Origin: a virus
Taxonomy: Duplodnaviria > Heunggongvirae > Uroviricota > Caudoviricetes
IMG/VR virus record: IMGVR_UViG_3300005663_003096
Length of the DNA: 64,000 nt
Reading direction: 5' to 3' (one strand)
Numbering within the stretch: the stretch's first letter is position 1; each line of letters starts with the position of its first letter. The notes beneath the pieces were generated by a model. It did not search any database and was not told where the DNA came from. It saw nothing but the letters and a program-made list of their open reading frames with translations. The position numbers and the translations under genes were made by a program. This document shows positions 1 through 64,000 of the stretch, one piece after another.

Positions 1-1446
1 CATCCCGCGCCACCCGCTGCATCGTTTCAGACATGGAGGTCCCGAAGACCCCTTTGCCGAACTTCTGCAACTCCTTCAGGAAACGATGCTCCTTGCGACT
101 GGTTGGCAGTCTATCGTGAGGAAGCTTCAGGAGGGTCTTGATCTCTTTCATTGGATCGCGCGGGCTCGCGCCGGCACGCTGCCAAGTCAGACCTTGCAGG
201 CGCTTCACGTCCTTCACATCACAGCGCAGGAATTTTGCGATCACCGGTGCAAGGGGCACACGTGCGTCGATCGCATCCCGAAGCGCGGGCTCTTCATGCA
301 TGGATCTTGCGAGGATCGGATAGGCTTTTACGGCCTGCTGGCGGGCGATGGCTGCCTCGGTGTTGACCGTGTCTGGATCGAGCAGAGTGCTGCCATGTGT
401 CCCACAGAGCCACTGTGCATGACCCAGTTGGGTAAGACCGGTCCCACGCATGATGCGCAAGACTTCTGGATCCATAGCGTCTGCGATGGCCCAGCGCATC
501 AGATTGAGGCGGCTGTCGGCTTTGTTTTTCAGCATATGTTTGACTTGGTGCCGAAGCTTGTCATCAATCACGCGTCGGCTCGTTCTGTCGACGCCCATCA
601 TACTGTAAAGACCGCCGGATTTAAGGAATTCCAGCCCTTCAAGCGCCATAGCACGGGCGCTGTTCGAATGGCGGTTCAGCTCGATATCGCCCCGGCCGTG
701 GGAGATTTGCCAGTCTGGATGCCCCTTGTAAATTACCTCGAGCGCCTCGGCGACAGATTTGAGAGGGGCGACTTCCTGATTAACGGACTTCAACATCTTG
801 TTGATGAGCGCCCCGTCATCGTCTACCGCGATGACCGACAGCGCCTTGCTGTGGAGCGATAGGTTGTCTCCAGCGATGATCAAACGGCGGAAGCCGGGAA
901 ACTGATCTTTGTAGGAAACAAAGATACGCGCATCCTCAATGTACTCGGCGTATCCTTTTTCCCAATCCTCCATGAGCTCCTTGAGCTTTGGATTGTCCAG
1001 GTCGAGGCTGTGCTTCTGAGCCAAGGTTCTGAAGAGTGTATACTCCTCAGGGCGCTTCGCCTCAGGCTGCATTTTCAAGAACGGGTTGAGATCCTTCATC
1101 ATCGGGTCGTTCGCGATGAAATCGGAGACAGGGATCCGCTTGAAGCGCACGCCCTTCTCGCTTTCGACGATCTCGGGCTCTGGCTCAGCCTGAGGTGCCC
1201 TGCGGAATAGCGAAGCGGCCATGGATGGTACTGCTGCAGCAGACGGTACCGTTTCCTGCAGCGCGGTCTCATCTGCCTCAGGCATCCATGGGGCGCCCTC
1301 TTCTTCGGCAGGTTCAACTTCGTTCGAGCCCCCATAGCGATAAAACTCGAAGAGCTCGACCAATGTCTCACCGGCCGGATGCGCTTCTTCAACCTCTTTG
1401 ATAGGCGCCTTCGACGGGAAGAAGGACGATAGGAATCTGAACATCT
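1..1446 (-). CDS. hypothetical protein, partial (start codon at 1446; 3' end runs off the window start)
   Basis: Open reading frame on the minus strand from the ATG at 1446 to position 1 with protein-like composition (…KGYAEYIEDARIFVSYKDQFPGF…). It is absent from the ORF track only because it has no stop inside the window. The + strand ORF 86..862 is its antisense shadow. Confidence 0.5.
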
Positions 1447-1521
1447 TGATCTCGCATATTTGTTAGACGCCAGTGTCGTCGGGTCATGCGAAAAGACGAA
1501 AGCATTCCTATCGTCAGAGGA

Positions 1522-2376
1522 TCAGGCGGACCGTTTCATATGCTTGTACTTCCGATCAAAGCTCGCGAGCTTGGGCAGGTCCATGGCGGCCGGCGAGGCG
1601 CGCATCTTGCCATGATCCAGGAACAGGCTGACAGCGCGATCACGATCGATGATCTTCATCGATTTATCGTCCTGACGTGGGCCCCACCCCACCCGCAGGA
1701 GATAGTTCAACATGCCATCGGGATCGACGCCGTCATCGCGGTAGCCCAGAAGACTTGCCGCGGCGTCTCGCTTGGACATCTTTTTGCCGTCCATCGTGAT
1801 CAAGCCGACATGGGCGAAGTCCGGCATCGCGGCTCCGAGGGCCGTGTAGAGCCCAGCATGGCGGAAGGTATTGGTCAGATGATCCATGCCGCGGATAACG
1901 AGGTTCACACCAAGATCGATGTCATCGACCACGGAGGCGAAATGATAGACCGGCATGCCATCGGCTTTGATTAGCACCTGATCATGCGCCAGATCATGCG
2001 CCTTGGCGCTGGGCAGCTGGTCGCCGGAAATCAGATCATGCCAAGGGGCTGCCGCCCCACCCTTCATCAGTACAGCACCATTATCGGCACGGACCGCCAG
2101 CCCTGCATCTAGAAGCTTTGCAGCCGCGGCGTCATAGATGTCGCGCCGGTGCGACTGGCGGTAGACGGCATCGGGTGCAAGGCCCAGCCAATCGAGACAG
2201 TCGTGGATCACGTCGATCGAGGCGTGGTTGTTGCGCGCAAGATCCGTGTCATCGATGCGCAAGATGAAGCGACCGCCACTGGCGCGCGCTGCGAGCCAGT
2301 TGAAATATGCGGTGCGGGCGGTGCCGATGTGAAAGTCGCCGGTTGGAGATGGGGCGACGCGGGTCGTATAGGTCAT
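1522..2376 (-). CDS. gluQ: glutamyl-tRNA synthetase catalytic-domain paralog (GluQRS/YadB-like; no anticodon-binding domain), ~285 aa
   Basis: Protein from MTYTTRVAPSPTGDFHIGTARTAYFNWLAARASGGRFILRIDDTDLARN with HIGH-type motif (HIGT) and KMSKR. It aligns along the GluRS catalytic core (…VVDDIDLGVNLVIRGMDHLTNT…GKKMSKR…LLGYRDDG…NYLLRVGW) but stops after ~285 aa, as in GluQ-RS. Start set at the ATG at 2376, which has an AAGGA Shine-Dalgarno upstream; the track ORF start at 2538 is upstream read-through. Confidence 0.65.
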   Translation of the reverse strand: MTYTTRVAPSPTGDFHIGTARTAYFNWLAARASGGRFILRIDDTDLARNNHASIDVIHDCLDWLGLAPDAVYRQSHRRDIYDAAAAKLLDAGLAVRADNGAVLMKGGAAAPWHDLISGDQLPSAKAHDLAHDQVLIKADGMPVYHFASVVDDIDLGVNLVIRGMDHLTNTFRHAGLYTALGAAMPDFAHVGLITMDGKKMSKRDAAASLLGYRDDGVDPDGMLNYLLRVGWGPRQDDKSMKIIDRDRAVSLFLDHGKMRASPAAMDLPKLASFDRKYKHMKRSA

Positions 2377-2389
2377 TGCGAAAATCCTT

Positions 2390-2740
2390 TCAGACGCCAA
2401 TTCGATGTGCGTGAGCCTGCAGGTCTTCCGGGTCCGCGATGCGCGAGACGCAGAATGCCATTGGCTCATTGAGAGAAGCCGCAACCAGATCAGGAAACTC
2501 GGCTTTGAGGGTTCGGTATGAAGCCAGGGCTTCTTCATCGAAATACGATCCTATGTGGACCGATGTGGGTAGATAATCTCCGGATGTAGGATCAAAGAGG
2601 CGCTGTGCATCTTGATCTGATCTCTGGCGTGTCTGAAGAACCTTGCTGCGCATCCATGCAGCTGCTTCGCCCCGATCGGGGAAGCGGGGCAGCTCCGGAT
2701 CTGGGGAACGTCGTTTGAAACGGCTCAGCATGGACAGCAT
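2390..2740 (-). CDS. hypothetical protein (~116 aa) between the tRNA genes and the GluRS paralog
   Basis: Sub-ORF of track ORF 2390..2851 starting at MLSMLSRFKRR, just downstream of tRNA-like gene 1. Same strand as, and immediately upstream of, the GluRS paralog. Confidence 0.35.
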   Translation of the reverse strand: MLSMLSRFKRRSPDPELPRFPDRGEAAAWMRSKVLQTRQRSDQDAQRLFDPTSGDYLPTSVHIGSYFDEEALASYRTLKAEFPDLVAASLNEPMAFCVSRIADPEDLQAHAHRIGV

Positions 2741-2756
2741 CTTGGTCTCCTGAATT

Positions 2757-2832
2757 TGGCATCCGCAGCGAGGATCGAACTCGCGTCTTCGGGGTGAGGT
2801 CCCGGTATTCTGACCAATTGAACTATGCGGAC
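2757..2832 (-). tRNA. tRNA-like gene, probably tRNA-Glu(CUC), atypical anticodon arm (C33, 27:43 mismatch); possible pseudo-tRNA
   Basis: Reverse complement GTCCGCATAGTTCAATTGGTCAGAATACCGGGACCTCACCCCGAAGACGCGAGTTCGATCCTCGCTGCGGATGCCA folds as a cloverleaf. It has a 7-bp acceptor stem (G1:U72), D-arm GTTC/GAAT, T-arm GCGAG-TTCGATC-CTCGC, discriminator G and an encoded CCA. The anticodon loop ACCTCAC carries C33. Confidence 0.45.
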
Positions 2833-2845
2833 GTGGTTGTGATTT

Positions 2846-2921
2846 TGGCATCTCCTACGAGTCTCGAACTCGTTTCTGCTGCTTGAAAGGCGGCTGTTCT
2901 AACCGGGTGAACTAAGGAGAC
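2846..2921 (-). tRNA. tRNA-Glu(UUC)-like gene, one C·A mismatch in the anticodon stem
   Basis: Reverse complement GTCTCCTTAGTTCACCCGGTTAGAACAGCCGCCTTTCAAGCAGCAGAAACGAGTTCGAGACTCGTAGGAGATGCCA folds as a cloverleaf. It has a 7-bp acceptor stem, D-arm GTTC/GAAC, a canonical anticodon loop CTTTCAA (U33, anticodon TTC, A37), a perfect T-arm ACGAG/CTCGT, discriminator G and an encoded CCA. It lies 13 nt from tRNA-like gene 1. Confidence 0.55.
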
Positions 2922-2931
2922 GTAAGGGCAT

Positions 2932-2955
2932 AAAAAAACCCGCCTCAGGGGCGGG
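2932..2955 (-). terminator. intrinsic terminator-like hairpin (CCCGCC-N-GGCGGG followed by a U7 tract) on the minus strand, 10 nt upstream of tRNA-Glu-like gene 2
   Basis: Plus strand reads AAAAAAACCCGCCTCAGGGGCGGG. On the minus strand this is a GC hairpin followed by UUUUUUU. Confidence 0.5.
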
Positions 2956-3223
2956 TGCATGGGTATCGGGCGCGAAACTGAACTCTGGCGTCAGCGCGTC
3001 TCTCGATACCCGTATTGTTCTTCCTGAAAGCGGAACATGATTTTCTTCCTTTGATTTGGATATCTTTTTCGCACAACTCAAAGGGTCCGTCAAGAATAAT
3101 TTTCGCAAGCATCGCAGGGCCACTTATCGAGGCATATATGTGGAAAACCCCAGATCATCGTTTTTCTAAAAAGGGTCACAGACTACCCTGACGGCAACCA
3201 TACCTGATAAAAGAGACCTCCTC

Positions 3224-3733
3224 ATGCTTTTTCTTGAAGTGCTCCTGCTCGCTGGGCTTTGCGTTGCGATCCTGAGATATAGCAGCATCGCCCTCGGCCG
3301 GCCCGACGCCATGCGCATCGAGCAAGCCGTGCTGACCAAACTACGCGCCGGAGCAGAGCTGGGCTTGCGTGAGGTCGATCTTCACCAAGCTGATTGGATC
3401 AGCGGACCGATGGCCGCGACCCTCACAGGAGATGCCGTTCATGAATTCACTCTTGATGGTGCCTCTACAATCAAGGTGAGCGATGGCCACTCAGCACATC
3501 GTCTCGTTGTGATCTGCAGTGACTGCGCACCGAGGTTCTATGCGGTGACAACCCGGCAGAACGGCACGCCACGGCTTTTGCCGGTGCTTGACCGATTGGT
3601 GTGGCGCGCGCCTGAGCTAGGGCAGATGCGGGAACTGGCCAATGTGCGCCTGGCCAATATGGACCGGGGGCGGGATTGGCGTGCTTTCATTGAAAAGCGC
3701 ATTAAAACCCATCTTGCACGCCGGGCCCACTGA
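3224..3733 (+). CDS. hypothetical protein with N-terminal hydrophobic segment (signal or TM)
   Basis: ORF of 169 aa starting at ATG. N-terminus MLFLEVLLLAGLCVAILRY is hydrophobic. Confidence 0.45.
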   Translation: MLFLEVLLLAGLCVAILRYSSIALGRPDAMRIEQAVLTKLRAGAELGLREVDLHQADWISGPMAATLTGDAVHEFTLDGASTIKVSDGHSAHRLVVICSDCAPRFYAVTTRQNGTPRLLPVLDRLVWRAPELGQMRELANVRLANMDRGRDWRAFIEKRIKTHLARRAH

Positions 3734-3753
3734 AGGGCCCTGCCTGCTGAAGA

Positions 3754-4347
3754 TCAGCTCGGCGCATTCACCATGCGGTTCAGCTGCATCGAGAGTGCCT
3801 GTGCGGAGGTGGTGACCTCCTTTTCAATGCTCAGGGTGATCTTGCCTAGCGATGCATCCATGAGCGCGATGCCGGCGTTCAAACTGCTTTCGATTTCGGC
3901 GCGTGTGCCATCGCTCATCTGATCTGCGTGCTGCGCCGCTGTCTGCATAAGCTTCAAAACTGTGCGCTCCACATGGTCGATGCAGACCAGCTGGCTTGAG
4001 GGGATCTCTTCGCGGGCGGCATCAATCTGGCGGCAGCGATCAACGAAAGGATAAGCGGCCTCTTCCAAGCCAAGACTGCGGCCAATGACCCGCACGGCCG
4101 CAAGATCGTCTCGACGGTCTTTAAGGGCGTAATATTTGGCTTCCGTGGCGAGGTAGCGCGCCTTCATCTCTTTGCGCAGGCGTCTTTGGTTTAGAAACTT
4201 GTAGATTGCGGCGCCGATCACCGCAGCACCGGTCGGGATGATCACGGCGCCAAGAAGGAGCAGAGTCTCTGGCGAAAACGCAGTAACTGCAAAAAGAACG
4301 GCAAAGAAGCTGACAATGAAAACGACTAAAGCTTCAGTAAGACACAT
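3754..4347 (-). CDS. hypothetical membrane protein (two N-terminal TM helices plus a cytoplasmic domain)
   Basis: ORF of 197 aa. N-terminal VVFIVSFFAVLFAVTAF…LLLLGAVIIPTGAAVIGAAIY gives two TM helices. Its start overlaps the stop of the upstream gene (ATGA at 4347). Confidence 0.5.
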   Translation of the reverse strand: MCLTEALVVFIVSFFAVLFAVTAFSPETLLLLGAVIIPTGAAVIGAAIYKFLNQRRLRKEMKARYLATEAKYYALKDRRDDLAAVRVIGRSLGLEEAAYPFVDRCRQIDAAREEIPSSQLVCIDHVERTVLKLMQTAAQHADQMSDGTRAEIESSLNAGIALMDASLGKITLSIEKEVTTSAQALSMQLNRMVNAPS

Positions 4348-4769
4348 TATTCGCCCTCCGATTGCTTGCTGTCTTCCTGAGAGCGTTGATCTGCGATGGC
4401 GAATTCAGTCGGCGAGCCTGCCAATCCTTCAACCTCAAAGATCACCTTTTCACCTTCTTCGTAACAATACCCCACATCATCGCTGACGCGGCTGAAGGCA
4501 AAGCTACCGCCCCGCTCCATGCATGTCGCCTCAATATCAAGCAGGGCTGTCTCGCGCTCTGCAAAGCGCTCTTTCTGTGCATCGAGCTGGATGAAGTAAA
4601 AGGAGGCTACGAAAACGATAAGAGAGGCTGCCTGTAACACAAACCCAACCGGTCCACGAATGAGTTGATACTCGATTGCATCCCCTCTTTTCTTCCAACG
4701 CCGCGTGCGTTCCGCATCCTTTTCCCGCATCTGCGATGTGCCTTCGGCATACTCATGTTGTCTCGGCAT
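4347..4769 (-). CDS. hypothetical membrane protein
   Basis: ORF of 140 aa with an internal TM segment (VLQAASLIVFVASFYFIQL). It is translationally coupled to 3754..4347. The TTTTTCGCA motif abuts its ATG. Confidence 0.45.
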   Translation of the reverse strand: MPRQHEYAEGTSQMREKDAERTRRWKKRGDAIEYQLIRGPVGFVLQAASLIVFVASFYFIQLDAQKERFAERETALLDIEATCMERGGSFAFSRVSDDVGYCYEEGEKVIFEVEGLAGSPTEFAIADQRSQEDSKQSEGE

Positions 4770-4948
4770 TGCGAAAAACCCCTCTGTGTTAAAGTATATA
4801 TATTCGCACTTCTTGTTGGGGCAACCTGTCGCTGTAGGAGTAATTCTGCCCAGCGAGGCTTAAAACTTCTTTGAACCTCTGGATTATCGCAAGCCATCCC
4901 TATACTGGCGGCACCAATCGAGATGAGAAGAACGAGTCCACAGGCAGT

Positions 4949-5473
4949 ATGATCACAGCAACCCTCATCGGCTATCTCGCGATTGCCATCAGCATCACCA
5001 GTTACATGCTGCGTGATGACCACCGCCTGCGGGTTCTGAACGTCATCTCATGCCTGTTCTGGACCAGCTATTTTGTGATGCTCGGTGAGTGGACCTCGGT
5101 CGCCAGCCTTTCTCTTGCCTGCGTGATGATCTGGGGTGCGCTCTATAGGCACAAACGTACTGCAAATGTCGCCTGGTACCTTTGTATTGCGGCGATTCCG
5201 GCCTCCTTTATGGCTGTCGCCGCAGGGCAGATCACAATGATCGATACCCTCCCCTTCATCGGCGGTGCGGCCATCAATACCGGTGTCGCATTTCTAAGCC
5301 GCGGCAAGCTCACCCTCGCCTGCGCGGCCGGGGAATGTACCTGGGGCCTCTTTGCGGTGATGATTGGCGCCTGGCCAAGCGCCTTCATGGCCCTGTTCTC
5401 ACTGGGTGCTTTGGCCTATCGGGAGTTCTCGCGCTTCAGCTACGAACGCCAGGTCGGGAACGCGCCCGCCTGA
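4949..5473 (+). CDS. multi-pass inner membrane protein
   Basis: Several hydrophobic helices (ATLIGYLAIAISITSYML; VISCLFWTSYFVMLG; WYLCIAAIPASFMAVAAG). Start placed at the ATG at 4949 (MITATL…) inside track ORF 4871..5473. Confidence 0.5.
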   Translation: MITATLIGYLAIAISITSYMLRDDHRLRVLNVISCLFWTSYFVMLGEWTSVASLSLACVMIWGALYRHKRTANVAWYLCIAAIPASFMAVAAGQITMIDTLPFIGGAAINTGVAFLSRGKLTLACAAGECTWGLFAVMIGAWPSAFMALFSLGALAYREFSRFSYERQVGNAPA

Positions 5474-5486
5474 GGCAGGCGCCCTG

Positions 5487-6764
5487 TCAAGGACAGGGCT
5501 CCTCCACTCCCAGGGCTTTTCGCAGTGTGATCTCAACATTCTCACGGCAGGGCCCTTCTGATTTGAGCTTGAGATCATGCCCGCAAAGACCTCCGATAAC
5601 CTCGGCGAGGTTCTCAGTGTCAATCTCTGAAACAAAGGGCCCCTCTCCCATATCCATCACCGAGATCTCGATCTTATCGCCCAGCTGATCGAGGCAGGTG
5701 ACCCCCAGGCCATGATCAATGCCTACGCCCTGCCCTGTGCTGCGCGCGAGATCGGCCGAGATGATGCGGTCCAGCTCTCGGAGGTCCAGAGGTGCATAAC
5801 GGATGGCGTCCTGCCATTCGTTTGGCCTGTTGGTGCGGTCGATCACCTCAGTACCGGGCAAGGGCGTCGTTCCGCGGTCGAGCGGGAACGGCCCTGCCCC
5901 GTGTCGCGTTGCATAGGCCCGGGTCATATAGATGATCTCGAGATCGGTGATCTCGGCGTCTCGAGCGATGTCCACCATATTCTTGGCGCCAGTATGCGAC
6001 CGCGTCACGTGAGGGAATTCTCCGAGGTCCATATCGAGTTGCAACCCTTGGGCGCCCTCAAAGACAATGGCATCGCGATCGCCCAGGGCGCTATCCGACA
6101 TGATCGAGACATACTGCGTAAAGTGGCGCAGATCGTCATAAAATCGCTCAACGACTTCTGGGGCGTTGCCGAGAACAGGCTTTAAATGGTCTGGGATGCT
6201 ATCGAGACCAAGGGCTGCCAGGCGCTGCGGCACCCAAGAACTCGAAATCTCGTCGAGAAATCGTGCGAGGTCAGGCCGCCAAAGGTCATTCATGCAAAGC
6301 ATTGGCCCCTGCTCCTGCCGTTCCAAGGTCTCACCAAAGCCGAGACCACAAGATCCGTGCTTATCACCGCCGCGGAAAATCTCAGCTGCCTGATTGATGG
6401 CCATGTCCCAGGGTGTTGTCACCGCTGTGCGCGGATCGGCCGTGATCTGAATATCCTTTACGCCTTTGCGCGCGAGATCCTCGATCTCAGCAAAGAAGAC
6501 AATCGGATGAGATACAAAGAAGCGGGACAGATGGGTGGCGGCGCCTCGGAAGGATCCGGACCCGATGTGATGGAAGACATGGTGGCGGCCGTCAGCCATG
6601 GTGACGCCGTGGCCCGCCTGTGCGCCGCCATTGGAACGCACGACAGTGACCTGGCGCCCCTGCCCCTCAAGCTGCGCCGTGAGCGCATCTGTGGCCAGCC
6701 CCTTGCCTTCATCACCCCAGCCGGCGCCGATGATCCCACAGGCTTTGCGGATGTCATTTCCCAT
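5487..6764 (-). CDS. adenylosuccinate synthetase (PurA) family protein, divergent paralog
   Basis: Matches PurA signatures: GAGWGDEGKG (P-loop-like GDEGKGK), GGAQAGHGV, FEGAQGLQLDMDLGEFPHVTRSHT, RAYATRHGAGPFP and GVGIDHGLGV. It is 425 aa, clearly divergent from housekeeping PurA. Confidence 0.7.
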   Translation of the reverse strand: MGNDIRKACGIIGAGWGDEGKGLATDALTAQLEGQGRQVTVVRSNGGAQAGHGVTMADGRHHVFHHIGSGSFRGAATHLSRFFVSHPIVFFAEIEDLARKGVKDIQITADPRTAVTTPWDMAINQAAEIFRGGDKHGSCGLGFGETLERQEQGPMLCMNDLWRPDLARFLDEISSSWVPQRLAALGLDSIPDHLKPVLGNAPEVVERFYDDLRHFTQYVSIMSDSALGDRDAIVFEGAQGLQLDMDLGEFPHVTRSHTGAKNMVDIARDAEITDLEIIYMTRAYATRHGAGPFPLDRGTTPLPGTEVIDRTNRPNEWQDAIRYAPLDLRELDRIISADLARSTGQGVGIDHGLGVTCLDQLGDKIEISVMDMGEGPFVSEIDTENLAEVIGGLCGHDLKLKSEGPCRENVEITLRKALGVEEPCP

Positions 6765-6902
6765 TCAGGGCCTCACTCTCTTAGGTGTCATGATGAACCG
6801 CATTCTGCTCAGCGGGAGACAGCCGCGCGCAAAGATCCGCGATATAGTCGGTGAACCAGGCGGCGGCCTCTGGTGTCGCATGCTCAGCGACCGCCATGGG
6901 CT

Positions 6903-7289
6903 TCACACGACCATCGGGAAAAGTAAAATCGACATGGACAGCCACACGTTTCCACGCTCGGGAGATGCGAAGCGTTTGTCGTCCCCTTCAGTGATCCGAA
7001 CCGCAGCTGGGTATCCGGCCGTGACCCCATGCATCACCATGCCCAGAGCCCCATCGTCGAAATAGCGTAGCTTGTCGAAGTCCTTGTTAAAGAAAGCCCC
7101 ATAGGGTTTCAGCGTGTTGGCCAGCTCCCCCAGACCGTACATCCCAAGCTTCATTTCCATCTCGCGGAATGTCTTACGCATGAGGGGGAAGTGGCGCTCG
7201 GGGATGCGCAGGACGATTTCGGCCTCGCTGTTTTGCGGGGTTTGGTTCGCAGCTGGAGATGCAGCACCGCAGGTGGGGCATTTGGTCAT
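6903..7289 (-). CDS. hypothetical protein with N-terminal CPTC zinc-ribbon-like motif; probably continues to ~6780 through a frameshift
   Basis: ORF of 128 aa (MTKCPTCGAASPAANQ…). The 120 nt between its stop and the PurA-like start at 6764 are protein-coding in the -1 frame (…RVAVHVDFTFPDGRVKPMAVAEHATPEAAAWFTDYIADLCARLSPAEQNAVHHDT*). Confidence 0.45.
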   Translation of the reverse strand: MTKCPTCGAASPAANQTPQNSEAEIVLRIPERHFPLMRKTFREMEMKLGMYGLGELANTLKPYGAFFNKDFDKLRYFDDGALGMVMHGVTAGYPAAVRITEGDDKRFASPERGNVWLSMSILLFPMVV

Positions 7290-7343
7290 AGATGTTCGCT
7301 CCGGGGAGAATTGGGCCTGATCGGACTATTAAAGTCCTTCTGA

Positions 7344-8306
7344 TTATGGCGTGGGTGTCTCATCTTCTGTGGTTAGGTCGCTGTCGGGAGACGTAGGGAT
7401 GCCGAGGCGTATGTCTGTGGTTGAGATACGCCAATCCGCCTTACCCGCCGCAATCCGAACCAGATGATCCCCCTCAAAGCTTGCCGTGATGTCTTCAGGC
7501 GTTACACCGGTAAGCTCCTCCAATACCCTTGCTTCAATCCAGCTATCTTCCATTGAAGCGATGAAGGTATCCGTTGCTTTATTTTGGATTTTCTCATCTA
7601 CGAAGAGAGACCAGGCTTCTTGGCCCGCAAACTCGAGAATGAGATATTGGGTGCCGTCCTTCCGGACCTTCATTGAAGCTTCCTTGCAGAACAGACTATA
7701 TACGAGCGCCGCGTTAGCCCCCTGCCTTGCCTTCCTCGGGGAAAGATCGAGATCGAGGAAGGCATCGAAAGACTTCTGGTATTGCTGTGAAAATTTGGTT
7801 TCGAAATCTCGCAGGACGCGCGCAGCGGCCTCGATTTCGGGTGGGGTGATGTCACCGTTCTGGGCATCTTCCAGGCCGCGGTCGTAGAATGCCGCATAGC
7901 GCTCCATGGAGGACTGATTGCGCATTGTGAAGAGGTCATCCACAAGGGCCGAGCCCTCCGGTGGCATCTGGCTGCCCGCGGCAGCCCCCGTGAGATATTC
8001 GGCTTGGGCAGCTTGATATTCACCGAGGACCTGGCCCGGATCATCGAGATGATGAGGCATGATCGGAAGGACGCTCGTTGCATATTGCAGCCCTTGGACA
8101 ACGGCGATGCCACCGATACCCCAGATGGAATACATCCTGGACCATTTCGCTTTTGCGGTGTTCTTGGCGGTATCTAAGGCCAAGTTGCCGACCCTTTGAT
8201 AGAGCGGGGTATCAGCATTGGTCAGGCGGTCCTTGAGAGATTGAAGCTCTTCTTTCTTCTTCTCAATGCTGGCCCGCGTTGCCGTTCTGATGCGTTTCAT
8301 CTGCAT
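7344..8306 (-). CDS. hypothetical protein (one predicted TM segment)
   Basis: ORF of 320 aa. Hydrophobic stretch IWGIGGIAVVQGLQYATSVL. It is part of the minus-strand operon 10865→7344. Confidence 0.45.
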   Translation of the reverse strand: MQMKRIRTATRASIEKKKEELQSLKDRLTNADTPLYQRVGNLALDTAKNTAKAKWSRMYSIWGIGGIAVVQGLQYATSVLPIMPHHLDDPGQVLGEYQAAQAEYLTGAAAGSQMPPEGSALVDDLFTMRNQSSMERYAAFYDRGLEDAQNGDITPPEIEAAARVLRDFETKFSQQYQKSFDAFLDLDLSPRKARQGANAALVYSLFCKEASMKVRKDGTQYLILEFAGQEAWSLFVDEKIQNKATDTFIASMEDSWIEARVLEELTGVTPEDITASFEGDHLVRIAAGKADWRISTTDIRLGIPTSPDSDLTTEDETPTP

Positions 8307-8320
8307 CCCTTTCTGCCAGT

Positions 8321-8755
8321 TCAGTCGAGCTCGATCTCATCTTCAGGCTCGTCTTCGGGCTCATATCTCTGGATCCAATCCTCGATCGTCAGGACATGGG
8401 CCTCACTGGCAGCGGCGCCCAGGGGTCCGAAGGCGCCATGGCAGCCGCTCGAGCGCTGGGCCATTTTTTGGAACACGGCGGCTCCATAATTCTGAAGCTC
8501 TTCATCGGCCATCTCAGAAATTGCAGGATCGGGCTTGATGTCCTGTGCCTTGATATTTCCCATGACCACAGACCAGAGCGCCTCGGTCATCGAGGGTGCG
8601 ACCCATTCATCGGTCAGCTCCAGCGATCCGTCGAGAAGCCCGCCACCGCGCTTAGAAAGCTCCCGGAGAACCAGGGCTGGTACGGTGTTGAAATCCTCTT
8701 CTGAGAAGGCTTCGGGGTGTTTGGGATCAGGCATGATTGGCTCCGGTCTATGCAA
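8321..8755 (-). CDS. hypothetical acidic protein
   Basis: ORF of 144 aa with an acidic C-terminus (EPEDEPEDEIELD). Confidence 0.4.
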   Translation of the reverse strand: MHRPEPIMPDPKHPEAFSEEDFNTVPALVLRELSKRGGGLLDGSLELTDEWVAPSMTEALWSVVMGNIKAQDIKPDPAISEMADEELQNYGAAVFQKMAQRSSGCHGAFGPLGAAASEAHVLTIEDWIQRYEPEDEPEDEIELD

Positions 8756-8845
8756 GACACAACCCTACAAGAGGGCTGTGAAAAATCTTACAGTGATGCT
8801 CCTTCAAGGGCGTAATGCCCGGGCGTTTCCACCCGGACCACTGAC

Positions 8846-9769
8846 TCACAGCCGCTGGACGCCGCGACCCTGACCGGTCTTGGCCGGCACGCCCTTCAAG
8901 GCATTGGCCACGGTCAGTGCGGTCGAACCCGACCAGCTGGCGGCCACATCGGAGGCCATAGCGCCCTCGGTCACCTGGATCAGCGATACGACAGTCTCAA
9001 CCAGTGCGTTGACGTCCTCAAGCTGAATGGTGCGCTCAGGAAGGATCTGGCGCCAGGACGTGAGAACCTGATCGCGGCTCTGGCCCCAGTTGCAGTAGCC
9101 CTCGTTGACGAGAGCGATGTGGAAGACTTCCCAATCGCGCTGAACCATCCGGATGATGTCGGCCGCCGAGAGATCCGCTTCGACAGTGATGCCCAGAACC
9201 CGCTCGATCTCTGCTTTGGTCATGCCATCGTGGATCGGTTCATCGCCGATGGTGAAGAGATAGCCTTTGCGGCCGCGTTTCTCGATCGCATCGGCGCGGA
9301 CCTTGGTTGCGGCGAAAAGATGGGCCGATGAGTAGGATTCCCCGCCGTTGCCGCCCCCTGCCCCTTCAAGCCAGAGCTTGCGGGCCTGTTCAGCGACGCG
9401 AATATCGGCTTCGAACTGGGTTACCTGCAATGGCGCCCGGTCGGTTTTCGCATCCCCCACGCCCATGATCATGATATGCGGATCAGTGACCGGCTTGCGG
9501 TCATAGATCTGGGTCGCCAGGGTGTTGAGCCCGTCGCGCATCAGCTTCTCGGCAATCATACCCATGGAGCCGGTCACATCTGAGGCGAGGATGATCGGGG
9601 TCGACAGCGGGTTGTCCGCGGAATCCCGGCTTTCACGGAATTCAATTTTCGACGGGTCGAACTCGTCCTTCATGTTGCGCGATGTGAAAATCTGGCTTTG
9701 CGATTTACCCGCGGTGTTCTGTGCGGTGTAGCCGGCCCATGCCGAGCTGTCCCAGCGTCCATTTCCCAT
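8846..9769 (-). CDS. von Willebrand factor A (vWA) domain protein
   Basis: MIDAS-type motif ILASDVTGSMG (DxSxS) followed by a TxxxD-like segment. Start at the ATG at 9769, preceded by AAAGGAGATCTATC-ATG; the track ORF start at 9805 is upstream. Confidence 0.65.
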   Translation of the reverse strand: MGNGRWDSSAWAGYTAQNTAGKSQSQIFTSRNMKDEFDPSKIEFRESRDSADNPLSTPIILASDVTGSMGMIAEKLMRDGLNTLATQIYDRKPVTDPHIMIMGVGDAKTDRAPLQVTQFEADIRVAEQARKLWLEGAGGGNGGESYSSAHLFAATKVRADAIEKRGRKGYLFTIGDEPIHDGMTKAEIERVLGITVEADLSAADIIRMVQRDWEVFHIALVNEGYCNWGQSRDQVLTSWRQILPERTIQLEDVNALVETVVSLIQVTEGAMASDVAASWSGSTALTVANALKGVPAKTGQGRGVQRL

Positions 9770-9816
9770 GATAGATCTCCTTTTGTCTGGTCTTACATCC
9801 TGCATAGAATATTAAC

Positions 9817-9837
9817 TTGCACGTTGCAAGTTGTAAA
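9817..9837. promoter_or_regulatory. 21-bp perfect palindromic operator TAACTTGCA-cgt-TGCAAGTTA (plus an extra half-site TGCAAGTTAA at 9846-9856), upstream of the vWA gene
   Basis: Inverted repeat read directly from the sequence. A near-identical 21-mer recurs at 10899-10919. Confidence 0.6.
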
Positions 9838-9848
9838 ATGCAAGTTAA

Positions 9849-10865
9849 TTAGAGCGCGTAGACCCCCGCCCCATTTCCAGTGTATTTTGCAAAACGCCGG
9901 ACACCCCAGGCATCGGTCAGCGCCTTTTGCCATTTGCTGTAATCCGCGATCCCGTCTTTGCCGGGCGGCAGCATCAGCCAGTTGCGGATCGGCTCGGGCA
10001 GGCCCAGGCCGGAAAGCTGGCTCAAGGAGGCGGCCCCCATCGCCTCACATGTGGTGCGGCGGATCAACTCGAGATCAAGCGACGGATCCGCGGTCATGTC
10101 TTTAACGGCCATCTGGGGCGCGATCTGCAGGCTGCGGTTTGGCAACAACACCGGCCGCGTCCCGACATCTGTGGCAAAGCCCCAGCCCGCGACCAGGCGC
10201 ACCGCGTGAGTCTTGGGATCCACCATGACCGTATCGGGACCAATGGCGCCATGAACTTTACCAGCCCAGGTAAGCCAAGCAGCGATGTTCATCAGGCCCG
10301 AACAAAGCCAGGCGGCGTGTACAGGTTCCATTGGCCCGTCGCCTGACAGCAGATCGGCCAGTAGCACCTCCCCGTTCTGACGGCTGTGGGTGATCAATGT
10401 CTTGCCATCCACCAGATCGACGCGCGACTTGTTGCGTGGGAGGAACTTGCGCATCTGATCCTCCATCTTGGTATCGGCAAACTTGAAGCCCGAGAGATTG
10501 CGCAGCTCAGCTTCCGCGATATCCAAAAGATCGGCATCAAAAATCTGTGCAACACTGATGGGCCCTACCAGCAAAGTGCCGATGTCGGTCTCATGCTTTG
10601 ACAGGGTGCGCATGGCCTGTCGTCGGCCGTCGGCTTTGGTGAAGATGTATCGGGTCACCAGCATGGAGGGTTCGCCGCGGGCCGCATCGCGGAGCGTCAC
10701 CAGTTTGGCAAAAACATCGGCAGCCTTCGGATCCTGGCAATGATCCGGGTGCCAGCGGGCCGCGAGGGTGCGAAAAGACTTTTTGTCCGCCTTCTCATCC
10801 CCAGAGAAAATCTTGGACGCATCCCGCAATCCCATGTTTAGAATCTGCTCTGCATTGAGGTCCAT
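9849..10865 (-). CDS. J-domain (DnaJ-like, HPD motif) protein fused to an atypical kinase-like domain
   Basis: N-terminus FRTLAARWHPDHCQDPKAADVFAKL is a J domain with HPD. The C-terminal part carries HGAIGPDTVMVD … VRLVAGWGFA, resembling the catalytic loop and DFG-like region of RIO/APH-type kinases, with the catalytic Asp apparently replaced. Start at 10865 (TAAAGGAGATCAAA-ATG). Confidence 0.55.
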   Translation of the reverse strand: MDLNAEQILNMGLRDASKIFSGDEKADKKSFRTLAARWHPDHCQDPKAADVFAKLVTLRDAARGEPSMLVTRYIFTKADGRRQAMRTLSKHETDIGTLLVGPISVAQIFDADLLDIAEAELRNLSGFKFADTKMEDQMRKFLPRNKSRVDLVDGKTLITHSRQNGEVLLADLLSGDGPMEPVHAAWLCSGLMNIAAWLTWAGKVHGAIGPDTVMVDPKTHAVRLVAGWGFATDVGTRPVLLPNRSLQIAPQMAVKDMTADPSLDLELIRRTTCEAMGAASLSQLSGLGLPEPIRNWLMLPPGKDGIADYSKWQKALTDAWGVRRFAKYTGNGAGVYAL

Positions 10866-10898
10866 TTTGATCTCCTTTAGGCTGTTTGAGGATAACGT

Positions 10899-10919
10899 AG
10901 GCAATTAACTTGCATTATG
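10899..10919. promoter_or_regulatory. 21-bp palindromic operator TAACTTGCA-tta-TGCAAATTA in the divergent promoter region between the J-domain gene and the NrtR-like gene
   Basis: Near-perfect inverted repeat, same arms as the site at 9817-9837. Confidence 0.55.
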
Positions 10920-10998
10920 CAAATTATTATCCTATCTCTTGTATAACCCTGCGAAAATACTGATGCCCTGAACCAGAAAAGGTGTATCGAGAGGAGAT

Positions 10999-11697
10999 AT
11001 GATGACCGAGACCCCGCCCCGGAATGAGCGTGAGTACAACCCGATCTGCACTGTCGACGGGGTGCTTCTGACCATCGAGCAGGAATGCCTTAAGGTCTTG
11101 CTGCACCGCCGCCCCAAGGCGCCCTTTGAGGGGCGCTGGGCGCTCGTAGGCGGCTACATTCACCAGAATGAAGATGCGGGCGTGCTGGAGGCGGTCCAGC
11201 GCATCCTGCGTGACAAGGCGGGGCTACCGACGCTCTACCTTGAGCAGCTGCAGACCTACTCCGGCCCGGACCGTGACCCGCGGGGCTGGTCCGTGTCTGT
11301 GGCCCATCTGGGGCTTGTGCCGCGCGCGAAGCTAAAGCTGCCCGATGACCCGCATGTCATGCTGACAGATGTCGAAGGGCTGCCAGATCTCGCTTTCGAC
11401 CATAAGCAGATGATCGACGATGCCGTCGCGCGGCTGCGCGGTAAGGGCGCCTATTCCTCCCTGCCCGCTGCCCTGCTGGATGATCTCTTCACCCTGCCCG
11501 AGCTGCTGCGTACCTATGAGATCGTTCTGGGCACCAAGATCGATGAGAGCTCCTTCCGTCGCAAGATAAATGCCCTCGAGATGATCGAGGACAGCGGTGA
11601 GAAGCGCAAGACCGGCAGCAAGCGTCCGGCGGCGCTCTATCGCCTAACCGAGCCCGCGCAGACCTTTAATCGAACATTTGCGGCCGCGGCGGGCTGA
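10999..11697 (+). CDS. Nudix-domain transcriptional regulator, NrtR-like (degenerate Nudix box plus C-terminal winged-helix region)
   Basis: Nudix-like segment GRWALVGGYIHQNEDAGVLEAVQRILRDKAGL (Gx5Ex7R..L..D.AGL, degenerate). Total length ~230 aa with a C-terminal domain, as in NrtR. Strong Shine-Dalgarno GAGAGGAGAT before the ATG. Confidence 0.55.
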   Translation: MMTETPPRNEREYNPICTVDGVLLTIEQECLKVLLHRRPKAPFEGRWALVGGYIHQNEDAGVLEAVQRILRDKAGLPTLYLEQLQTYSGPDRDPRGWSVSVAHLGLVPRAKLKLPDDPHVMLTDVEGLPDLAFDHKQMIDDAVARLRGKGAYSSLPAALLDDLFTLPELLRTYEIVLGTKIDESSFRRKINALEMIEDSGEKRKTGSKRPAALYRLTEPAQTFNRTFAAAAG

Positions 11698-11700
11698 GGA

Positions 11701-13041
11701 ATGACAGGTTTGGAGGGCTATAGCATCTACCCTGGGCCGGGCGACCTGTCGCCGGTGCTGCAGCGCTATTGCATGGAGGCCGGCAACAGCGGCATCTACA
11801 TCTTCCACCATCAGTTCTGCGTCTGCCCCTTTCCTTTGGCGTTCCCCGTACCTCTCGAGAAACTGCTTCATGAGCGTGAAGAGGCTGCCATGGCAGCGCT
11901 CGCGGCCGGAGACACAGACTCCTTTCTGCTCCGGCACGAAAAGCCCTACCGGCCTGAAGCGCTGATGGATCTGGTTAACGAGGGTCATTTCGACAGCAAG
12001 CCCGAAGAATACTGGCGGCTCGTGCGCAAGGTCTGGGTCGACAGCGATCTGCCTGAAGATGATCCCTATTGGGCGGAAATGCTCGAGGCGGACATTGGCA
12101 GTGTTCAAGCCATGATGGGCGAAGGGGATCGCGCCCAGCTCGCGGCAATGCCTGAGGTCATTCAGGTCTGGCGCGGTGTCGAGGGCATGGATGAGACCTC
12201 AGCGCGCGAAGCTGTGACCGCAGGGCACAGCTGGAGCATCGATCCGAAGATTGCCGAACGTTTCGCGAAAAGTTTCGCGCGCAGCTCAGGCGAAGCATGG
12301 GTTGCTCGTGCTGACATCCCAAAAGCAAGGGTCGTCGCCTACCTGGCCGACCGCGGCGAAGCAGAGATCATTCTGCGGCCCTCCGATATTGCGGAGCTCG
12401 AATTTGACCTGATCTCTCTCGGTTCGAAGTCGCAGGGGTTTTCAGACCTTCAGGATAAACTGCTCGAGGAACAGCATAATGGAGAAACTATGACCTTCAC
12501 TGACAAGATCAAAGCGCACCTTGAGAGCTTTAAGAACGATGAAGAGGGCCACAAGCTCTTCCCTCATGCGGATTGGCGCTATGAGGTCGACAATGACGAC
12601 ACCAGCCTGGGTTATGACGATTGGCTTTCGGACAAGATCGATTTCGAAGTCGATGACGTTGCGGATAACGTCAACCGTTTCATCTACCGCGGCTGCAAGG
12701 CCACCGACGGCGAGATTTCCGAGATTGAGTTCAACCGCGATGTGGTCGACACCTTCTCGACCCTGCGGATCATCGATGATGAAGCCGTTGATCGCGCCAA
12801 TGGGTTTCTTGGCGAGGCGCCTGAAAAGCCGGTCTTCGGAGAAAGCTTTGGCTCTGTGCCCTCGGACGTAGCCGCAGATCTTTCGCGGATCGCACATCTC
12901 GGTATGGTCTTTTTCGAGGGGCGCTCCACGGCTGATAAAATCACCTCTGTCTTGGTTGAGGCAGCCGAGAAGCATGGGATCACCGGCTCTGGTGTTGATG
13001 CGGCACGCGCCCGAGCAGGTGGGGAAACTCCGGAGCCGTGA
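11701..13041 (+). CDS. hypothetical protein (446 aa; possibly two fused ORFs)
   Basis: Long ORF immediately after the NrtR-like gene. No recognisable motif. Confidence 0.4.
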   Translation: MTGLEGYSIYPGPGDLSPVLQRYCMEAGNSGIYIFHHQFCVCPFPLAFPVPLEKLLHEREEAAMAALAAGDTDSFLLRHEKPYRPEALMDLVNEGHFDSKPEEYWRLVRKVWVDSDLPEDDPYWAEMLEADIGSVQAMMGEGDRAQLAAMPEVIQVWRGVEGMDETSAREAVTAGHSWSIDPKIAERFAKSFARSSGEAWVARADIPKARVVAYLADRGEAEIILRPSDIAELEFDLISLGSKSQGFSDLQDKLLEEQHNGETMTFTDKIKAHLESFKNDEEGHKLFPHADWRYEVDNDDTSLGYDDWLSDKIDFEVDDVADNVNRFIYRGCKATDGEISEIEFNRDVVDTFSTLRIIDDEAVDRANGFLGEAPEKPVFGESFGSVPSDVAADLSRIAHLGMVFFEGRSTADKITSVLVEAAEKHGITGSGVDAARARAGGETPEP

Positions 13042-13067
13042 TTAACATTCTTACTTAAAGGATGAAA

Positions 13068-13115
13068 GAGAAAGACCCCTATAACAGATAGTTAGGGGCC
13101 TTTCTTTCCTAATTT
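13068..13115. terminator. hairpin-rich terminator region between convergent genes (CCCCTA…TAGGGG stem with flanking GAAAGAGAAAG / CTTTCTTTC)
   Basis: Inverted repeats read from the sequence between the stop at 13041 (+) and the stop at 13144 (-). Confidence 0.4.
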
Positions 13116-13143
13116 CTCTCGTACTTACTTAGAATTGCACTGA

Positions 13144-13776
13144 TTACGCAGGCTCTTCAGGTGCCTCGTAGTCGACATGTCCTGGTACAACACTAGGATC
13201 GATCACAGCTTTCCAGATGACGTCATCGATAACTTCTGATGCGCGCTCGGCAAGCATATACTCATCGCCGATCAGAGGTGCTGCGTGGAAGTGGAAGAAG
13301 AGGTCCCGCTGGGCATCATCCCAGGTATCAACCGGACCCCACTCATCTGCATCTTTCGAATATGCAGAGAAAGGAATGAACCCGGGTCGCTCGGTAAGTT
13401 CTGCTTCAACCAGCTCGCGCCAGGCCTGTATGCCGGCATCGTCCATGGCGTTGAAAGCCGCCTCAAGGTCGCGCAGAGGGAAAGTGACGATGATCTGGTC
13501 GTTACCCATGGAATAATCCCGCGGTGAGATGATCTTCTCGAATGCCATGTCGAGGCCAGATTCCTCTACTGCAGCCTTGGTATAGGCCTGCACATAGGAG
13601 AGATGAACTTCTGCCCAACGAACATTCGTCGTGCAGATCATATCAGGTTTATCATCTGCCTCATCGTCGTTGATCTGTTCCAGTGCGATATCCAGCATCT
13701 GGTCGTGGACGGTGTTGTAGAGGCCCGAAAAGGGCAATTTGACGGATACACGGCCATCGGGTGTTTTCTGTGACAT
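13144..13776 (-). CDS. hypothetical acidic protein
   Basis: ORF of 210 aa with a Shine-Dalgarno (CCAAGGAGATTGACCC-ATG). Confidence 0.45.
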   Translation of the reverse strand: MSQKTPDGRVSVKLPFSGLYNTVHDQMLDIALEQINDDEADDKPDMICTTNVRWAEVHLSYVQAYTKAAVEESGLDMAFEKIISPRDYSMGNDQIIVTFPLRDLEAAFNAMDDAGIQAWRELVEAELTERPGFIPFSAYSKDADEWGPVDTWDDAQRDLFFHFHAAPLIGDEYMLAERASEVIDDVIWKAVIDPSVVPGHVDYEAPEEPA

Positions 13777-13834
13777 GGGTCAATCTCCTTGGTTGACCCC
13801 AATATCACCGCAGGTTGCGAAAAGGCGTAATGCC

Positions 13835-13957
13835 TTAGACCGTCAGGAAGGTCGTCACGAAGGTCACAATCGTCGAGGCGGTGCCCATGTCAAAGAGATA
13901 TAAGCAAAGCAGCGTTACGAAGAGGGAGATAAAAAACTTATGTCCAAGCCGATTCAT
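13835..13957 (-). CDS. small hydrophobic peptide (40 aa, single TM)
   Basis: MNRLGHKFFISLFVTLLCLYLFDMGTASTIVTFVTTFLTV, with a consensus Shine-Dalgarno (AAGGAGATATTAAAC-ATG). Below the ORF-track size cut-off. Confidence 0.35.
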   Translation of the reverse strand: MNRLGHKFFISLFVTLLCLYLFDMGTASTIVTFVTTFLTV

Positions 13958-14052
13958 GTTTAATATCTCCTTTTTCGCAATATTACCTATTGCGATATTT
14001 TTCGCAACGCACTAGGTAGGCTGAACCGAACAGACATAGAGGGACGAGAGAG

Positions 14053-14625
14053 ATGGAAGTTAATCTGCGCAAAGCGAATGCAATCCAGCACGAGATCAAG
14101 AATGCGATCCGCGCTCTCGAAGCCCCTACCCGCGTCGATATCACCGAGTTTGAAGTCGGTGAAGATGCTATTGCGAAAACCAAAGAGAAGTCGCTTGAAG
14201 CGCGCCGCTCCTGGGACGATCTGACCAAGACCCTCTACGACATCCGTCGTAAGGTCGGCGTTGCGAACACAACTTCCGGGATCGATACGGCTCTGTCCGA
14301 GGTTGCCGAGATTGACGATCGCGTGGCAATGTTGCGCCATCTCGTGGCGCCCTCCGCTCAGCGTATGGAGCCTGAGGTCCTGGCCGGTCGTTTGAATAAG
14401 TTGAAAGACTCGCCGCGGGAAACGCACCACTATGCGATGCCCGACGAAAAGGTCACCACCGGCATCTACACGGCTGATGAAATCGAAGCCTTCAACGCGG
14501 AGATCGCGAACCTGCGTCGCCGCAAGCGCGCGCTGCAGGATGAGCTGCTCGCCATGAACGTCCAGAATACGATCGGGCTCACTGATGAGAGCATTGCCTG
14601 CCTCCAGGTTGCCGGTATCGTCTAA
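14053..14625 (+). CDS. hypothetical protein (coiled-coil-like)
   Basis: ORF of 190 aa. Upstream region carries tandem TTTTCGCAA motifs. Followed by the hairpin CGCCGCC-TTCG-GGCGGCG at 14641-14658. Confidence 0.45.
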   Translation: MEVNLRKANAIQHEIKNAIRALEAPTRVDITEFEVGEDAIAKTKEKSLEARRSWDDLTKTLYDIRRKVGVANTTSGIDTALSEVAEIDDRVAMLRHLVAPSAQRMEPEVLAGRLNKLKDSPRETHHYAMPDEKVTTGIYTADEIEAFNAEIANLRRRKRALQDELLAMNVQNTIGLTDESIACLQVAGIV

Positions 14626-14978
14626 GTTTGATGGCACGTCGCCGCCTTCGGGCGGCGATAACCATCCGGGAAGGGAGTTGAAAGACAGGTTCTTTGTGCG
14701 GTCTCTTACCGCATGATCCTCAAGCTTCACTGCTTGCTATGGCTCATAAAAAGGCGCGCTCCGGTGTCACCCAGGCCCTACCAGAAGCCAAGTGCATTTT
14801 GCTCACCGGTCTATGCCTATTTTGCACAGTTGCATATTGCATCTTGCCATCCTCGCGGAGTGCTTATTGCTTTACCTGGCTTTCGCCCCTTTCCGTCAAA
14901 TATCCCATACTAACAATAAATTGGAGGGAGCCCGCGAACGCGGGATCCTCTGTGGGCTGGCTCTGAACCAAATCGTGC

Positions 14979-15533
14979 TCAACCGGCGTCCGGCTCAGTC
15001 TTTCCAAAGATATTTGGCGATAAATACAGCCCGCGGCGCCAGAACCAGTGCGGGGGCTTATCATAGTTGAACGTGGGGATAGCTCTCCACGAGCCCCTGG
15101 CAACAACTTCCTCAATGACATTCCGTGCAGCCGTTTCGAAGTGTTGACAACGCGTAATCTCCTCATCGATCCTGAAGGTAACGTCATAGGCCCAGACCTG
15201 AGACGCATAGCGCAATGTCACAGCAGTTTCCGAGTGAGCTTCAATGGAGCCATCAGGGTAAAATTCGCATGAAACGTTCATGGGTCGGAACGTGTCATGC
15301 TGAGTATGCTCAACCCAGGCCACCACTTTAATGTCGCCAACAGCCCTTACCTTGATGCGCTCTTCTGCCAAGAGCTTTTCGCCGGGTGCGGTCGCTGCCA
15401 GGAAGACGTCGGCTGCCCTATTTTTGGGGGATCGTATCTCGACCCCAGCGAACCACATGATGCCATAGACGACTGCGATATAGGCCACTATACGCGCAAT
15501 CACCTCCCAAATTTCCATACGTTTTTCGCTCAT
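14979..15533 (-). CDS. membrane-anchored protein, paralog A of a tandem pair
   Basis: N-terminal TM (IVAYIAVVYGIMWFAGV). C-terminal region ITRCQHFETAARNVIEEVVARGSWRAIPTFNYD is homologous to the C-terminus of 15585..16151. Confidence 0.5.
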   Translation of the reverse strand: MSEKRMEIWEVIARIVAYIAVVYGIMWFAGVEIRSPKNRAADVFLAATAPGEKLLAEERIKVRAVGDIKVVAWVEHTQHDTFRPMNVSCEFYPDGSIEAHSETAVTLRYASQVWAYDVTFRIDEEITRCQHFETAARNVIEEVVARGSWRAIPTFNYDKPPHWFWRRGLYLSPNIFGKTEPDAG

Positions 15534-15584
15534 GAAGGTGGTCCTATGCTTCCTGGAGGCCGATGGCGTGTTGGCCCCACAATA

Positions 15585-16151
15585 TCAGTGGTATTTGAAT
15601 TCCGGGATGGATTTCCAAAAGCCATCCTTCACCGCATTCTCCATGCCGCGCGCGGCCGCGATCTCGAAATGCGCACAACGTGCGATCGCCTCGTCGATCT
15701 TGCCGGTCACTTTGTAGTTCGAGAGATTGGTGCTCCAACGCCCGCTCACAAGAACTTCTGCATAGGCATCGACGCCTCCATCCCGGCTGAAAACGCAGGT
15801 GACCTTGGTCCGACGTGTGTCGCGATATTTTCGACCGCTCACCATAGCCACGATGGTTTTATCCTCGCCGCGGCCGGTCAAGATCATCCCTTCCTCGAGC
15901 AAACCGCCGCTGTCTCGGGTCGCATTCAGGAAATTCTCAGCAGCTTTGGTCCGAGATGTGCGCACATCAGCCCCAATTGCCCAGGCGAATCCGAGGGTGA
16001 TCACAAAGACGGAACCCAGAACGAAGCAGGCGCCAATGATGCTGGTAATGAAGTCTTTCACAGGCGTGTTTTGCTCAGGAAGGCCCCGTTCGAAATCTGG
16101 TTTATCTGTCGATGGCATTGGCTTTCTCTTCTCATGGATATTCGACAGCAC
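15585..16151 (-). CDS. membrane-anchored protein, paralog B of a tandem pair
   Basis: N-terminal TM (IIGACFVLGSVFVITLGFAWAIG). C-terminus IARCAHFEIAAARGMENAVKDGFWKSIPEFKYH matches paralog A. Confidence 0.5.
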   Translation of the reverse strand: MLSNIHEKRKPMPSTDKPDFERGLPEQNTPVKDFITSIIGACFVLGSVFVITLGFAWAIGADVRTSRTKAAENFLNATRDSGGLLEEGMILTGRGEDKTIVAMVSGRKYRDTRRTKVTCVFSRDGGVDAYAEVLVSGRWSTNLSNYKVTGKIDEAIARCAHFEIAAARGMENAVKDGFWKSIPEFKYH

Positions 16152-16414
16152 CCTTTGGTGCGGTCTTCTTGGCGATCAGCTATGCCAGGAAATCAGGCGC
16201 GCAATCCTAAATGTGAAGGTTCTCGCAGGCTCTTGCACTCCCTTCGGAAATGCTGCCGCCTGTCATTCCCTGGCGGGAGTGACTTGCCTCTCACACCTCT
16301 TCAAAGGTGTTGCCGGCTGCACACCGGCTGTACCGGTGTGCATATATGCGAAAATAAAATATAATGACGTATTGCGCTTGCGAAAAACGCTGCCTATTTA
16401 GGTGGTATCAGAGA

Positions 16415-16488
16415 GGCCCCGGAGCTCGTAAGAAGAGTCCCGGTCTTTAAAACCGGTTGTCTGGGGGCGGAGCCCAGCGGGGTCACCA
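16415..16488 (+). tRNA. non-canonical tRNA-like element with anticodon UUA (would read the UAA stop codon); D- and T-loops lack the conserved GG and TΨC
   Basis: GGCCCCG-GA-GCTC-GTAAGAA-GAGT-C-CCGGT-CTTTAAA-ACCGG-TTGT-CTGGG-GGCGGAG-CCCAG-CGGGGTC-A-CCA. It has a 7-bp acceptor stem (one G·U), a 4-bp D stem (one G·U), a perfect 5-bp anticodon stem with loop C-U-UUA-A-A, a perfect 5-bp T stem, discriminator A and an encoded CCA. Two copies of the TGCGAAAA motif lie 25-70 nt upstream. Confidence 0.3.
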
Positions 16489-16575
16489 TCTGAATTGATG
16501 AGCTGCTAGTAAGACAAGCATCGTGATCGATCTCTCCTCTACACCCAGGTAACGCCCATAGAGGCTAGTAAGAGG

Positions 16576-17241
16576 TTGCGGGATGCGTGCTTTCGACGCG
16601 TCACTGTGAAGATGCTTGTTTACAGACTCTGGGACACAGCACCAGTGGGAGAGGTCCGTCAGGGACCGAGGATCAAGGAAGCCGAAGTGAATATCTACGA
16701 GATGTATATTCTTAATGGGGACGTCGACTTTTGGGTCATGCGTCAGACGTGGGGGAAAACCGTTGCTCGCGTAGTCCATGTCGATGAACTTACGACACCG
16801 GCGCCATACTACGGCACTCCCAAGGTTCTGGTCGACCTTTACGACATCGAAAGCGGCGCACTTCTAAAAAAGAATGAGCGGCTTAGCTGCCCTGGGACCT
16901 CGCAGTATTCGCAGGTGGATATTTCAACGTGGTCGCCTGCCGAAGCACTGAGAACCGTCACCAGCACCCCTCCTGATCCTGCCTTTCGTAAGCGCATGGA
17001 GGCGGCTGATAAGAGGGCGAAGCAAAACGCGGCTCGAAAGCAGAAAAGGAGGGAAGAAAGCGAAGCCAAGCCACGCTACTACTTCGCCTCAAACCCGAGG
17101 TTTCTCAACGAGAAGGATAAACTCTTCGGCGAAAACTTCTATGTCCGCTGGGACCCGGATAAGAAGCTTTGGTGGTGTCTGCAAGAGGACACAGCAACAC
17201 AGGCTTCACTGAAGGAAATGGGCTGCGAATTCCAGAGCTGA
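16576..17241 (+). CDS. hypothetical protein (start uncertain)
   Basis: ORF of 221 aa. The C-terminal region (YYFASNPRFLNEKDKLFGENFYVRWDPDKKLWWCLQED) looks protein-like. Confidence 0.4.
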   Translation: MRDACFRRVTVKMLVYRLWDTAPVGEVRQGPRIKEAEVNIYEMYILNGDVDFWVMRQTWGKTVARVVHVDELTTPAPYYGTPKVLVDLYDIESGALLKKNERLSCPGTSQYSQVDISTWSPAEALRTVTSTPPDPAFRKRMEAADKRAKQNAARKQKRREESEAKPRYYFASNPRFLNEKDKLFGENFYVRWDPDKKLWWCLQEDTATQASLKEMGCEFQS

Positions 17242-17437
17242 AAGGAAGAGTTCATGGCAGCCATATAGAGGCGCCTGCGAAAAATACGGATTGACCTCTT
17301 TACATAATTCAGGCCTTCCCTATATTCAGAACACGGCAAACAGAACCCCCTGCCCCAACGCAGGCCATTTGAAAGGACAGATCATGCGCAAGGATTAAAC
17401 CAGCGTCTCACTCCGCAGTAAGAACGACACGGCGCCT

Positions 17438-17905
17438 TTGGGCGACGATGTATATCGTGGGTTTGCCCACGACCTGAAGACCACCATCCCGGCACCGAGT
17501 TCTGCTCAGGTCGAAGGGCATATTGGTGACGATCTTCGTCTCTATTCCATTCTCAGAACAGATATCACCATGTCGCAAGGCAAGGCGAATGCCCAATGTG
17601 GTCACGCCTATGTCGCAGCTGCGATCGGTGCTTTGGGCACGCCTGAAGGCGATGCCTATGCCCGTCTGATCCCTGGAACCAAGATCTGCCTCGATGGCGG
17701 ATCGCTTCAGAAGATGCAGCTCCTGATCGAGCAGCTCTCCCTGCAGGGCATTCCCTGCTTTCCCATCATCGACCGCGACCATGTGGAGCTGCCTGACTTT
17801 GATGGCTCTCCGATCCTGACGGCCATTGGCCTCGGGCCCTTCACGCGTGCCGATACCCCCCGCGCCCTGCGCAAACTCAAGCTTTTCAAAGGACTTCAAG
17901 CATGA
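17438..17905 (+). CDS. peptidyl-tRNA hydrolase, PTH2 (archaeal/eukaryotic) family
   Basis: LYSILRTDITMSQGKANAQCGHAYVAAA matches the PTH2 signature (R.DL.MGKGK.AAQ..HA). The downstream part aligns with the rest of the Pth2 fold (…GIPCFPIIDRDHVELPDFDGSPILTAIGLGP…). The N-terminal boundary is uncertain. Confidence 0.7.
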   Translation: MGDDVYRGFAHDLKTTIPAPSSAQVEGHIGDDLRLYSILRTDITMSQGKANAQCGHAYVAAAIGALGTPEGDAYARLIPGTKICLDGGSLQKMQLLIEQLSLQGIPCFPIIDRDHVELPDFDGSPILTAIGLGPFTRADTPRALRKLKLFKGLQA

Positions 17906-18375
17906 CCGATTTTTCCAATTGCCCAGATTGTGGCGGCTACACCCCAGAGGGCACGCCTCTTTGCACGACCTGCAACAGCACCGGCCGGCGCCAGCTGACC
18001 CAAGAGCATATTGATCTGGCGATCAGTGCCAAGGAATGGGCCGACGAAGAGGTCGACCGCTTCTTCTCCGAATGGTGCCGCATCAACAACAAGCATCACG
18101 GTTACGGTGTGGCCAGCTGGGAGATCGGCTCGAAGCTCCACATCACCCAGGACACCTCCTGCATGGGCTGCGCCAGCAGTGAGGACCACAGCTTTCCTGC
18201 TGAGTGGTTCTATGCCACCGGCGAAGCGCGGACTGCGCTGATCGAAAAAGACCTCAAAGATAAACAAGCAGCCGAGCTCCAGCTTCGAAACTGCTCTCGC
18301 GTGGCCCGCCTCGCGCGCCTCAAGAAAGAAGCCGTGGAGCTGGAAGCTGACATCATGAAGGGGGCCTCGGCATGA
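17902..18375 (+). CDS. zinc-ribbon-containing hypothetical protein
   Basis: N-terminal CPDCGG…CTTCNSTG and a later CMGC; ATGA overlap with the PTH2 gene. Confidence 0.45.
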   Translation: MTDFSNCPDCGGYTPEGTPLCTTCNSTGRRQLTQEHIDLAISAKEWADEEVDRFFSEWCRINNKHHGYGVASWEIGSKLHITQDTSCMGCASSEDHSFPAEWFYATGEARTALIEKDLKDKQAAELQLRNCSRVARLARLKKEAVELEADIMKGASA

Positions 18376-18848
18376 GAAAAGCACCCTTCCAGAACAGCCA
18401 ACAGTGGAAGATCGAGCGCGAACATTCGCGGATGAAGAGCCACTACAAGCAGAAGATCATTCAGATGCGCATCGAGGGCGGCCACGGCCTGACCTGGCTG
18501 CCGCACCTCGACCCCAAGATGAGCGACAGCGATTTGTCGATCGCCTTTTACTGGCTCCTGCGCCCTTGGGATGACAGCCCGGCGGCGCGCCTTGGTCTGC
18601 TCACGCGCGCCTGCCCTCCTGGCGATAAGGATGCCTATCTCCTTCACCGCTTCCTTCTCAAGGGCTGGATCAAGGAGTTCGAACACCGCCAGCGCCGTCT
18701 CAAAGCGCGCTGGAGCGCCCCTGGCGGCGACCCGGACGCGCGCAGCCTTTGCCTGCGCAACCGGACCATTATTACCCGCCTGATTTCGATCCTGCGGGCC
18801 TCGCGGCGCTATGCCGGCCAGATGGCCGACCTGGCGCACACCCTGTGA
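18372..18848 (+). CDS. hypothetical basic protein
   Basis: ATGA-coupled to the upstream gene. 158 aa. Confidence 0.4.
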   Translation: MRKAPFQNSQQWKIEREHSRMKSHYKQKIIQMRIEGGHGLTWLPHLDPKMSDSDLSIAFYWLLRPWDDSPAARLGLLTRACPPGDKDAYLLHRFLLKGWIKEFEHRQRRLKARWSAPGGDPDARSLCLRNRTIITRLISILRASRRYAGQMADLAHTL

Positions 18849-18907
18849 CCCTAAGGCCGGGCCGCAATGGTGCGGTCCCGGCGTCCAACAAAAAAGGAAT
18901 TTGGACA

Positions 18908-19326
18908 TGACGACGACAACTACGAAAACAACATTCCCTGCAGTATCTGAAGAGATGAAGGCTGCGGCAGCACGCTACCCCGGTTGCCTCGCTGCCATGA
19001 TGGAGCTCCAGAAAGCGACCGCCTTCAAGGGCTGGTATACGGTCTCCAACGAGGCAGAACAGTCTGCCTACTTCGCTGATAAGCTCGAGTTGAAAACAAA
19101 GGAAGACTACATCGAGATGCGCGATGCTTTGAAAGCATGGCTGCGCCTCATGGAGACCACGCAGCGCAGCTTGAAAGAGATGACATCGCGTCCGGGGGAT
19201 CAGTCTGGGCCCCAGATGCACAAACACTTCGGGGCTGGTCTGGTGACCCAGCTCATTGAGATCCGCCGCGCCGGGAAAATCTGGTCGTCAAATCAGGCAA
19301 AGACAAAAGTCGAAGTAGCGGCATGA
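18908..19326 (+). CDS. hypothetical protein
   Basis: Start at the ATG preceded by AAAAAGGAATTTGGAC (Shine-Dalgarno). MTTTTTKTTFPAVSEEMKAAAARYPG…. Confidence 0.45.
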
Positions 19327-19556
19327 ATAAGCTGGCGGCGGGCTATACCCGCCGCCCTAGCTATTTATGGTTCGACCGGATCTTCGTTTTGACCGGGATG
19401 CGGCCTTCCATGCTCAACGTGATCCGTAGAGTACGGCGGGGTATCATGCACTTTGATCAGGCTGGGATCGTACCCGATATCTGCATTGTCATCGACCGAG
19501 GTGTCGGGCTGTTGGGGTTTAGACAATGTCGCTCTCCTTCGCAGTTACTGCTGAAA

Positions 19557-19784
19557 TCAGACAACAGCAGGTTTGATCTCGCGTGTCGCGTATTTATGCC
19601 CTGCCTTATCCCGGTTGCGGAAGAACTGGTCGATAGCCCAGTCCGGCCGATCCGTTGGAAAACAGGCCACAATCCTGTTCTTGCCGTCCAGGATCTCGAG
19701 CATCACTTTCGGTCCTTCAGCCTGCGCAGGGCCTCCTTCAGGCTCCTTGGTCATCACGTCTTTGCCACCTGTCTTCATAGTCAT
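19557..19784 (-). CDS. small hypothetical protein (75 aa)
   Basis: Protein-like composition (…NRIVACFPTDRPDWAIDQFFRNRDKAGHKYATREIKPAVV). The overlapping + ORF 19323..20036 looks like out-of-frame junk (R/C/S-rich). Confidence 0.4.
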   Translation of the reverse strand: MTMKTGGKDVMTKEPEGGPAQAEGPKVMLEILDGKNRIVACFPTDRPDWAIDQFFRNRDKAGHKYATREIKPAVV

Positions 19785-19921
19785 TTACTCCTCGTTTCAC
19801 AACTTCAGCCTATGCTGTACAACGTGCTGCGAAAAAACATTGTTGATAGTTATCCACATAAAGGCGCGATGCGCTGGCTGTGGGTTCTGGAATGCCACCT
19901 CTTTGCGGATAGTCTGGTGGC

Positions 19922-20239
19922 ATGGATGATAAACACTTTCTCAAGCACGATGACCCGAAGCCCCAAGACTGGGACCCAACGCCGCGCTGGCTGCGCCGGC
20001 TGTATCAAAGCATCGTTGGCCTCTTTGGCCTGTTGATGCTTTTGGCGGCCTGGCCGGTCTTCACACTGGAATCCGGCATTCGGTGCAAATACTTCGAGAT
20101 TTGCGAGACCCTCTCGCCCTTTGGGCCACATGCTTTTGGTACGCTATGGCCAATGGTTGCCATTGGCCTGTTTTGTATTTGGATGGCCTGGCGGATGCAG
20201 CCAGACCGCTTAAAGAACGGGAAGACCCAAAACCCGTAA
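19922..20239 (+). CDS. small membrane protein (2 TM)
   Basis: IVGLFGLLMLLAAWPVF and WPMVAIGLFCIWMAW. Confidence 0.45.
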   Translation: MDDKHFLKHDDPKPQDWDPTPRWLRRLYQSIVGLFGLLMLLAAWPVFTLESGIRCKYFEICETLSPFGPHAFGTLWPMVAIGLFCIWMAWRMQPDRLKNGKTQNP

Positions 20240-20509
20240 CGGCTTTTCTTCATTTGTCCTTCGATCCGCCTCATCAAAGAGCCTGTCGGTGTTCGAGGGC
20301 ACTGTTGGGAAAGCATAGGAACGATAAAGAGGCTCAACCTCCTCCGCCGGGCGCATCTGTACCCCCCTATTGCCGCTCAAGAGCGATATGAAGGATGCAA
20401 GAATGGATCTGGTCATAAGGGTTCTCCGACAGGTTAGAACAACCATATGTCGCCGTTTTTCGCAACCAACCCCCAGAGGGGATCTTATAACCACCAAGCA
20501 TCGAAGCTT

Positions 20510-20956
20510 TTATAGATCAGGCTCCTCCGATGGTGCCCTAAGGCGAAACCGGTCTAGGTCTGCCTCACGGATCATGGCCATGAAATCCGTAGCGCGGCGC
20601 GCAGCGTCGCTGGGCAGTACATCTGCAAGATCGCCTCCCTCTTCTGCTTCGACCATGGCCGAGAGGGCCTGGATATCGAAATCGAATGGGTCAGCCGAGA
20701 CCAGGCAAAGGCGCTCACCCGCGCCGGACGCCGGAAAGTCGCAATCACCGCGCACAAATCCTTTATCGATCGTCCGCCCCGTCTCCGCATCTAGCAAGAG
20801 CCAGAGGGCCCCACGGCGAAAGGCTTCATCGAGCTCGATCATATCTGCACCAAGCTCTTCGCCCGGCGGTCCCATAACGATCACGCCCTGGCGATCTGGA
20901 TCTCGCAGAACGTAGAAGTTCTCATCGAACTGTTTTTCGTCGAACATCGGCGCCAC
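20510..20956 (-). CDS. hypothetical acidic protein
   Basis: ORF of 148 aa. Its start abuts the stop of 20957..21880. Confidence 0.4.
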   Translation of the reverse strand: MAPMFDEKQFDENFYVLRDPDRQGVIVMGPPGEELGADMIELDEAFRRGALWLLLDAETGRTIDKGFVRGDCDFPASGAGERLCLVSADPFDFDIQALSAMVEAEEGGDLADVLPSDAARRATDFMAMIREADLDRFRLRAPSEEPDL

Positions 20957-21880
20957 TTAGTCTGGCTCGTGATCGTCGAGATTCAACTCGAACTTCACCG
21001 GTTCAGCAAAGGGGTTCTTGGGTCTGGGAAGTACCTCAGCTTTGCCGTTGGTGCGCATCATGACGGCGTCGTCGATGTCCGGGGCAGGCTCTGAGAGGTC
21101 AACGGTCACAGGCTCTCCCCGCCGGGGGAGATTGCGGCCCATCGACTGCTGGATGTCGTTTTCTGAGACTGGCTCGTACTTGGTGCGGTCTTTCTTGGCC
21201 GCGTAAGCTGGGAGTTCCTTTTCATAGAGCGCAGGACCTTGTGGTCTGCGGGGCACGCGGCCCAAGTCCTGTAGCGGTGCGCGCTCCCCAGAGTGAGACA
21301 GCTGACGGCGAGACCTGAACATTGGGGCCTCATTCATAGGAAGGGGCTCGACACCTTTTACAGTCTTTCCAACCTGACCCTGCGCTTTCAGCGCGTGATA
21401 CTTGTCGAAATCATGGGCCTCACCAAGCACGACCACATCCACCGGCTTCTGCCCTTTGCGGTGGAGGCGGCCTCTCGACTGCTCGATCTCAATCTCAGGC
21501 ATCGGATGCATGCGTCGGTCGCCATGTCCCGCCAGGCGCTTGCTGAGCTCTTCAGGGTCCATTTCCCGAACCGCTTTGATCATCTCTTCTTGGTGCGGGC
21601 GAAGTTTCACCATTCCCAGCTTGCTCCGATCGCGGGCTTCGGCCTGAAGCCTCGCTTTTGTGCCCTGCTCGCAGTTCCCTGTGAATTCGATGGTGGCACC
21701 CTCAGGCAGGCTGAAGCCCATGTTGAACTTGTGCATGGAGGCGACAGCCGTGCCGCCGTCCCGAATATGCGCGAGCATATCTTTGATGTCCTGGGGCCGG
21801 GCGAAACCGCGGGCTTCGCGGCGCGAGGCCTCAAGCATCATTTCTTGATCATCTGCTGTAAATACGAGTTTGCCGGACAT
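20957..21880 (-). CDS. hypothetical protein
   Basis: ORF of 307 aa. The upstream divergent region carries the TTGCGAAAA motif. Confidence 0.4.
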   Translation of the reverse strand: MSGKLVFTADDQEMMLEASRREARGFARPQDIKDMLAHIRDGGTAVASMHKFNMGFSLPEGATIEFTGNCEQGTKARLQAEARDRSKLGMVKLRPHQEEMIKAVREMDPEELSKRLAGHGDRRMHPMPEIEIEQSRGRLHRKGQKPVDVVVLGEAHDFDKYHALKAQGQVGKTVKGVEPLPMNEAPMFRSRRQLSHSGERAPLQDLGRVPRRPQGPALYEKELPAYAAKKDRTKYEPVSENDIQQSMGRNLPRRGEPVTVDLSEPAPDIDDAVMMRTNGKAEVLPRPKNPFAEPVKFELNLDDHEPD

Positions 21881-22020
21881 GGTATCGGAACTCCATAGGT
21901 TTGGATTCTGCTGTTCCCTATATGATACTGTTCAATTGCGAAAATTGATATTGATCTTCTAATACCTTCCTCTTTTCGGGCTTCAAGCATAGATTGAGGA
22001 CAACATCAGAGGAGAAGTTC

Positions 22021-22983
22021 ATGTCCGGAAAACTGACCGCGGAAGAGGCGTCAAGGCGTCTATTGGGTCTGGCGCGCGGGATTGCGCATCAGGCCGAGAC
22101 CGAGCCGGGTCTCACCCGATCCCAGCGGTGCGAGAAGACAGCCTACGGGCTGCTGGCCTTGCTCGACGGTAAGACGCCTAAATTCCCGCGCTGCATGCTT
22201 GCGCCGCAACAGCATGAGGAAGACATCGCGGAAGCAAAGGCCGAGGGCATGCCTTGGTACAATGAAGACATCTTCTGCAGCCCCGGCCTCTCCGACCACT
22301 TTCTGTCGCGTCTGAAGGACCCGTCCTGGCTGCCGGAGCGAACCGATGCTGCGCCCTACACCGCTGATGAAATTCGCGATCAGATCGTGCGTTCCTTCAT
22401 GGGTAGTGCTGAATATTGGGCAAAGAACAACAAAACGGATGAGTTGAAAAATTGTGATGGTGTGGCCTTCAGCTGCTTTGGCGCGCTCGACGGTGTCAGT
22501 TTGAGCGGGCAGATGATGTCGATCATTCTCGATGCTGAAGACATTGCGCAGCGCCATGAGCTTCGTGAATTCCAGCCCGAGGTTCTGCAGCCCTACCTGC
22601 ACGAACTCTATCACAGCACCGACCCCATCGAGATTGAGATCCCCACGCCCGGCGCGCTGAACCTCTATTCTGTGAGCGTCCCCAATTCCATGGAGAGCAG
22701 CGATTGGTATGTGGTAGCGCGAGACGCAACTCATGCCGCTGAAATCTATACTCAAGGTGTCATTGACGAAAAAATCTCTGTAGATGCATGGGAGATGGAC
22801 GGCGCGCGCTCTCTGACTGTCCAATGGGTCGGCAAGAACGCCACAGGCGAACCGCGTTGGATTGATTGGGGGTCTACGAATACGATCACGATGCGTCTTA
22901 CCCCCTATGAGGTGGATCTCGTCGCCCTTGCGGACCTCGCGAACTGGAATGACTTCCAAAAGGAACAGGGCCTCGAGCCATGA
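22021..22983 (+). CDS. hypothetical protein
   Basis: Start at the ATG with Shine-Dalgarno AGAGGAGAAGTTC-ATG (MSGKLTAEEASRR…). Confidence 0.45.
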   Translation: MSGKLTAEEASRRLLGLARGIAHQAETEPGLTRSQRCEKTAYGLLALLDGKTPKFPRCMLAPQQHEEDIAEAKAEGMPWYNEDIFCSPGLSDHFLSRLKDPSWLPERTDAAPYTADEIRDQIVRSFMGSAEYWAKNNKTDELKNCDGVAFSCFGALDGVSLSGQMMSIILDAEDIAQRHELREFQPEVLQPYLHELYHSTDPIEIEIPTPGALNLYSVSVPNSMESSDWYVVARDATHAAEIYTQGVIDEKISVDAWEMDGARSLTVQWVGKNATGEPRWIDWGSTNTITMRLTPYEVDLVALADLANWNDFQKEQGLEP

Positions 22984-23582
22984 GCTCAGCTCCGATCGAG
23001 ATCATCGCGCATAAATCCTCGGGTTACGGCCCGCGGACCTATGCCAACGCCCATGAGGGTGATCTGACGATCGCTGTGGCCGCCAACTACAAGACCGGCG
23101 GGGAGCGTCTGACCCATAAGGCCGCCGGGGACAAGTTCCTCGCCCTGCCCTTGGCGATGGATGCAATCGAGGCCGCGCGGCTCCTCTACCGCACGCTGCG
23201 GGATCGGGACCTAAAGAACCCGGTCATCAATGTCGCGGGCAATGGCATGCAGACGATGAGCCGCAATGGCTTCACCCAGGAGTTCGTGAATATCCGGCTG
23301 CTGGAGATCTTGAGCCCGGTCCATAAGCACTGGCCGATCGCCAAGGTGATCTCCGGCGGCCAGACCGGCGCCGATATGGCCGGCGGCATTGCGGCGCATG
23401 CATTGGGTATTCCGGTGAAACTGCATTTCCCCGCCGGGTTCAAGCAGCGCTATGCTGATGGGGTGGATCAAACCTTCTCCAAGGAAGATATCCTTCAGCA
23501 GGTGAAGGATGGTGTGGCTGCGCTGAAGCAGGAAGCTCAGAAGAGGCGTGACCAAGATCAGGAAGATGCGCCCGCGCCGTGA
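22980..23582 (+). CDS. SLOG/DprA-LOG-like Rossmann-fold protein
   Basis: VISGGQTGADMAGGIAAHALGIPV resembles the DprA/LOG/YpsA (SLOG superfamily) glycine-rich nucleotide-binding loop; ATGA overlap with the upstream gene. Confidence 0.4.
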   Translation: MSSAPIEIIAHKSSGYGPRTYANAHEGDLTIAVAANYKTGGERLTHKAAGDKFLALPLAMDAIEAARLLYRTLRDRDLKNPVINVAGNGMQTMSRNGFTQEFVNIRLLEILSPVHKHWPIAKVISGGQTGADMAGGIAAHALGIPVKLHFPAGFKQRYADGVDQTFSKEDILQQVKDGVAALKQEAQKRRDQDQEDAPAP

Positions 23583-23636
23583 TTAAAACGCTTAAACTGA
23601 GTAGCGATATAACTTTTGAAACTTACGGACGAATTT

Positions 23637-25340
23637 ATGCTGAAATCGAAAGATGCGTGGCAAGAATATTTCAATGAAGTCAGCTTCCCCCTAAGGGATG
23701 TGAGCAAACATGTCAGCACAGCGGTGTTTGCAGTGTACGATGGAGTGTGCATTTTTTGTAAAGAGCGAAAGGCTGAACACGTAGACCACATCGTTCCGCA
23801 CTCCCTGGGTGGGCCTGATAGATCCGATAATTTCGCTGCATCCTGCACGCGGTGTAATTTGCGAAAACACGATAAATTACTGCCTCTACCGGTTCTCGGA
23901 ATCGCGCTCCTGGAGGCGCGCAGGAAAGCTGAAGATGTAGAGCAAATGATTGCGGAGCTCGAAAATGGGGTTCAATCGACATACAAAGCATATCGATCTA
24001 AAGGGGAACGTGCCGTTCTATTGCACGAAAGCTATATTCTTCATAGATGTGAAGACGGGGGGGGCGTGAGGCCTGTCGCTCGGATCTATTACAAGAATGA
24101 TCCTCGATCTCGGCTAGGTCATCACCATCAGAATGGCGATTTCCCGGATATTCGCTTCTCATACGGCCGCAAATTTCTGAAGTCCAAGATGGCTCACGCC
24201 CTTTCTCCGGGGCTCCCTCTGGAGCCCGAAGAATACAAGAACCCTGAGGACTTCGAGACGCTAAACCTGCTTAGGGATATGGAGCCCGACCATTGGGGGC
24301 GAAGTATCGTGGACTACGCGGTACACCTAACCACCAATCGACATCCCAAGATGAGCGACTACCTCCTCTTCAACGAGACACGGTTCCGCCCTGGAGGTCT
24401 ATTCCTCGCCAAGACGCCCGGAGGTGAGGGAATTGGATACGATATCAGCTTGGCTGATCGTGAGGTGACATTCGATGACGCAGTCCGCTTTCAGACATTC
24501 ATGGATGCACAGGAAGATTTCTGGGCGGAACTTCCCGCTGAACTTCATCATTGCCTTCCAGCCGCTGCTGCTTTGGGGGGCGCTCAGCCGAAGATATGCA
24601 TCGACTGGATGGATGAGCTATGGGTGCTAAAATTGCCAAACGAGCGTCACGTTATCAACATGGCCGCGGCCGAGGCGGGCTGTCTTGACCTTTGCGAAAT
24701 GGCAGGCATTGCCGTACCTGATCGAGAGGTAAGATCCTTTGGACCCCGCTCGAGTGTGTTATTGGTCAAGCGCTTTGACAGAGTTTCCGCGCCTGGAGGC
24801 CGCATTCGCCGCCATATGATATCCTCACTCACACTGCTTGAGCGTCATGAGATGGACCGAGGGGTATCTGGTTATGCTGATATCTACCTAGCACTTCGGG
24901 CTTCCGGAGCGCCCAGTGTCGTCGGTGAGGATCTTTACCGTCGAATGCTGATGAATGTTCTTTGCGGCAATACCGACGATCATTATAGGAACCACGCTTT
25001 TTTCCAGAAAGATGACGGATCATTCACACCAACGCCCGTTTACGATGTCACTCCGACTATTCAAGTATCCCCATCTCGCAGGTTGTTCCTGCATCTCGGG
25101 AGGGCCGGGTGTGGCCGGGATGCGACAGTTGAAAATGCAGTGTCAGCGGCAAGCTCTCTGGATGTCGAACGAGATAGGGCCATTGAGATTGCCAATGAGC
25201 TTAGCTTGATGGTCGCTAGAAGCTGGAAAGATGCGATGAGACGGCATGGCGCGAGTGATGTCTGTATCGAAAGGATGGCGACGAGCTTCTCTGAGGCTGG
25301 CAATACAATCGCCTGCAATGACCCGGGTTTGAACATGTGA
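23637..25340 (+). CDS. HNH endonuclease domain fused to a HipA-like Ser/Thr kinase
   Basis: N-terminal CIFCKERKAEHVDHIVPHSLGGPDRSDNFAASCTRCNLRKHDK is a canonical HNH. The C-terminal part carries the HipA catalytic motifs GAQPKICIDW and CGNTDDHYRNHAFF. Local GC is lower than the flanks. The track ORF starts at TTG 23616; the first ATG is at 23637. Confidence 0.65.
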   Translation: MLKSKDAWQEYFNEVSFPLRDVSKHVSTAVFAVYDGVCIFCKERKAEHVDHIVPHSLGGPDRSDNFAASCTRCNLRKHDKLLPLPVLGIALLEARRKAEDVEQMIAELENGVQSTYKAYRSKGERAVLLHESYILHRCEDGGGVRPVARIYYKNDPRSRLGHHHQNGDFPDIRFSYGRKFLKSKMAHALSPGLPLEPEEYKNPEDFETLNLLRDMEPDHWGRSIVDYAVHLTTNRHPKMSDYLLFNETRFRPGGLFLAKTPGGEGIGYDISLADREVTFDDAVRFQTFMDAQEDFWAELPAELHHCLPAAAALGGAQPKICIDWMDELWVLKLPNERHVINMAAAEAGCLDLCEMAGIAVPDREVRSFGPRSSVLLVKRFDRVSAPGGRIRRHMISSLTLLERHEMDRGVSGYADIYLALRASGAPSVVGEDLYRRMLMNVLCGNTDDHYRNHAFFQKDDGSFTPTPVYDVTPTIQVSPSRRLFLHLGRAGCGRDATVENAVSAASSLDVERDRAIEIANELSLMVARSWKDAMRRHGASDVCIERMATSFSEAGNTIACNDPGLNM

Positions 25341-25350
25341 GCACGATTTA

Positions 25351-26475
25351 TCAGTCCTCGATGAGATTATCTTCCCTCGGGTCATCCCGGTCTGAAGGCT
25401 GGTCGGCCGCGCGGTTTTGCCGGGCTTGTAGAAGCTCATCATAGGTCTGTACCGGAGAATACTCCAAACAGTTCGTGGCCTTGTTGATCCCCGTCGGTAA
25501 GATCTTTCCGCGTTGTTTGAAGCAGACCATGGGCTGACGTGTTGAATTGCTGATGGCGCCGTAGCGACACTGCAAACAGGTCCGGGCGTTGACCCCACCC
25601 TCGTAATGCGCGGCTTTTAAAAAGGCATCGATCCGCTCGACGGGTCTGAGGCCCCGCAGCTTATCCGTGACCACCTCCCAATGTACGATGCTGCTGCGCG
25701 CGAGGATTTTCTTGAACCGCTGGCGGCTCTGGGAGGTCATCTGCACCTTGCCGCTGCGGTAGATGATGAAGACCGTCTCCTCCTTTGGGCAAGCGGAGCA
25801 CCGGTCGACAAAGCGTTCGGACAGCGGAGACAGATTGAAGCCGCGGCCGCGGTCGCTGTCGATCGTGATCCCGGTCCTGAGCCGAGCGATGTCCTTCTCC
25901 GAAGAGACCTTCGTTTCCAGTATGGGTAGGCCGCTGGCCAGCTTCTCCGGCGCGCAGGGGTGAGAGACTTCGATCTCGATGAGCAAGCGTGCGCCCTCTC
26001 CTCCTTTCGTCAGCAGCACATCTGCGATGAACCCCCCGACGCCGACCTCTTCTGCAGCGGTGTCCAGCCACTGCGTCAGGTCAAAGACCTCTGGTGCTTC
26101 GGGCTTGCTACAGCCATCCGGGAAGAGATCTGCGGCCGACATGCACCGAACCTTGCGGTTGCGGGTGAGCTTGTATTGCCTTCCCTCCCGGCACGCCGCG
26201 GTAAAACCTGCCACCACAGCCATCTTGGCGGCGCGGTGCAGATAGGTCTCATGCGAACAGTCGATTTCAGCATCGGAGGTATGTCGGAAGTGGTGAACGC
26301 GGATCTTGCCGAGCACGGGCAGCATGCCATTGCCGCAGCCCAGACAGGTATAGGGTCCGCGGGCGTTGCGATCCTCAGCCCTCAGTTCTTTGACGTCGAC
26401 CAGATCGCCATGCGTATTGGTACAGAACCGCGCCTTCATTTGTGCTGAGGCCTCCCCTGCCCTTGCCAAAACCAT
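25351..26475 (-). CDS. CoiA-like family nuclease (competence protein CoiA-like)
   Basis: YTCLGCGNGMLPVLGKIRVHHFRHTSD matches the CoiA N-terminal Zn-finger/HFAH-type motif. LIEIEVSH is a PD-(D/E)xK-like E-x-E/S motif. 374 aa, typical CoiA size. Confidence 0.55.
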   Translation of the reverse strand: MVLARAGEASAQMKARFCTNTHGDLVDVKELRAEDRNARGPYTCLGCGNGMLPVLGKIRVHHFRHTSDAEIDCSHETYLHRAAKMAVVAGFTAACREGRQYKLTRNRKVRCMSAADLFPDGCSKPEAPEVFDLTQWLDTAAEEVGVGGFIADVLLTKGGEGARLLIEIEVSHPCAPEKLASGLPILETKVSSEKDIARLRTGITIDSDRGRGFNLSPLSERFVDRCSACPKEETVFIIYRSGKVQMTSQSRQRFKKILARSSIVHWEVVTDKLRGLRPVERIDAFLKAAHYEGGVNARTCLQCRYGAISNSTRQPMVCFKQRGKILPTGINKATNCLEYSPVQTYDELLQARQNRAADQPSDRDDPREDNLIED

Positions 26476-26523
26476 GGCAGATTACCAATCTGGCGGCAAA
26501 TGCAACGGGATGGGAACTAAAGA

Positions 26524-27438
26524 ATGGTTGGTGACGCGGACCTGAATCGAGAGGCACCCTTCGATAACAATATCACCGACGCGCTGGGCCTATATGTCTA
26601 TGCCCTCTTCGATCCGCGAGACGGCTCCCCTTTCTATGTGGGCAAAGGTGGCGGCCGGCACGGCAACGATCGCGTTCTGCACCATTTCTTCGAAGCCAGG
26701 GAAGACATGAAGCGTGAATCTGGTCCCAATGACAAGGAACGCGCCAAGCTCAAAAGGATTCAAGAAATATGGGGCGCCGGTCTCGAGGTTGAATGGAAGA
26801 TCATGCGCCGCAAACTGCGGGATGAGGCGGAAGCACTGAATGTAGAAGCCGCCTTGATGGATGCATTCGCCGCCTGTGGCCACATCCTCACCAACATCCA
26901 AGGCGGCCACAGGAGTGGCCATCAAGGGCTGATTGCGGGGAGTGCGCTAAGGGAATTCGCAGCACCTCCAATCACCGGACAAGATTTCCCGGCCGAGCTG
27001 CGCAACCGACCGATCTTTATCTTCAACATCGGCACCAAGGTCAGCAGGATGTGGAAGAAGATCGACCGGATCAAAAACCCTAAAGAAAGACCTGACTACG
27101 TCAAAGCAACACAATGTTGCTGGAAACTGGGGCCCTATTGGCCAAATCAGCGTGATGCCATCGCCATGGGGGTCGTGGCGGGCATCAGCCGCTCCGCAAT
27201 AGGCATTGCTGATTGGACGCCCTGTACAGATGACCCGGAGCGGTGGCAGATCACGCCGACGGAATTAGATCCTGAAATCCACCAAGTGGTGGTGAACAGA
27301 AAATTCAGCGCGCTTCTTGAGCCAGTCAAAGGGTATCTGCAGCTCGGCGGATTTACCGTCATAGAAATCTCAGACGAGGGCGAATGTACTTTCCTTCGTG
27401 GTTCTAAATCGTCACAGAAGGCTGGTTCCAGCGGCTGA
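26524..27438 (+). CDS. GIY-YIG nuclease domain protein
   Basis: GLYVYALFDPRDGSPFYVGKGGGRHGNDRV contains the GIY…YIG-type pair (LYVY … FYVGKG), with a conserved Arg and downstream Glu/Asn. Confidence 0.55.
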   Translation: MVGDADLNREAPFDNNITDALGLYVYALFDPRDGSPFYVGKGGGRHGNDRVLHHFFEAREDMKRESGPNDKERAKLKRIQEIWGAGLEVEWKIMRRKLRDEAEALNVEAALMDAFAACGHILTNIQGGHRSGHQGLIAGSALREFAAPPITGQDFPAELRNRPIFIFNIGTKVSRMWKKIDRIKNPKERPDYVKATQCCWKLGPYWPNQRDAIAMGVVAGISRSAIGIADWTPCTDDPERWQITPTELDPEIHQVVVNRKFSALLEPVKGYLQLGGFTVIEISDEGECTFLRGSKSSQKAGSSG

Positions 27439-27565
27439 AATTGACGGATCAGGAATACCTGCACAACAGGATATCTGAACCGAGACACCATCCGCGTCAG
27501 TGGGTTTGCGAAAAACCGCGCAGTAATAGTATTTCACAAACCCAAAATTATGTGTCTTTATCGCT

Positions 27566-28306
27566 ATGAGCGATATTGGAGAGACCATGCAGTACAGTGA
27601 CAAACAAATGAAAGACGGACGGGCCCGCCTCAAGCGCCTGCTGCCAGAGGCTCGGGCCTATGCGCGTAAGGCGATGCGCAATCCAGATATTCAGATGCAG
27701 ATTAATACGGCAAAGGGAATGGCCACGCAGCGGTTTATCCGGGCCGACAACTTCCGTGCATTGGTGGTCTACCGAACACCCAGAGGTTGGTACGCAGACC
27801 TCTTGCTGAAACAGGTTCCCCCTGGCGTTTCTGATGTCATGGGCACTCCTATGAGTATGCCCCACGAAACCCGAGAGGAAGCCGAAGAGGCCGCGGTCCA
27901 CATCCTGCAGTCCATGTGCTTGCAATCGATCATGAACGAGGGCCTCGTGAGTGACGGGTCAAAAGCCGATGTGCGACCCTTCAAGCTCTTCAACATCTCG
28001 ATGCCATTGCCCGGCGATGCCGTTGATCTATGCGTCCCAGTGATGGCGATCACGGGCCAGACGGTAATGGAAGCGCGGACCTATGCATTGAGCCGTCTTG
28101 AAGAAGCCTGCGCGCGCATCGGCATCGATGAGACCACAACTATTGAGGACATGGCAGATAAGCCGGATGCAGATCATGAAGAGATTTTTCGCCTTTGTTG
28201 CATGACGGCCGCGACCAACTGCATCGAATTTCCGGTGTCGGAATGGGCCGCCGAGGAGGTGCTCGATGATCCGAAGGATGGTTCCGCCCCATCCGCTGAA
28301 CTTTGA
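27566..28306 (+). CDS. hypothetical protein
   Basis: ORF of 246 aa with a Shine-Dalgarno (GGAGAGACC-ATG). TTGCGAAAAA motif 50 nt upstream. Confidence 0.45.
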   Translation: MSDIGETMQYSDKQMKDGRARLKRLLPEARAYARKAMRNPDIQMQINTAKGMATQRFIRADNFRALVVYRTPRGWYADLLLKQVPPGVSDVMGTPMSMPHETREEAEEAAVHILQSMCLQSIMNEGLVSDGSKADVRPFKLFNISMPLPGDAVDLCVPVMAITGQTVMEARTYALSRLEEACARIGIDETTTIEDMADKPDADHEEIFRLCCMTAATNCIEFPVSEWAAEEVLDDPKDGSAPSAEL

Positions 28307-28357
28307 AGGCGCTCCACTTTTCGCAAAATCACTTCTTAATCTTGCAGGATATATTTG

Positions 28358-28723
28358 ATGAAGCAGACGATTACAGCCCGCATTACCTTCGATCCAAGCC
28401 ACCGGCTGGACTCCGAGAATGAATATGACCCCGAAGTCGATCTGACCAGCATCATGGATTACGGCCGCGATCGCTTCAACGTCGACAGCTATTCCATCAT
28501 CTCTGTCGCTCCCGCCGTAGAGGCGGAGGCCAAGCAGGAGGATGCCGATCGGGGAGATCAGCAGTTCACCGTGGTAATCAGCACCCAAACCCGTGCGGCG
28601 AATGCCCAAGAAGCGCTGACCATTGCGCTGGCGCAAATCTCCGATGGATCGGCCTACGCCGAGGTTAAATCAGATGATGGCGGAGCTGAGGAAGGCACAC
28701 TCTCTGAGCTCTTAGAGCAATAG
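28358..28723 (+). CDS. hypothetical acidic protein
   Basis: ATG at 28358 (the track ORF starts at TTG 28355). TTTTCGCAAAA motif ~30 nt upstream. Confidence 0.4.
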   Translation: MKQTITARITFDPSHRLDSENEYDPEVDLTSIMDYGRDRFNVDSYSIISVAPAVEAEAKQEDADRGDQQFTVVISTQTRAANAQEALTIALAQISDGSAYAEVKSDDGGAEEGTLSELLEQ

Positions 28724-28755
28724 GCGCCCTCCTCACGTCGCAACCCTGCAGCTAT

Positions 28756-29892
28756 TCAGGCAGAGAAGCGCGCGCGCGACGCTGACAGGGCGTCCACGAG
28801 CCCTTCATGGACCTGTCCCGCCTCGCAGTCCTCTCCCAAGCTCACGAGCTCTGAGAGCGCCGCAGAGCGCCCAGGACGACCCTCTAAGCCAAAGGCGCGG
28901 CGCACGTCCGCCAAAGTCTCCATGGTGAGCACATGGGCGCGCTTGCGGCCTTCTTCGAGGATATGGTCTACCAACTCGATATCAGCTGCGGCTTCGGCGC
29001 GCCGCGCCCGCATGGGCGCCAGCATCTCTTGCAAGATCCCGTCCAGACGCCGCTTCAATACCATGTCGCCGAGCCCACCGGCGCGGTACTGATCCTTGAG
29101 GTCCGCTACAGCACCGCTGTCTGGATCAAAAGCATCGAGCATGGCAAAGACCACATTGCCCTCGACCTTGCCGGGGTCCGAGACCTTCAGATGGCCTGGA
29201 TCGGTGAACATGCGCATGACAGCCGCGCGGATCTCTTCCGGGCTGTCGCGCAGCGCGATGGCATTGCCGGCGGATTTGGACATCTTGCCTGCCCCGTCGA
29301 TGCCCGGCAGCCGCGGCGCGTTGCTCTGCATCAAGGTTGGAGAGACCAGGACCTTGCGCCCAGCCATGCGGTTCACCTTCCCCGTGATCTCACCGGTGAT
29401 CTCGACAAGCGGCGCTTGGTCGGCGCCTGCGGGCACGATGTCTGCGCCAAAGGCGGTGATGTCGGCCGCCTGGCTGACCGGGTAGCAAAGAAAGCCCGCC
29501 GGGGTGCCATCGCCGAAGCCGCGCTGGGTGATCTCTTCACGGATCGTGGGAATGCGCATCAGACGCGGCACGGTGACCAGGTTCATATAGAGCATGGTCA
29601 GCTCGTTGAGTGCGGGCAGATCGGACTGGCGCACGATGGTCACCCGCTCAGGGTCGATGCCGGCCGCGATGTAATCAAGCACCACCTCGCGCACATTGGC
29701 CGCCACATCTGCGGCGCGCCCGGCGTTGTCCGTCAGCGCCTGCATGTCGGCGACCAGGATGGTCACGTCGTTCTTGTCCTGCAGGGCGACGCGCGCCTGA
29801 AGGGTCCCGGCGAGATGGCCGAGATGCAGCGCACCGGTGGGCCGGTCGCCGGTGAGGATGGTTCTGCCTTCGAGGGTAGAGAGATCTTGCAT
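28756..29892 (-). CDS. trpS: tryptophanyl-tRNA synthetase
   Basis: Class I motifs TGDRPTGALHLGH (HIGH-type) and KMSKS. TrpRS-specific segments LVADMQALTD (D-x-Q/H-A-x-T) and YPVSQAADITAFGADIVPAGADQ (compare E. coli YPVLMAADILLY…VPVGEDQ). Start at the ATG at 29892 (MQDLSTLEGRTILTG). Confidence 0.8.
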   Translation of the reverse strand: MQDLSTLEGRTILTGDRPTGALHLGHLAGTLQARVALQDKNDVTILVADMQALTDNAGRAADVAANVREVVLDYIAAGIDPERVTIVRQSDLPALNELTMLYMNLVTVPRLMRIPTIREEITQRGFGDGTPAGFLCYPVSQAADITAFGADIVPAGADQAPLVEITGEITGKVNRMAGRKVLVSPTLMQSNAPRLPGIDGAGKMSKSAGNAIALRDSPEEIRAAVMRMFTDPGHLKVSDPGKVEGNVVFAMLDAFDPDSGAVADLKDQYRAGGLGDMVLKRRLDGILQEMLAPMRARRAEAAADIELVDHILEEGRKRAHVLTMETLADVRRAFGLEGRPGRSAALSELVSLGEDCEAGQVHEGLVDALSASRARFSA

Positions 29893-30004
29893 GGTCTTGT
29901 CCTTTATGGAGAGAGGACAGCCGCATGATGGGAAGGGTCTTTCAGGACATCTCAAGCCGCATCACGCGGCCGATCCTGGGGTTGGTCACAGGAATTGGGC
30001 CGCC

Positions 30005-30055
30005 TCAGAGAGGCAGCCACCAATTGATCGCGCAGATGGGTTTATCCTGTGTCAT
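30005..30055 (-). promoter_or_regulatory. candidate Trp attenuator leader peptide MTQDKPICAINWWLPL (tandem TGG TGG codons) ~110 nt upstream of trpS
   Basis: Minus-strand 16-codon ORF ATGACACAGGATAAACCCATCTGCGCGATCAATTGGTGGCTGCCTCTCTGA. Downstream are mutually exclusive pairings GCGGCC…GGCCGC versus GCCGC-gtgat-GCGGC, the latter followed by UU. Confidence 0.45.
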
Positions 30056-30165
30056 GGCGAGACCATAGAAAGCACGGCTCGAAAAGGCAATGCGAAAAGT
30101 GAGAAGTGATCCTTTCGAAAACGGATATGTTTAGCAAGATTCGAAGTAAGCCACGGGACCGGAAA

Positions 30166-30197
30166 CGAAAAACGCCCGGTGGATGTCCGCCGGGCGG
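30166..30197 (-). terminator. intrinsic terminator on the minus strand (CGCCCGGTGG-loop-CCGCCGGGCG followed by a U5 tract) after the membrane-protein gene
   Basis: Plus strand reads AAAAACGCCCGGTGGATGTCCGCCGGGCGG. Confidence 0.55.
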
Positions 30198-30229
30198 AGC
30201 TTTCTGAGCCAGCGCAGGGCTTCGATCGA

Positions 30230-30706
30230 TTACTGCGCGTCGTCGATCGCCTGGGCGTCGGGGGAGATAAACTCCACGGGCTCTTGCCCCTTCAATTCCA
30301 TGATGGCTGCAATGAGCGTCACGCCCGCGCCAATGAAATAGACCGGCATGCCAAGGCTCGCGAGTTCGAGAAGCTCTCCAACGCTGCCAATCGGAAGATT
30401 GGCGCCAGCGCTATTGGCGGCGGAGCTGATGCGGACCATGGCGATCAGGGCGATGACGAATGGAAGGGCCCCGGTCGCCACGGCAAGGCGCGGGTTCAGG
30501 CGACCTGTCGCTGCCATGGCGCATGTCAGTGCTGCGAGGGCAAAGCTGCCAATGAATACGAATGTCCCGAAAGACATCATGTCAGCGCCGGCTTTCAGCA
30601 GGTAGCTCGGGGAAAAGCTTCCCAGCCAGGTGCTAATCCATGGCAGAAAGAAGCTGAGGGCGGTGGCGGCCGAGCCGCCGATGATGACTTTGGTGTTCTT
30701 ATCCAT
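30230..30706 (-). CDS. multi-pass membrane protein
   Basis: Start at MDKNTKVIIGG. Several TM helices (ALSFFLPWISTWLG; GTFVFIGSFALAALTCAMAA; LPFVIALIAMV; VYFIGAGVTLIAAIM). Confidence 0.5.
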   Translation of the reverse strand: MDKNTKVIIGGSAATALSFFLPWISTWLGSFSPSYLLKAGADMMSFGTFVFIGSFALAALTCAMAATGRLNPRLAVATGALPFVIALIAMVRISSAANSAGANLPIGSVGELLELASLGMPVYFIGAGVTLIAAIMELKGQEPVEFISPDAQAIDDAQ

Positions 30707-30780
30707 TTTTCTCGTATTCCTTGTGCGTAATGGAAATTGAAGCGGAAAGCCGGGGCAGCGACACCACCCCAGCAATGAGG

Positions 30781-31116
30781 TCAGCAGCTTTGATAGCTGC
30801 GCGCAGTCCCGCGGCTATAGATCATCAGCCCCTTGTAATCGGTCCCGATGAAAACCCGTTCCGACCAGGTGGAGCCCTCCCCGCTGCAGACCATGTCGTA
30901 GAGCTTCGCTTCTGGCATGTTGCGCAAGGCCGTGGGGTTGGTCAGCTTGCAAGCGGACTCGATGAATTTGATCTCGTTCCCCGAGATCCGAACCTGGGTT
31001 TCCGGGTAGACGCCGCTACAATGCTGCGGATCACTTGCCCAGGTGCCTTGGATGGAGCCAGCTACGGCTGGCAGGGCGAGGAGACCAAATACGGTCGAGA
31101 GAATGAGGTTGCGCAT
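30781..31116 (-). CDS. secreted small protein (signal peptide)
   Basis: MRNLILSTVFGLLALPAVAGS is a signal peptide. The mature part contains 4 Cys. Confidence 0.5.
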   Translation of the reverse strand: MRNLILSTVFGLLALPAVAGSIQGTWASDPQHCSGVYPETQVRISGNEIKFIESACKLTNPTALRNMPEAKLYDMVCSGEGSTWSERVFIGTDYKGLMIYSRGTARSYQSC

Positions 31117-31284
31117 AAATACTCCTTTGTTGCGTACTACCGATATCGCGGCAGCCGAACCTGCATGACAGGTTCGGCGATAATAATCTCAGGCACCTTA
31201 CTCAGAAAACCCCGGATTCGGGTAATTCGCAGGTCATTTCAAGGTCAATGCGGTTCATCCTGCCACATTTGGCTGGCCACACAG

Positions 31285-31641
31285 TCAATGCCCACTTTCA
31301 GGTCGAACGATCTCGAGGGAGGCTTGAACAGCAAAAAGACGGTCAGATTGTTTTCTGAGTTCCTGCGCGATTTCGCCAATGAGCTCATGGTGGTGCTGAT
31401 CGATGGTTTTGCCGTTGTGCCAATATTGCGCCGGCTCTGTGCAGAGCCGCTCGAGGCTGAATGTATCGCTGCCAAACTCCTCCTCATCAATGAACACGGT
31501 AATGCTAGGATCTTTGCCATGCCAACCGGTTAGAAAGTCGATCATGTACCCCTCCGAGCGCATTTCAAGCACCTCTTTCTTGTAGGATTCCGCGATCCGG
31601 TCGAGCATCCATTCGGGGATATCAAATTTCTCTTCAGCCAT
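31285..31641 (-). CDS. hypothetical protein
   Basis: Start at MAEEKFDIPEW inside track ORF 31285..31728. Confidence 0.4.
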   Translation of the reverse strand: MAEEKFDIPEWMLDRIAESYKKEVLEMRSEGYMIDFLTGWHGKDPSITVFIDEEEFGSDTFSLERLCTEPAQYWHNGKTIDQHHHELIGEIAQELRKQSDRLFAVQASLEIVRPESGH

Positions 31642-31868
31642 TGTTTCAGTCCATTTTTCTTTACACTGATGCCATGTCATGCCGGGTTTTTTAGTGATGC
31701 AAGCGGCAATTTTGCCGTGCGACAGCATGGGTCAGCATGCGACAGAAAAAACTTCGAGGGTGCCGCTAGAACTGTACCCGGAGTCCTTCCAGAAGCGTGA
31801 CAGACCTTGCGAAAACACATACCGTATAACGAATCGTCTTGAGGTTTGTGACGCTAGGTTGGGGGATC

Positions 31869-32753
31869 ATGGCAAATCTGGAACATCTTGCAGACGGCGA
31901 TCGGGCCCGGGTCATCTTTAATCCACCTCGGCATGAAGACGGTACCGAGATCAGCTCTGCTGAAGGGCCGGTACTTGCAGTCGCAGGCATGCGCTACATT
32001 CAAGATGAAACCCACCGGCGCGCCTGGGGCATGCCAACCATCCTCGATCTGGCAAATTCGGATGTAGAGAGCGTCGAAGTGCTGGAAGCTTCCGAAGAGA
32101 TCGCGCGCCGCAAGGCGCGTGAAGCGCGGGGTGATCTTGTCTTCCCCGACCTTCCAGATGATCCGGTCGAGATCGAGGACGCCCTCGATCACCTCGCGGC
32201 CCTGATCGCGCGCGAAACGGACACCCGGGTCATCCGCGGCCGGCAGAGCCAGTTACTGGCCCAGTTCAACGACATTGCCGAACACATTTCGCTCGCGGCC
32301 ACGAAACGAAAATATGTTCTCACCCGCGCCCTGACCGGGGGAGACTTCCATCCGTGGGAAACCCGGGACCCCCATGTCTTCCGCAACGGGACAGTGCGTC
32401 CCCTCCCGGCTGATTTCGAGTTGGAACCGGCGGCCCGTCGCGATCGGCCGCGGCGATTGGAGGAAGCGGTGCGTATTTTCGGTGAGGCGGAGCGTGAAGT
32501 GCGCAACCTATTGTCTGCACTCCGCGCCCAGGGGTTCGATGTGCGGCGCCCCCACCCCAATGCACAGGAGATCAGATCGCGGTACCGTCAAGGCCGCGGC
32601 TTTGTCGATCTGGGACTGGCACCGAATGCCAATGGGCTGTGGCAGGTCATTCAGATCGCCCCGGAGAACAAGACCAAGGCAAAGCTGCTGAGAAAAGTGT
32701 TGGCCCGCGGTGAAAAAGAGCGCCTGCAGGCAGCCCTTATGGCGCTGGTGTAG
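31869..32753 (+). CDS. hypothetical protein
   Basis: Start at MANLEHLADGD. TTGCGAAAAC motif ~55 nt upstream. Confidence 0.45.
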   Translation: MANLEHLADGDRARVIFNPPRHEDGTEISSAEGPVLAVAGMRYIQDETHRRAWGMPTILDLANSDVESVEVLEASEEIARRKAREARGDLVFPDLPDDPVEIEDALDHLAALIARETDTRVIRGRQSQLLAQFNDIAEHISLAATKRKYVLTRALTGGDFHPWETRDPHVFRNGTVRPLPADFELEPAARRDRPRRLEEAVRIFGEAEREVRNLLSALRAQGFDVRRPHPNAQEIRSRYRQGRGFVDLGLAPNANGLWQVIQIAPENKTKAKLLRKVLARGEKERLQAALMALV

Positions 32754-33219
32754 GCGTCTCTTCTGGCCCTGCATGTGGCGATCGGCTCATCACGGGGCCT
32801 TCATCCATGAAAGAAGCTTCCGCGGGGATGAAGCCCCGCCTGCTGTACCAGTCGGTGAGGTTCACATCGTTAAGCGGGCCGGTAGGCACCACTTCCATGC
32901 GTAGGGCGACTTCGTGTTTGTCGGCCAGAGCACAGAGGGCCTCAAGCATACGCGTGCCATGGCCCTGCCCCAGCATCGGGCGCCGGACCTTGATCAGGCT
33001 GACGCTGACCTCCTGGTCTTCGTGGATGTCCTCGAGACAGAAAGCCCCGATCTCCACGCCTTCATGGGCAAAACGGTAAAAGCCGTTCACATCCGGCCAA
33101 AGCGCATCTGCTTCAGCCAGGAAGGCTGCGGCCGGTGAGAGGTCATCATCAGCGGGCGCCGCGTCTTGCTGGTCGTAATGGATCATAAGAACTCCGTAAT
33201 CTGACGTTTCACCCAGCAT
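32737..33219 (-). CDS. GNAT family N-acetyltransferase
   Basis: Motif A VRRPMLGQGHGTRMLEAL (R/Q-x-x-G-x-G/A). Confidence 0.6.
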   Translation of the reverse strand: MLGETSDYGVLMIHYDQQDAAPADDDLSPAAAFLAEADALWPDVNGFYRFAHEGVEIGAFCLEDIHEDQEVSVSLIKVRRPMLGQGHGTRMLEALCALADKHEVALRMEVVPTGPLNDVNLTDWYSRRGFIPAEASFMDEGPVMSRSPHAGPEETPTPAP

Positions 33220-33403
33220 AGCCCCTGCCCCTGAAAACCGGGCATCCTGCCCGGGGGAGGGTAATTTCAGTTATTCTTGGTCTTTTCATACAGTCTGTCC
33301 AAACTCCCGATTAAGAAGTCCCGCTTTAAAATTCGCATATCTTGTCTTGAAGTAGATAGGGGCCCACATAATATTGATAGAAGGATCACAGGGGGCATGA
33401 ACG

Positions 33404-33631
33404 ATGAGCTTTTCCAAAACCAAAGAGTTTCAGGAGATGAAGCGCAGCCTGCAAGAACGCAGCCAGGCGAGCCGCGAGGAGCATGCACAAGCCATGGCGG
33501 CCGCCGAGATCGAACAGGAAGCAGACCTCTCGGGCAGCACACTTCTGTCGCCGGCGGAGTTCAAGTTCGCGATGGCCACCGGTGTGGATCCGCATGGGGC
33601 CTATACCGATGAGCGCGAGGAAGATCACTAA
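33404..33631 (+). CDS. small hypothetical protein (75 aa) overlapping the start of the next gene
   Basis: Track ORF only; charged/helical composition. Confidence 0.3.
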   Translation: MSFSKTKEFQEMKRSLQERSQASREEHAQAMAAAEIEQEADLSGSTLLSPAEFKFAMATGVDPHGAYTDEREEDH

Positions 33632-34283
33632 AGTCGAGATCTCCAAGCTATTTTGGAAGGACCTCGCGAAAGCGCGGAACAACCCGGATTACTGGACGAT
33701 CCGCAAACAGATCGGTGAGATGGTCAGCAAGGCCGCCGCGGGTGAGCCCGGCGGTGACAACCCCTTCTCCGGCAAGCGCTTTGCTGGCATCAGGCATATG
33801 CATGTGGCCGCCAAGCTCATCGTCTTCACCACCTACCCTGACGATGACACGATGCGGATCTGCGCGCTGAAGAAGCATGACTTCTATGGCTTCAAACGTG
33901 AACGCAAAGGCATGGCCGAGAAGGCCGCGCAAAAGATTTGGAACGCCTCAAACAGCCCGGCCGTACGCTCACCAGGATGGGGCTCGATCAAATGGTCTGA
34001 CCCTGGCGAGATCCCGGGGCATCCGGAGCTGCCGGAATGCTCCTCCGAGACGCTCAACGCGCTTTATCAGGAGGTTCTTGATGAGATCGACAGTCTGGAG
34101 AAGCTCGACGCGCAAATCTCAGGCATGTCGAACCGGACCGGTCAGCGTGTCGCGGAATCCTGGATCGAAAGCCTGATCGAGGCACAGGAGGCTGTGGAGA
34201 TGCAGATCCTGAAGCAGGCGCGCCGCAAGCCTGATGCATTGCCTGTGGCGGAGTTTGAAAGATGGGCAATATCACCCAACTGA
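33609..34283 (+). CDS. hypothetical protein
   Basis: Start at MSARKITKVEISKLFWKDLAKARNNPDYW, overlapping the stop of the small upstream ORF. Confidence 0.4.
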   Translation: MSARKITKVEISKLFWKDLAKARNNPDYWTIRKQIGEMVSKAAAGEPGGDNPFSGKRFAGIRHMHVAAKLIVFTTYPDDDTMRICALKKHDFYGFKRERKGMAEKAAQKIWNASNSPAVRSPGWGSIKWSDPGEIPGHPELPECSSETLNALYQEVLDEIDSLEKLDAQISGMSNRTGQRVAESWIESLIEAQEAVEMQILKQARRKPDALPVAEFERWAISPN

Positions 34284-34344
34284 ATGACAAAGGGCACCCC
34301 CAACCATATGGATCGAGGGTGCCCTTTGTTTTCTTTCGCTGCCT

Positions 34345-35161
34345 TTAACTGGCCACGTCTTCAACCTTACCGTTGAACAGTTCGTGCTCGTTCCAACCAT
34401 GGAACTCGAGATTGCGTTCCTTCTTGGTCTTAATAACCTTGGTTTCGCGGTGGGTGCGTTTTGCCTCCCAAGCGGCCGCCATGGTTTCCATCAGAAGGCC
34501 GCGCTGGATTGAACGCGAAGCGGTGTGCGCGCGGATCAGCCGCTCACGCAAGGCAATAGCGGGGTCATTGTTCTGCGCGGGAATGCCGGAGATCATCGTT
34601 TCAACAAAGGCATCAGCTTCTTCTTTGTAGCCCGTGTAGCAGCCAATATAATGGAGCGCCGACAAGAAGCTGGCGGGCATGACTGCGCTTTTTACCGAAA
34701 TGCGAACAGACTCAACGATGCCAGGATGCGCGGAATATACCGAAAACAATTCATTGGATGTCAGGCCCCCGCGCGGCGTATTTTTCGCAACACAGCACAT
34801 AACGTTGAGGGCGGCGCTGACAGAATTCGCGTATTTCACACCCTCCATCGTCAACCGCTGCCCGTTTGTGCGCTTCATGCCAGAGTCGATTGTTTTGATC
34901 GATTCACGCGGAAGGCCGCGCACCAATAGCATGTTGTGATATGTCCCGGATGCGACAATAGCTGAAAGGCGATGCTGGCCGTCCAGAAGGGTCCCGTCAG
35001 TGTCGAAACGGATCGGGTCCCCATTCATCTGGTACCTGCCTGCCTTCATGTCACGCGCGATGGTGTCCACATGGCTACGGTTGATAGGTCGGTTAATCGT
35101 GTTGCCAACGAGCATTGCTTGGGCGATTTCAGGGGTGATGATCTTGAATTCTGCAGTCGAC
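34345..35161 (-). CDS. ParB/Srx-like N-terminal (DGQHR-type) nuclease domain protein
   Basis: NRSHVDTIARDMKAGRY…IRFDTDGTLLDGQHRLSAI matches the ParB-N / DGQHR-domain motif. Start probably at MSTAEFKII (35161). Confidence 0.5.
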
Positions 35162-35416
35162 ATGTATCTCTCCATCGGATGACTATACAGCCTAGTTATC
35201 CGCTTTTTCGCAATGCGCAACTCCGTTGAGAATAATTAATGTAAATTTTCGCTAGAAGGCTTGAGGGCTTCGGCTTCCATCAAAGGTCAGGGCCCTTTGA
35301 ATTGGGAATTTGACCATAGTCCTCCCCCTATCGTAGCGTTCCATCAACACGGCGGTTGATTATGACAAGCCTCGACCGGCCAACATGCTGATCAACATAG
35401 ATTGAATGGATTACCT

Positions 35417-36409
35417 ATGCCCAAATTCCTTGATGGAGCCAAATTGCGCCAGCGCCTACGAACTGAACTAAGACACTCAAAAAGCGCCGATATCGCAGTC
35501 GCCTTCTGGGGTGACGGCGCCGCAGATGCGCTTGGCATCCAAGACGGAACCAAGTTACGGATCGTCTGCAACCTTATGAGCGGCGGCACGAACCCCAAAG
35601 AGATCAGCAAGCTTCAGAAACGTGGGGCTGAGGTTCATCAGCTGAATGATCTGCACGCAAAGATCGGCGTGATCGGAGACATGTCCTTCGTCGGTTCATC
35701 CAATATGTCTGCCAATGGCCTCGGCGCGGAAGGCAGCGCGGCACATTGGCAAGAGGCCAATGCCGTCTACAGCAAAGCCCGGCCCGAAATTGCAAAGATG
35801 TTCAACGCTTATTGGGAAGCTTCGAAGCCCATCACAAAAGAAGACCTCAGCGCAGCCACAGCGATTTGGGCAAACCGACAGCGCGGTAATGCCATGGTTG
35901 CGGCCAGGAAGGGCGATCGCGGCTTAATTGATGTTCTGCGCGCCGCGCCGGCCGAGCTTGATGCGCTCAATGTCCGGATGGTGGTATTCGATACGATGAC
36001 TGATCCGGATGAGTTGGAAGTGCTCGATACGGCCGACCGACAAGCGCAGGAAATGTATGGACCCACTTTCTTAGTGTATTGGGACTGGGAGAGCATGGCG
36101 AAAGAGGCCCGGTCAGCATACCTCCTCTCCTTTGACTGGCCGGCACGCCGCGGGATCGCGCGGGGCACGCTTCTGCGCCGCAACACCGAGGAGTTTCCCG
36201 ACTTTGAGCAAAACGGTAGCGTCTTCCATCCAGCCTACGCAGTCGACAGCATTGAAGGCATCACCGTCGATGCGAGCGACAAAGCCCTTCTACGCAAGGC
36301 ATTCTCAGCCTATGTGAAAGACGGTGCGACAGGAGAAGAAGGTGAAGATCGTGCCTACAACTTTCCCATGTCGGAGTTGGCGCCCTATCTTCCACCGGCC
36401 AACAGCTGA
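35417..36409 (+). CDS. phospholipase D/nuclease (HKD)-like family protein
   Basis: LHAKIGVIGDMSFVGSSNMSANG resembles the H-x-K-x4-D-x6-GSxN HKD motif (loose spacing). The track ORF starts at TTG 35402; the first ATG is at 35417. Confidence 0.4.
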   Translation: MPKFLDGAKLRQRLRTELRHSKSADIAVAFWGDGAADALGIQDGTKLRIVCNLMSGGTNPKEISKLQKRGAEVHQLNDLHAKIGVIGDMSFVGSSNMSANGLGAEGSAAHWQEANAVYSKARPEIAKMFNAYWEASKPITKEDLSAATAIWANRQRGNAMVAARKGDRGLIDVLRAAPAELDALNVRMVVFDTMTDPDELEVLDTADRQAQEMYGPTFLVYWDWESMAKEARSAYLLSFDWPARRGIARGTLLRRNTEEFPDFEQNGSVFHPAYAVDSIEGITVDASDKALLRKAFSAYVKDGATGEEGEDRAYNFPMSELAPYLPPANS

Positions 36410-36596
36410 GTCAGATACAGTTGCGCCAGGCGAGAGCAATGGATTGGCGCGCTGTTTCATCCAAGGCGCTCTCCTCACGGAAATTCCCCATTGAGCGCGG
36501 GGCATCCAAAGAAAACTCAACCTGAGTGGCAGATGAAAACCTGTCACTCAGACCGGTCATCGAGGCCCGGATCAGGATCATATCACCTTCAGGGAG

Positions 36597-37274
36597 CTAT
36601 GGCCCCGCCATCTCGATGTCGTCGCTATCCTCAATAGATACGTCGGGCCCATCGAAGATCTCATGCAAGCGTTCCAGCACGATGTCGCGAAGTTCGGTCT
36701 CGCTCCGCGGCCGCGGGATATTCGGATGATGGATCGACTGACCGATCTGCGGGAATTCATCGGCAAGCTCCACCATGATCGCATCAATGGCGCTCAACCG
36801 ATCATATACCCCATCTTCGATGCCCTTCTGACCGGTGGCCACCAGCAATTTAAAGAAGAACTCCGCGTGGCGTGCGCCCTTCACGTTCTGGAGCCAACTG
36901 GCCCCGAGGGGCCATTGTCCGAAACTGTCGTTGCAGTCCTTCATGACCTCGTTGGGATCCAGGCCCAGCTCGACGAATTTCTCTTTGCGGTCCCAGTGGT
37001 ACATCAGGCGATACTGCAGGGTATATCCGTGCAGGCAGTCATACCGCTTTCCATCCTGGGCAGCTTCACGGATCCGCGCGCCGCAGTTCTTAGCGGCCGT
37101 GTCGAAACTATCGCCATAGCCGCTTGGCGCAAAGTCCGGATCAGAGACCGAGTCATAAAACCCGGTATCCAGCACCGCCCTGCCACTCGATGTGGACCTG
37201 CAGATGATCGTATCTGCGAAGTCATCCAGCGTACGCTTGCCGGGCGAATAGTGTTTTTTGGAAAGCTGCATCAT
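36597..37274 (-). CDS. hypothetical protein
   Basis: Start at MMQLSKKHY. Start/stop overlap with the upstream gene. Confidence 0.4.
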   Translation of the reverse strand: MMQLSKKHYSPGKRTLDDFADTIICRSTSSGRAVLDTGFYDSVSDPDFAPSGYGDSFDTAAKNCGARIREAAQDGKRYDCLHGYTLQYRLMYHWDRKEKFVELGLDPNEVMKDCNDSFGQWPLGASWLQNVKGARHAEFFFKLLVATGQKGIEDGVYDRLSAIDAIMVELADEFPQIGQSIHHPNIPRPRSETELRDIVLERLHEIFDGPDVSIEDSDDIEMAGP

Positions 37275-37275
37275 C

Positions 37276-37884
37276 TTAGGGTTCCATATCGTCGTCTGCA
37301 TCGCATGTTTCTTCGGCCGGAGTTTCGACAGGACGCCAGTCTTCGCGCAGACCCTTCTCCATCAGTCCAATGCTGTCCCAGCCGTTGAGCCGAACCAGGT
37401 AGCTGATCTCCCGATCATCGAAGTCGCCAAAGCTCGTGCCCCGGGGCAGCATATGGTCTTTTTGGAACTGCTTTGGATGTTCCAGCCATTTCTCAACTTT
37501 GAGGGCAACGGCCGCGAGGGACTTGTGGAAGCCTTCTTTGTCCTGGATCTCTTCGCCGTTCCGATTGGAGAACTTGCTGCAGGCCTCGCCGACGATCGTG
37601 TCGATCTTCTCCAGCAGAATGGCGGATGTCAGATACATCTCGATCTTGCCTTTAGGCTCATGCCCTTCTGCCAGAGCGTTCCAGGCCTCTGCCTCATCGA
37701 AGCGGCGCCCTTCGAGACCCTCAAATGTTCCGAGTTTCCCGGCATCCCGGGCGCGCTGCATCGCTTTCACGACGAGCTCTTCACGCGCGCAGCGGTGCAG
37801 GTAAACGCCGAAGGTCCGATCATAGGCATGCTCATGATCGAAGATCGGGTCGAAGAAGGCTTTGGTGATCAGTCTGCTTGTCAT
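37276..37884 (-). CDS. hypothetical protein
   Basis: Start at MTSRLITKAF (37884). Confidence 0.4.
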   Translation of the reverse strand: MTSRLITKAFFDPIFDHEHAYDRTFGVYLHRCAREELVVKAMQRARDAGKLGTFEGLEGRRFDEAEAWNALAEGHEPKGKIEMYLTSAILLEKIDTIVGEACSKFSNRNGEEIQDKEGFHKSLAAVALKVEKWLEHPKQFQKDHMLPRGTSFGDFDDREISYLVRLNGWDSIGLMEKGLREDWRPVETPAEETCDADDDMEP

Positions 37885-37984
37885 GAATGGGCTCCTGTGT
37901 TCCAGAACCATATTTCATCTATGCGAAAAAGCGTCTTAGCTTTCCTGTTGACGCGGCATGAGTATTGCGTTTATCACTTACAAC

Positions 37985-38053
37985 ATGATGAACATGATCG
38001 CCTCCACCACGACGACAACAACCACCCATCCCGGGCGGAGCGTTGTCGTGTGA
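37985..38053 (+). promoter_or_regulatory. Thr attenuator leader peptide MMNMIASTTTTTTTHPGRSVVV (seven consecutive Thr codons)
   Basis: 22-codon ORF ATGATGAACATGATCGCCTCC-ACCACGACGACAACAACCACC-CATCCCGGGCGGAGCGTTGTCGTGTGA. The Thr-codon block CGACGACAAC is complementary to the downstream GTTGTCGTG. It is followed by hairpins and an intrinsic terminator, directly upstream of the ThrRS paralog. Confidence 0.65.
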
Positions 38054-38082
38054 GTTGATCTGATCAACACCCAGACTTTGAA

Positions 38083-38107
38083 CCCCGCCGATGACGCGGG
38101 GTTTTTT
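38083..38107 (+). terminator. intrinsic terminator/attenuator hairpin CCCCGC-cgatgac-GCGGGG followed by a T6 tract, between the Thr leader and the ThrRS paralog start
   Basis: Read directly from the sequence: AACCCCGCCGATGACGCGGGGTTTTTTATT. Confidence 0.65.
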
Positions 38108-38151
38108 ATTGTCTCGCGTCCAATCTGATACCCCTCAAAAGGACCAAGACA

Positions 38152-39402
38152 ATGAATAAGAACAACCACAAAGACCTCGATATCCCTCAAGAACAAGGCA
38201 TGGATCCTCTGGACCACCGCGTGCTCGCGCGCCGCCTCGATCTCTATCACATCGAAGAAGATGCGCCGGGCATGATCTATTGGCACGCCGCCGGTTGGCA
38301 GATCTACCGCGAGCTCGAAGATTATATCCGCGGCCGCATGCGGGGCTTAGGTTATGGTGAGGTGCGCTCGCCGCAGCTGTTGCCCCAGTCCCTCTGGGAA
38401 GCCTCCGGTCACTGGGAGAAGTTCGGCGAGAACATGTTCGCCGTGCCGGCGCGCGAGGAAGGCGGCCGCGATATGGCCCTGAAGCCGATGAGCTGCCCGT
38501 GTCATTTGCAGATATTTAACTCGGATCTGCGCTCTTGGCGTGATCTGCCGATGCGCATTGCCGAGTTCGGCCAGTGCCACCGCGATGAGGCTTCGGGCTC
38601 GATGCATGGGCTCATGCGCACCAAGGCTTTCGAGCAGGACGATGCTCATGTGATCTGCGATCCCGGTCAGGTACGCGGCGAGGTTGCGCGTTTCGTTGAG
38701 CTGCTGAAGGAAGTCTATGCCGCTCTGGGCTTTGCTGATTTCGAGGTGGCGCTGTCGCTGCGCCCCGAAAAGCGCGCCGGCAATGATGCGGATTGGGATC
38801 ACGCGGAGCAGGAACTGCTGGGAGCGGCCCTCTCCTGCGGGCTCGACCCGAAGCTGCAGCTCGGCGAAGGTGCCTTCTACGGGCCCAAGCTGGAGTTCGC
38901 GCTGCGCGACAAGAAAGGCCGCTCCTGGCAGTGCGGCACCATCCAGCTCGATATGGTCCTGCCAGGCCGACTGGGCGCATCCTATGTTGGCAAGGACGGT
39001 GCCAAACATGAGCCGGTGATGCTGCACCACGCTGTGTTGGGGTCCTTGGGACGCTTCATTGGTATTCTGCTGGAGCATTGCGAAGGCCGCCTGCCCCTCT
39101 GGCTGGCGCCGGTACAGGTGGCGGTCCTGCCCATTGGGGATGATCAGCGCGACGCTGCTGTGGATGTCATGGACCAGCTGCGCGCCGCGGGGCTGCGCCC
39201 TGCCCTTTTTGATCAATCCGAAGGGCTCGGCCGCCGGATCGTCATGGTCCGCGATCAGTTGATCCCGGTTCAGATCGTGATTGGGAAACTGGAGGTGGAG
39301 CGTGGCGAAGTGATGCTGCAGATCGGCGGGGGCAAAGAGGCGCTGTCGCCAGCCGCGGCCATTGCGCGGATGGGTGAGCTTGTCGGGGTGCCGAAGGGGT
39401 GA
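38152..39402 (+). CDS. threonyl-tRNA synthetase paralog, catalytic plus anticodon-binding domains only (N-terminal TGS/editing domains absent)
   Basis: Aligns with E. coli ThrRS from about residue 225 onward: LDLYHIEEDAPGMIYWHAAGWQIYRELE…KPMSCPCHLQIFNSDLRSWRDLPMRIAEFGQCHRDEASGSMHGLMRTKAFEQDDAHV…QCGTIQLDMVLPGRLGASYVG. 416 aa versus ~640 for full-length ThrRS. Confidence 0.75.
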   Translation: MNKNNHKDLDIPQEQGMDPLDHRVLARRLDLYHIEEDAPGMIYWHAAGWQIYRELEDYIRGRMRGLGYGEVRSPQLLPQSLWEASGHWEKFGENMFAVPAREEGGRDMALKPMSCPCHLQIFNSDLRSWRDLPMRIAEFGQCHRDEASGSMHGLMRTKAFEQDDAHVICDPGQVRGEVARFVELLKEVYAALGFADFEVALSLRPEKRAGNDADWDHAEQELLGAALSCGLDPKLQLGEGAFYGPKLEFALRDKKGRSWQCGTIQLDMVLPGRLGASYVGKDGAKHEPVMLHHAVLGSLGRFIGILLEHCEGRLPLWLAPVQVAVLPIGDDQRDAAVDVMDQLRAAGLRPALFDQSEGLGRRIVMVRDQLIPVQIVIGKLEVERGEVMLQIGGGKEALSPAAAIARMGELVGVPKG

Positions 39403-39609
39403 TGCATAGCAGGCCGCTGAGAGGCGGCCTGCCCTCTTTGATCAATCCGATAAATTTGCCTGTCGGAGTGTTGGGTGAGGTTTCGGTGGCGAGACATGGT
39501 CAACCATTAGTGTGGATAACCTATCGTATCTGCGAAAACCGAGATTGTAGGGTCTTATTTTGCTCATAGCTGAACCGCGAGTTAAACGCCCAACGCAAAG
39601 GTTCAACTA

Positions 39610-40563
39610 ATGCTTATTTCCGCAACGGCGATCTATGTCGCCATCTTCACCGTCGTGTTTCTTCTGATGGCCTCATCGACCGTGGTTATCACGCAGCAAC
39701 AACACGTTAAGATCATCTCGACCTTCGGCAGGTTCTCCTCCGTGAGAAAATCCGGCTTGTCGTTCAAAGCACCTTGGCCGTTCCAGGCGGCGTCGGAAAA
39801 CTTCTCCCTGAAAATCCGCGAGATTTCCGAGGATGTGAACGTGAAATCCTCGGACAATGCCTTCGTGCTGGTGCCGATCCGGGTTCAATTCTGCGTCGAC
39901 GAAAACACGGCCCAGGACGCCTTCTACAAGCTGAACAACCCTGAGGGCCAGATCCGGTCCTACGTCGTCAACCAGGTGCGCTCCACGGCCTCAAGCCTGT
40001 CGTTCAATCAGCTCTTTCAGGCGCGGGATACCTTCGAAGATGGTGTCGAAGGCACTCTGACTGAAAAGATGTCCGGTTTTGGCTTCCGGATCGAGAACGT
40101 GCTCGTCGATGATCCACAGCCCTCGGAGGACCTCCGCCAGGCATTCGACCGCGTCATCGCATCTGAGCGCCTGAAAGAAGCGGCGATCAATGAAGGTGAA
40201 GCTGCGAAAACCCTTTCGATTGCCAAATCGAAAGCAGAAGGTGAGGCGATGAACATCAAGGCCGAGGCCTATGCGTCCTTCCGTAAAAAGGTGGCCGAAG
40301 GCAACGCAGAAGCGCTGCAGGCCTTTGTGGGCAGCACCGGTCTTTCGGCCAGCGCCGGCCTCGACTTCTTTACCTCGATCAATGAGATGGAAGCCCTGCG
40401 CGACGCAGCATCTGCAGGTGGCAGTGTGGTCTTCGTGACAGCGGCCGCCAAAGAGACAAAGGACGCCTCTACCATGGGTATGATTGCCGCAGGACAGCAA
40501 GAGTCTGCTCCAGCTAAAAAAAGGATGCCCCGAAAGTCTGTTTCATCTCTGCAAAAGCCTTGA
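39610..40563 (+). CDS. SPFH/Band-7 (stomatin/prohibitin-like) family protein
   Basis: N-terminal TM, then VVITQQQHVKIISTFGRFSSVRKSGLSFKAPWPF, typical of the start of the SPFH domain. Ala/Glu-rich coiled C-terminus. Confidence 0.6.
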   Translation: MLISATAIYVAIFTVVFLLMASSTVVITQQQHVKIISTFGRFSSVRKSGLSFKAPWPFQAASENFSLKIREISEDVNVKSSDNAFVLVPIRVQFCVDENTAQDAFYKLNNPEGQIRSYVVNQVRSTASSLSFNQLFQARDTFEDGVEGTLTEKMSGFGFRIENVLVDDPQPSEDLRQAFDRVIASERLKEAAINEGEAAKTLSIAKSKAEGEAMNIKAEAYASFRKKVAEGNAEALQAFVGSTGLSASAGLDFFTSINEMEALRDAASAGGSVVFVTAAAKETKDASTMGMIAAGQQESAPAKKRMPRKSVSSLQKP

Positions 40564-40678
40564 TTGGATCAATATGATGATAAGGGCGCCAGGCAACTGG
40601 CGTCCTTTCTATTTCTGATATGCGTGTTTTTCGCAATGTGTTAGGGTAGTCAAAACCTCAGCCTCTAAGGATACCTTA

Positions 40679-41323
40679 ATGACAGTACAGTCTTCCGGCC
40701 GCATGGCCTTTCCTGCCTACACCGGCGCGCGCTGCTACATGATGCCCTTCATTCAAGGCCGCCCGGAAAGCCTGCCGAAAGCCTATGCGGGTTACGGTGA
40801 AGTGGCGGAACGCTTCGCCCTGCCCGGCCAGGAAGGCGAGCTGGGTCTCATCACGATCGACGAAAGCATGGTCGCGGCTGGCGCCTCGCAGCGGGGCTAT
40901 GGCGCCGGCGATCGTACGATCCATACCGAGGCCTGCCTTCGCGAAAGCCTGCTGACATGGGGACCAAGCTCGCCCACCTGGGGCGATGGGCCTGGATTTG
41001 TCGAGCTGGAGCGCGACACACGTGTGCTGATCGCCAACTCGATCCCGGACACCTGCATGATCTGGGACCTCGATGTCGAAGACACCACCCCGGACGGCGA
41101 CCTGTCGTCGCGCGCCGCCGAGTTCCCGCGGACAACCGGGCGCATGATGGAAGCCGGTGAAGTGGTCGAGATCGGGATCTTTACGCCCCATGAGCCCATT
41201 GCACAGCCTGAGGCCGGGCCGCGGCAGTTCTTCCGCATCGTCGGCAAGGGCGTGCATGGTCGCGAAGAATATTTCACACGCAATCCAGTTCTGGAGAAAC
41301 GTGTGGGTCTGTCACATCTTTAA
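40679..41323 (+). CDS. hypothetical protein
   Basis: ORF of 214 aa with Shine-Dalgarno TAAGGATACC. TTTTTCGCAATG motif upstream. Confidence 0.4.
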   Translation: MTVQSSGRMAFPAYTGARCYMMPFIQGRPESLPKAYAGYGEVAERFALPGQEGELGLITIDESMVAAGASQRGYGAGDRTIHTEACLRESLLTWGPSSPTWGDGPGFVELERDTRVLIANSIPDTCMIWDLDVEDTTPDGDLSSRAAEFPRTTGRMMEAGEVVEIGIFTPHEPIAQPEAGPRQFFRIVGKGVHGREEYFTRNPVLEKRVGLSHL

Positions 41324-41408
41324 GACATACCATTAAAAATAAAGCAGGGCTGCGTTCTTTCGCGCCCTGCCCCCATAGTCATTCCTGATTGAGTGCAGGA
41401 GTTGCAGC

Positions 41409-41897
41409 ATGGCCCATAAGGTAAACATCTATGAAAATGGCTTCGACGAGGATGGCGTTTTGCGTCCATCGCGCATCATCGAGACCGACGATGCTGCAGA
41501 GGCGGAGCGCCTGGTGCGCGAAGAGATGAGCCGAACCAACTCCATGATGGCCGCCGACGTCCATGTCGATTGGCGCCTGTGCAGTTCCATCGAAGAATAT
41601 GTCCGCCTGGGCAACGCCCCGGCGCGCTGGCTCGCAGAGAACCCGATAGACGGCTGCTTCATGTCCCTTCTCGTCGAAGACCCTGAGCATTGGGCCCAAT
41701 ATGGTGTCACCACCCCGGAAGAGCTTGAAAAGCACCGGCTACTGCAGTCCTATTCTGATCACTACAAGGAGACCTACGGCGTCCGGCCGCGGCACCATGG
41801 AATGACGATGGAGACGCCGATCGAAGAGGTCGAGGCAGCCTATGATCGTCTGGCCGATATGGCCCCCAGAGAGGATGACCAGTCACCTGGGTTGTAA
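41409..41897 (+). CDS. hypothetical protein
   Basis: ORF of 162 aa. Confidence 0.4.
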   Translation: MAHKVNIYENGFDEDGVLRPSRIIETDDAAEAERLVREEMSRTNSMMAADVHVDWRLCSSIEEYVRLGNAPARWLAENPIDGCFMSLLVEDPEHWAQYGVTTPEELEKHRLLQSYSDHYKETYGVRPRHHGMTMETPIEEVEAAYDRLADMAPREDDQSPGL

Positions 41898-42071
41898 CTT
41901 GCGAAAACCTTTACGAAGCATAAATGCGCACTTAGGTAAGTTTCAGGGTCGGAGCGAACCCGGCGGCCCCAAGATGCCAAACCGCTCCTCGAAACATTCC
42001 ACGATGATCATCCAGCGATCGGAGCGGGTAACGGGGTCAACTCGATATGACGGTCGCTTAGGAGCATCATT

Positions 42072-42587
42072 TTGGATTTCGATATCAAGCGTTCGCACAT
42101 CTCAGCCCTGTCCAAACTCATGGGCAACCCCGACAACGCCAGGCTTTCCCATCTTCAGCGCATCGACCTGATCGCAGAGGTCCTCGGCTTCGAGAACCAA
42201 GCCGCTCTCATGGCCACGCTGAAGGCGGCCGAGGGCGCCCCCAAGTCTGCGCAAGTGGCCGCAAAGAAACACCAGATCGTTATGGTCTTTGGCGGTGAGT
42301 TCACCTCGGCGATCGACAGCAACGAGCCCATCGGGGACGACGCCTTTGGCGAGGTGCGGGTTATCGATTTCAATACGCAGGAGGAAGCCGATTGCTACCT
42401 GCGGGGGATCTACGACGGCGATGGCTGGGAGCGTTCGATGGTCATGGAGCGCAGCGGGCCCGATATGACACCTCAGGAAGGATCGTATCTCGCAGGACTT
42501 GCGCAGGATTCGAACCTCGCCTTGGTCGAATGGCACAATGCGCAGGCCGATCTCGAGGACGACGATCTCGACGACGAGCCTTCGTAA
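42072..42587 (+). CDS. hypothetical acidic protein
   Basis: ORF of 171 aa. Confidence 0.4.
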   Translation: MDFDIKRSHISALSKLMGNPDNARLSHLQRIDLIAEVLGFENQAALMATLKAAEGAPKSAQVAAKKHQIVMVFGGEFTSAIDSNEPIGDDAFGEVRVIDFNTQEEADCYLRGIYDGDGWERSMVMERSGPDMTPQEGSYLAGLAQDSNLALVEWHNAQADLEDDDLDDEPS

Positions 42588-42780
42588 GCGAGAAAGGCCT
42601 CGGCAGAAATGCCGAGGCCTCCCGCTGCATTGGGACAGGTATTGCGATCCGCATCGCGGCTGATCCTGTTTTTATTGCGAAGCAATGTTAATTGTGTCCG
42701 ACCTCATATATGCTTGGTTTGGCTTAGTTATTTTCACGAGCCCCGCATAATGTCTCCTTAAAAAGAGAAAGGGACGGCAG

Positions 42781-43275
42781 ATGAAGGTCGAGTTACGCTT
42801 CAGAAATACAGATCAGGGAGATACGATCGCTTACCTCCGCACGGCTGGTGCTGCACCAGACGGCGGTCAGGTGGTGCGCTCGGAAGATGAATATGATGGC
42901 CTCGTGCGCGGCATCATGGGCGCCCGGAACCGGCGACGCGAGATCCTGGTCACCTCCAGCATGGAGAATGCCCGCACGGTGGCGCTCCTGCGCCGCGGCG
43001 ACAGTCTCGGTGAGGCTCTGATCACCCAGCTTGACGAGGACATCTATGCCGTGGGCCTCACTACGCGCGATGGCGCTTATGACGATGGCATGCCGCTGAT
43101 CTATGACTTGCGAGAAGTGGGCAAGCCCCTCGAACTCGTTGGGGACTTCCTTCCGATGAATGACATTCATGTTGAGGTTGCAAATGGGCCTCTGGAATTG
43201 ATCACGGCTGACCCTTGTGAGCCGGGCATCGAAGTCACGCAGATCGAAGAAGACGAGCTCGACATGGTCATGTGA
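42781..43275 (+). CDS. hypothetical protein
   Basis: ORF of 164 aa with Shine-Dalgarno (AGAAAGGGACGGCAG-ATG). Confidence 0.4.
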   Translation: MKVELRFRNTDQGDTIAYLRTAGAAPDGGQVVRSEDEYDGLVRGIMGARNRRREILVTSSMENARTVALLRRGDSLGEALITQLDEDIYAVGLTTRDGAYDDGMPLIYDLREVGKPLELVGDFLPMNDIHVEVANGPLELITADPCEPGIEVTQIEEDELDMVM

Positions 43276-43303
43276 TCTATTGGCCGGGCCCTGCCCGGCC
43301 GTT

Positions 43304-44023
43304 CTATTTATCCTCGGCGGTATCTGCAGCGTTTCTTGTGGCCTCGAGAAGCTGCTCGTACAGGTCTTCTGAAGATGAATATAGGGCCTCCGAGGCCTCC
43401 CATTCGAGCCTCTGGGCCTCAAGCCAGATTTCGACGTAATAATCCGCGGCATCCATGAAGGATGGATCGCGAAGGACCTTGTCGAACGCCAGGGCCGCCA
43501 GCGCGTAACCTTTGCCTGCTCCATAATGGCTATATGTGCCACTGGCTTGATCGGCAAAATTCATCATTTGCTCGATCTCAAGGATCGTAAGAGGCAAAAT
43601 GAAGCCGCTTGGTCTGTCCGGCATCTCACTGATCTCGGCAAAGATATTGATCGCCTCACGCGCGCCCTGGGTGAAAAGAGCTTTGATAGAAGCGTCGCTG
43701 AGACTTCCTACATTCCGGCCCTGATCGTCTTCGCAGAGCTCCAGATCGCCGCGGCCAATGATGGGCTCAAGACAGTCATCGCAAATGGTGCATTTTGCGG
43801 GGATATCCTGCGGCGCCAAGGACCAGACATAACGGCGTCTCTGTCCCTCGGTGCCATAGAGCTGCGTGCCGTCGTGCTCCCAGTACCCCACTTTGCGGCG
43901 ACAGAGCGCACAGCCGGTGTCTTCGACCTGGCTGCTGCTGTAGTTTCGGCCCGGGATGTAAATATTATCCACCTCGGGCTCACCCGGTCCGGTGTCTTTT
44001 GAAAAATCTGGCTTCTCGGTCAT
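43304..44023 (-). CDS. hypothetical protein (Cys-rich N-terminal half)
   Basis: ORF of 239 aa. CALCRRK…CTICDDCLEP suggests zinc binding. Confidence 0.4.
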   Translation of the reverse strand: MTEKPDFSKDTGPGEPEVDNIYIPGRNYSSSQVEDTGCALCRRKVGYWEHDGTQLYGTEGQRRRYVWSLAPQDIPAKCTICDDCLEPIIGRGDLELCEDDQGRNVGSLSDASIKALFTQGAREAINIFAEISEMPDRPSGFILPLTILEIEQMMNFADQASGTYSHYGAGKGYALAALAFDKVLRDPSFMDAADYYVEIWLEAQRLEWEASEALYSSSEDLYEQLLEATRNAADTAEDK

Positions 44024-44129
44024 CGTCTACCCTCTTCGATCTGACTTGCTATGGATGTCGCAAGACGGAGACATCTATGACAGGCAGGCATCGAAAAGAT
44101 GGAAGGTGGCACCGTTTTCCTAACTTGGC

Positions 44130-44468
44130 TTGCAGACTTCGATATGCCAGCCTCAACAGCATCCCAATAAGAGGTGCTCTCTAATGCTTGATTACCCAAA
44201 AGTCTGCCGCGAGGCTTTTGCACTTGTCGACGACATCGGCAAAGGCGCGTTCAACACGGAGTTCAGCGAGCGCGGGACCCTCGCAACCACCGTCGAAGTG
44301 GCGATGCCCGTCTTGGCAGTATTCCGGGAGTTGGATCCGAGAGACCGCAGCTCCATCTTGGCCTGCCGCACCCGACTGGCCAAGATCGCCTCCAAAGAGC
44401 AAGGCGTGTTCTCGCGCTACCCCGCTCTGACAGGCTTTGCGCTCGGTAAGGCCATAACGGTCCAATAG
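44130..44468 (+). CDS. hypothetical protein
   Basis: Track ORF. The start may be the internal MLDYPKVCREAF. Confidence 0.3.
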   Translation: MQTSICQPQQHPNKRCSLMLDYPKVCREAFALVDDIGKGAFNTEFSERGTLATTVEVAMPVLAVFRELDPRDRSSILACRTRLAKIASKEQGVFSRYPALTGFALGKAITVQ

Positions 44469-44469
44469 A

Positions 44470-45126
44470 TCAAGGCGACGGGCTCGCCTCTTCTTCGAGG
44501 GCCTTTCTGGCTACCTCACGTGCAACCTTTGCCTGGGCAAACATCAAGTCGACTTCGGCTTCCGTCATCGCCCGCATGCCGGCGGGGAGTGAAGGCGACG
44601 TGCCTTCAGGCAGCCAGGTCAGACTCTCGGGATCTAGACCGATTTTCTCGACAGCATCATGCGCATCCGGTGCGATCAGGATGACGTCACTGAGACGACC
44701 ACCTGGGTATGCTGTCCAGCAGACGGAGAAGGGCTGGATCGTTCCGCGGCTTAGCACGTGGCTCGCACGCCTCCAAGACTCTGCCTCCCCGTTCACGGAA
44801 TGCGGCAGGCCGATCTCATTGCACACGACGTTCCTCAGGGATTTGCACCACTCCAAATCCTTAAGCTTTTCAATTGCTTCACGGTTGCTTTTCTTGGGAC
44901 GCGACGCCCCATTCCGGGTGGGTTTGGTCCAGCCATCCGGCGCCTCGTTGCGGGGGAACTTGAAGGCAGATGGTTTTTCAAAAGGCAGGCGGAATGCGCC
45001 TACCGCACCGATTTCGTCCATATAGGCCTTCAGTCGTGCCTCGGCATCGAACAGGTCTTCGCGCCATTGCTCAAGAGCCTGCTTGGGGCGTCCGGCTTCG
45101 GCGATGAGGTAGATCTCTTTGGCCAT
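44470..45126 (-). CDS. hypothetical protein, paralog of 49078..49989
   Basis: LEQWREDLFDAEARLKAYMDEIGAVGAFRLPFEKPSAFKFPRNEAPDGWTKPTRNGASRPKKSNREAIEKLKDLEWC is about 60% identical to the corresponding segment of 49078..49989. Confidence 0.5.
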   Translation of the reverse strand: MAKEIYLIAEAGRPKQALEQWREDLFDAEARLKAYMDEIGAVGAFRLPFEKPSAFKFPRNEAPDGWTKPTRNGASRPKKSNREAIEKLKDLEWCKSLRNVVCNEIGLPHSVNGEAESWRRASHVLSRGTIQPFSVCWTAYPGGRLSDVILIAPDAHDAVEKIGLDPESLTWLPEGTSPSLPAGMRAMTEAEVDLMFAQAKVAREVARKALEEEASPSP

Positions 45127-45161
45127 GGGGATGGTCCTTATCTTGAATTTCGGGAATGACC

Positions 45162-45965
45162 TCAGGCCATCTCAGGTGTTTCATCGGGCTCACGCTCAAG
45201 GGAGTGCTTGCGCAGGACCTCTCCAGAGGCATCCTGGATCTCGATCGAAGCCAGGCGCTCTCGACCGTTCTTGCCGTCCTGTTTCAACATCGGATACCAG
45301 GAGAGGCGTTCTTTTACCCAGGCATCCTCATCGCGGAGCTCTTCACCCGCGGTGACCCGCACCAGCGTATCAAAGACCTTGTCGATCTCTGCTGCGTCTT
45401 CGCTGTATTGCATCACCCGCTCGTAGCCGCTCTTGTGGCAGCACAGAACATATTGGCCAGGCAGCGGATCACGGGTGTCGAGATCTTCCCGCTCCGGTGC
45501 GCAACCCGGAAAGACAGTATCCGCGGCAACCGAGAAGTAGCAGGTGTTGTACCCGAATGTCGCGTCCGCCAGATCGTTCATTTCATCGCTGCTGTCCCGG
45601 ATACGCGAGAAAGAGGCATTTGCCATGATTGATTTCGCGGCGCTCTCGAGGCGCTCCGCCGGCGCACCGCGCAGCCAGGTAACCTGATCTACGCGCTCTT
45701 CCTCATCCGGGTTCTCGACATCCTGCAGTTCAATGCTGGGGTCCAGCCTCATCGCCAGCTCCGGCACGACCCGGTAGAGGGCCCACTCGTCGTAGCTGTA
45801 GCGCTGATCCTTTGAGAAGGCACCGCTTTCGCGCAGTGTGCGGGCTGCATGCAGCAGTGTTGCCGCCTGCCCTTCAGGTGTATCGTTCTGAAAGGCCATG
45901 ACGGCTGCACGCCGGCGCGCGGAGGCCGCCTGAGATTTGGGTGAGATGACTTTGCGAAAATCCAT
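45162..45965 (-). CDS. hypothetical protein
   Basis: ORF of 267 aa. The GATTTTCGCAAAG motif overlaps codons 2-5, so the true start may be internal. Confidence 0.4.
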   Translation of the reverse strand: MDFRKVISPKSQAASARRRAAVMAFQNDTPEGQAATLLHAARTLRESGAFSKDQRYSYDEWALYRVVPELAMRLDPSIELQDVENPDEEERVDQVTWLRGAPAERLESAAKSIMANASFSRIRDSSDEMNDLADATFGYNTCYFSVAADTVFPGCAPEREDLDTRDPLPGQYVLCCHKSGYERVMQYSEDAAEIDKVFDTLVRVTAGEELRDEDAWVKERLSWYPMLKQDGKNGRERLASIEIQDASGEVLRKHSLEREPDETPEMA

Positions 45966-46024
45966 AAAGGTTCTCCTTTAGGTGAGCGTTCGCGTCGGGC
46001 GTCCGCATAATCTGACTGAGGGGC

Positions 46025-46474
46025 TTATTCCGGGACGAGCAATGGCTCGGAACCGTCCTTCGGCTCGGGAAATTCCATGTCGGCCAATGTCTCGAGGTCG
46101 ATATAGCGCTGGTAGTCCCAGTCCCCGTCGATGTCCTCGCAGTCAAGGAAAACACCGTCGCTGCGTCCGATCATCAACCGACCGCAAGTCTGCTTCTGAT
46201 CATGCCAGTCTTCAATCTCACAGCCAAGCAGCGGCGAGGTGATCTTGTAGAGCGCGTCAAACAAAGGCCGCGGCAGATCCCCGGCCTCTCCTTGGAACGT
46301 CGCGCGGATTCCCACGCCATGGTATCCAGTATCGAAGTTGATGAGCACATCCCGCCCCAGGGCGGTCAGACAGGCATGGATCTGCGTGAAGAGTGTCTGA
46401 GGTGTGTCGCCATCGAGAGCATGGGCGTCAACAATCTCAGCTACGGCCGTTGGCTTGAGGGTCTGTCCGGTCAT
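46025..46474 (-). CDS. hypothetical acidic protein
   Basis: ORF of 149 aa. Confidence 0.4.
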   Translation of the reverse strand: MTGQTLKPTAVAEIVDAHALDGDTPQTLFTQIHACLTALGRDVLINFDTGYHGVGIRATFQGEAGDLPRPLFDALYKITSPLLGCEIEDWHDQKQTCGRLMIGRSDGVFLDCEDIDGDWDYQRYIDLETLADMEFPEPKDGSEPLLVPE

Positions 46475-46612
46475 TCCACTGTCACTCTTTATCGTTGCGA
46501 ATTTTGCACTTCCCTATACTTGTGTCAGGATGCCGAAAAAGAAAAGCTTTGCAGCTCTTATTGAATGAAAGAAGATCAGTAAGTGCCAATCATGATCAAC
46601 GAGGAGACCTCA

Positions 46613-46959
46613 TGTCGGACGCATCAAACAAAACCCAGGAGGCCTCAATCTGGGTGGTGGCCTATAACCACGACTACAACGAATACTCCCGGGCGTTTAA
46701 TGATCCCCGTCTGGCGGCGATCGACATCGCGCGTGAGTTCAACATCACCGCCGTGATCTCCAGAGCCGGGGCAACGGAGGCCTTTTGGGACCGGATCAAC
46801 GAAGAATATGAGGCGAACAGTTGGAAAGGCTTGACGGTCCACAGTCTAAATCCGGAGAGCTTAGAGATGGTGAAATCTGCGCCAGAGGAAATGCAGTTCT
46901 CCCTCGAAGAGCTTTCCGAGGCGGATCCTGACTTCGCCATCACGCCGCCTGCCCCATAG
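46613..46959 (+). CDS. hypothetical protein
   Basis: Start at the ATG with Shine-Dalgarno (CGAGGAGACCTC-ATG). MSDASNKTQEASIWVVAYNHDY…. Confidence 0.45.
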
Positions 46960-47080
46960 CGCCCTCTTTGCGACGAATGATATTCACCGAGTGCTCGTTT
47001 AACGAGTAGATATCTTGGCAAGCGGGGTCGCTGCGCCTCATGGGCATTTCAAAGCAGTAATTTCCCCTGCTGTCTATGAT

Positions 47081-47995
47081 ATGGAGATAAATTTGCTCAA
47101 ACCGATTTTTTACAGCGCCGCCGTGGTTGCACTGCTTGCAAGCGCCACTTCAATATTCGCTCAAGGCAATCTCAAATCTCAACCCGTCGCATGCCTGTCG
47201 GTGGGCGATCAGTTTTCACTCTCCGAGGAAGAAGAGCTTTTCAATGCTCCCGTGACATACGGCCTCAACAGGTTCAATAATGCCTGGTTGTTGCTCACCT
47301 ACAGTCCTGACGGAGGTCCAAAAGCGAGATCGATGCTTCTCATGGAGAGTGGGAATTACATAATTCATCGTCATATTGATAATGGGAACCCCTGCGATAA
47401 AGATGCGGGAAATATGAACGACCAGTGCTCCCAAAACTACCACTGTGACGATCCCGCGGGGGTCAACGTATCTTTCGTTAGAACCATTCTTCCAAGCGGC
47501 AAAGCGGATGAAAATTACGGCGAACAAGGCTCTCTATCGAGTGCCAATTCACCCTTCAAAAAAGTCGTTTCATCACAAAGGGAAGCGGTGCAATGGTTTA
47601 ATGATCTCCTTTCCCAAATCGATGGAAAGGATCCGATCAAGAACATTGCGGACGTCATGTTGCTGGATGCCCATCGGGCCACTTCGATGCTCGCTGATGG
47701 GGCTCAAGTCTCAATGACCATGGGTGACTTGGGGTTTGAGAAAGGCAACATCATCTTGAGCAATGCCGTCTTACCAACCGAGATCGACCGCGGATCAGCA
47801 CCTAATCTCGTCTGGAAAGGTTTTGAGTGGGAGCCGTCGGCACTTTGGTCTGGTACTGCAACGGTGCGCTGTCACATTGATCCGGATGACATGCCGGAAG
47901 TTGATCACGGTGAGACCTACGACTTTGAGGCAAAACTCATTGAAATTTCCAATCAGGGCACCGGTGGTGCCCGTGTCGAGCTGGCCTGCTCTTGA
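47081..47995 (+). CDS. secreted hypothetical protein (signal peptide)
   Basis: MEINLLKPIFYSAAVVALLASATSIFAQG is a signal peptide. The mature protein has several Cys and Asp/Asn-rich stretches. Confidence 0.45.
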   Translation: MEINLLKPIFYSAAVVALLASATSIFAQGNLKSQPVACLSVGDQFSLSEEEELFNAPVTYGLNRFNNAWLLLTYSPDGGPKARSMLLMESGNYIIHRHIDNGNPCDKDAGNMNDQCSQNYHCDDPAGVNVSFVRTILPSGKADENYGEQGSLSSANSPFKKVVSSQREAVQWFNDLLSQIDGKDPIKNIADVMLLDAHRATSMLADGAQVSMTMGDLGFEKGNIILSNAVLPTEIDRGSAPNLVWKGFEWEPSALWSGTATVRCHIDPDDMPEVDHGETYDFEAKLIEISNQGTGGARVELACS

Positions 47996-48069
47996 GGCGT
48001 GAAAGTTCTCTGAAATGACCGTCTGAGAATGCCGCTCGGGTTCTTGTCCGAGCGGCATTCTCATTAGGA

Positions 48070-48627
48070 TCAGCTGAGGTAATGCTCTTCCCTCTCCGGC
48101 CGCGGCGAACGTTCAATCGTCGCGGGATTAATCTCGCACATCGTCAGCTGTGCATTCACCTTGCGTGCGGCCATTCCAGCCCGGAACCACTTCGACGCTG
48201 CATCAATGTTCATGCGCGGGCGCCTCTGGCCTTTTTGCGGCTTCGAGGCCTCCATCACGGCGGCGACCATCTCATCGATACGGTAGAGCCCACCAGAAAC
48301 CGGCAGTGGCATCTTGCGCTGTTGAAGAGCCTGACGTTTAACCTCCAGCTTCTCTGCCACGTCGGCCAAGCTGACCAGGTCAGGGCGCACCTCGCGCAGG
48401 ATAGTGCCTTGCGGGAGCGCCTTGATCAGTGCCCGCGCAGCATCGAGGATCACGACTTCTGCGTCGTCCCCTTCTACCTCCAGCTCCACGCCGATCAGGC
48501 CAGCCTGGCCCGTGCCCACAAGGGCATCTTCAAACCCGGCCTCAAAGACGGCGTCAGACAGGGCAAATGCCTCGTGCTCTCCTTCGGGGAGCGCGAAGAC
48601 CAGTTCGAATTCGAATTCTTCAGCCAT
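48070..48627 (-). CDS. hypothetical protein
   Basis: ORF of 185 aa overlapping the upstream gene by ATGGCTGA. Confidence 0.4.
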   Translation of the reverse strand: MAEEFEFELVFALPEGEHEAFALSDAVFEAGFEDALVGTGQAGLIGVELEVEGDDAEVVILDAARALIKALPQGTILREVRPDLVSLADVAEKLEVKRQALQQRKMPLPVSGGLYRIDEMVAAVMEASKPQKGQRRPRMNIDAASKWFRAGMAARKVNAQLTMCEINPATIERSPRPEREEHYLS

Positions 48628-48889
48628 CGGCTTTTCCTTCGCATTTCTTCTCGAGCCTCACGCAAGACAGGGCCTTCTGCCTAACCTTCTTCGCGTGCTG
48701 CTGCGGGTTCTTGGGTGTGGACCACACCGACATGTTGCAGAACGTGCCGCAGCGGCACTCCTTATCGTTGGCTGGACAGCGGAGAATCCCCCAAACATGC
48801 CCCTTGCCTTCAATCAGGTCCCATCCGAGAGCTTCCAGCTCTTGGATGACAGCCTCGATTTCCTTTGACGTGTGCTTCTTCCTTGGCAC
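48620..48889 (-). CDS. small Cys-containing hypothetical protein
   Basis: ORF of 89 aa (CPANDKECRCGTFC…). Confidence 0.35.
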   Translation of the reverse strand: MPRKKHTSKEIEAVIQELEALGWDLIEGKGHVWGILRCPANDKECRCGTFCNMSVWSTPKNPQQHAKKVRQKALSCVRLEKKCEGKADG

Positions 48890-49077
48890 TGAAGATACCT
48901 CATCTTCTTAAATTGTCAAACGACAAGTTAGCAGGTCGACAAAAACGTCGCTCCAAATCGTAGCCGGGCTTCAGCACGTCCCACAGCGGGTTAACGGACA
49001 GAGAATTGCGCTATCTTCAATCCTCAAAGCTGCCGTCTGCCATGCCAGCGCCGCATCCTTCGATACGAGCCGCCCTG

Positions 49078-49989
49078 TCACAGTTCGGGCGCAGCTTCTT
49101 CCGGGGCCGCTGGCGGATCAAAGTAAACCTGAGCATGAGCCTCGAACTGCTTGCGCAAATCCTCTTCGCTTTCCCCGGTGAGCAGGAACCCTTCCGCATC
49201 GTCATTCGGATCCCAGATAACAAAACCATGCCCGGCAACGAAGAGCGGAGCCGCACGCTCTTTCAGGTCCGCCGGTGCTTCAAGCTCAAAGGTACCCTTA
49301 TCATCGACCCGAAAATCATAGATCTCTACCAGATCAGTCCGACGGTATGGATCCGTCTCAACATCATCCCGCGCGGCTTTGGCACGAGAGAACATCAGGT
49401 CGACCTCGGCCTTTGACAGACGTTCAAAGCCCACGTCGACATCCGGGTCTGCACCTTCAGGGCGCCAAGAGACCTGCACGTCACTCTGGTTCTGGAATTC
49501 AGCCTTCCGACGCTGGTAATCGGGTGTCACCAGGATCACATCCCCCAGCGATCCATCAGCATGCTCGGTCCAGAGCGCCGTGAAGGCAGCCGCATTCGTC
49601 CCGCGCAGCAATAGGTAATTCTCGCCACGCCCGCTCCCGCCGCCGCGGTTGATGTTGATGAGGTCAGGCAAGCCCAACTCTCGTGTCGCAACAATCTCGA
49701 GCGGCACACACCAATTGAGGTCATCCAAGCGCTTGGCGGCCTCTTTGTTGGTTTTCTTAGGTCGGCTGGCACCCTGAGCACCAGGCTTGGTCCACCCCTC
49801 AGGGACGGTGTCGTTCTGGAATTTGAATGCGTAGGGCTTCTCGAATTTCTCAAGAAAGCAGCCAATGGCGCCAATCTCATCCATATAAGCCACCAGGCGC
49901 TTGTGCGATGCGAGGTAATCCTGTCGCCAGTTCTCCAGAACCTCTTTCGCGCGCCCGCCGCGTGCCACCAAATACTGCTCGTTTGCCAT
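49078..49989 (-). CDS. hypothetical protein, paralog of 44470..45126 with a C-terminal extension
   Basis: Start at MANEQYLVARGG (CAT at 49987-49989). Shares a conserved ~150 aa N-terminal region with 44470..45126. Confidence 0.5.
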   Translation of the reverse strand: MANEQYLVARGGRAKEVLENWRQDYLASHKRLVAYMDEIGAIGCFLEKFEKPYAFKFQNDTVPEGWTKPGAQGASRPKKTNKEAAKRLDDLNWCVPLEIVATRELGLPDLININRGGGSGRGENYLLLRGTNAAAFTALWTEHADGSLGDVILVTPDYQRRKAEFQNQSDVQVSWRPEGADPDVDVGFERLSKAEVDLMFSRAKAARDDVETDPYRRTDLVEIYDFRVDDKGTFELEAPADLKERAAPLFVAGHGFVIWDPNDDAEGFLLTGESEEDLRKQFEAHAQVYFDPPAAPEEAAPEL

Positions 49990-50123
49990 GCTGTTTTCCT
50001 GCTGCCTGTCCAGCGGAGTCGCTGGCGCTTCTTGTCTCTGCTCAGAAGATAGGGGCTTTAGGGCTTTGCGAAAAGCATTGTTGCGCATAATTAACACATA
50101 TACCCAAACTCACAGGTTTCAGA

Positions 50124-50348
50124 ATGCCATTATCATACCCCGATGGACGAATGGTCACAGAGCGCTGCGGCGCCTGCCACGGGTCCGGCTTTCATTTGAA
50201 GTCCGGCGCGCCGCTCAGCTTTGCCAAATGCTGGATGTGCAATGGATGGCGTGGGAAGTATGATCATCGGCGGTGCGATCTCGCCCAGCCTTCAGAGACC
50301 TCGGACCCGTCCGACAGGCCTGCGGGAGCACCACGTGACGCAAGCTGA
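50124..50348 (+). CDS. small Cys-rich (zinc-ribbon-like) protein
   Basis: CGACHGSGFH…CWMCNGWRG. Partly overlaps the next ORF in another frame. Confidence 0.3.
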   Translation: MPLSYPDGRMVTERCGACHGSGFHLKSGAPLSFAKCWMCNGWRGKYDHRRCDLAQPSETSDPSDRPAGAPRDAS

Positions 50349-50355
50349 ACCAATG

Positions 50356-50709
50356 GTGCTTTATCATGGGACATCAGAAGCTTCCGCTCGAGAGCTCATG
50401 CTGTACGGCTGGGCGCCCGAGCGCGGCCGCAGTGGCGGCCAGTGCGGCCAGGCGCGGTATCTCTACCTTACGACCACATCAGATAATGCTCAGTGGTATG
50501 CCACCGAGAAAATGGTTGATGTTGTACTGAAAGTCGAAGTTGACCGGTCTCAGCTCCGGGTAGATCCCGAAGACGGTGTGGGGGAAACGATCGAGGAGGA
50601 GATGAACTGCCCAAACGGTTTTCCAGGGAATCTTGTCTGTGTCTCTGCACTTTCACCGGAAAGCTTTAGTTTTCTCGCAACAGCTGACCCTACGCCGGAG
50701 ATGACATGA
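50356..50709 (+). CDS. hypothetical protein
   Basis: Start at MVLYHGTSEASAREL inside track ORF 50221..50709. Confidence 0.35.
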   Translation: MLYHGTSEASARELMLYGWAPERGRSGGQCGQARYLYLTTTSDNAQWYATEKMVDVVLKVEVDRSQLRVDPEDGVGETIEEEMNCPNGFPGNLVCVSALSPESFSFLATADPTPEMT

Positions 50710-51899
50710 CCCCCAACGCCGCTGATATCGAGGAGAAGCTTCTGCAGATCCTCAAGGACAACCGACCCGGGAAAGAGGTTCGAGGCTGCAACACCCATCT
50801 CGATATCTATGAACGCGCAGTTCAGAAGGAGATCATTGAGCCTCTTTTCAAAGACCTTGGAGAGCAGGGTCGGATTCAGGACATCGATGATCTGGGACAT
50901 GACACGGAGTTCAAATTGGTTTGGAACCGCGCGCTGCGGGGCCAGTGCGAAGATTGGGATTGTCGAACTCTGGCAAACCTCTTCATCACAAATGCGGTCC
51001 GGGACGTGCCGGATTTCTTCCGAGTTGTCTTCAAAGACGACTACGACGCGATCGACGCAGCCATCCTCAAGAACCTTCCGGATCTTCTGTCAGGGGGCGG
51101 CATGGGTCCCTACACTGGGTGGGGCTTGAAGTCATGGATGACGGGTGCGCACGTCGACATCAAAATGGATGGCCTCCAGGCAAGCTTCTGTGCGCGCGAT
51201 GGGAGCACCCTCGAGCCACCCCCAAGGTATATCGCCTATAAAGACAGCGACCCCAGCCAAGAGCCGGTCGAGGTCTACGGCCTGATGAGCTTCCACTGCG
51301 AAGAGATCGACTATGACACCTCCATCAAAGCCTGGCAGGCTTGGTCAAATGCCCTGAGGAGTAAAGAGCTGAACCGGCGCGATCAATATGACAGCGTCGT
51401 GGGTCGCATGCTCATGAATCTCCTTCCACTGAACGAGATTGGCATCTCCCAGATGGTGTTGCGCCAGGATGAATCCGTATCTGTCGAAGCGGGCCCGGAT
51501 GGGGTCATCGCCTACCGCGGTGAAGTCCGTGGATTGAAGCGCCTTGTCGATGAGGGGCAATTCCTCTGCGGCCCGCGCGCAAGGTTCGCGGAGATCCTGG
51601 AAACGGGTGGCTTCTCGAAAGCAGGCGCGGGTGCGTTTCTCGATACCTTGGCGCAAAGCAGCTCCGCCTTCTGCGCGCTGGCGCCGGCCGGGTCGAACTT
51701 TCGCTATATGCTGGACCCTGAAACTCTCATGGCCTTCGAGGAAGATGGCGATGACATGCTCTATGATCTCGATAAAGCAGATGCGCTGCCGATCATGGCT
51801 GCTGGCACCTTCGAGATGCCTGAGATGATCACCCACCGTGACCGCGAGGCCCGTAAACTCGCGGCAAATCTCTCATCCGAGCTTGGAGAGCCCACATGA
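50706..51899 (+). CDS. hypothetical protein
   Basis: ORF of 397 aa, ATGA-coupled to both neighbours. Confidence 0.45.
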   Translation: MTPNAADIEEKLLQILKDNRPGKEVRGCNTHLDIYERAVQKEIIEPLFKDLGEQGRIQDIDDLGHDTEFKLVWNRALRGQCEDWDCRTLANLFITNAVRDVPDFFRVVFKDDYDAIDAAILKNLPDLLSGGGMGPYTGWGLKSWMTGAHVDIKMDGLQASFCARDGSTLEPPPRYIAYKDSDPSQEPVEVYGLMSFHCEEIDYDTSIKAWQAWSNALRSKELNRRDQYDSVVGRMLMNLLPLNEIGISQMVLRQDESVSVEAGPDGVIAYRGEVRGLKRLVDEGQFLCGPRARFAEILETGGFSKAGAGAFLDTLAQSSSAFCALAPAGSNFRYMLDPETLMAFEEDGDDMLYDLDKADALPIMAAGTFEMPEMITHRDREARKLAANLSSELGEPT

Positions 51900-52369
51900 A
51901 GATGCAATCCCTCTACATCAAACGCCCCCTCGCCCCGTCCGATAACGATATGATCGTCGACATGATGGCGCGTTTTGACTTTGAGTGTGAGGTCGATCTG
52001 CACCTGACGCTGATCTATTCAAAGCGCGAGGTCGACTGGAGCTTGCCTGTCTTCCAAGCGATGGAAGCCCCCCTGGAGATCGTGCCACAGGATCTTGCCT
52101 TTGACCGGTTCGGCCCTCACCTGGTGCTGACCATGCGTTGCCCTGAGATCGAGGCGCGGCACCGCGCGCTGGTCGCGGCCGGCGCGCATTTCGCCTTCCC
52201 GGAGTTCAATGCGCATATCTCGCTGGGGCTCGACCCTGAGGGAGCTGTGCAGGACTATCCTGATCTCTCGGGGATTACCGGGCTCCAGTTTGAAGGCGAG
52301 GTCCGCGGGCTTGCCAATAAAGCAGAGTCCAAGGTGAAGCCGCCCGAAGATGAGCCTGAAATGACCTGA
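51896..52369 (+). CDS. 2H phosphoesterase superfamily protein (LigT/2'-5' RNA ligase/CPDase-like)
   Basis: Two H-x-T/S-x motifs at the expected spacing: HLTLIYS and HISLGLD. ~157 aa. Confidence 0.55.
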   Translation: MKMQSLYIKRPLAPSDNDMIVDMMARFDFECEVDLHLTLIYSKREVDWSLPVFQAMEAPLEIVPQDLAFDRFGPHLVLTMRCPEIEARHRALVAAGAHFAFPEFNAHISLGLDPEGAVQDYPDLSGITGLQFEGEVRGLANKAESKVKPPEDEPEMT

Positions 52370-52386
52370 AGGGCGCGCGCGTGGTG

Positions 52387-52578
52387 TTAGTCAGCGTTTC
52401 CGAGTGCCAGCAACAGCAGGCACGCCAAGATCGGCGAACCGACAAGGCTGATCAGTACCCAGATGATTTGGCTGCGGTTGCGCCGCTCGGCCATGCCCGC
52501 CGGAAGCAGGATATAAAGCCAGATCACGAATGCGATCGCGATCAAGAAGATGATGAAAGATAGGACGCCTTCCATCAA
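52387..52578 (-). CDS. small two-TM membrane protein (PLDc_N-like)
   Basis: MMEGVLSFIIFLIAIAFVIWLYILLP … IIWVLISLVGSPILACLLLLALG. Confidence 0.35.
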   Translation of the reverse strand: MMEGVLSFIIFLIAIAFVIWLYILLPAGMAERRNRSQIIWVLISLVGSPILACLLLLALGNAD

Positions 52579-52580
52579 TC

Positions 52581-53048
52581 TTAACCGTCAGTGTCTAACG
52601 AGACGACCCGGTCATTGACGAATTCGATGGTGCTGCGATCATTGCCGTAGTCATCATATTGATAGACCCACCGCGTGTATTTACGCCCGTCGGCGAGGTA
52701 ATATTCCTCTTCGCTGTAGGGTAGGCCCCAAGCGCAGGTCACGGCCATATCGGTCATCCCAAGCTCAGCATCGCCGGTCAAAGCGCTGTTGTAATCCTTG
52801 CGAGAGATATGGCCGCGGTTATGGACTTCCGCCAAGAGCCGCCGGGCTTTCGTCCGTTCGGACGGGTCGTCATCATAGGTAAAATAGGACGCCGCATCGC
52901 AAAGATCAGTGGAAGAGATGCCGGACAGATCCTTGCTGGCCCCAATGTTCTCGAGGTCCTGGCTGAAATAGGGATCTGTGCAGGCCGTAGTGGTCAGCGC
53001 CACGATCAGAGCCAATCCTGATGTTCGTAAACCTGTCATTCGCTTCAT
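52581..53048 (-). CDS. secreted protein or putative lipoprotein
   Basis: MKRMTGLRTSGLALIVALTTTAC is a signal peptide with a Cys after TTA (weak lipobox). Confidence 0.4.
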   Translation of the reverse strand: MKRMTGLRTSGLALIVALTTTACTDPYFSQDLENIGASKDLSGISSTDLCDAASYFTYDDDPSERTKARRLLAEVHNRGHISRKDYNSALTGDAELGMTDMAVTCAWGLPYSEEEYYLADGRKYTRWVYQYDDYGNDRSTIEFVNDRVVSLDTDG

Positions 53049-53096
53049 TGTAAGCCTCCAACAATGCCTTGCATACAACCTAAGCAGTCGCGCGCG

Positions 53097-54167
53097 TCAT
53101 TTCACGACCCGAAAATTACCATTTCCTTCCCAGATGACCAGCTCTTGGTCTGAGGGCGCATCCATTGTGTAATAGCTGTACTCTGAGGCCTGCTTGAACC
53201 ACTTGTACTGCGCCCGGGTAAAGCGCAGCCGCACCAACATATCTCTGATCTCAGTATGGGTCTCTTTGATGTTTGCGTTGCGCGCGAAGCTCGCGGCCAC
53301 GAACTCCACGGTTTTATAGCCCGCCCCGATCGTCCGCGCAGATCCATCCGCCTCCCACAGCAGCTTGCGCATGGCGGGGCCGTAGGCATCACGCAGAACC
53401 GGCAGCATGCGCTTTTGTGTCGAAACGATCTGGCGCCGGTAGGCATCATGCTTTGTCTTCACGGCCGGATCGTCTCGGTATTGCTTCCCTTCCTCGTAAA
53501 GCATTACCCAGATATTTTGCAGTAGGACAGCGCTGTTGATGGTATCAACATCTGACGTGTATTGCGACACATTGAACTTCTTCAGATCCGCCATCTCACG
53601 GTCCATCATATCCAGGTAGCTTTTGATGTCTGCGGCACGCGTCTCTGCCCGTTTGGCGGCCTCTTTTTCTTCGGCAATCCGTACGATCTCGGCCTGCTTG
53701 GCGTCATCGATCACCTTTTGAGCAGCCCGCTCTGCCTCCTCTTCAGAGCGGCGGGCTTCTTGCGCGGCGAGGCGTACCCGCTCCTCTTCTATGGCCACGG
53801 CATGTCGCTCCGGATCGATCTCCTCCAGCTCTGTCAGCCAGATGTCACGATCTTTCTTTTCTAGTTCTGCAAGATAAGCCTCCGGGTCTGCGGCCTTGAG
53901 TGCTGACATAGCTTCCAGGTCTACCGACTGCATTGTGCTGTAGCCAATCATCGTGGCCATAATGCCTACGAAGAATGCCACCGAAAAGCTGAACCCTCTA
54001 TGCCCCAATCCGATCTGTGGGAGGGGCTTTATAAGTGCGATGAGCGGTACGATCAGCAGGGCAAGACCCAGGTAGAACCCCAGATGTGGCGAGATCACCG
54101 AAACGATTACAGAGCCAAACACCAACCCGAGAATAATGAGAACCGACTTAATGAACTTGAGAACCAT
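53097..54167 (-). CDS. membrane protein with N-terminal TM helices and a long coiled-coil region
   Basis: VLIILGLVFGSVIVSVISPHLGFYLGLALLIVPLIAL…, then an Ala/Glu/Arg-rich heptad-like region. Confidence 0.45.
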   Translation of the reverse strand: MVLKFIKSVLIILGLVFGSVIVSVISPHLGFYLGLALLIVPLIALIKPLPQIGLGHRGFSFSVAFFVGIMATMIGYSTMQSVDLEAMSALKAADPEAYLAELEKKDRDIWLTELEEIDPERHAVAIEEERVRLAAQEARRSEEEAERAAQKVIDDAKQAEIVRIAEEKEAAKRAETRAADIKSYLDMMDREMADLKKFNVSQYTSDVDTINSAVLLQNIWVMLYEEGKQYRDDPAVKTKHDAYRRQIVSTQKRMLPVLRDAYGPAMRKLLWEADGSARTIGAGYKTVEFVAASFARNANIKETHTEIRDMLVRLRFTRAQYKWFKQASEYSYYTMDAPSDQELVIWEGNGNFRVVK

Positions 54168-54421
54168 GAATCACCTGAGAATTGCAAAATCTCAGCTAAA
54201 TATGCAGGCAGGCTATGGCTGCGGTATGGCCTGCACCAGCCAAAAGTGAGGCTCATGCGAATTTAGTAGATATCTGTGTCCCAAAAAAACATCGAGCGAT
54301 TTTAGGCCGCGCGGGTGGCAACCGTTTAATTTTGGGTCTCGTGGCCTATATATAAATCAATGGTCGCCGCTTCGCACCGAAGCCGCGCAGGGCGGAGGCT
54401 CCGCCATATGAAAGAGATTAC

Positions 54422-54649
54422 ATGACCTCGAAAAATTCTGTCTACACCCCCTCCAAAATGGAGACAAAGGCTGAGCGCACTACAGCCGCAGCAACCGAAA
54501 TCATCGAGGCAGAAAACGGCCTTCGCGAAGCAAAGACGGAACGGCTGCGTGCGGCCCGCTTGAAATATGAACGGGATCAGAAGGCCGGACCCGAAGCGAC
54601 ACCAAAGCAGGCCACCAAGAAGACGCGCGCCAAGACCAAGGCAGCTTGA
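54422..54649 (+). CDS. small basic hypothetical protein
   Basis: Track ORF. Lys/Ala/Thr-rich. Confidence 0.3.
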   Translation: MTSKNSVYTPSKMETKAERTTAAATEIIEAENGLREAKTERLRAARLKYERDQKAGPEATPKQATKKTRAKTKAA

Positions 54650-54792
54650 GCGGCCTTCGAATTAACGGTGGGGCCGAACGGCGCCGCCTGCTCCCCTCTG
54701 TATGTCTGCTGACCAACGAACCTGTGGATTAAGGTTTGTATCCCCATTCTCCTGGCATAGCTGCGAAAAAGAAGCTGTGGCAGGAGTCCTCG

Positions 54793-55668
54793 ATGACATT
54801 AGAGTGGAATAGGCGCGCATCGGAGATCGATGCCTCGGTAAACTTCATTGCGAAAACGAAAGACGGTGGCGCACTTGAGGCCCGTTTCGTTCAGCGCAGG
54901 TCCGAGTATTTTATCGCCTATCTCTCCTCCCAAACCGGCTGCAACCAATCCTGCAGGTTCTGCCACCTCACCCAGCTCCGGGAAGTATCAATGGGCCAGG
55001 CCCGTATCGCAGACTATCACGCGCAGTTTGCACAGGTCCTTGACCATTACGACAGCCTCAAAGCGCCGGTTGAGCGGATGAACGTCAATATGATGGCCCG
55101 CGGTGAGCCCTTGCTGAACCCGAACTTTTGCAATGAGTTCGACCGGTTCATCGCGCCGATTCGCGCGGCCGCAGAGCAACGCGGCATCAACTACCGCGTC
55201 AATGTCTCATCGATCTTCCCGGTGGGGGCGCGTGAGGTGGATCTGATTAAATCCTTTGCCGGCCATCCGGTGACATTCTACTGGTCGCTCTACTCCCTGC
55301 GGCAGAGCTTCCGCAGGCGCTGGTTGCCGAAGGCAGATGCCCCGGCCACCACCCTGCCCCGTCTGCGCGCCTGGCAAGAGGCCACCGGACGCGACGTGGT
55401 CATTCACCACGCGCTGATCTCGGGCGAGAACGATCGTCTTTGCGATCATATCGCTTTGCGGAACTTCCTCAGGAATTCTTCCTTGAAGACGCGATTAAAT
55501 CTCGTTCGCTACAACAGCTTCGGGCCGCGGACCGGGCGCGAAGCGAGTGATGCCGCCTATGCGCAGGCACTGGAGGTCCTGGGAGAAGATATGCCCCTCT
55601 CAGGCTCGAAGATCGTCCCGCGCGTCGGCCGCGACGTTGCAGCCTCTTGTGGGATGTTTCTGACCTAA
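54793..55668 (+). CDS. radical SAM protein, RlmN/Cfr-like (compact)
   Basis: CNQSCRFC (CxxxCxxC). MMARGEPLLN resembles the RlmN GMGEPL motif. C-terminal …RVGRDVAASCGMF ends with the conserved Cys. TGCGAAAAAG motif upstream of this start, within the longer track ORF. Confidence 0.5.
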   Translation: MTLEWNRRASEIDASVNFIAKTKDGGALEARFVQRRSEYFIAYLSSQTGCNQSCRFCHLTQLREVSMGQARIADYHAQFAQVLDHYDSLKAPVERMNVNMMARGEPLLNPNFCNEFDRFIAPIRAAAEQRGINYRVNVSSIFPVGAREVDLIKSFAGHPVTFYWSLYSLRQSFRRRWLPKADAPATTLPRLRAWQEATGRDVVIHHALISGENDRLCDHIALRNFLRNSSLKTRLNLVRYNSFGPRTGREASDAAYAQALEVLGEDMPLSGSKIVPRVGRDVAASCGMFLT

Positions 55669-56199
55669 GTTTGGGTCATTACAGGCCTCAAGACCAAGGA
55701 TTCCGGCAATCTGGTTCCCGAAGTCACGAACTGCCAATGCGCTTGTGATGCCATGGAGCTTCACATAGCGGCGCCCCCATTGATCTTCGTCCATATCAGA
55801 TGCATCGATCGCGATGACGGAAGCAACGGCTGAGATCAGCCTTTCCGTATCCGGGTAGACTTTGGCGCTCATTTGTTGGGCTGCGCCAGACCGTTTCGAT
55901 CTATCCAAGCTCGATGCCCTATCCGCCTTAGCAAAGATTTCCAGTTTCGGGCGCGGTTTACGGATCAGTTGATGGGTATCACTCTCAGACGCCGTTACCG
56001 TCATAACCGAAAAGCTGTCGCTCCCCGCCATGCGAGTGATGCATAAAAGGGCATAACCTCCAGCTCGGAAGTAGAACTGCTCATCGCTGCCTCTCATCTT
56101 GGTTGATGTGGACATATGCGCCACCAGAGGCCTCCTGTTGTATCGCAAGAACTGCGAAAATTCATTCACGTCAGTATCTGACACATCGCAAATGGCCAC
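55600..56199 (-). CDS. hypothetical protein (start uncertain)
   Basis: Track ORF of 199 aa. An internal ATG (MSTSTKMRG) is a possible start. Confidence 0.35.
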   Translation of the reverse strand: MAICDVSDTDVNEFSQFLRYNRRPLVAHMSTSTKMRGSDEQFYFRAGGYALLCITRMAGSDSFSVMTVTASESDTHQLIRKPRPKLEIFAKADRASSLDRSKRSGAAQQMSAKVYPDTERLISAVASVIAIDASDMDEDQWGRRYVKLHGITSALAVRDFGNQIAGILGLEACNDPNLGQKHPTRGCNVAADARDDLRA

Positions 56200-56294
56200 A
56201 AGCCTTAGTAGATTGCCAGCGGGGAATTGCCGGCGGCAAATGAAAAGAGGCAGCCCGAAGGCTGCCTCAAGTTGCGGTAAACCGCGATAGACCG

Positions 56295-56807
56295 TTATTT
56301 GTCTTCGGTCTTGCCTTTATGGTCGCGCTTGCCTGCGCTCAGCTCATCTTTGCTCAAGACACCATCTGCGTCGGTATCAAGCTTCTCAAAGCGCTCTGCG
56401 GGGCTGTGCTTCGGCTTTCCTTCGGGTTTGCCGTCCTTCCCACCATCACGCATTTTGGCGCGGTGCTCTGCCATACGCTCTGAGGCCACGGTGAACTCTT
56501 CTACAGTAACATCGCCTGAGCTATCGGTGTCGATTTTGGAGAACATATTGCCGCGTTTGTGACCGTCTTTCTTGCCATGGCGCTTCTCGCCGCGCTGTTT
56601 TCCGCTATGGGCGGCTTTGCGCTCCTCCGCGGTCAAAACACCATCACCATCGGTATCCACCTTGTCGAAGCGTTTGCCGGCCATTTCCAAAGCATCAGCG
56701 CGTGTGATGTCTGCCTTGTCCTGCGAAGCGAATACGGGTGCGCCCATGAGGGCCACGGCTGTTGCCATGATAGAGATGGTGCTAACTGCGGTCTTGCTGG
56801 TCTTCAT
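56295..56807 (-). CDS. secreted EF-hand calcium-binding protein
   Basis: Signal peptide MKTSKTAVSTISIMATAVALMGAPVFA. Three EF-hand loops: DTDGDGVLTAEE, DTDSSGDVTVEE, DTDADGVLSKDE. Confidence 0.65.
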   Translation of the reverse strand: MKTSKTAVSTISIMATAVALMGAPVFASQDKADITRADALEMAGKRFDKVDTDGDGVLTAEERKAAHSGKQRGEKRHGKKDGHKRGNMFSKIDTDSSGDVTVEEFTVASERMAEHRAKMRDGGKDGKPEGKPKHSPAERFEKLDTDADGVLSKDELSAGKRDHKGKTEDK

Positions 56808-56942
56808 GAATGAAGCCTCCTATTGGAATATTGCGTCTGATGTTCTTTGCCGAACACATGCCGTTGCGAAAAAGGAACTCATATAAAACGCTTACGTTCC
56901 TCATTTCCGTCTTTTTTGTTGCATCTTTATTATTCGCACCAC

Positions 56943-57701
56943 ATGTTTAGCACATATAGTTTTTCAATGGAGGTCGATGTGAAGCACGCGATCAAAGGAA
57001 TGCAGACCCTTGCTGAGCATAAGAAAGCCTTTTTATCCCTTTTCAGCGAGACCGCCCGGTACCACCACCGTTTTAAGGTCTTCTGCGATTTCGTAACCGT
57101 CAGTGCAATCGCCTTGCGAAATACTCAGTATCGCTCAGACCCACTCGAGGCAGAATACCACCTGATTATGAAGGCCTATGAGCCGGATGATCGGATCCGC
57201 CTCTGCGAGTTGTATGCAATCACCGTGATGGCCCTCGAGTTGGGCCCGGAGGACTTCCTCGGGGACATCTTCATGGATCTCGAGTTGGGCGATGCGCGCC
57301 GTGGGCAGTTTTACACCCCCAAGAACGTCTCCAAGATGATGGCCGAAATGTCTTTTGCGAATTTGGATGAACGCCTCAAAGAGAAGCCTTTCATCACCAT
57401 CTCCGAACCGGCTTGTGGCGCGGGCGGTATGATCCTGCCGATCGTAGATATCCTGATGCGGTCTGGGCACCGCCCTGAGCAGACGATCTGGGTTCAGGCC
57501 GTGGACGTCGACCGGACGGCGGCGCTGATGTGCTATATCCAGTTTTCCCTCTGGGCCATCCCGGCCGAGGTCATTGTCGGCAATTGCCTGACCCTTGAGA
57601 TCCGTGAGGTTTGGCACACCCCGATGCACCACATGATGGGGTGGCGGGCGCGCCTGAAGGAGGCCCCCCTGCCCGAGGGATTTCTTGAAGCGGCCGAGTA
57701 G
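56943..57701 (+). CDS. N6-adenine DNA methyltransferase (HsdM-like) N-terminal/SAM-binding domain only
   Basis: GQFYTPKNVSKMMAEM … ISEPACGAGGMILPI matches the N6_Mtase motifs (FYTP and motif I). The ORF ends before any NPPY/F catalytic motif. Confidence 0.45.
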   Translation: MFSTYSFSMEVDVKHAIKGMQTLAEHKKAFLSLFSETARYHHRFKVFCDFVTVSAIALRNTQYRSDPLEAEYHLIMKAYEPDDRIRLCELYAITVMALELGPEDFLGDIFMDLELGDARRGQFYTPKNVSKMMAEMSFANLDERLKEKPFITISEPACGAGGMILPIVDILMRSGHRPEQTIWVQAVDVDRTAALMCYIQFSLWAIPAEVIVGNCLTLEIREVWHTPMHHMMGWRARLKEAPLPEGFLEAAE

Positions 57702-57759
57702 CTGCTCATCGTCATTTACGACACCCTGCCTTATCCTGAAGGCAAAGAAGGAGCTCTCA

Positions 57760-58533
57760 ATGAACAAAGACCGCCTAAAAGAACACCTCCATGCGATCGT
57801 AAAGGCAGCCGCCAAAGCCAACAACGCCTATCGCAATGCCCATCCCAATGCGCCCTTGTCGCGCAAGGCGCGGCTTCACGAGGTGGATGGGGCGGCCTGC
57901 TGGTCTGGCTTCATGGAATTCCCCGAGTCCTCCGATCTGCCCAAAGGCTATGCCGAGTTTGGCGGGGGTGCAGTCGCCGCTTTTCAGAGCTTCATCGAGA
58001 AGCTGCCCCAGTCGGCACGGCCTGTAAAAATCGAACTCGATCTCGATCACTATGATGGTGATCATGGGGCAAAGACGAAGATGGATATGAGCTTGAATCT
58101 TGCCGGCATGCAGATCGATCGATCCGGTTATGGTTTCTCTGATTATCAGGACTATGGCGCTCATCATTTCGAGACATGGCTCGACCTCCATCGCATGTTC
58201 GATGAAAAACGCGACGGGTCTGAACCTGAGGCGGATTGGCTCGTCGTGAGAGGTGGCCGCGGAGAGGCGCTGGGCCACCAGGCGGGTCGCTTTGAAGTGA
58301 CACGTCTGAAAGCCTGCGGTGAGCAGGAGGCGGCTTTGAAGGCTCTCGCTATCTCTCGTGGCCCCCGGTACATCCTTGAGAACGTGCAGAGCGGCAATTA
58401 CGGAGCCCTGTCGGCCGAGGTCCGTGGCGAGATCATCTCGCGCATTCCCGAGCGGTCTACCGCGGAGATCTTGGATCCGGAATACGGGCAGCACCGCGCT
58501 GTGGAGGATGAGATGGAGATGCAGGGGCCCTGA
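57760..58533 (+). CDS. hypothetical protein
   Basis: Start at MNKDRLKEHLHAIVKAA. Confidence 0.4.
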   Translation: MNKDRLKEHLHAIVKAAAKANNAYRNAHPNAPLSRKARLHEVDGAACWSGFMEFPESSDLPKGYAEFGGGAVAAFQSFIEKLPQSARPVKIELDLDHYDGDHGAKTKMDMSLNLAGMQIDRSGYGFSDYQDYGAHHFETWLDLHRMFDEKRDGSEPEADWLVVRGGRGEALGHQAGRFEVTRLKACGEQEAALKALAISRGPRYILENVQSGNYGALSAEVRGEIISRIPERSTAEILDPEYGQHRAVEDEMEMQGP

Positions 58534-58549
58534 GGCCCCTGCTCTGATC

Positions 58550-59326
58550 TCAGTCGCGCTGCTCGCGCCGTGAGCCCGGCGGACGGGTCTGTGCCGTGCG
58601 CAACGTTTTCTTCCGAGTCCGGTTGCCCCGCTGGATAACCTTGCCTTTGGCATCTTTGGTGACGACGCTGGTCGGGATCACGTTGCGGTACCCTTCTTCG
58701 GTCACGATGTAATCGAAACTGGCTTCATCCGATTTGAAAATCCACTTCTTGCTGCCGCGGGCAAAGAAGGAATACTGTTTCCCCTCCAGCGTGAAGCGGT
58801 GAATGTGAAGAGCCGTCGTATTGCCGCCTTTGGACGGGGGGCGGTAGGGCTCATAGAGGTATGCCTTGTAGTCCTCAACCGTCACGCCCTCATGGCGGCG
58901 AACATCCTTGCCAGCCCAGCTGGTGACCGGGATTCCATCGACCACGGTCAGGCTGTCTTCATCGGTCCGGGTGATCTCGGCAATCGCATGCTTCCAGACA
59001 TTGAGCTCGGCCACCATGGCCATAACCTCATCACTGCTGTGATGGGCGCCCTCTGGCAGCCTCTCGCGGATCTGCGCGCGCTCCTCGGGCGTCGTCCAGG
59101 CCAGTGCCACGGCCGCCGGCACATGGGCCCTGTAAAGCCCGTCATCACCGGGAATGATCATATGGGGGAACTTGTCGTAGTCCTCGACGTATTCGCCTGC
59201 CATCCGCATTTTGCCACCACGCGCTACCTCAATGCCGATGTCCTGAGGGTCACGATACTCCCGTTCATCTTTCTTCTTTGCGTCTCGGACGCCGTCAAAT
59301 GTCTGCTGTTGAACGTCTTCCTTCAT
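58550..59326 (-). CDS. hypothetical protein
   Basis: ORF of 258 aa. Confidence 0.4.
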   Translation of the reverse strand: MKEDVQQQTFDGVRDAKKKDEREYRDPQDIGIEVARGGKMRMAGEYVEDYDKFPHMIIPGDDGLYRAHVPAAVALAWTTPEERAQIRERLPEGAHHSSDEVMAMVAELNVWKHAIAEITRTDEDSLTVVDGIPVTSWAGKDVRRHEGVTVEDYKAYLYEPYRPPSKGGNTTALHIHRFTLEGKQYSFFARGSKKWIFKSDEASFDYIVTEEGYRNVIPTSVVTKDAKGKVIQRGNRTRKKTLRTAQTRPPGSRREQRD

Positions 59327-59420
59327 GAAATCTCCTTTTTAGAAACGTGAATACCTAAAATGGGTATCTGAACCGATTTTCGCAACAGGCCTCGCAGGGA
59401 ATACTTTCCACACATCAACG

Positions 59421-60008
59421 ATGCAAATTGACACTGCTTCACCGCAGGCTCAATCTCCACGGGAAATGACTGGGAGATTTGGCCAAATGAATGCCCTGAA
59501 GAATATCAGCCTGACAATGGGTTTTGTCTTAGCGGCGGGTTCTGTGCTCGCCCAATCCACGTCCGAGCGCCATGTTTGGCAGGATACCCGGTACTTTGGA
59601 CCTTACAGCCGCACAGCCACCGCCATCACCGGCCCGATAAAGCTATCCGGCAACCCCGAGTTTGCCACAGCGGGCAGCCGAATGTTCCTGCAGTTTGCAA
59701 ATGGCACATCTGTCGAGCTGATATCGGAAGGAGCATTCAGTCGCAGCTGGGACTATGCCAGCGATGGCAAGCAAACAGCAGAAGTGTTCCGCGCCGCGTC
59801 ACCTCCGGCCGAGCTGCTCAATGGGAACAGGATCTGCGGTGGGCCGCCATCGGACCTCCCGATCTACTTTGTCTTCCATGAGAGCAGGTCATACAGCAAT
59901 TCTCTGCTTTTGAACCTCGCGGTCTTTCAGTCAGACTCTGTTCCAGTCGACATCAACAGCGAGGGTCTCTGCGGAACCTTCTCATATGATGTCGAGACCC
60001 CGACCTAA
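59421..60008 (+). CDS. secreted hypothetical protein
   Basis: Internal MNALKNISLTMGFVLAAGSVLAQS is a signal peptide. Confidence 0.4.
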   Translation: MQIDTASPQAQSPREMTGRFGQMNALKNISLTMGFVLAAGSVLAQSTSERHVWQDTRYFGPYSRTATAITGPIKLSGNPEFATAGSRMFLQFANGTSVELISEGAFSRSWDYASDGKQTAEVFRAASPPAELLNGNRICGGPPSDLPIYFVFHESRSYSNSLLLNLAVFQSDSVPVDINSEGLCGTFSYDVETPT

Positions 60009-60020
60009 CGCTATGCGGCA

Positions 60021-60446
60021 TCAAATATCGTATGTTCGATTGTCCGGATCACGCAGCTGATCGCGGTTCTCCATGTACTCTTCGATGTTCTGAAGCGCCT
60101 TTTGGTATGCCATCTGGGACTGATACTCAGACCATAAGAGGTATACGGGGAGAAAAGCGACGACCACGGAGACCACGACCATGGACGCATCGGAGGCATA
60201 TCCTGCGGCACCTTTTGATTTACCTTTGCGCAGCCTTTGGTATGCCACATATCCCGCGACCGCTGTCACGTAGAATGGGTTCAACAGCATGATTGGGAGG
60301 CACACCAGAGTGGCAAGGGGGCCGAGACGCATGCGCTTTCCCGATCCTTCCTCCAGCTTTGCGTAGAGGTCGAACTCAGAAAGCCGCCGGTCGGCCGCCG
60401 CATCTCTGCTCTCTACTCTATCTCTCTCTGCAGACTTACCCCTCAT
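60021..60446 (-). CDS. membrane protein
   Basis: LVCLPIMLLNPFYVTAVAGYVAY and VVVSVVVAFLPVYLLW. Confidence 0.4.
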   Translation of the reverse strand: MRGKSAERDRVESRDAAADRRLSEFDLYAKLEEGSGKRMRLGPLATLVCLPIMLLNPFYVTAVAGYVAYQRLRKGKSKGAAGYASDASMVVVSVVVAFLPVYLLWSEYQSQMAYQKALQNIEEYMENRDQLRDPDNRTYDI

Positions 60447-61165
60447 GCATAGGCCACAAGGGGATCAACTGGTGCGTTGAAGTCCGGGAACTTCTCGTTG
60501 AAGCTCATCACCTCCCCTTCTTCGTCCTCCACTTCAAAAAGGTGCAGGCGCTCCGGAAAGAGGATACCTGAAGGTGCGCAGCCGGCCTCGACATTGTCGG
60601 GCTCAGACCACCAGATCCCGACCACATAGGGCCGCTTGGGCACCACAACCTTGCGGATGTAGAGGGAGATGGCAGCCTGCTCCCATTGGACCATATTTCC
60701 GGGCCAGCGCTCGAGCTGCTTCATGCCGCGTGGGGTGATCTTGAAGGTCGGGTCAGCCCAGGTGCCGCCATGGCCGTTCGAGATTGCCAAGATCTCCTCA
60801 TCGAGGGTCCGGCCGATCGCGCGCGCCGCCTCTTCTTGGGTCGCGAAGATCTTCACCTCGGCTTCATGGTCGCTGGCCACGACAGCAAACCAAGCCGTGG
60901 TCTCGCGCAGGTAGCCTTCCTTGACGGCCCAATTTTTGATGTCCTCGATGTCATCATCGCCGAAGGTCATGGCGTCGACCCACTGCGCGGTCGGGAAGAT
61001 CAGGGTGAATTCAGGCCCGTTGAGACCTTTGATCGATCGCCAGCTCTCCGGCTTGGTGGTGACAGAGATACCACCCCCATCCAGGCTGGGCTTACGGTTC
61101 TCGACCCCATCCAGAAACCCGATATGTGTCACTTCCTTGATATAGGTATTCTCGATATAGGGCAT
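60443..61165 (-). CDS. hypothetical protein
   Basis: ORF of 240 aa, ATGA-coupled to the downstream gene. Confidence 0.4.
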   Translation of the reverse strand: MPYIENTYIKEVTHIGFLDGVENRKPSLDGGGISVTTKPESWRSIKGLNGPEFTLIFPTAQWVDAMTFGDDDIEDIKNWAVKEGYLRETTAWFAVVASDHEAEVKIFATQEEAARAIGRTLDEEILAISNGHGGTWADPTFKITPRGMKQLERWPGNMVQWEQAAISLYIRKVVVPKRPYVVGIWWSEPDNVEAGCAPSGILFPERLHLFEVEDEEGEVMSFNEKFPDFNAPVDPLVAYA

Positions 61166-61213
61166 TCAGGTCGTCTCTTTCTAACTTTGGATTTCGCAAG
61201 TCTTTTGTTCAGG

Positions 61214-61756
61214 TCACCAGATCAGGAATTCGAGACCCAGAAGCAGCACGATGTAGAGGAACATCGGCCAGATGCAGAAAATGGATCGGAACATGTCGAT
61301 GATGTCGTCATTGCCAAGATCAGTACGCACACCGCGTTCCCAGATCATCAGATAGGCTGCCCCGTAGAACATCGCGGCATCGATGATGTCGGGTCGGCGC
61401 AACCGGGTAAGCTGGGCATTCTCGGGCAGGATCTGCTCCCCGCCATATTCGATAAGGGCGGCAAATCCCGCGGCCACTGCCAGCAAGATGATCAGGCTGA
61501 GCGGGTTTGAATCCTTGAACGCATGGCGCACGATCAACAGCGCGCCGAAGAAGCCGGTCACACCAACAAAGCCAGCAGAGATCTGCTCGGGCAGATAGCC
61601 GTCGATCCCGCCGAGAACGGCATAGGCCGCCCCGCCTGCGAAGGTCGCCGCAACCGCAGTCGAGAAAAGCACATTGAGCACGCGGAGCGCCATTGAGGGT
61701 CCGCGGGGTTTCTTTCGGATGGGCTGCTTGCGCATGCCGTCTCTGATCACTGCCAT
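61214..61756 (-). CDS. multi-pass membrane protein
   Basis: Several TM helices (LNVLFSTAVAATFAGGAAYAVLG; FVGVTGFFGALLIV; LIILLAVAAGFAALI; IFCIWPMFLYIVLLLGL). Confidence 0.45.
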   Translation of the reverse strand: MAVIRDGMRKQPIRKKPRGPSMALRVLNVLFSTAVAATFAGGAAYAVLGGIDGYLPEQISAGFVGVTGFFGALLIVRHAFKDSNPLSLIILLAVAAGFAALIEYGGEQILPENAQLTRLRRPDIIDAAMFYGAAYLMIWERGVRTDLGNDDIIDMFRSIFCIWPMFLYIVLLLGLEFLIW

Positions 61757-61789
61757 GGTCTGGCTCCTAGTGGGGTGTCCACGGGTTGT

Positions 61790-62200
61790 ATCTATGAGTG
61801 CGTTTTTCGCATGTCAAAGATTTCGACCTTTTTCGCATTGATCCTAGCACGATCAGTCCTCAGATGCTCTTATTTTGTAACGCTGTGGCCCCTGTTACGG
61901 CACCCTGTTACAAGACAATCCAGCAAAAACAACAACTTAATCAATGTAACGCATTACGCCGCCGAATGTATTGCGTGTGTGCGTGTGTGCGCCTGGGTGT
62001 GCGTGCATGTGTATACTCTTGCAGGGATTCCGTTATATAACTATCTACATCTAAGAAATATATATAAATATCATAGAGATAGAGTGTTACAAAAAGCGTT
62101 ACAAAGCCATTACAGGGGCGTTACAGACCCCTGTTTTTGTAACAAAACGCTTCCAGTGCGCATTTTTCACAAGTCTGACCTATTCTGATCCCAGAGATAT
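61790..62200. repeat. AT-rich non-coding region with iteron-like direct and inverted repeats of GTTACA / CGTTACA, a (TGTGCG)n tract and a CAGGGG…CCCCTG hairpin
   Basis: CCCTGTTAC twice; TGTAACGC three times (inverted); GCGTTACA two to three times; TGCGTGTGTGCGTGTGTGCGCC…TGTGCGTGCATGTGTAT; AAATATATATAAATA. Two TTTTTCGCAT motifs 26 nt apart sit at its left edge. Confidence 0.55.
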
Positions 62201-62211
62201 GGAGATGTGAC

Positions 62212-62706
62212 ATGAGCGATATTGATCTACACACGCAGCGTTTCATTGGATGGGTTCGGAGCAATATCGAGGCCATGGGGCGCGAAGCGGCGGCCGGCGG
62301 TCTGGACCTCTCGACCATCTGGGCGTTTCGGCGCGTGGTGACCGAAGCCTCCGAGAATGTCAGCGCCTATTTGCGCGAGATGGCCCCTGCCCTGCACCTC
62401 GCCTTCGACGATGCCGGTGGCACCGCATCCTATATCGTGACCCCTGGGGTGAACATCCGGATCGGCGATGAAGTTCAGAAGATCACCTGGCTCACCAAAG
62501 ACGATCTGGAGATCCCCGAAATCCGGCGCGGTCTCGGTCGCCCGCTTGCCACGCTCCTCGATTGTTCCTTTGAGATGTCTCGTTTGGTTCAGGACGCCGG
62601 ACAGAAAGGGGTCACCTTCATATGCGAGCTCGAAGACGACGACATCCACATGCTTGCTGCGCCCTATGATGCGAAGCCTCAGGCCGAGGAGCTGATGTCG
62701 CTTTAG
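62212..62706 (+). CDS. hypothetical protein
   Basis: ORF of 164 aa following the repeat region. Confidence 0.4.
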   Translation: MSDIDLHTQRFIGWVRSNIEAMGREAAAGGLDLSTIWAFRRVVTEASENVSAYLREMAPALHLAFDDAGGTASYIVTPGVNIRIGDEVQKITWLTKDDLEIPEIRRGLGRPLATLLDCSFEMSRLVQDAGQKGVTFICELEDDDIHMLAAPYDAKPQAEELMSL

Positions 62707-62875
62707 ATGTGAAAATCTTTTGTGATATTACTGCTATTGTTTTCCCGACACCCCCGGGTTTTGCGTCAAAAGGCAGATCAAAGCCCTTGGATCCACAAGC
62801 CAAAGCTACCTGATCCGTATTTATGCGAAAACAGAAGGTAGCATCAGGAGATATTAACCTGAACTGGACTACCCT

Positions 62876-64000
62876 ATGAAACATGTCAGACCTATCGGGG
62901 AGCTTTTGCGCAAGCGGGCGATCTCTCTCATTGAAGGCGTGCTTTATCTTGTGGTCGCATTGGCGATCATCGTTGGTGGCATCGTCTTCTTTCAACAAGC
63001 CAACTTCAACCGGCAGGTCAACTCCGTCGCTGGCATGATGACCAGCGTGTCATCGTACCTGCTCGCGCAAACGAAGGAGGTGTCCAACACCTCGGCAGAC
63101 AGTGAATTTGTGACAGGCGACGCGACGACCTATGCGATCCGGTCCGGCGCCATTCAGTCTGACATGGTCGATCGCGCTCAGGGCGCGCCGGACACAGAGG
63201 TCATCAGGATGCCATGGGGTGGCATTGTCACCCTTCAGGAAGCAGCTGCGCGCCATAACGGCCGTCGCATGCCGGTAATCGCCATGCGCATGAATGACCT
63301 TCCGACGGGCGCCTGTATGCGTCTGGGCCATAAGAACGCAAATGGCACTTCCATGATTGGTGGTAGGGTCTTTGCGCTTGGTGTCGAGGAAAACAACATC
63401 CACGACGACAACCTGGATTGGGTATCGGGTGATCTGCGCTATATCGCCCGTGCCGGCGAAGACACGGACATGGCTGCTCTGGCTGAGGCCTGCAAAGGCG
63501 GTAAGCGCGACCTGATCGCCTTCTATGATGTATCAGGCGTCCCAGACGATCTTCCAGCAGTCTATGACGTCAGCGACCCTGATGGCGACGGTGAAAGCCC
63601 CAATAACAACCCCGACTCTGATAGCAACACCGGCGGTGACGAAGGTGGATCTGATGGTGGTGGAGACGGTTCTGGTGACGGCAGCGGTGGGGATGGAGAC
63701 AGCTCTGGCGGTGGCACAGGTGGCGATGGGGACGCATTCTGCCCGCCGTCAAACTGGTCTTGGAACGCAGCCCGCAGCGAATACACTGTCCCGGGCATCC
63801 AACTGTTCCATAAGGACAGCCGTCATGGCAATACGGTCGTGTCTCTTAACGATCCTGGGACCACGACAAAATTACGCGTTCCTGCAGTCTCGACATCAGA
63901 TCTGTTCGAGTTTTCGCGTAGCCGCGGCAGTAGGACCTACTGGAATTTCGTGCGCCACATCGAGCGTGGTGATTTGGTGCCTCCCGGCGATAACTGCTGA
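62876..64000 (+). CDS. pilin-like (TadE/pseudopilin-type N-terminal hydrophobic segment) protein with a Gly/Asp-rich low-complexity region; partial, 3' end beyond the window
   Basis: N-terminus RAISLIEGVLYLVVALAIIVGGIVFF resembles a prepilin/TadE-type helix. GGDEGGSDGGGDGSGDGSGGDGDSSGGGTGGDGD repeats. No stop codon before position 64000. Confidence 0.4.
   Translation: MKHVRPIGELLRKRAISLIEGVLYLVVALAIIVGGIVFFQQANFNRQVNSVAGMMTSVSSYLLAQTKEVSNTSADSEFVTGDATTYAIRSGAIQSDMVDRAQGAPDTEVIRMPWGGIVTLQEAAARHNGRRMPVIAMRMNDLPTGACMRLGHKNANGTSMIGGRVFALGVEENNIHDDNLDWVSGDLRYIARAGEDTDMAALAEACKGGKRDLIAFYDVSGVPDDLPAVYDVSDPDGDGESPNNNPDSDSNTGGDEGGSDGGGDGSGDGSGGDGDSSGGGTGGDGDAFCPPSNWSWNAARSEYTVPGIQLFHKDSRHGNTVVSLNDPGTTTKLRVPAVSTSDLFEFSRSRGSRTYWNFVRHIERGDLVPPGDNC

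Follow-up and report, generated by a model that had tools for sequence, protein, structure and literature searches.

A conserved threonine-codon leader, probably a transcription attenuator, upstream of an accessory threonyl-tRNA synthetase that lacks editing domains

Does a threonine-rich leader peptide couple transcription of a spare threonyl-tRNA synthetase (ThrRS) to the charging of tRNA(Thr)? The question is raised by a 64,000-nucleotide stretch of DNA filed as a virus record in IMG/VR (IMGVR_UViG_3300005663_003096; hereafter the window), in which a short ORF and a hairpin precede a ThrRS gene. A preliminary description of the locus had proposed such coupling for an extra, editing-less ThrRS. 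We find the proposal supported by conservation of the leader, covariation of its terminator, an antiterminator pairing, and domain loss in the synthetase, and we consider it likely that a ribosome-mediated (leader-peptide) transcription attenuator controls this accessory enzyme. The elements listed in that description were all where it had placed them, namely a 22-codon leader ORF with seven Thr codons, a complement of the Thr block, a GTTGATC/GATCAAC palindrome, and an intrinsic terminator (CCCCGC…GCGGGG-T6) that also covaries in homologs. The distance given from terminator to ThrRS, 45 nt, is short as claimed and differs immaterially from our count: the ThrRS ATG at 38152 lies 44 nt past the T-run.

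The truncated ThrRS and the leader ORF that precedes it

The promoter, leader ORF, and synthetase gene are arranged as follows.

37948–37953, + strand: −35 box TTGACG of the predicted leader promoter, read directly and recurring in homologous leaders
37971–37977, + strand: −10-like box (TTATCA / TATCAC), 17–18 nt past the −35 box and 7–8 nt ahead of the leader ATG
37985–38053, + strand: leader peptide ORF, MMNMIASTTTTTTTHPGRSVVV followed by a stop, read directly; 22 codons, ATG at 37985, TGA at 38051–38053
38006–38026, + strand: seven consecutive Thr codons (ACC ACG ACG ACA ACA ACC ACC), the proposed sensing codons and segment 1 of the leader RNA
38152–39402, + strand: ThrRS paralog of 416 amino acids with catalytic core and anticodon-binding domain (TIGR00418, Pfam, and alignment to E. 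coli ThrRS)
39409–39432, + strand: hairpin 3′ of the ThrRS stop codon; 10-bp stem with 8 GC pairs, followed by the T-poor tail CCTCTTTGAT

The synthetase is truncated, as the preliminary description had recognized. It scored 424.9 bits against TIGR00418 (threonine--tRNA ligase equivalog; cut-off 383.65), covering only positions 169–540 of the 565 in the model, and Pfam found tRNA-synt_2b and HGTP_anticodon and nothing else. The TGS (N1) and editing (N2) domains are absent from the protein, and the reading frame upstream is closed. The preliminary description had asked for confirmation that the editing domain is missing outright rather than encoded elsewhere, and a search of the 64-kb window and of the regions flanking related loci turned up no separate copy (best E 0.055). 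The protein aligns to E. coli ThrRS residues 242–616, and its zinc ligands C115, H166, and H292 (E. coli C334, H385, and H511) are invariant in the family of truncated enzymes. Y243-G244 and L270 (E. coli Y462-G463 and L489) are conserved, G244 being invariant in the family and L270 nearly so and present in the window protein. The family reads KPMSCPCH, close to the active site, where KPMNCPGH is usual. The paralog keeps all catalytic and zinc-binding residues and is best read as a putative backup enzyme. The ObaO-type resistance substitutions (G463S and L489M) are absent, and with no known resistance substitution in the window ThrRS, an "inhibitor-resistant backup" role finds no direct support.

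The leader ORF has a plausible promoter. In 27 of 30 distinct homologous leaders, a TTGA(C/T)N motif stands at fixed spacing 5′ of the start codon; taking every ATG of these loci, the figure is 2.6%. A simple sigma-70 scan missed the promoter of the window leader, which came to light only through comparison of homologs. There is no Shine-Dalgarno sequence upstream of the leader ATG, and the predicted transcription start coincides with the AUG, so that, judging by promoter spacing only, the leader mRNA is probably leaderless, as is Sinorhizobium trpL, and the ORF would be translated from its 5′ end. An in-frame start that would give a longer ORF (ATG 37958) falls within the predicted promoter, which makes the 22-codon ORF the right choice. 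Since all three types of Thr codon occur in the run, all tRNA-Thr isoacceptors would be read. At the other end of the transcription unit, the hairpin at 39409–39432 may act as a terminator and leave the ThrRS gene monocistronic, but its T-poor tail makes this a weak call.

Predicted alternative structures in the leader RNA

Between the Thr codons and the ThrRS gene lie five elements that could form competing structures.

38034–38040, + strand: segment 2a, GGCGGAG, 5′ strand of the antiterminator, pairing with 38083–38089 in the terminator 5′ arm in stalled-ribosome folds
38042–38050, + strand: segment 2b, GTTGTCGTG, abutting the leader stop codon; complement of CACGACGAC at 38008–38016
38054–38068, + strand: small palindromic hairpin GTTGATC-T-GATCAAC (arms 38054–38060 and 38062–38068), an apical stem within the antiterminator structure
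38080–38107, + strand: intrinsic terminator, GAACCCCGC-CGATGAC-GCGGGGTTT, with a 7-nt loop and T6 (stem-loop 38080–38104, T-run 38102–38107); segments 3 and 4
38105–38156, + strand: predicted hairpin burying the ThrRS ribosome-binding site (RBS) and AUG, UUUAUUGUCU..GUCC (38105–38121) with GGAC..AGACAAUGAA (38141–38156)

The region folds at −50.1 kcal/mol (z = −4.9), with none of 200 shuffles equally good. In the fold without a ribosome (−47.0 kcal/mol), helix 1:2, formed by the Thr block and segment 2b and 9 bp long in the minimum free energy (MFE) structure, coexists with the terminator. The terminator stem of the window is GC-rich and 9 bp long (−14.7 kcal/mol for the hairpin). Across 30 leaders the stem is 95% paired, with compensatory changes at 5 of 8 pairs, a value that none of 500 shuffles matched.

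The preliminary description had suggested folding the leader for mutually exclusive structures, and we found these, with an antiterminator pairing other than the one it had pointed to: the core is GGCGG (38034–38038) with CCGCC (38085–38089), plus flanking bases. In folds with the ribosome stalled at Thr codons 1–5 of the window, the antiterminator forms (−19.7 to −21.5 kcal/mol), and the GTTGATC/GATCAAC hairpin is seen in each stalled-state MFE structure; the antiterminator does not form once the ribosome has moved on to Thr 7 or the stop codon. Stalled-ribosome folds of nearly all family members likewise have the terminator 5′ arm captured by the antiterminator. Thus, in these computations, an alternative pairing would sequester the terminator 5′ arm solely while a ribosome is stalled on the Thr codons. 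Forcing each state with the stall at Thr 3 gives nearly equal energies (antiterminator −25.0 kcal/mol, terminator −24.3 kcal/mol), so the choice between them would be kinetic.

The antiterminator core of the window is short, 5 bp plus flanking pairs, and the energy of its duplex alone is not exceptional when compared with shuffled G-rich sequence (−12.7 kcal/mol, p = 0.29; family median p = 0.135). Because this test is individually nonsignificant, we build the case on register-specific conservation and on two compensations. The helix is 88.9% paired in the 30-leader alignment compared with 30–62% when the partner is slid, and its central 5 bp are paired in 29–30 of the 30 sequences. Both compensations are changes from C-G to U-A (leaders L004 and L125), and the covariation score was reached by 3 of 500 shuffles; the covariation is thin (2 pairs, 3 cells) because the motif is almost invariant.

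Together, these elements suggest the following mechanism. Transcription would begin at the leader AUG or 1–2 bases from it, and a ribosome would translate the 22-codon ORF. When Thr-tRNA(Thr) is plentiful, the ribosome would reach the stop at 38051 and cover GGCGG and segment 2b, the terminator at 38080–38107 would form, and transcription would halt about 45 nt ahead of the ThrRS start. If the leader were not translated, the Thr block would pair with segment 2b, and the terminator would form here too. When charged tRNA(Thr) is scarce, the ribosome would stall on Thr codons 1–5 and leave GGCGGAG (38034–38040) free to take the terminator 5′ arm before the 3′ arm exists, letting RNA polymerase read through into the ThrRS gene. 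The putative backup ThrRS would in this way be induced upon a drop in tRNA(Thr) charging, whether through threonine limitation or because the housekeeping enzyme is inhibited or inactivated.

The hairpin over the ThrRS start probably adds to this by damping basal translation of the synthetase. In the window, the segment from Shine-Dalgarno sequence to AUG has a predicted P(unpaired) of 0.23, compared with 0.48 when the 5′ arm is shuffled, and 3% of the shuffles were as low; sequestration is significant in the clade of the window and in a Burkholderia clade, not in every clade. We also considered whether segment 4 of the terminator, once freed, exposes the RBS through a conserved post-terminator box. 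The predicted effect was small and varied between leaders, average P(unpaired) going from 0.35 to 0.42 and the window value staying unchanged, and we do not claim a coupled terminator/RBS switch.

Distribution, genomic setting, and rival explanations

Of the truncated-ThrRS loci, 38 of 38 have a short ORF upstream in which a 9-residue stretch includes 4 or more Thr; of the full-length thrS loci, 1 of 109 has one. The leader ORFs of the truncated class contain 4–9 Thr codons. All 30 distinct leaders that we examined have a GC hairpin 3′ of the ORF, mostly with a T-run; the U-tract is weak or missing in six loci (L086, L089, L105, L029, L082, and L083). Across the family, the terminator follows the last Thr codon at a constant spacing of ~51–55 nt. 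The hosts include, among others, Rhodobacterales, Mesorhizobium, Bradyrhizobium, Azospirillaceae, Inquilinus, Burkholderia, and Caballeronia. We conclude that the arrangement of ORF and hairpin is beyond chance and is kept in many Alpha- and Betaproteobacteria. A genome-wide protein-pattern scan yielded 7 truncated loci among 80, the rest being full-length thrS; because that scan was swamped by full-length genes, we designed a query with the KPMSCPCH motif for a metagenome scan, in which most matches were still full-length genes.

A chance ORF beside the ordinary terminator of a neighboring gene has therefore next to nothing in its favor, beyond the fact that short ORFs are common; the survey already refutes it, as every one of the 38 homologous loci has both ORF and hairpin (six of them with a poor T-run or none) and just 1 of the 109 controls does, and the gene upstream of the leader (37276–37911) lies on the opposite strand and could not use this terminator. 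More substantial, and still unlikely, is the idea that control is mainly translational or exerted through Rho, the leader ORF and hairpins setting RBS access or Rho loading and the GC hairpin being merely structural. The burial of the ThrRS Shine-Dalgarno sequence and AUG in the window and several clades speaks for it, as do the homologs that lack a convincing U-tract past the hairpin; yet the stem and T6 of the window are canonical, T-runs occur in most homologs, covariation of the terminator stem is strong, and blocking segment 3 barely moves the predicted RBS accessibility of the window (0.23 versus 0.24). It is very improbable that the leader ORF serves to make a small peptide with a function of its own, such as a RiPP precursor or one acting in trans, or that the terminated leader RNA is mainly a trans-acting sRNA. 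Roles for attenuator-derived sRNAs and leader peptides are reported in Alphaproteobacteria (Sinorhizobium rnTrpL and peTrpL), and one leader clade conserves a C-terminal GGSSPGR(M/A)R motif. Outside the Thr run, however, the peptide varies freely between clades in sequence and length, its conserved parts coincide with RNA pairing segments (GGC GGG being the antiterminator strand), no modification enzymes were seen nearby in the window and related loci, and a trans role would supplement cis attenuation rather than substitute for it.

The remaining alternative concerns the purpose of the enzyme: a dedicated self-resistance or immunity copy against an antibiotic of the obafluorin or borrelidin type, which the leader would induce once the housekeeping ThrRS is poisoned. 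Resistance by way of an auxiliary synthetase is a classic theme (e.g., ObaO and the reportedly leader-controlled trpRS1), an attenuator that senses uncharged tRNA would react to ThrRS inhibitors, and the KPMSCPCH change lies near the active site. We nevertheless give this explanation a low probability, because G463S, which confers resistance in ObaO, and the accompanying L489M, which alone does not, are both absent, neither the window nor any of the related loci inspected had a recognizable biosynthetic gene cluster around the gene, and the broad, patchy distribution speaks against a producer-linked gene. Attenuation of a backup enzyme remains our preferred reading.

The truncated genes occupy mobile or variable settings. 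Copies are carried on the Burkholderia conjugative plasmid pM7012 and the Caballeronia megaplasmid pSBC2-1, and others lie in variable islands where most genes have no annotation and some encode toxin or RNA-repair domains. Genes for HepT RNases and for nucleotidyltransferases of the AbiEii/MenT type adjoin these synthetase genes. A megablast search of the locus against plasmids gave no match. In a check of viral origin in IMG/VR, the ThrRS motif had only 3 weak matches and TrpRS none, and no phage ThrRS exceeded 50% identity. The window also encodes a TrpRS paralog with a conserved leader containing one or two Trp codons (two in 5 of the 6 loci read), and a GluRS-like operon with two tRNA-Glu genes stands behind a Glu-codon ORF. 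Targets of HipA-family kinases include GluRS and TrpRS.

A broader reading, of low probability, is that the ThrRS gene is one module of a mobile "translation-rescue" island of spare synthetases, each silenced by a leader of cognate codons. Besides the ThrRS, it would comprise the TrpRS behind its Trp-Trp leader and perhaps the GluRS-like gene together with the two tRNA-Glu genes, and the trigger would be a collapse in charging of the cognate tRNA, for example when antibiotics or toxins that target tRNAs or synthetases hit the housekeeping synthetase or tRNA. As the ThrRS lacks an editing domain, its induction under this scheme would cause regulated Ser-for-Thr mistranslation.

Comparison with known systems and implications

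The preliminary description had called the locus an attenuator of the E. coli thr type. The proposed working is indeed alike, with an ORF bearing a run of Thr codons, a stretch complementary to the run, a GC-rich terminator and its T-run, and an antiterminator in competition with that terminator. The window leader differs in that it would control a synthetase instead of thrABC, has no Ile codons, is probably leaderless where E. coli thrL has a Shine-Dalgarno sequence, and uses different motifs (GGCGG / CCCGCC). Against Rfam RF00506 (Thr_leader), a 401-nt search gave 22.3 bits (gathering threshold 55; E = 0.056). The model aligned end to end (positions 1–118) with its elements in identical order, but the score lies under the gathering threshold and places the leader outside that family. 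At gathering thresholds, Rfam recognized two tRNAs only in the whole window, matches to Thr_leader and Trp_leader being sub-threshold. No T-box was found at gathering in the window or among the matches with E ≤ 10 for 37850–38250.

The absent T-box distinguishes the locus from B. subtilis thrZ, a second ThrRS gene under T-box control (Putzer et al. 1992, as cited in PMC4787780). The thrZ gene is reported to respond to a drop in Thr-tRNA charging by a similar logic, in which a terminator silences the additional ThrRS until uncharged tRNA(Thr) turns it on, but the thrZ sensor is an RNA that binds tRNA directly whereas the proposed sensor here is a translating ribosome. Synthetase genes under leader-peptide attenuators are known from E. 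coli pheST, and one has been described or predicted for a Bacillus hisS paralog. The E. coli delta-N ThrRS reportedly mischarges serine (Dock-Bregeon et al., 2000). That engineered enzyme (residues 242–642; PDB 1EVK/1EVL) has the same start point, domains, and zinc ligands as the window ThrRS, of which residues 20–21 align to E. coli 242–243, where the crystallized protein begins; the window ThrRS, at ~50% identity, is a natural paralog and probably a regulated one. The crenarchaeal ThrRS without a cis-editing domain (PDB 3A31/3A32) belongs to a split system, whereas no separate editing protein lies near the window gene.

In anatomy, the leader is closer to S. meliloti trpL (rnTrpL) than to the E. 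coli thr leader. That validated attenuator, upstream of trpE(G), has an RpoD-type promoter, a leaderless ORF, three stem-loops, of which SL2 is the antiterminator and SL3 the terminator, and a terminated RNA of ~110 nt (PMC6614838). Overall size and layout agree with the window leader; trpL differs in sensing Trp, in having a biosynthetic target gene, and in lacking sequence similarity to our leader. In Streptomyces, the auxiliary trpRS1 is regulated by ribosome-mediated attenuation (Vecchione & Sello 2010, J Bacteriol 192:3565, as cited in PMC4787780), and leaderless leader peptides are predicted upstream of thrS, trpS, leuS, and alaS in S. lividans, whose thrL contains just two Thr codons and lacks a clear terminator (PMC8079986). 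These systems share with ours a cognate-codon leader peptide on a synthetase gene and, for trpRS1 as there cited, an auxiliary paralog; they differ in belonging to Actinobacteria, and the S. lividans ThrRS is not reported to be truncated. Anabaena T2 ThrRS is a stress-induced, editing-defective duplicate whose products are edited in trans by the housekeeping subunit (PMC4787780). It is likewise a second ThrRS made only under a specific stress, but low zinc acting via Zur, not a leader peptide, induces it. ObaO, the obafluorin immunity ThrRS, lies in a biosynthetic cluster, carries G463S and L489M, and, having been cloned as residues 241–637, is full length (PMC11252418); the truncated family retains Gly and Leu at these positions, and its neighbors lack biosynthetic domains.

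The suggestion that a leader-controlled, editing-deficient extra ThrRS would be new was therefore overstated, as earlier work has described or predicted leader attenuators for synthetase genes, auxiliary paralogs among them. What appears to be undescribed is this specific, widespread proteobacterial family of truncated-ThrRS leaders, the principle being known; we found no prior description of it in the literature, although subscription papers may contain one.

If confirmed, the attenuator would mean that proteobacteria hold a spare ThrRS in reserve by ribosome-mediated attenuation, where Firmicutes use T-boxes (thrZ). The family is large and natural, and its proteins start precisely where the engineered E. 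coli delta-N enzyme was cut, which makes it a system for asking how cells tolerate, avoid, or exploit serine mischarging without editing; by design, the editing-less ThrRS would be produced when threonine charging limits. In Alpha- and Betaproteobacteria, the leader would also serve as a simple and portable means of sensing Thr-tRNA charging. Finally, the co-occurring TrpRS paralog with its Trp leader hints at a broader class of inducible backup synthetases on mobile elements, which may be relevant to intrinsic tolerance of antibiotics and toxins that target synthetases.

Leader, terminator and truncated ThrRS

Direct reading of 37700-39600 confirmed the arrangement given in the preliminary description, in which a 22-codon ORF with seven Thr codons and its own ATG is followed by a complement of the Thr-codon block, a palindrome and an intrinsic terminator (placed by a terminator scan) that ends shortly before a ThrRS gene. 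The features, with the putative promoter, are as follows:

37948-37953, +, TTGACG promoter box
37971-37976, +, TTATCA, –10-like hexamer
37985-38053, +, leader ORF, 22 codons, ATG at 37985, encoding MMNMIASTTTTTTTHPGRSVVV
38006-38026, +, seven successive Thr codons
38042-38050, +, GTTGTCGTG, complement of the Thr-codon block
38054-38068, +, palindrome GTTGATC/GATCAAC
38080-38104, +, terminator GAACCCCGC-loop-GCGGGGTTT, then a T6 tract to 38107
38152, +, ATG of ThrRS, 44 nt past the T6 tract

The 136-nt leader region has a minimum free energy (MFE) of –50.1 kcal/mol (z = –4.9 against dinucleotide shuffles).

The encoded ThrRS (416 aa) scores 424.9 bits against the ThrRS equivalog TIGR00418 (cut-off 383.65), with a match limited to model positions 169-540 of 565, and Pfam detects no domain besides the class-II core and the anticodon-binding domain. 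By comparison with solved structures, it aligns to E. coli ThrRS residues 242-616, and its start coincides exactly with that of the crystallised delta-N enzyme, the engineered E. coli ThrRS without N-terminal domains (1EVK/1EVL). A tblastn search of the 64-kb window and of flanks at related loci, with the N-termini of eight ThrRS from Alpha- and Gammaproteobacteria as queries, revealed no separate TGS/editing domain (best E 0.055), and the claim that this ThrRS lacks editing domains stands. The zinc ligands C115, H166 and H292 (E. coli C334, H385 and H511) are kept and do not vary across 25 family members, and the family carries its own signature near the active site, KPMSCPCH instead of KPMNCPGH. 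At positions that distinguish ObaO, the obafluorin immunity ThrRS, the window protein keeps the housekeeping state (G244, equivalent to G463, and L270, equivalent to L489). Substitution of G463 in ObaO has been shown to give obafluorin and borrelidin resistance, while L489M by itself did not.

Conservation and alternative structures of the leader

The window protein falls in a large family of truncated ThrRS, some 390-416 aa long, for which we drew loci from a species-representative genome set, annotated plasmids, metagenomes (using a family-specific motif) and exact-protein look-ups. Of the truncated-ThrRS loci, all 38 whose 5' flank is long enough to scan carry a short ORF ahead of the gene with 4-9 Thr per 9-residue window, while in the same scan only 1 of 109 full-length thrS loci reached 4 Thr and none exceeded it. 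The Thr-rich ORF mostly stops some 75-130 nt short of the ThrRS start, with a gap of 171 nt at one locus (L063). Hosts include Rhodobacterales (Cereibacter sphaeroides, Paracoccus, Pseudosulfitobacter, Roseivivax), Mesorhizobium, Bradyrhizobium, Azospirillaceae, Inquilinus, Burkholderia, Caballeronia and one MAG labelled Polyangiaceae; example leaders are MRQMFASVTTTTTIALRWPVV (Mesorhizobium), MNARFVTTTTTTTKTANGGPGGGCTS (Burkholderia) and MRNICSVSMTTVTTSLGGSSPGRMR (Bradyrhizobium-like). A GC hairpin (CCCCGCC...GGCGGGG) lies 3' of the leader in 30 of 30 distinct leaders at a nearly fixed 51-55 nt or so from the last Thr codon, mostly with a T-run, which is weak or missing in six loci.

A TTGAC(A/G) box stands at a set distance 5' of the ATG in 27 of 30 leaders (box, 17-18-nt spacer, –10-like hexamer, 5-9 nt, ATG), compared with 2.6% of all ATGs in those loci. 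From this spacing, and because no Shine-Dalgarno (SD) sequence precedes the window leader ORF, we infer that the ATG lies at about +1 and hence that the leader is leaderless. Use of a second in-frame ATG upstream (37958), which would lengthen the ORF, is unlikely because it falls within the putative promoter. The trpL attenuator RNA of Sinorhizobium, which has been studied by experiment, is also leaderless (PMC6614838), as are, reportedly, leader peptides of Streptomyces lividans (PMC8079986).

Across an alignment of the 30 distinct leaders, the terminator stem is 95% paired, with compensatory changes in five of its eight pairs, values matched by none of 500 column shuffles. The preliminary description had read the element as a thr-type attenuator and had pointed to the Thr-codon block and its complement; comparison and folding support the attenuator but place the antiterminator pairing elsewhere. 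Our candidate is a conserved GGCGG(G), 6-7 nt past the last Thr codon (the Gly-codon pair GGC GGG in many clades), that is complementary to (C)CCGCC of the terminator 5' arm. This 7-bp helix is 88.9% paired in register, compared with 30-62% after a shift of the partner by 1-3 columns, and its central 5 bp are paired in 29-30 of 30 leaders. One position is C-G (n = 23), U-G (n = 3) or U-A (n = 2); the U-A cases, L004 and L125, are double changes, and in L125 the third member of the set, the partner in the terminator 3' arm, is also U. Covariation here is thin because the motif is so conserved, although its score was equalled by only 3 of 500 shuffles. Duplex energies compared with those of shuffled G-rich sequence were not significant for individual sequences.

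Folds with the ribosome footprint masked behave as attenuation predicts in nearly all family members, in that a stall leaves the terminator 5' arm paired in the antiterminator. In the window, a stall at Thr 1-5 with the terminator 3' arm absent gives an MFE structure of –19.7 to –21.5 kcal/mol, in which 38034-38044 pairs with 38080-38089 and the GTTGATC/GATCAAC palindrome makes up the apical stem. A ribosome that has reached the last Thr codon or the stop codon covers GGCGG and lets the terminator fold, and without a ribosome the Thr-codon block pairs with its complement alongside the terminator (–47.0 kcal/mol). Because the forced antiterminator (–25.0) and terminator (–24.3) are nearly isoenergetic in the full transcript stalled at Thr 3, the choice between them would be kinetic, as in classical attenuators.

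A further hairpin is predicted over the ThrRS start, where 38105-38121, directly after the T-run, pairs with 38141-38156 and buries the SD and AUG. The P(unpaired) of this stretch is 0.15-0.23 among leaders of the window's clade, compared with 0.46-0.53 when the 5' arm is shuffled (such low values in ≤3% of shuffles). Burial is modest in the family as a whole (21 of 28 leaders under their own control, Wilcoxon p = 0.007) and, by the same measure, absent in Bradyrhizobium-type leaders. We make no claim for a coupled switch, in which the freed terminator 3' arm would open this hairpin, because the predicted effect is weak and inconsistent. A conserved box just past the terminator (38108-38121; CTCGCGTC in the window, (C)CGTCCGCGC in Bradyrhizobium-type leaders) is complementary to two regions, one being the terminator loop with the 3' arm and the other the ribosome-binding site or first codons of ThrRS, and a second T-run follows it in some loci (L001, L002, L133).

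Genomic context and other synthetase genes

Genes around the window ThrRS are mostly unannotated. Elsewhere the truncated gene lies on conjugative plasmid pM7012 (Burkholderia sp. M701), megaplasmid pSBC2-1 (Caballeronia) and a 535-kb replicon (Paracoccus sp. ME4), with neighbors that include AbiEii, HepT/MNT, a Ro/TROVE protein, a CCA-adding-enzyme-like protein, an SmpB paralog and an HD_4 protein. These locations and neighbors support an accessory, horizontally mobile gene.

The window also holds a TrpRS paralog (28756-29892, –; 378 aa; TIGR00233, 226.7 bits). Its leader ORF, MTQDKPICAINWWLPL (30005-30055, –), has tandem Trp codons, begins 6 nt past a TATGGT –10-like box and has hairpins downstream. 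Related TrpRS paralogs with homologous Trp leaders occur in L164, L177 (Cereibacter sphaeroides, one Trp codon only), L178 (Paracoccus sp. ME4), L179 and L180, and all Trp leaders end 112-135 nt 5' of the gene. A GluRS-like module (1522-3038, –) runs in this order:

2991-3038, –, short ORF MFRFQEEQYGYRETR with an SD and Glu-Glu codons
2932-2955, –, intrinsic terminator CCCGCC-CCTGA-GGCGGG-T7
2846-2921, –, tRNA-Glu(UUC)
2757-2832, –, tRNA-Glu(CUC)
1522-2538, –, GluRS-like protein, 338 aa, catalytic domain only, under the gltX and GluQRS model cut-offs

This operon may be a third synthetase module under a cognate leader; the window repeats the leader logic on the TrpRS paralog and perhaps on the GluRS-like operon. 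ThrRS and TrpRS paralogs appear to share contigs in several samples, judging by identical lengths of the longest contigs in the two sets of matches, and their flanks (L167, L169, L171, L172, L178, L179) carry RNA- or tRNA-directed toxin and repair genes: AbiEii nucleotidyltransferases, HepT/MNT pairs, a TROVE (Ro-like) protein, an HD_4 hydrolase, a PolyA_pol/CCA-adding-like enzyme and an SmpB paralog with an M78 peptidase. An HNH endonuclease-HipA_C kinase fusion (23616-25340, +; 574 aa) lies 3.4 kb from the window TrpRS paralog, and in L180 two HTH-plus-HipA_C modules (4199-6137) lie directly 3' of that locus's own TrpRS paralog. Because GluRS and TrpRS are known targets of HipA-family kinases, it may be meaningful that HipA_C genes are co-located with spare genes for TrpRS and a GluRS-like protein. 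The same mostly unannotated island encodes a divergent adenylosuccinate-synthetase-like protein (5487-6764, –; 425 aa; PurA models 120-127 bits against cut-offs near 400, PurZ match weak).

Relation to known leader-controlled synthetases

The window element works in a mode like that of the E. coli thr leader but scores 22.3 bits against the Rfam threshold of 55, and an Rfam search at gathering thresholds found no T-box in the window; the leaderless Sinorhizobium trpL attenuator is nearest in anatomy. Control of synthetase genes by a leader peptide is known from pheST of E. coli, and thrZ of B. subtilis, a second ThrRS gene, is under T-box control. In bacilli a hisS paralog has a His leader (PMC2965389), predicted leaderless leaders lie 5' of thrS, trpS, leuS and alaS in S. 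lividans (PMC8079986), and the auxiliary Streptomyces trpRS1 is under leader control according to the title of a paper (Vecchione & Sello 2010) cited in PMC4787780. These precedents temper the novelty first claimed for a leader-controlled, editing-deficient ThrRS, and the attenuation mechanism itself is classical. In a 2022 review of duplicated synthetases, the only ThrRS entries are cyanobacterial T2 and eukaryotic ThrRS-L, and we found no description of the truncated proteobacterial family or its Thr leader in the freely accessible full texts searched. The large family of truncated ThrRS with a Thr leader is apparently undescribed so far. Its added interest is that the leader regulates a naturally editing-less ThrRS, whose synthesis would coincide exactly with a shortage of Thr charging.
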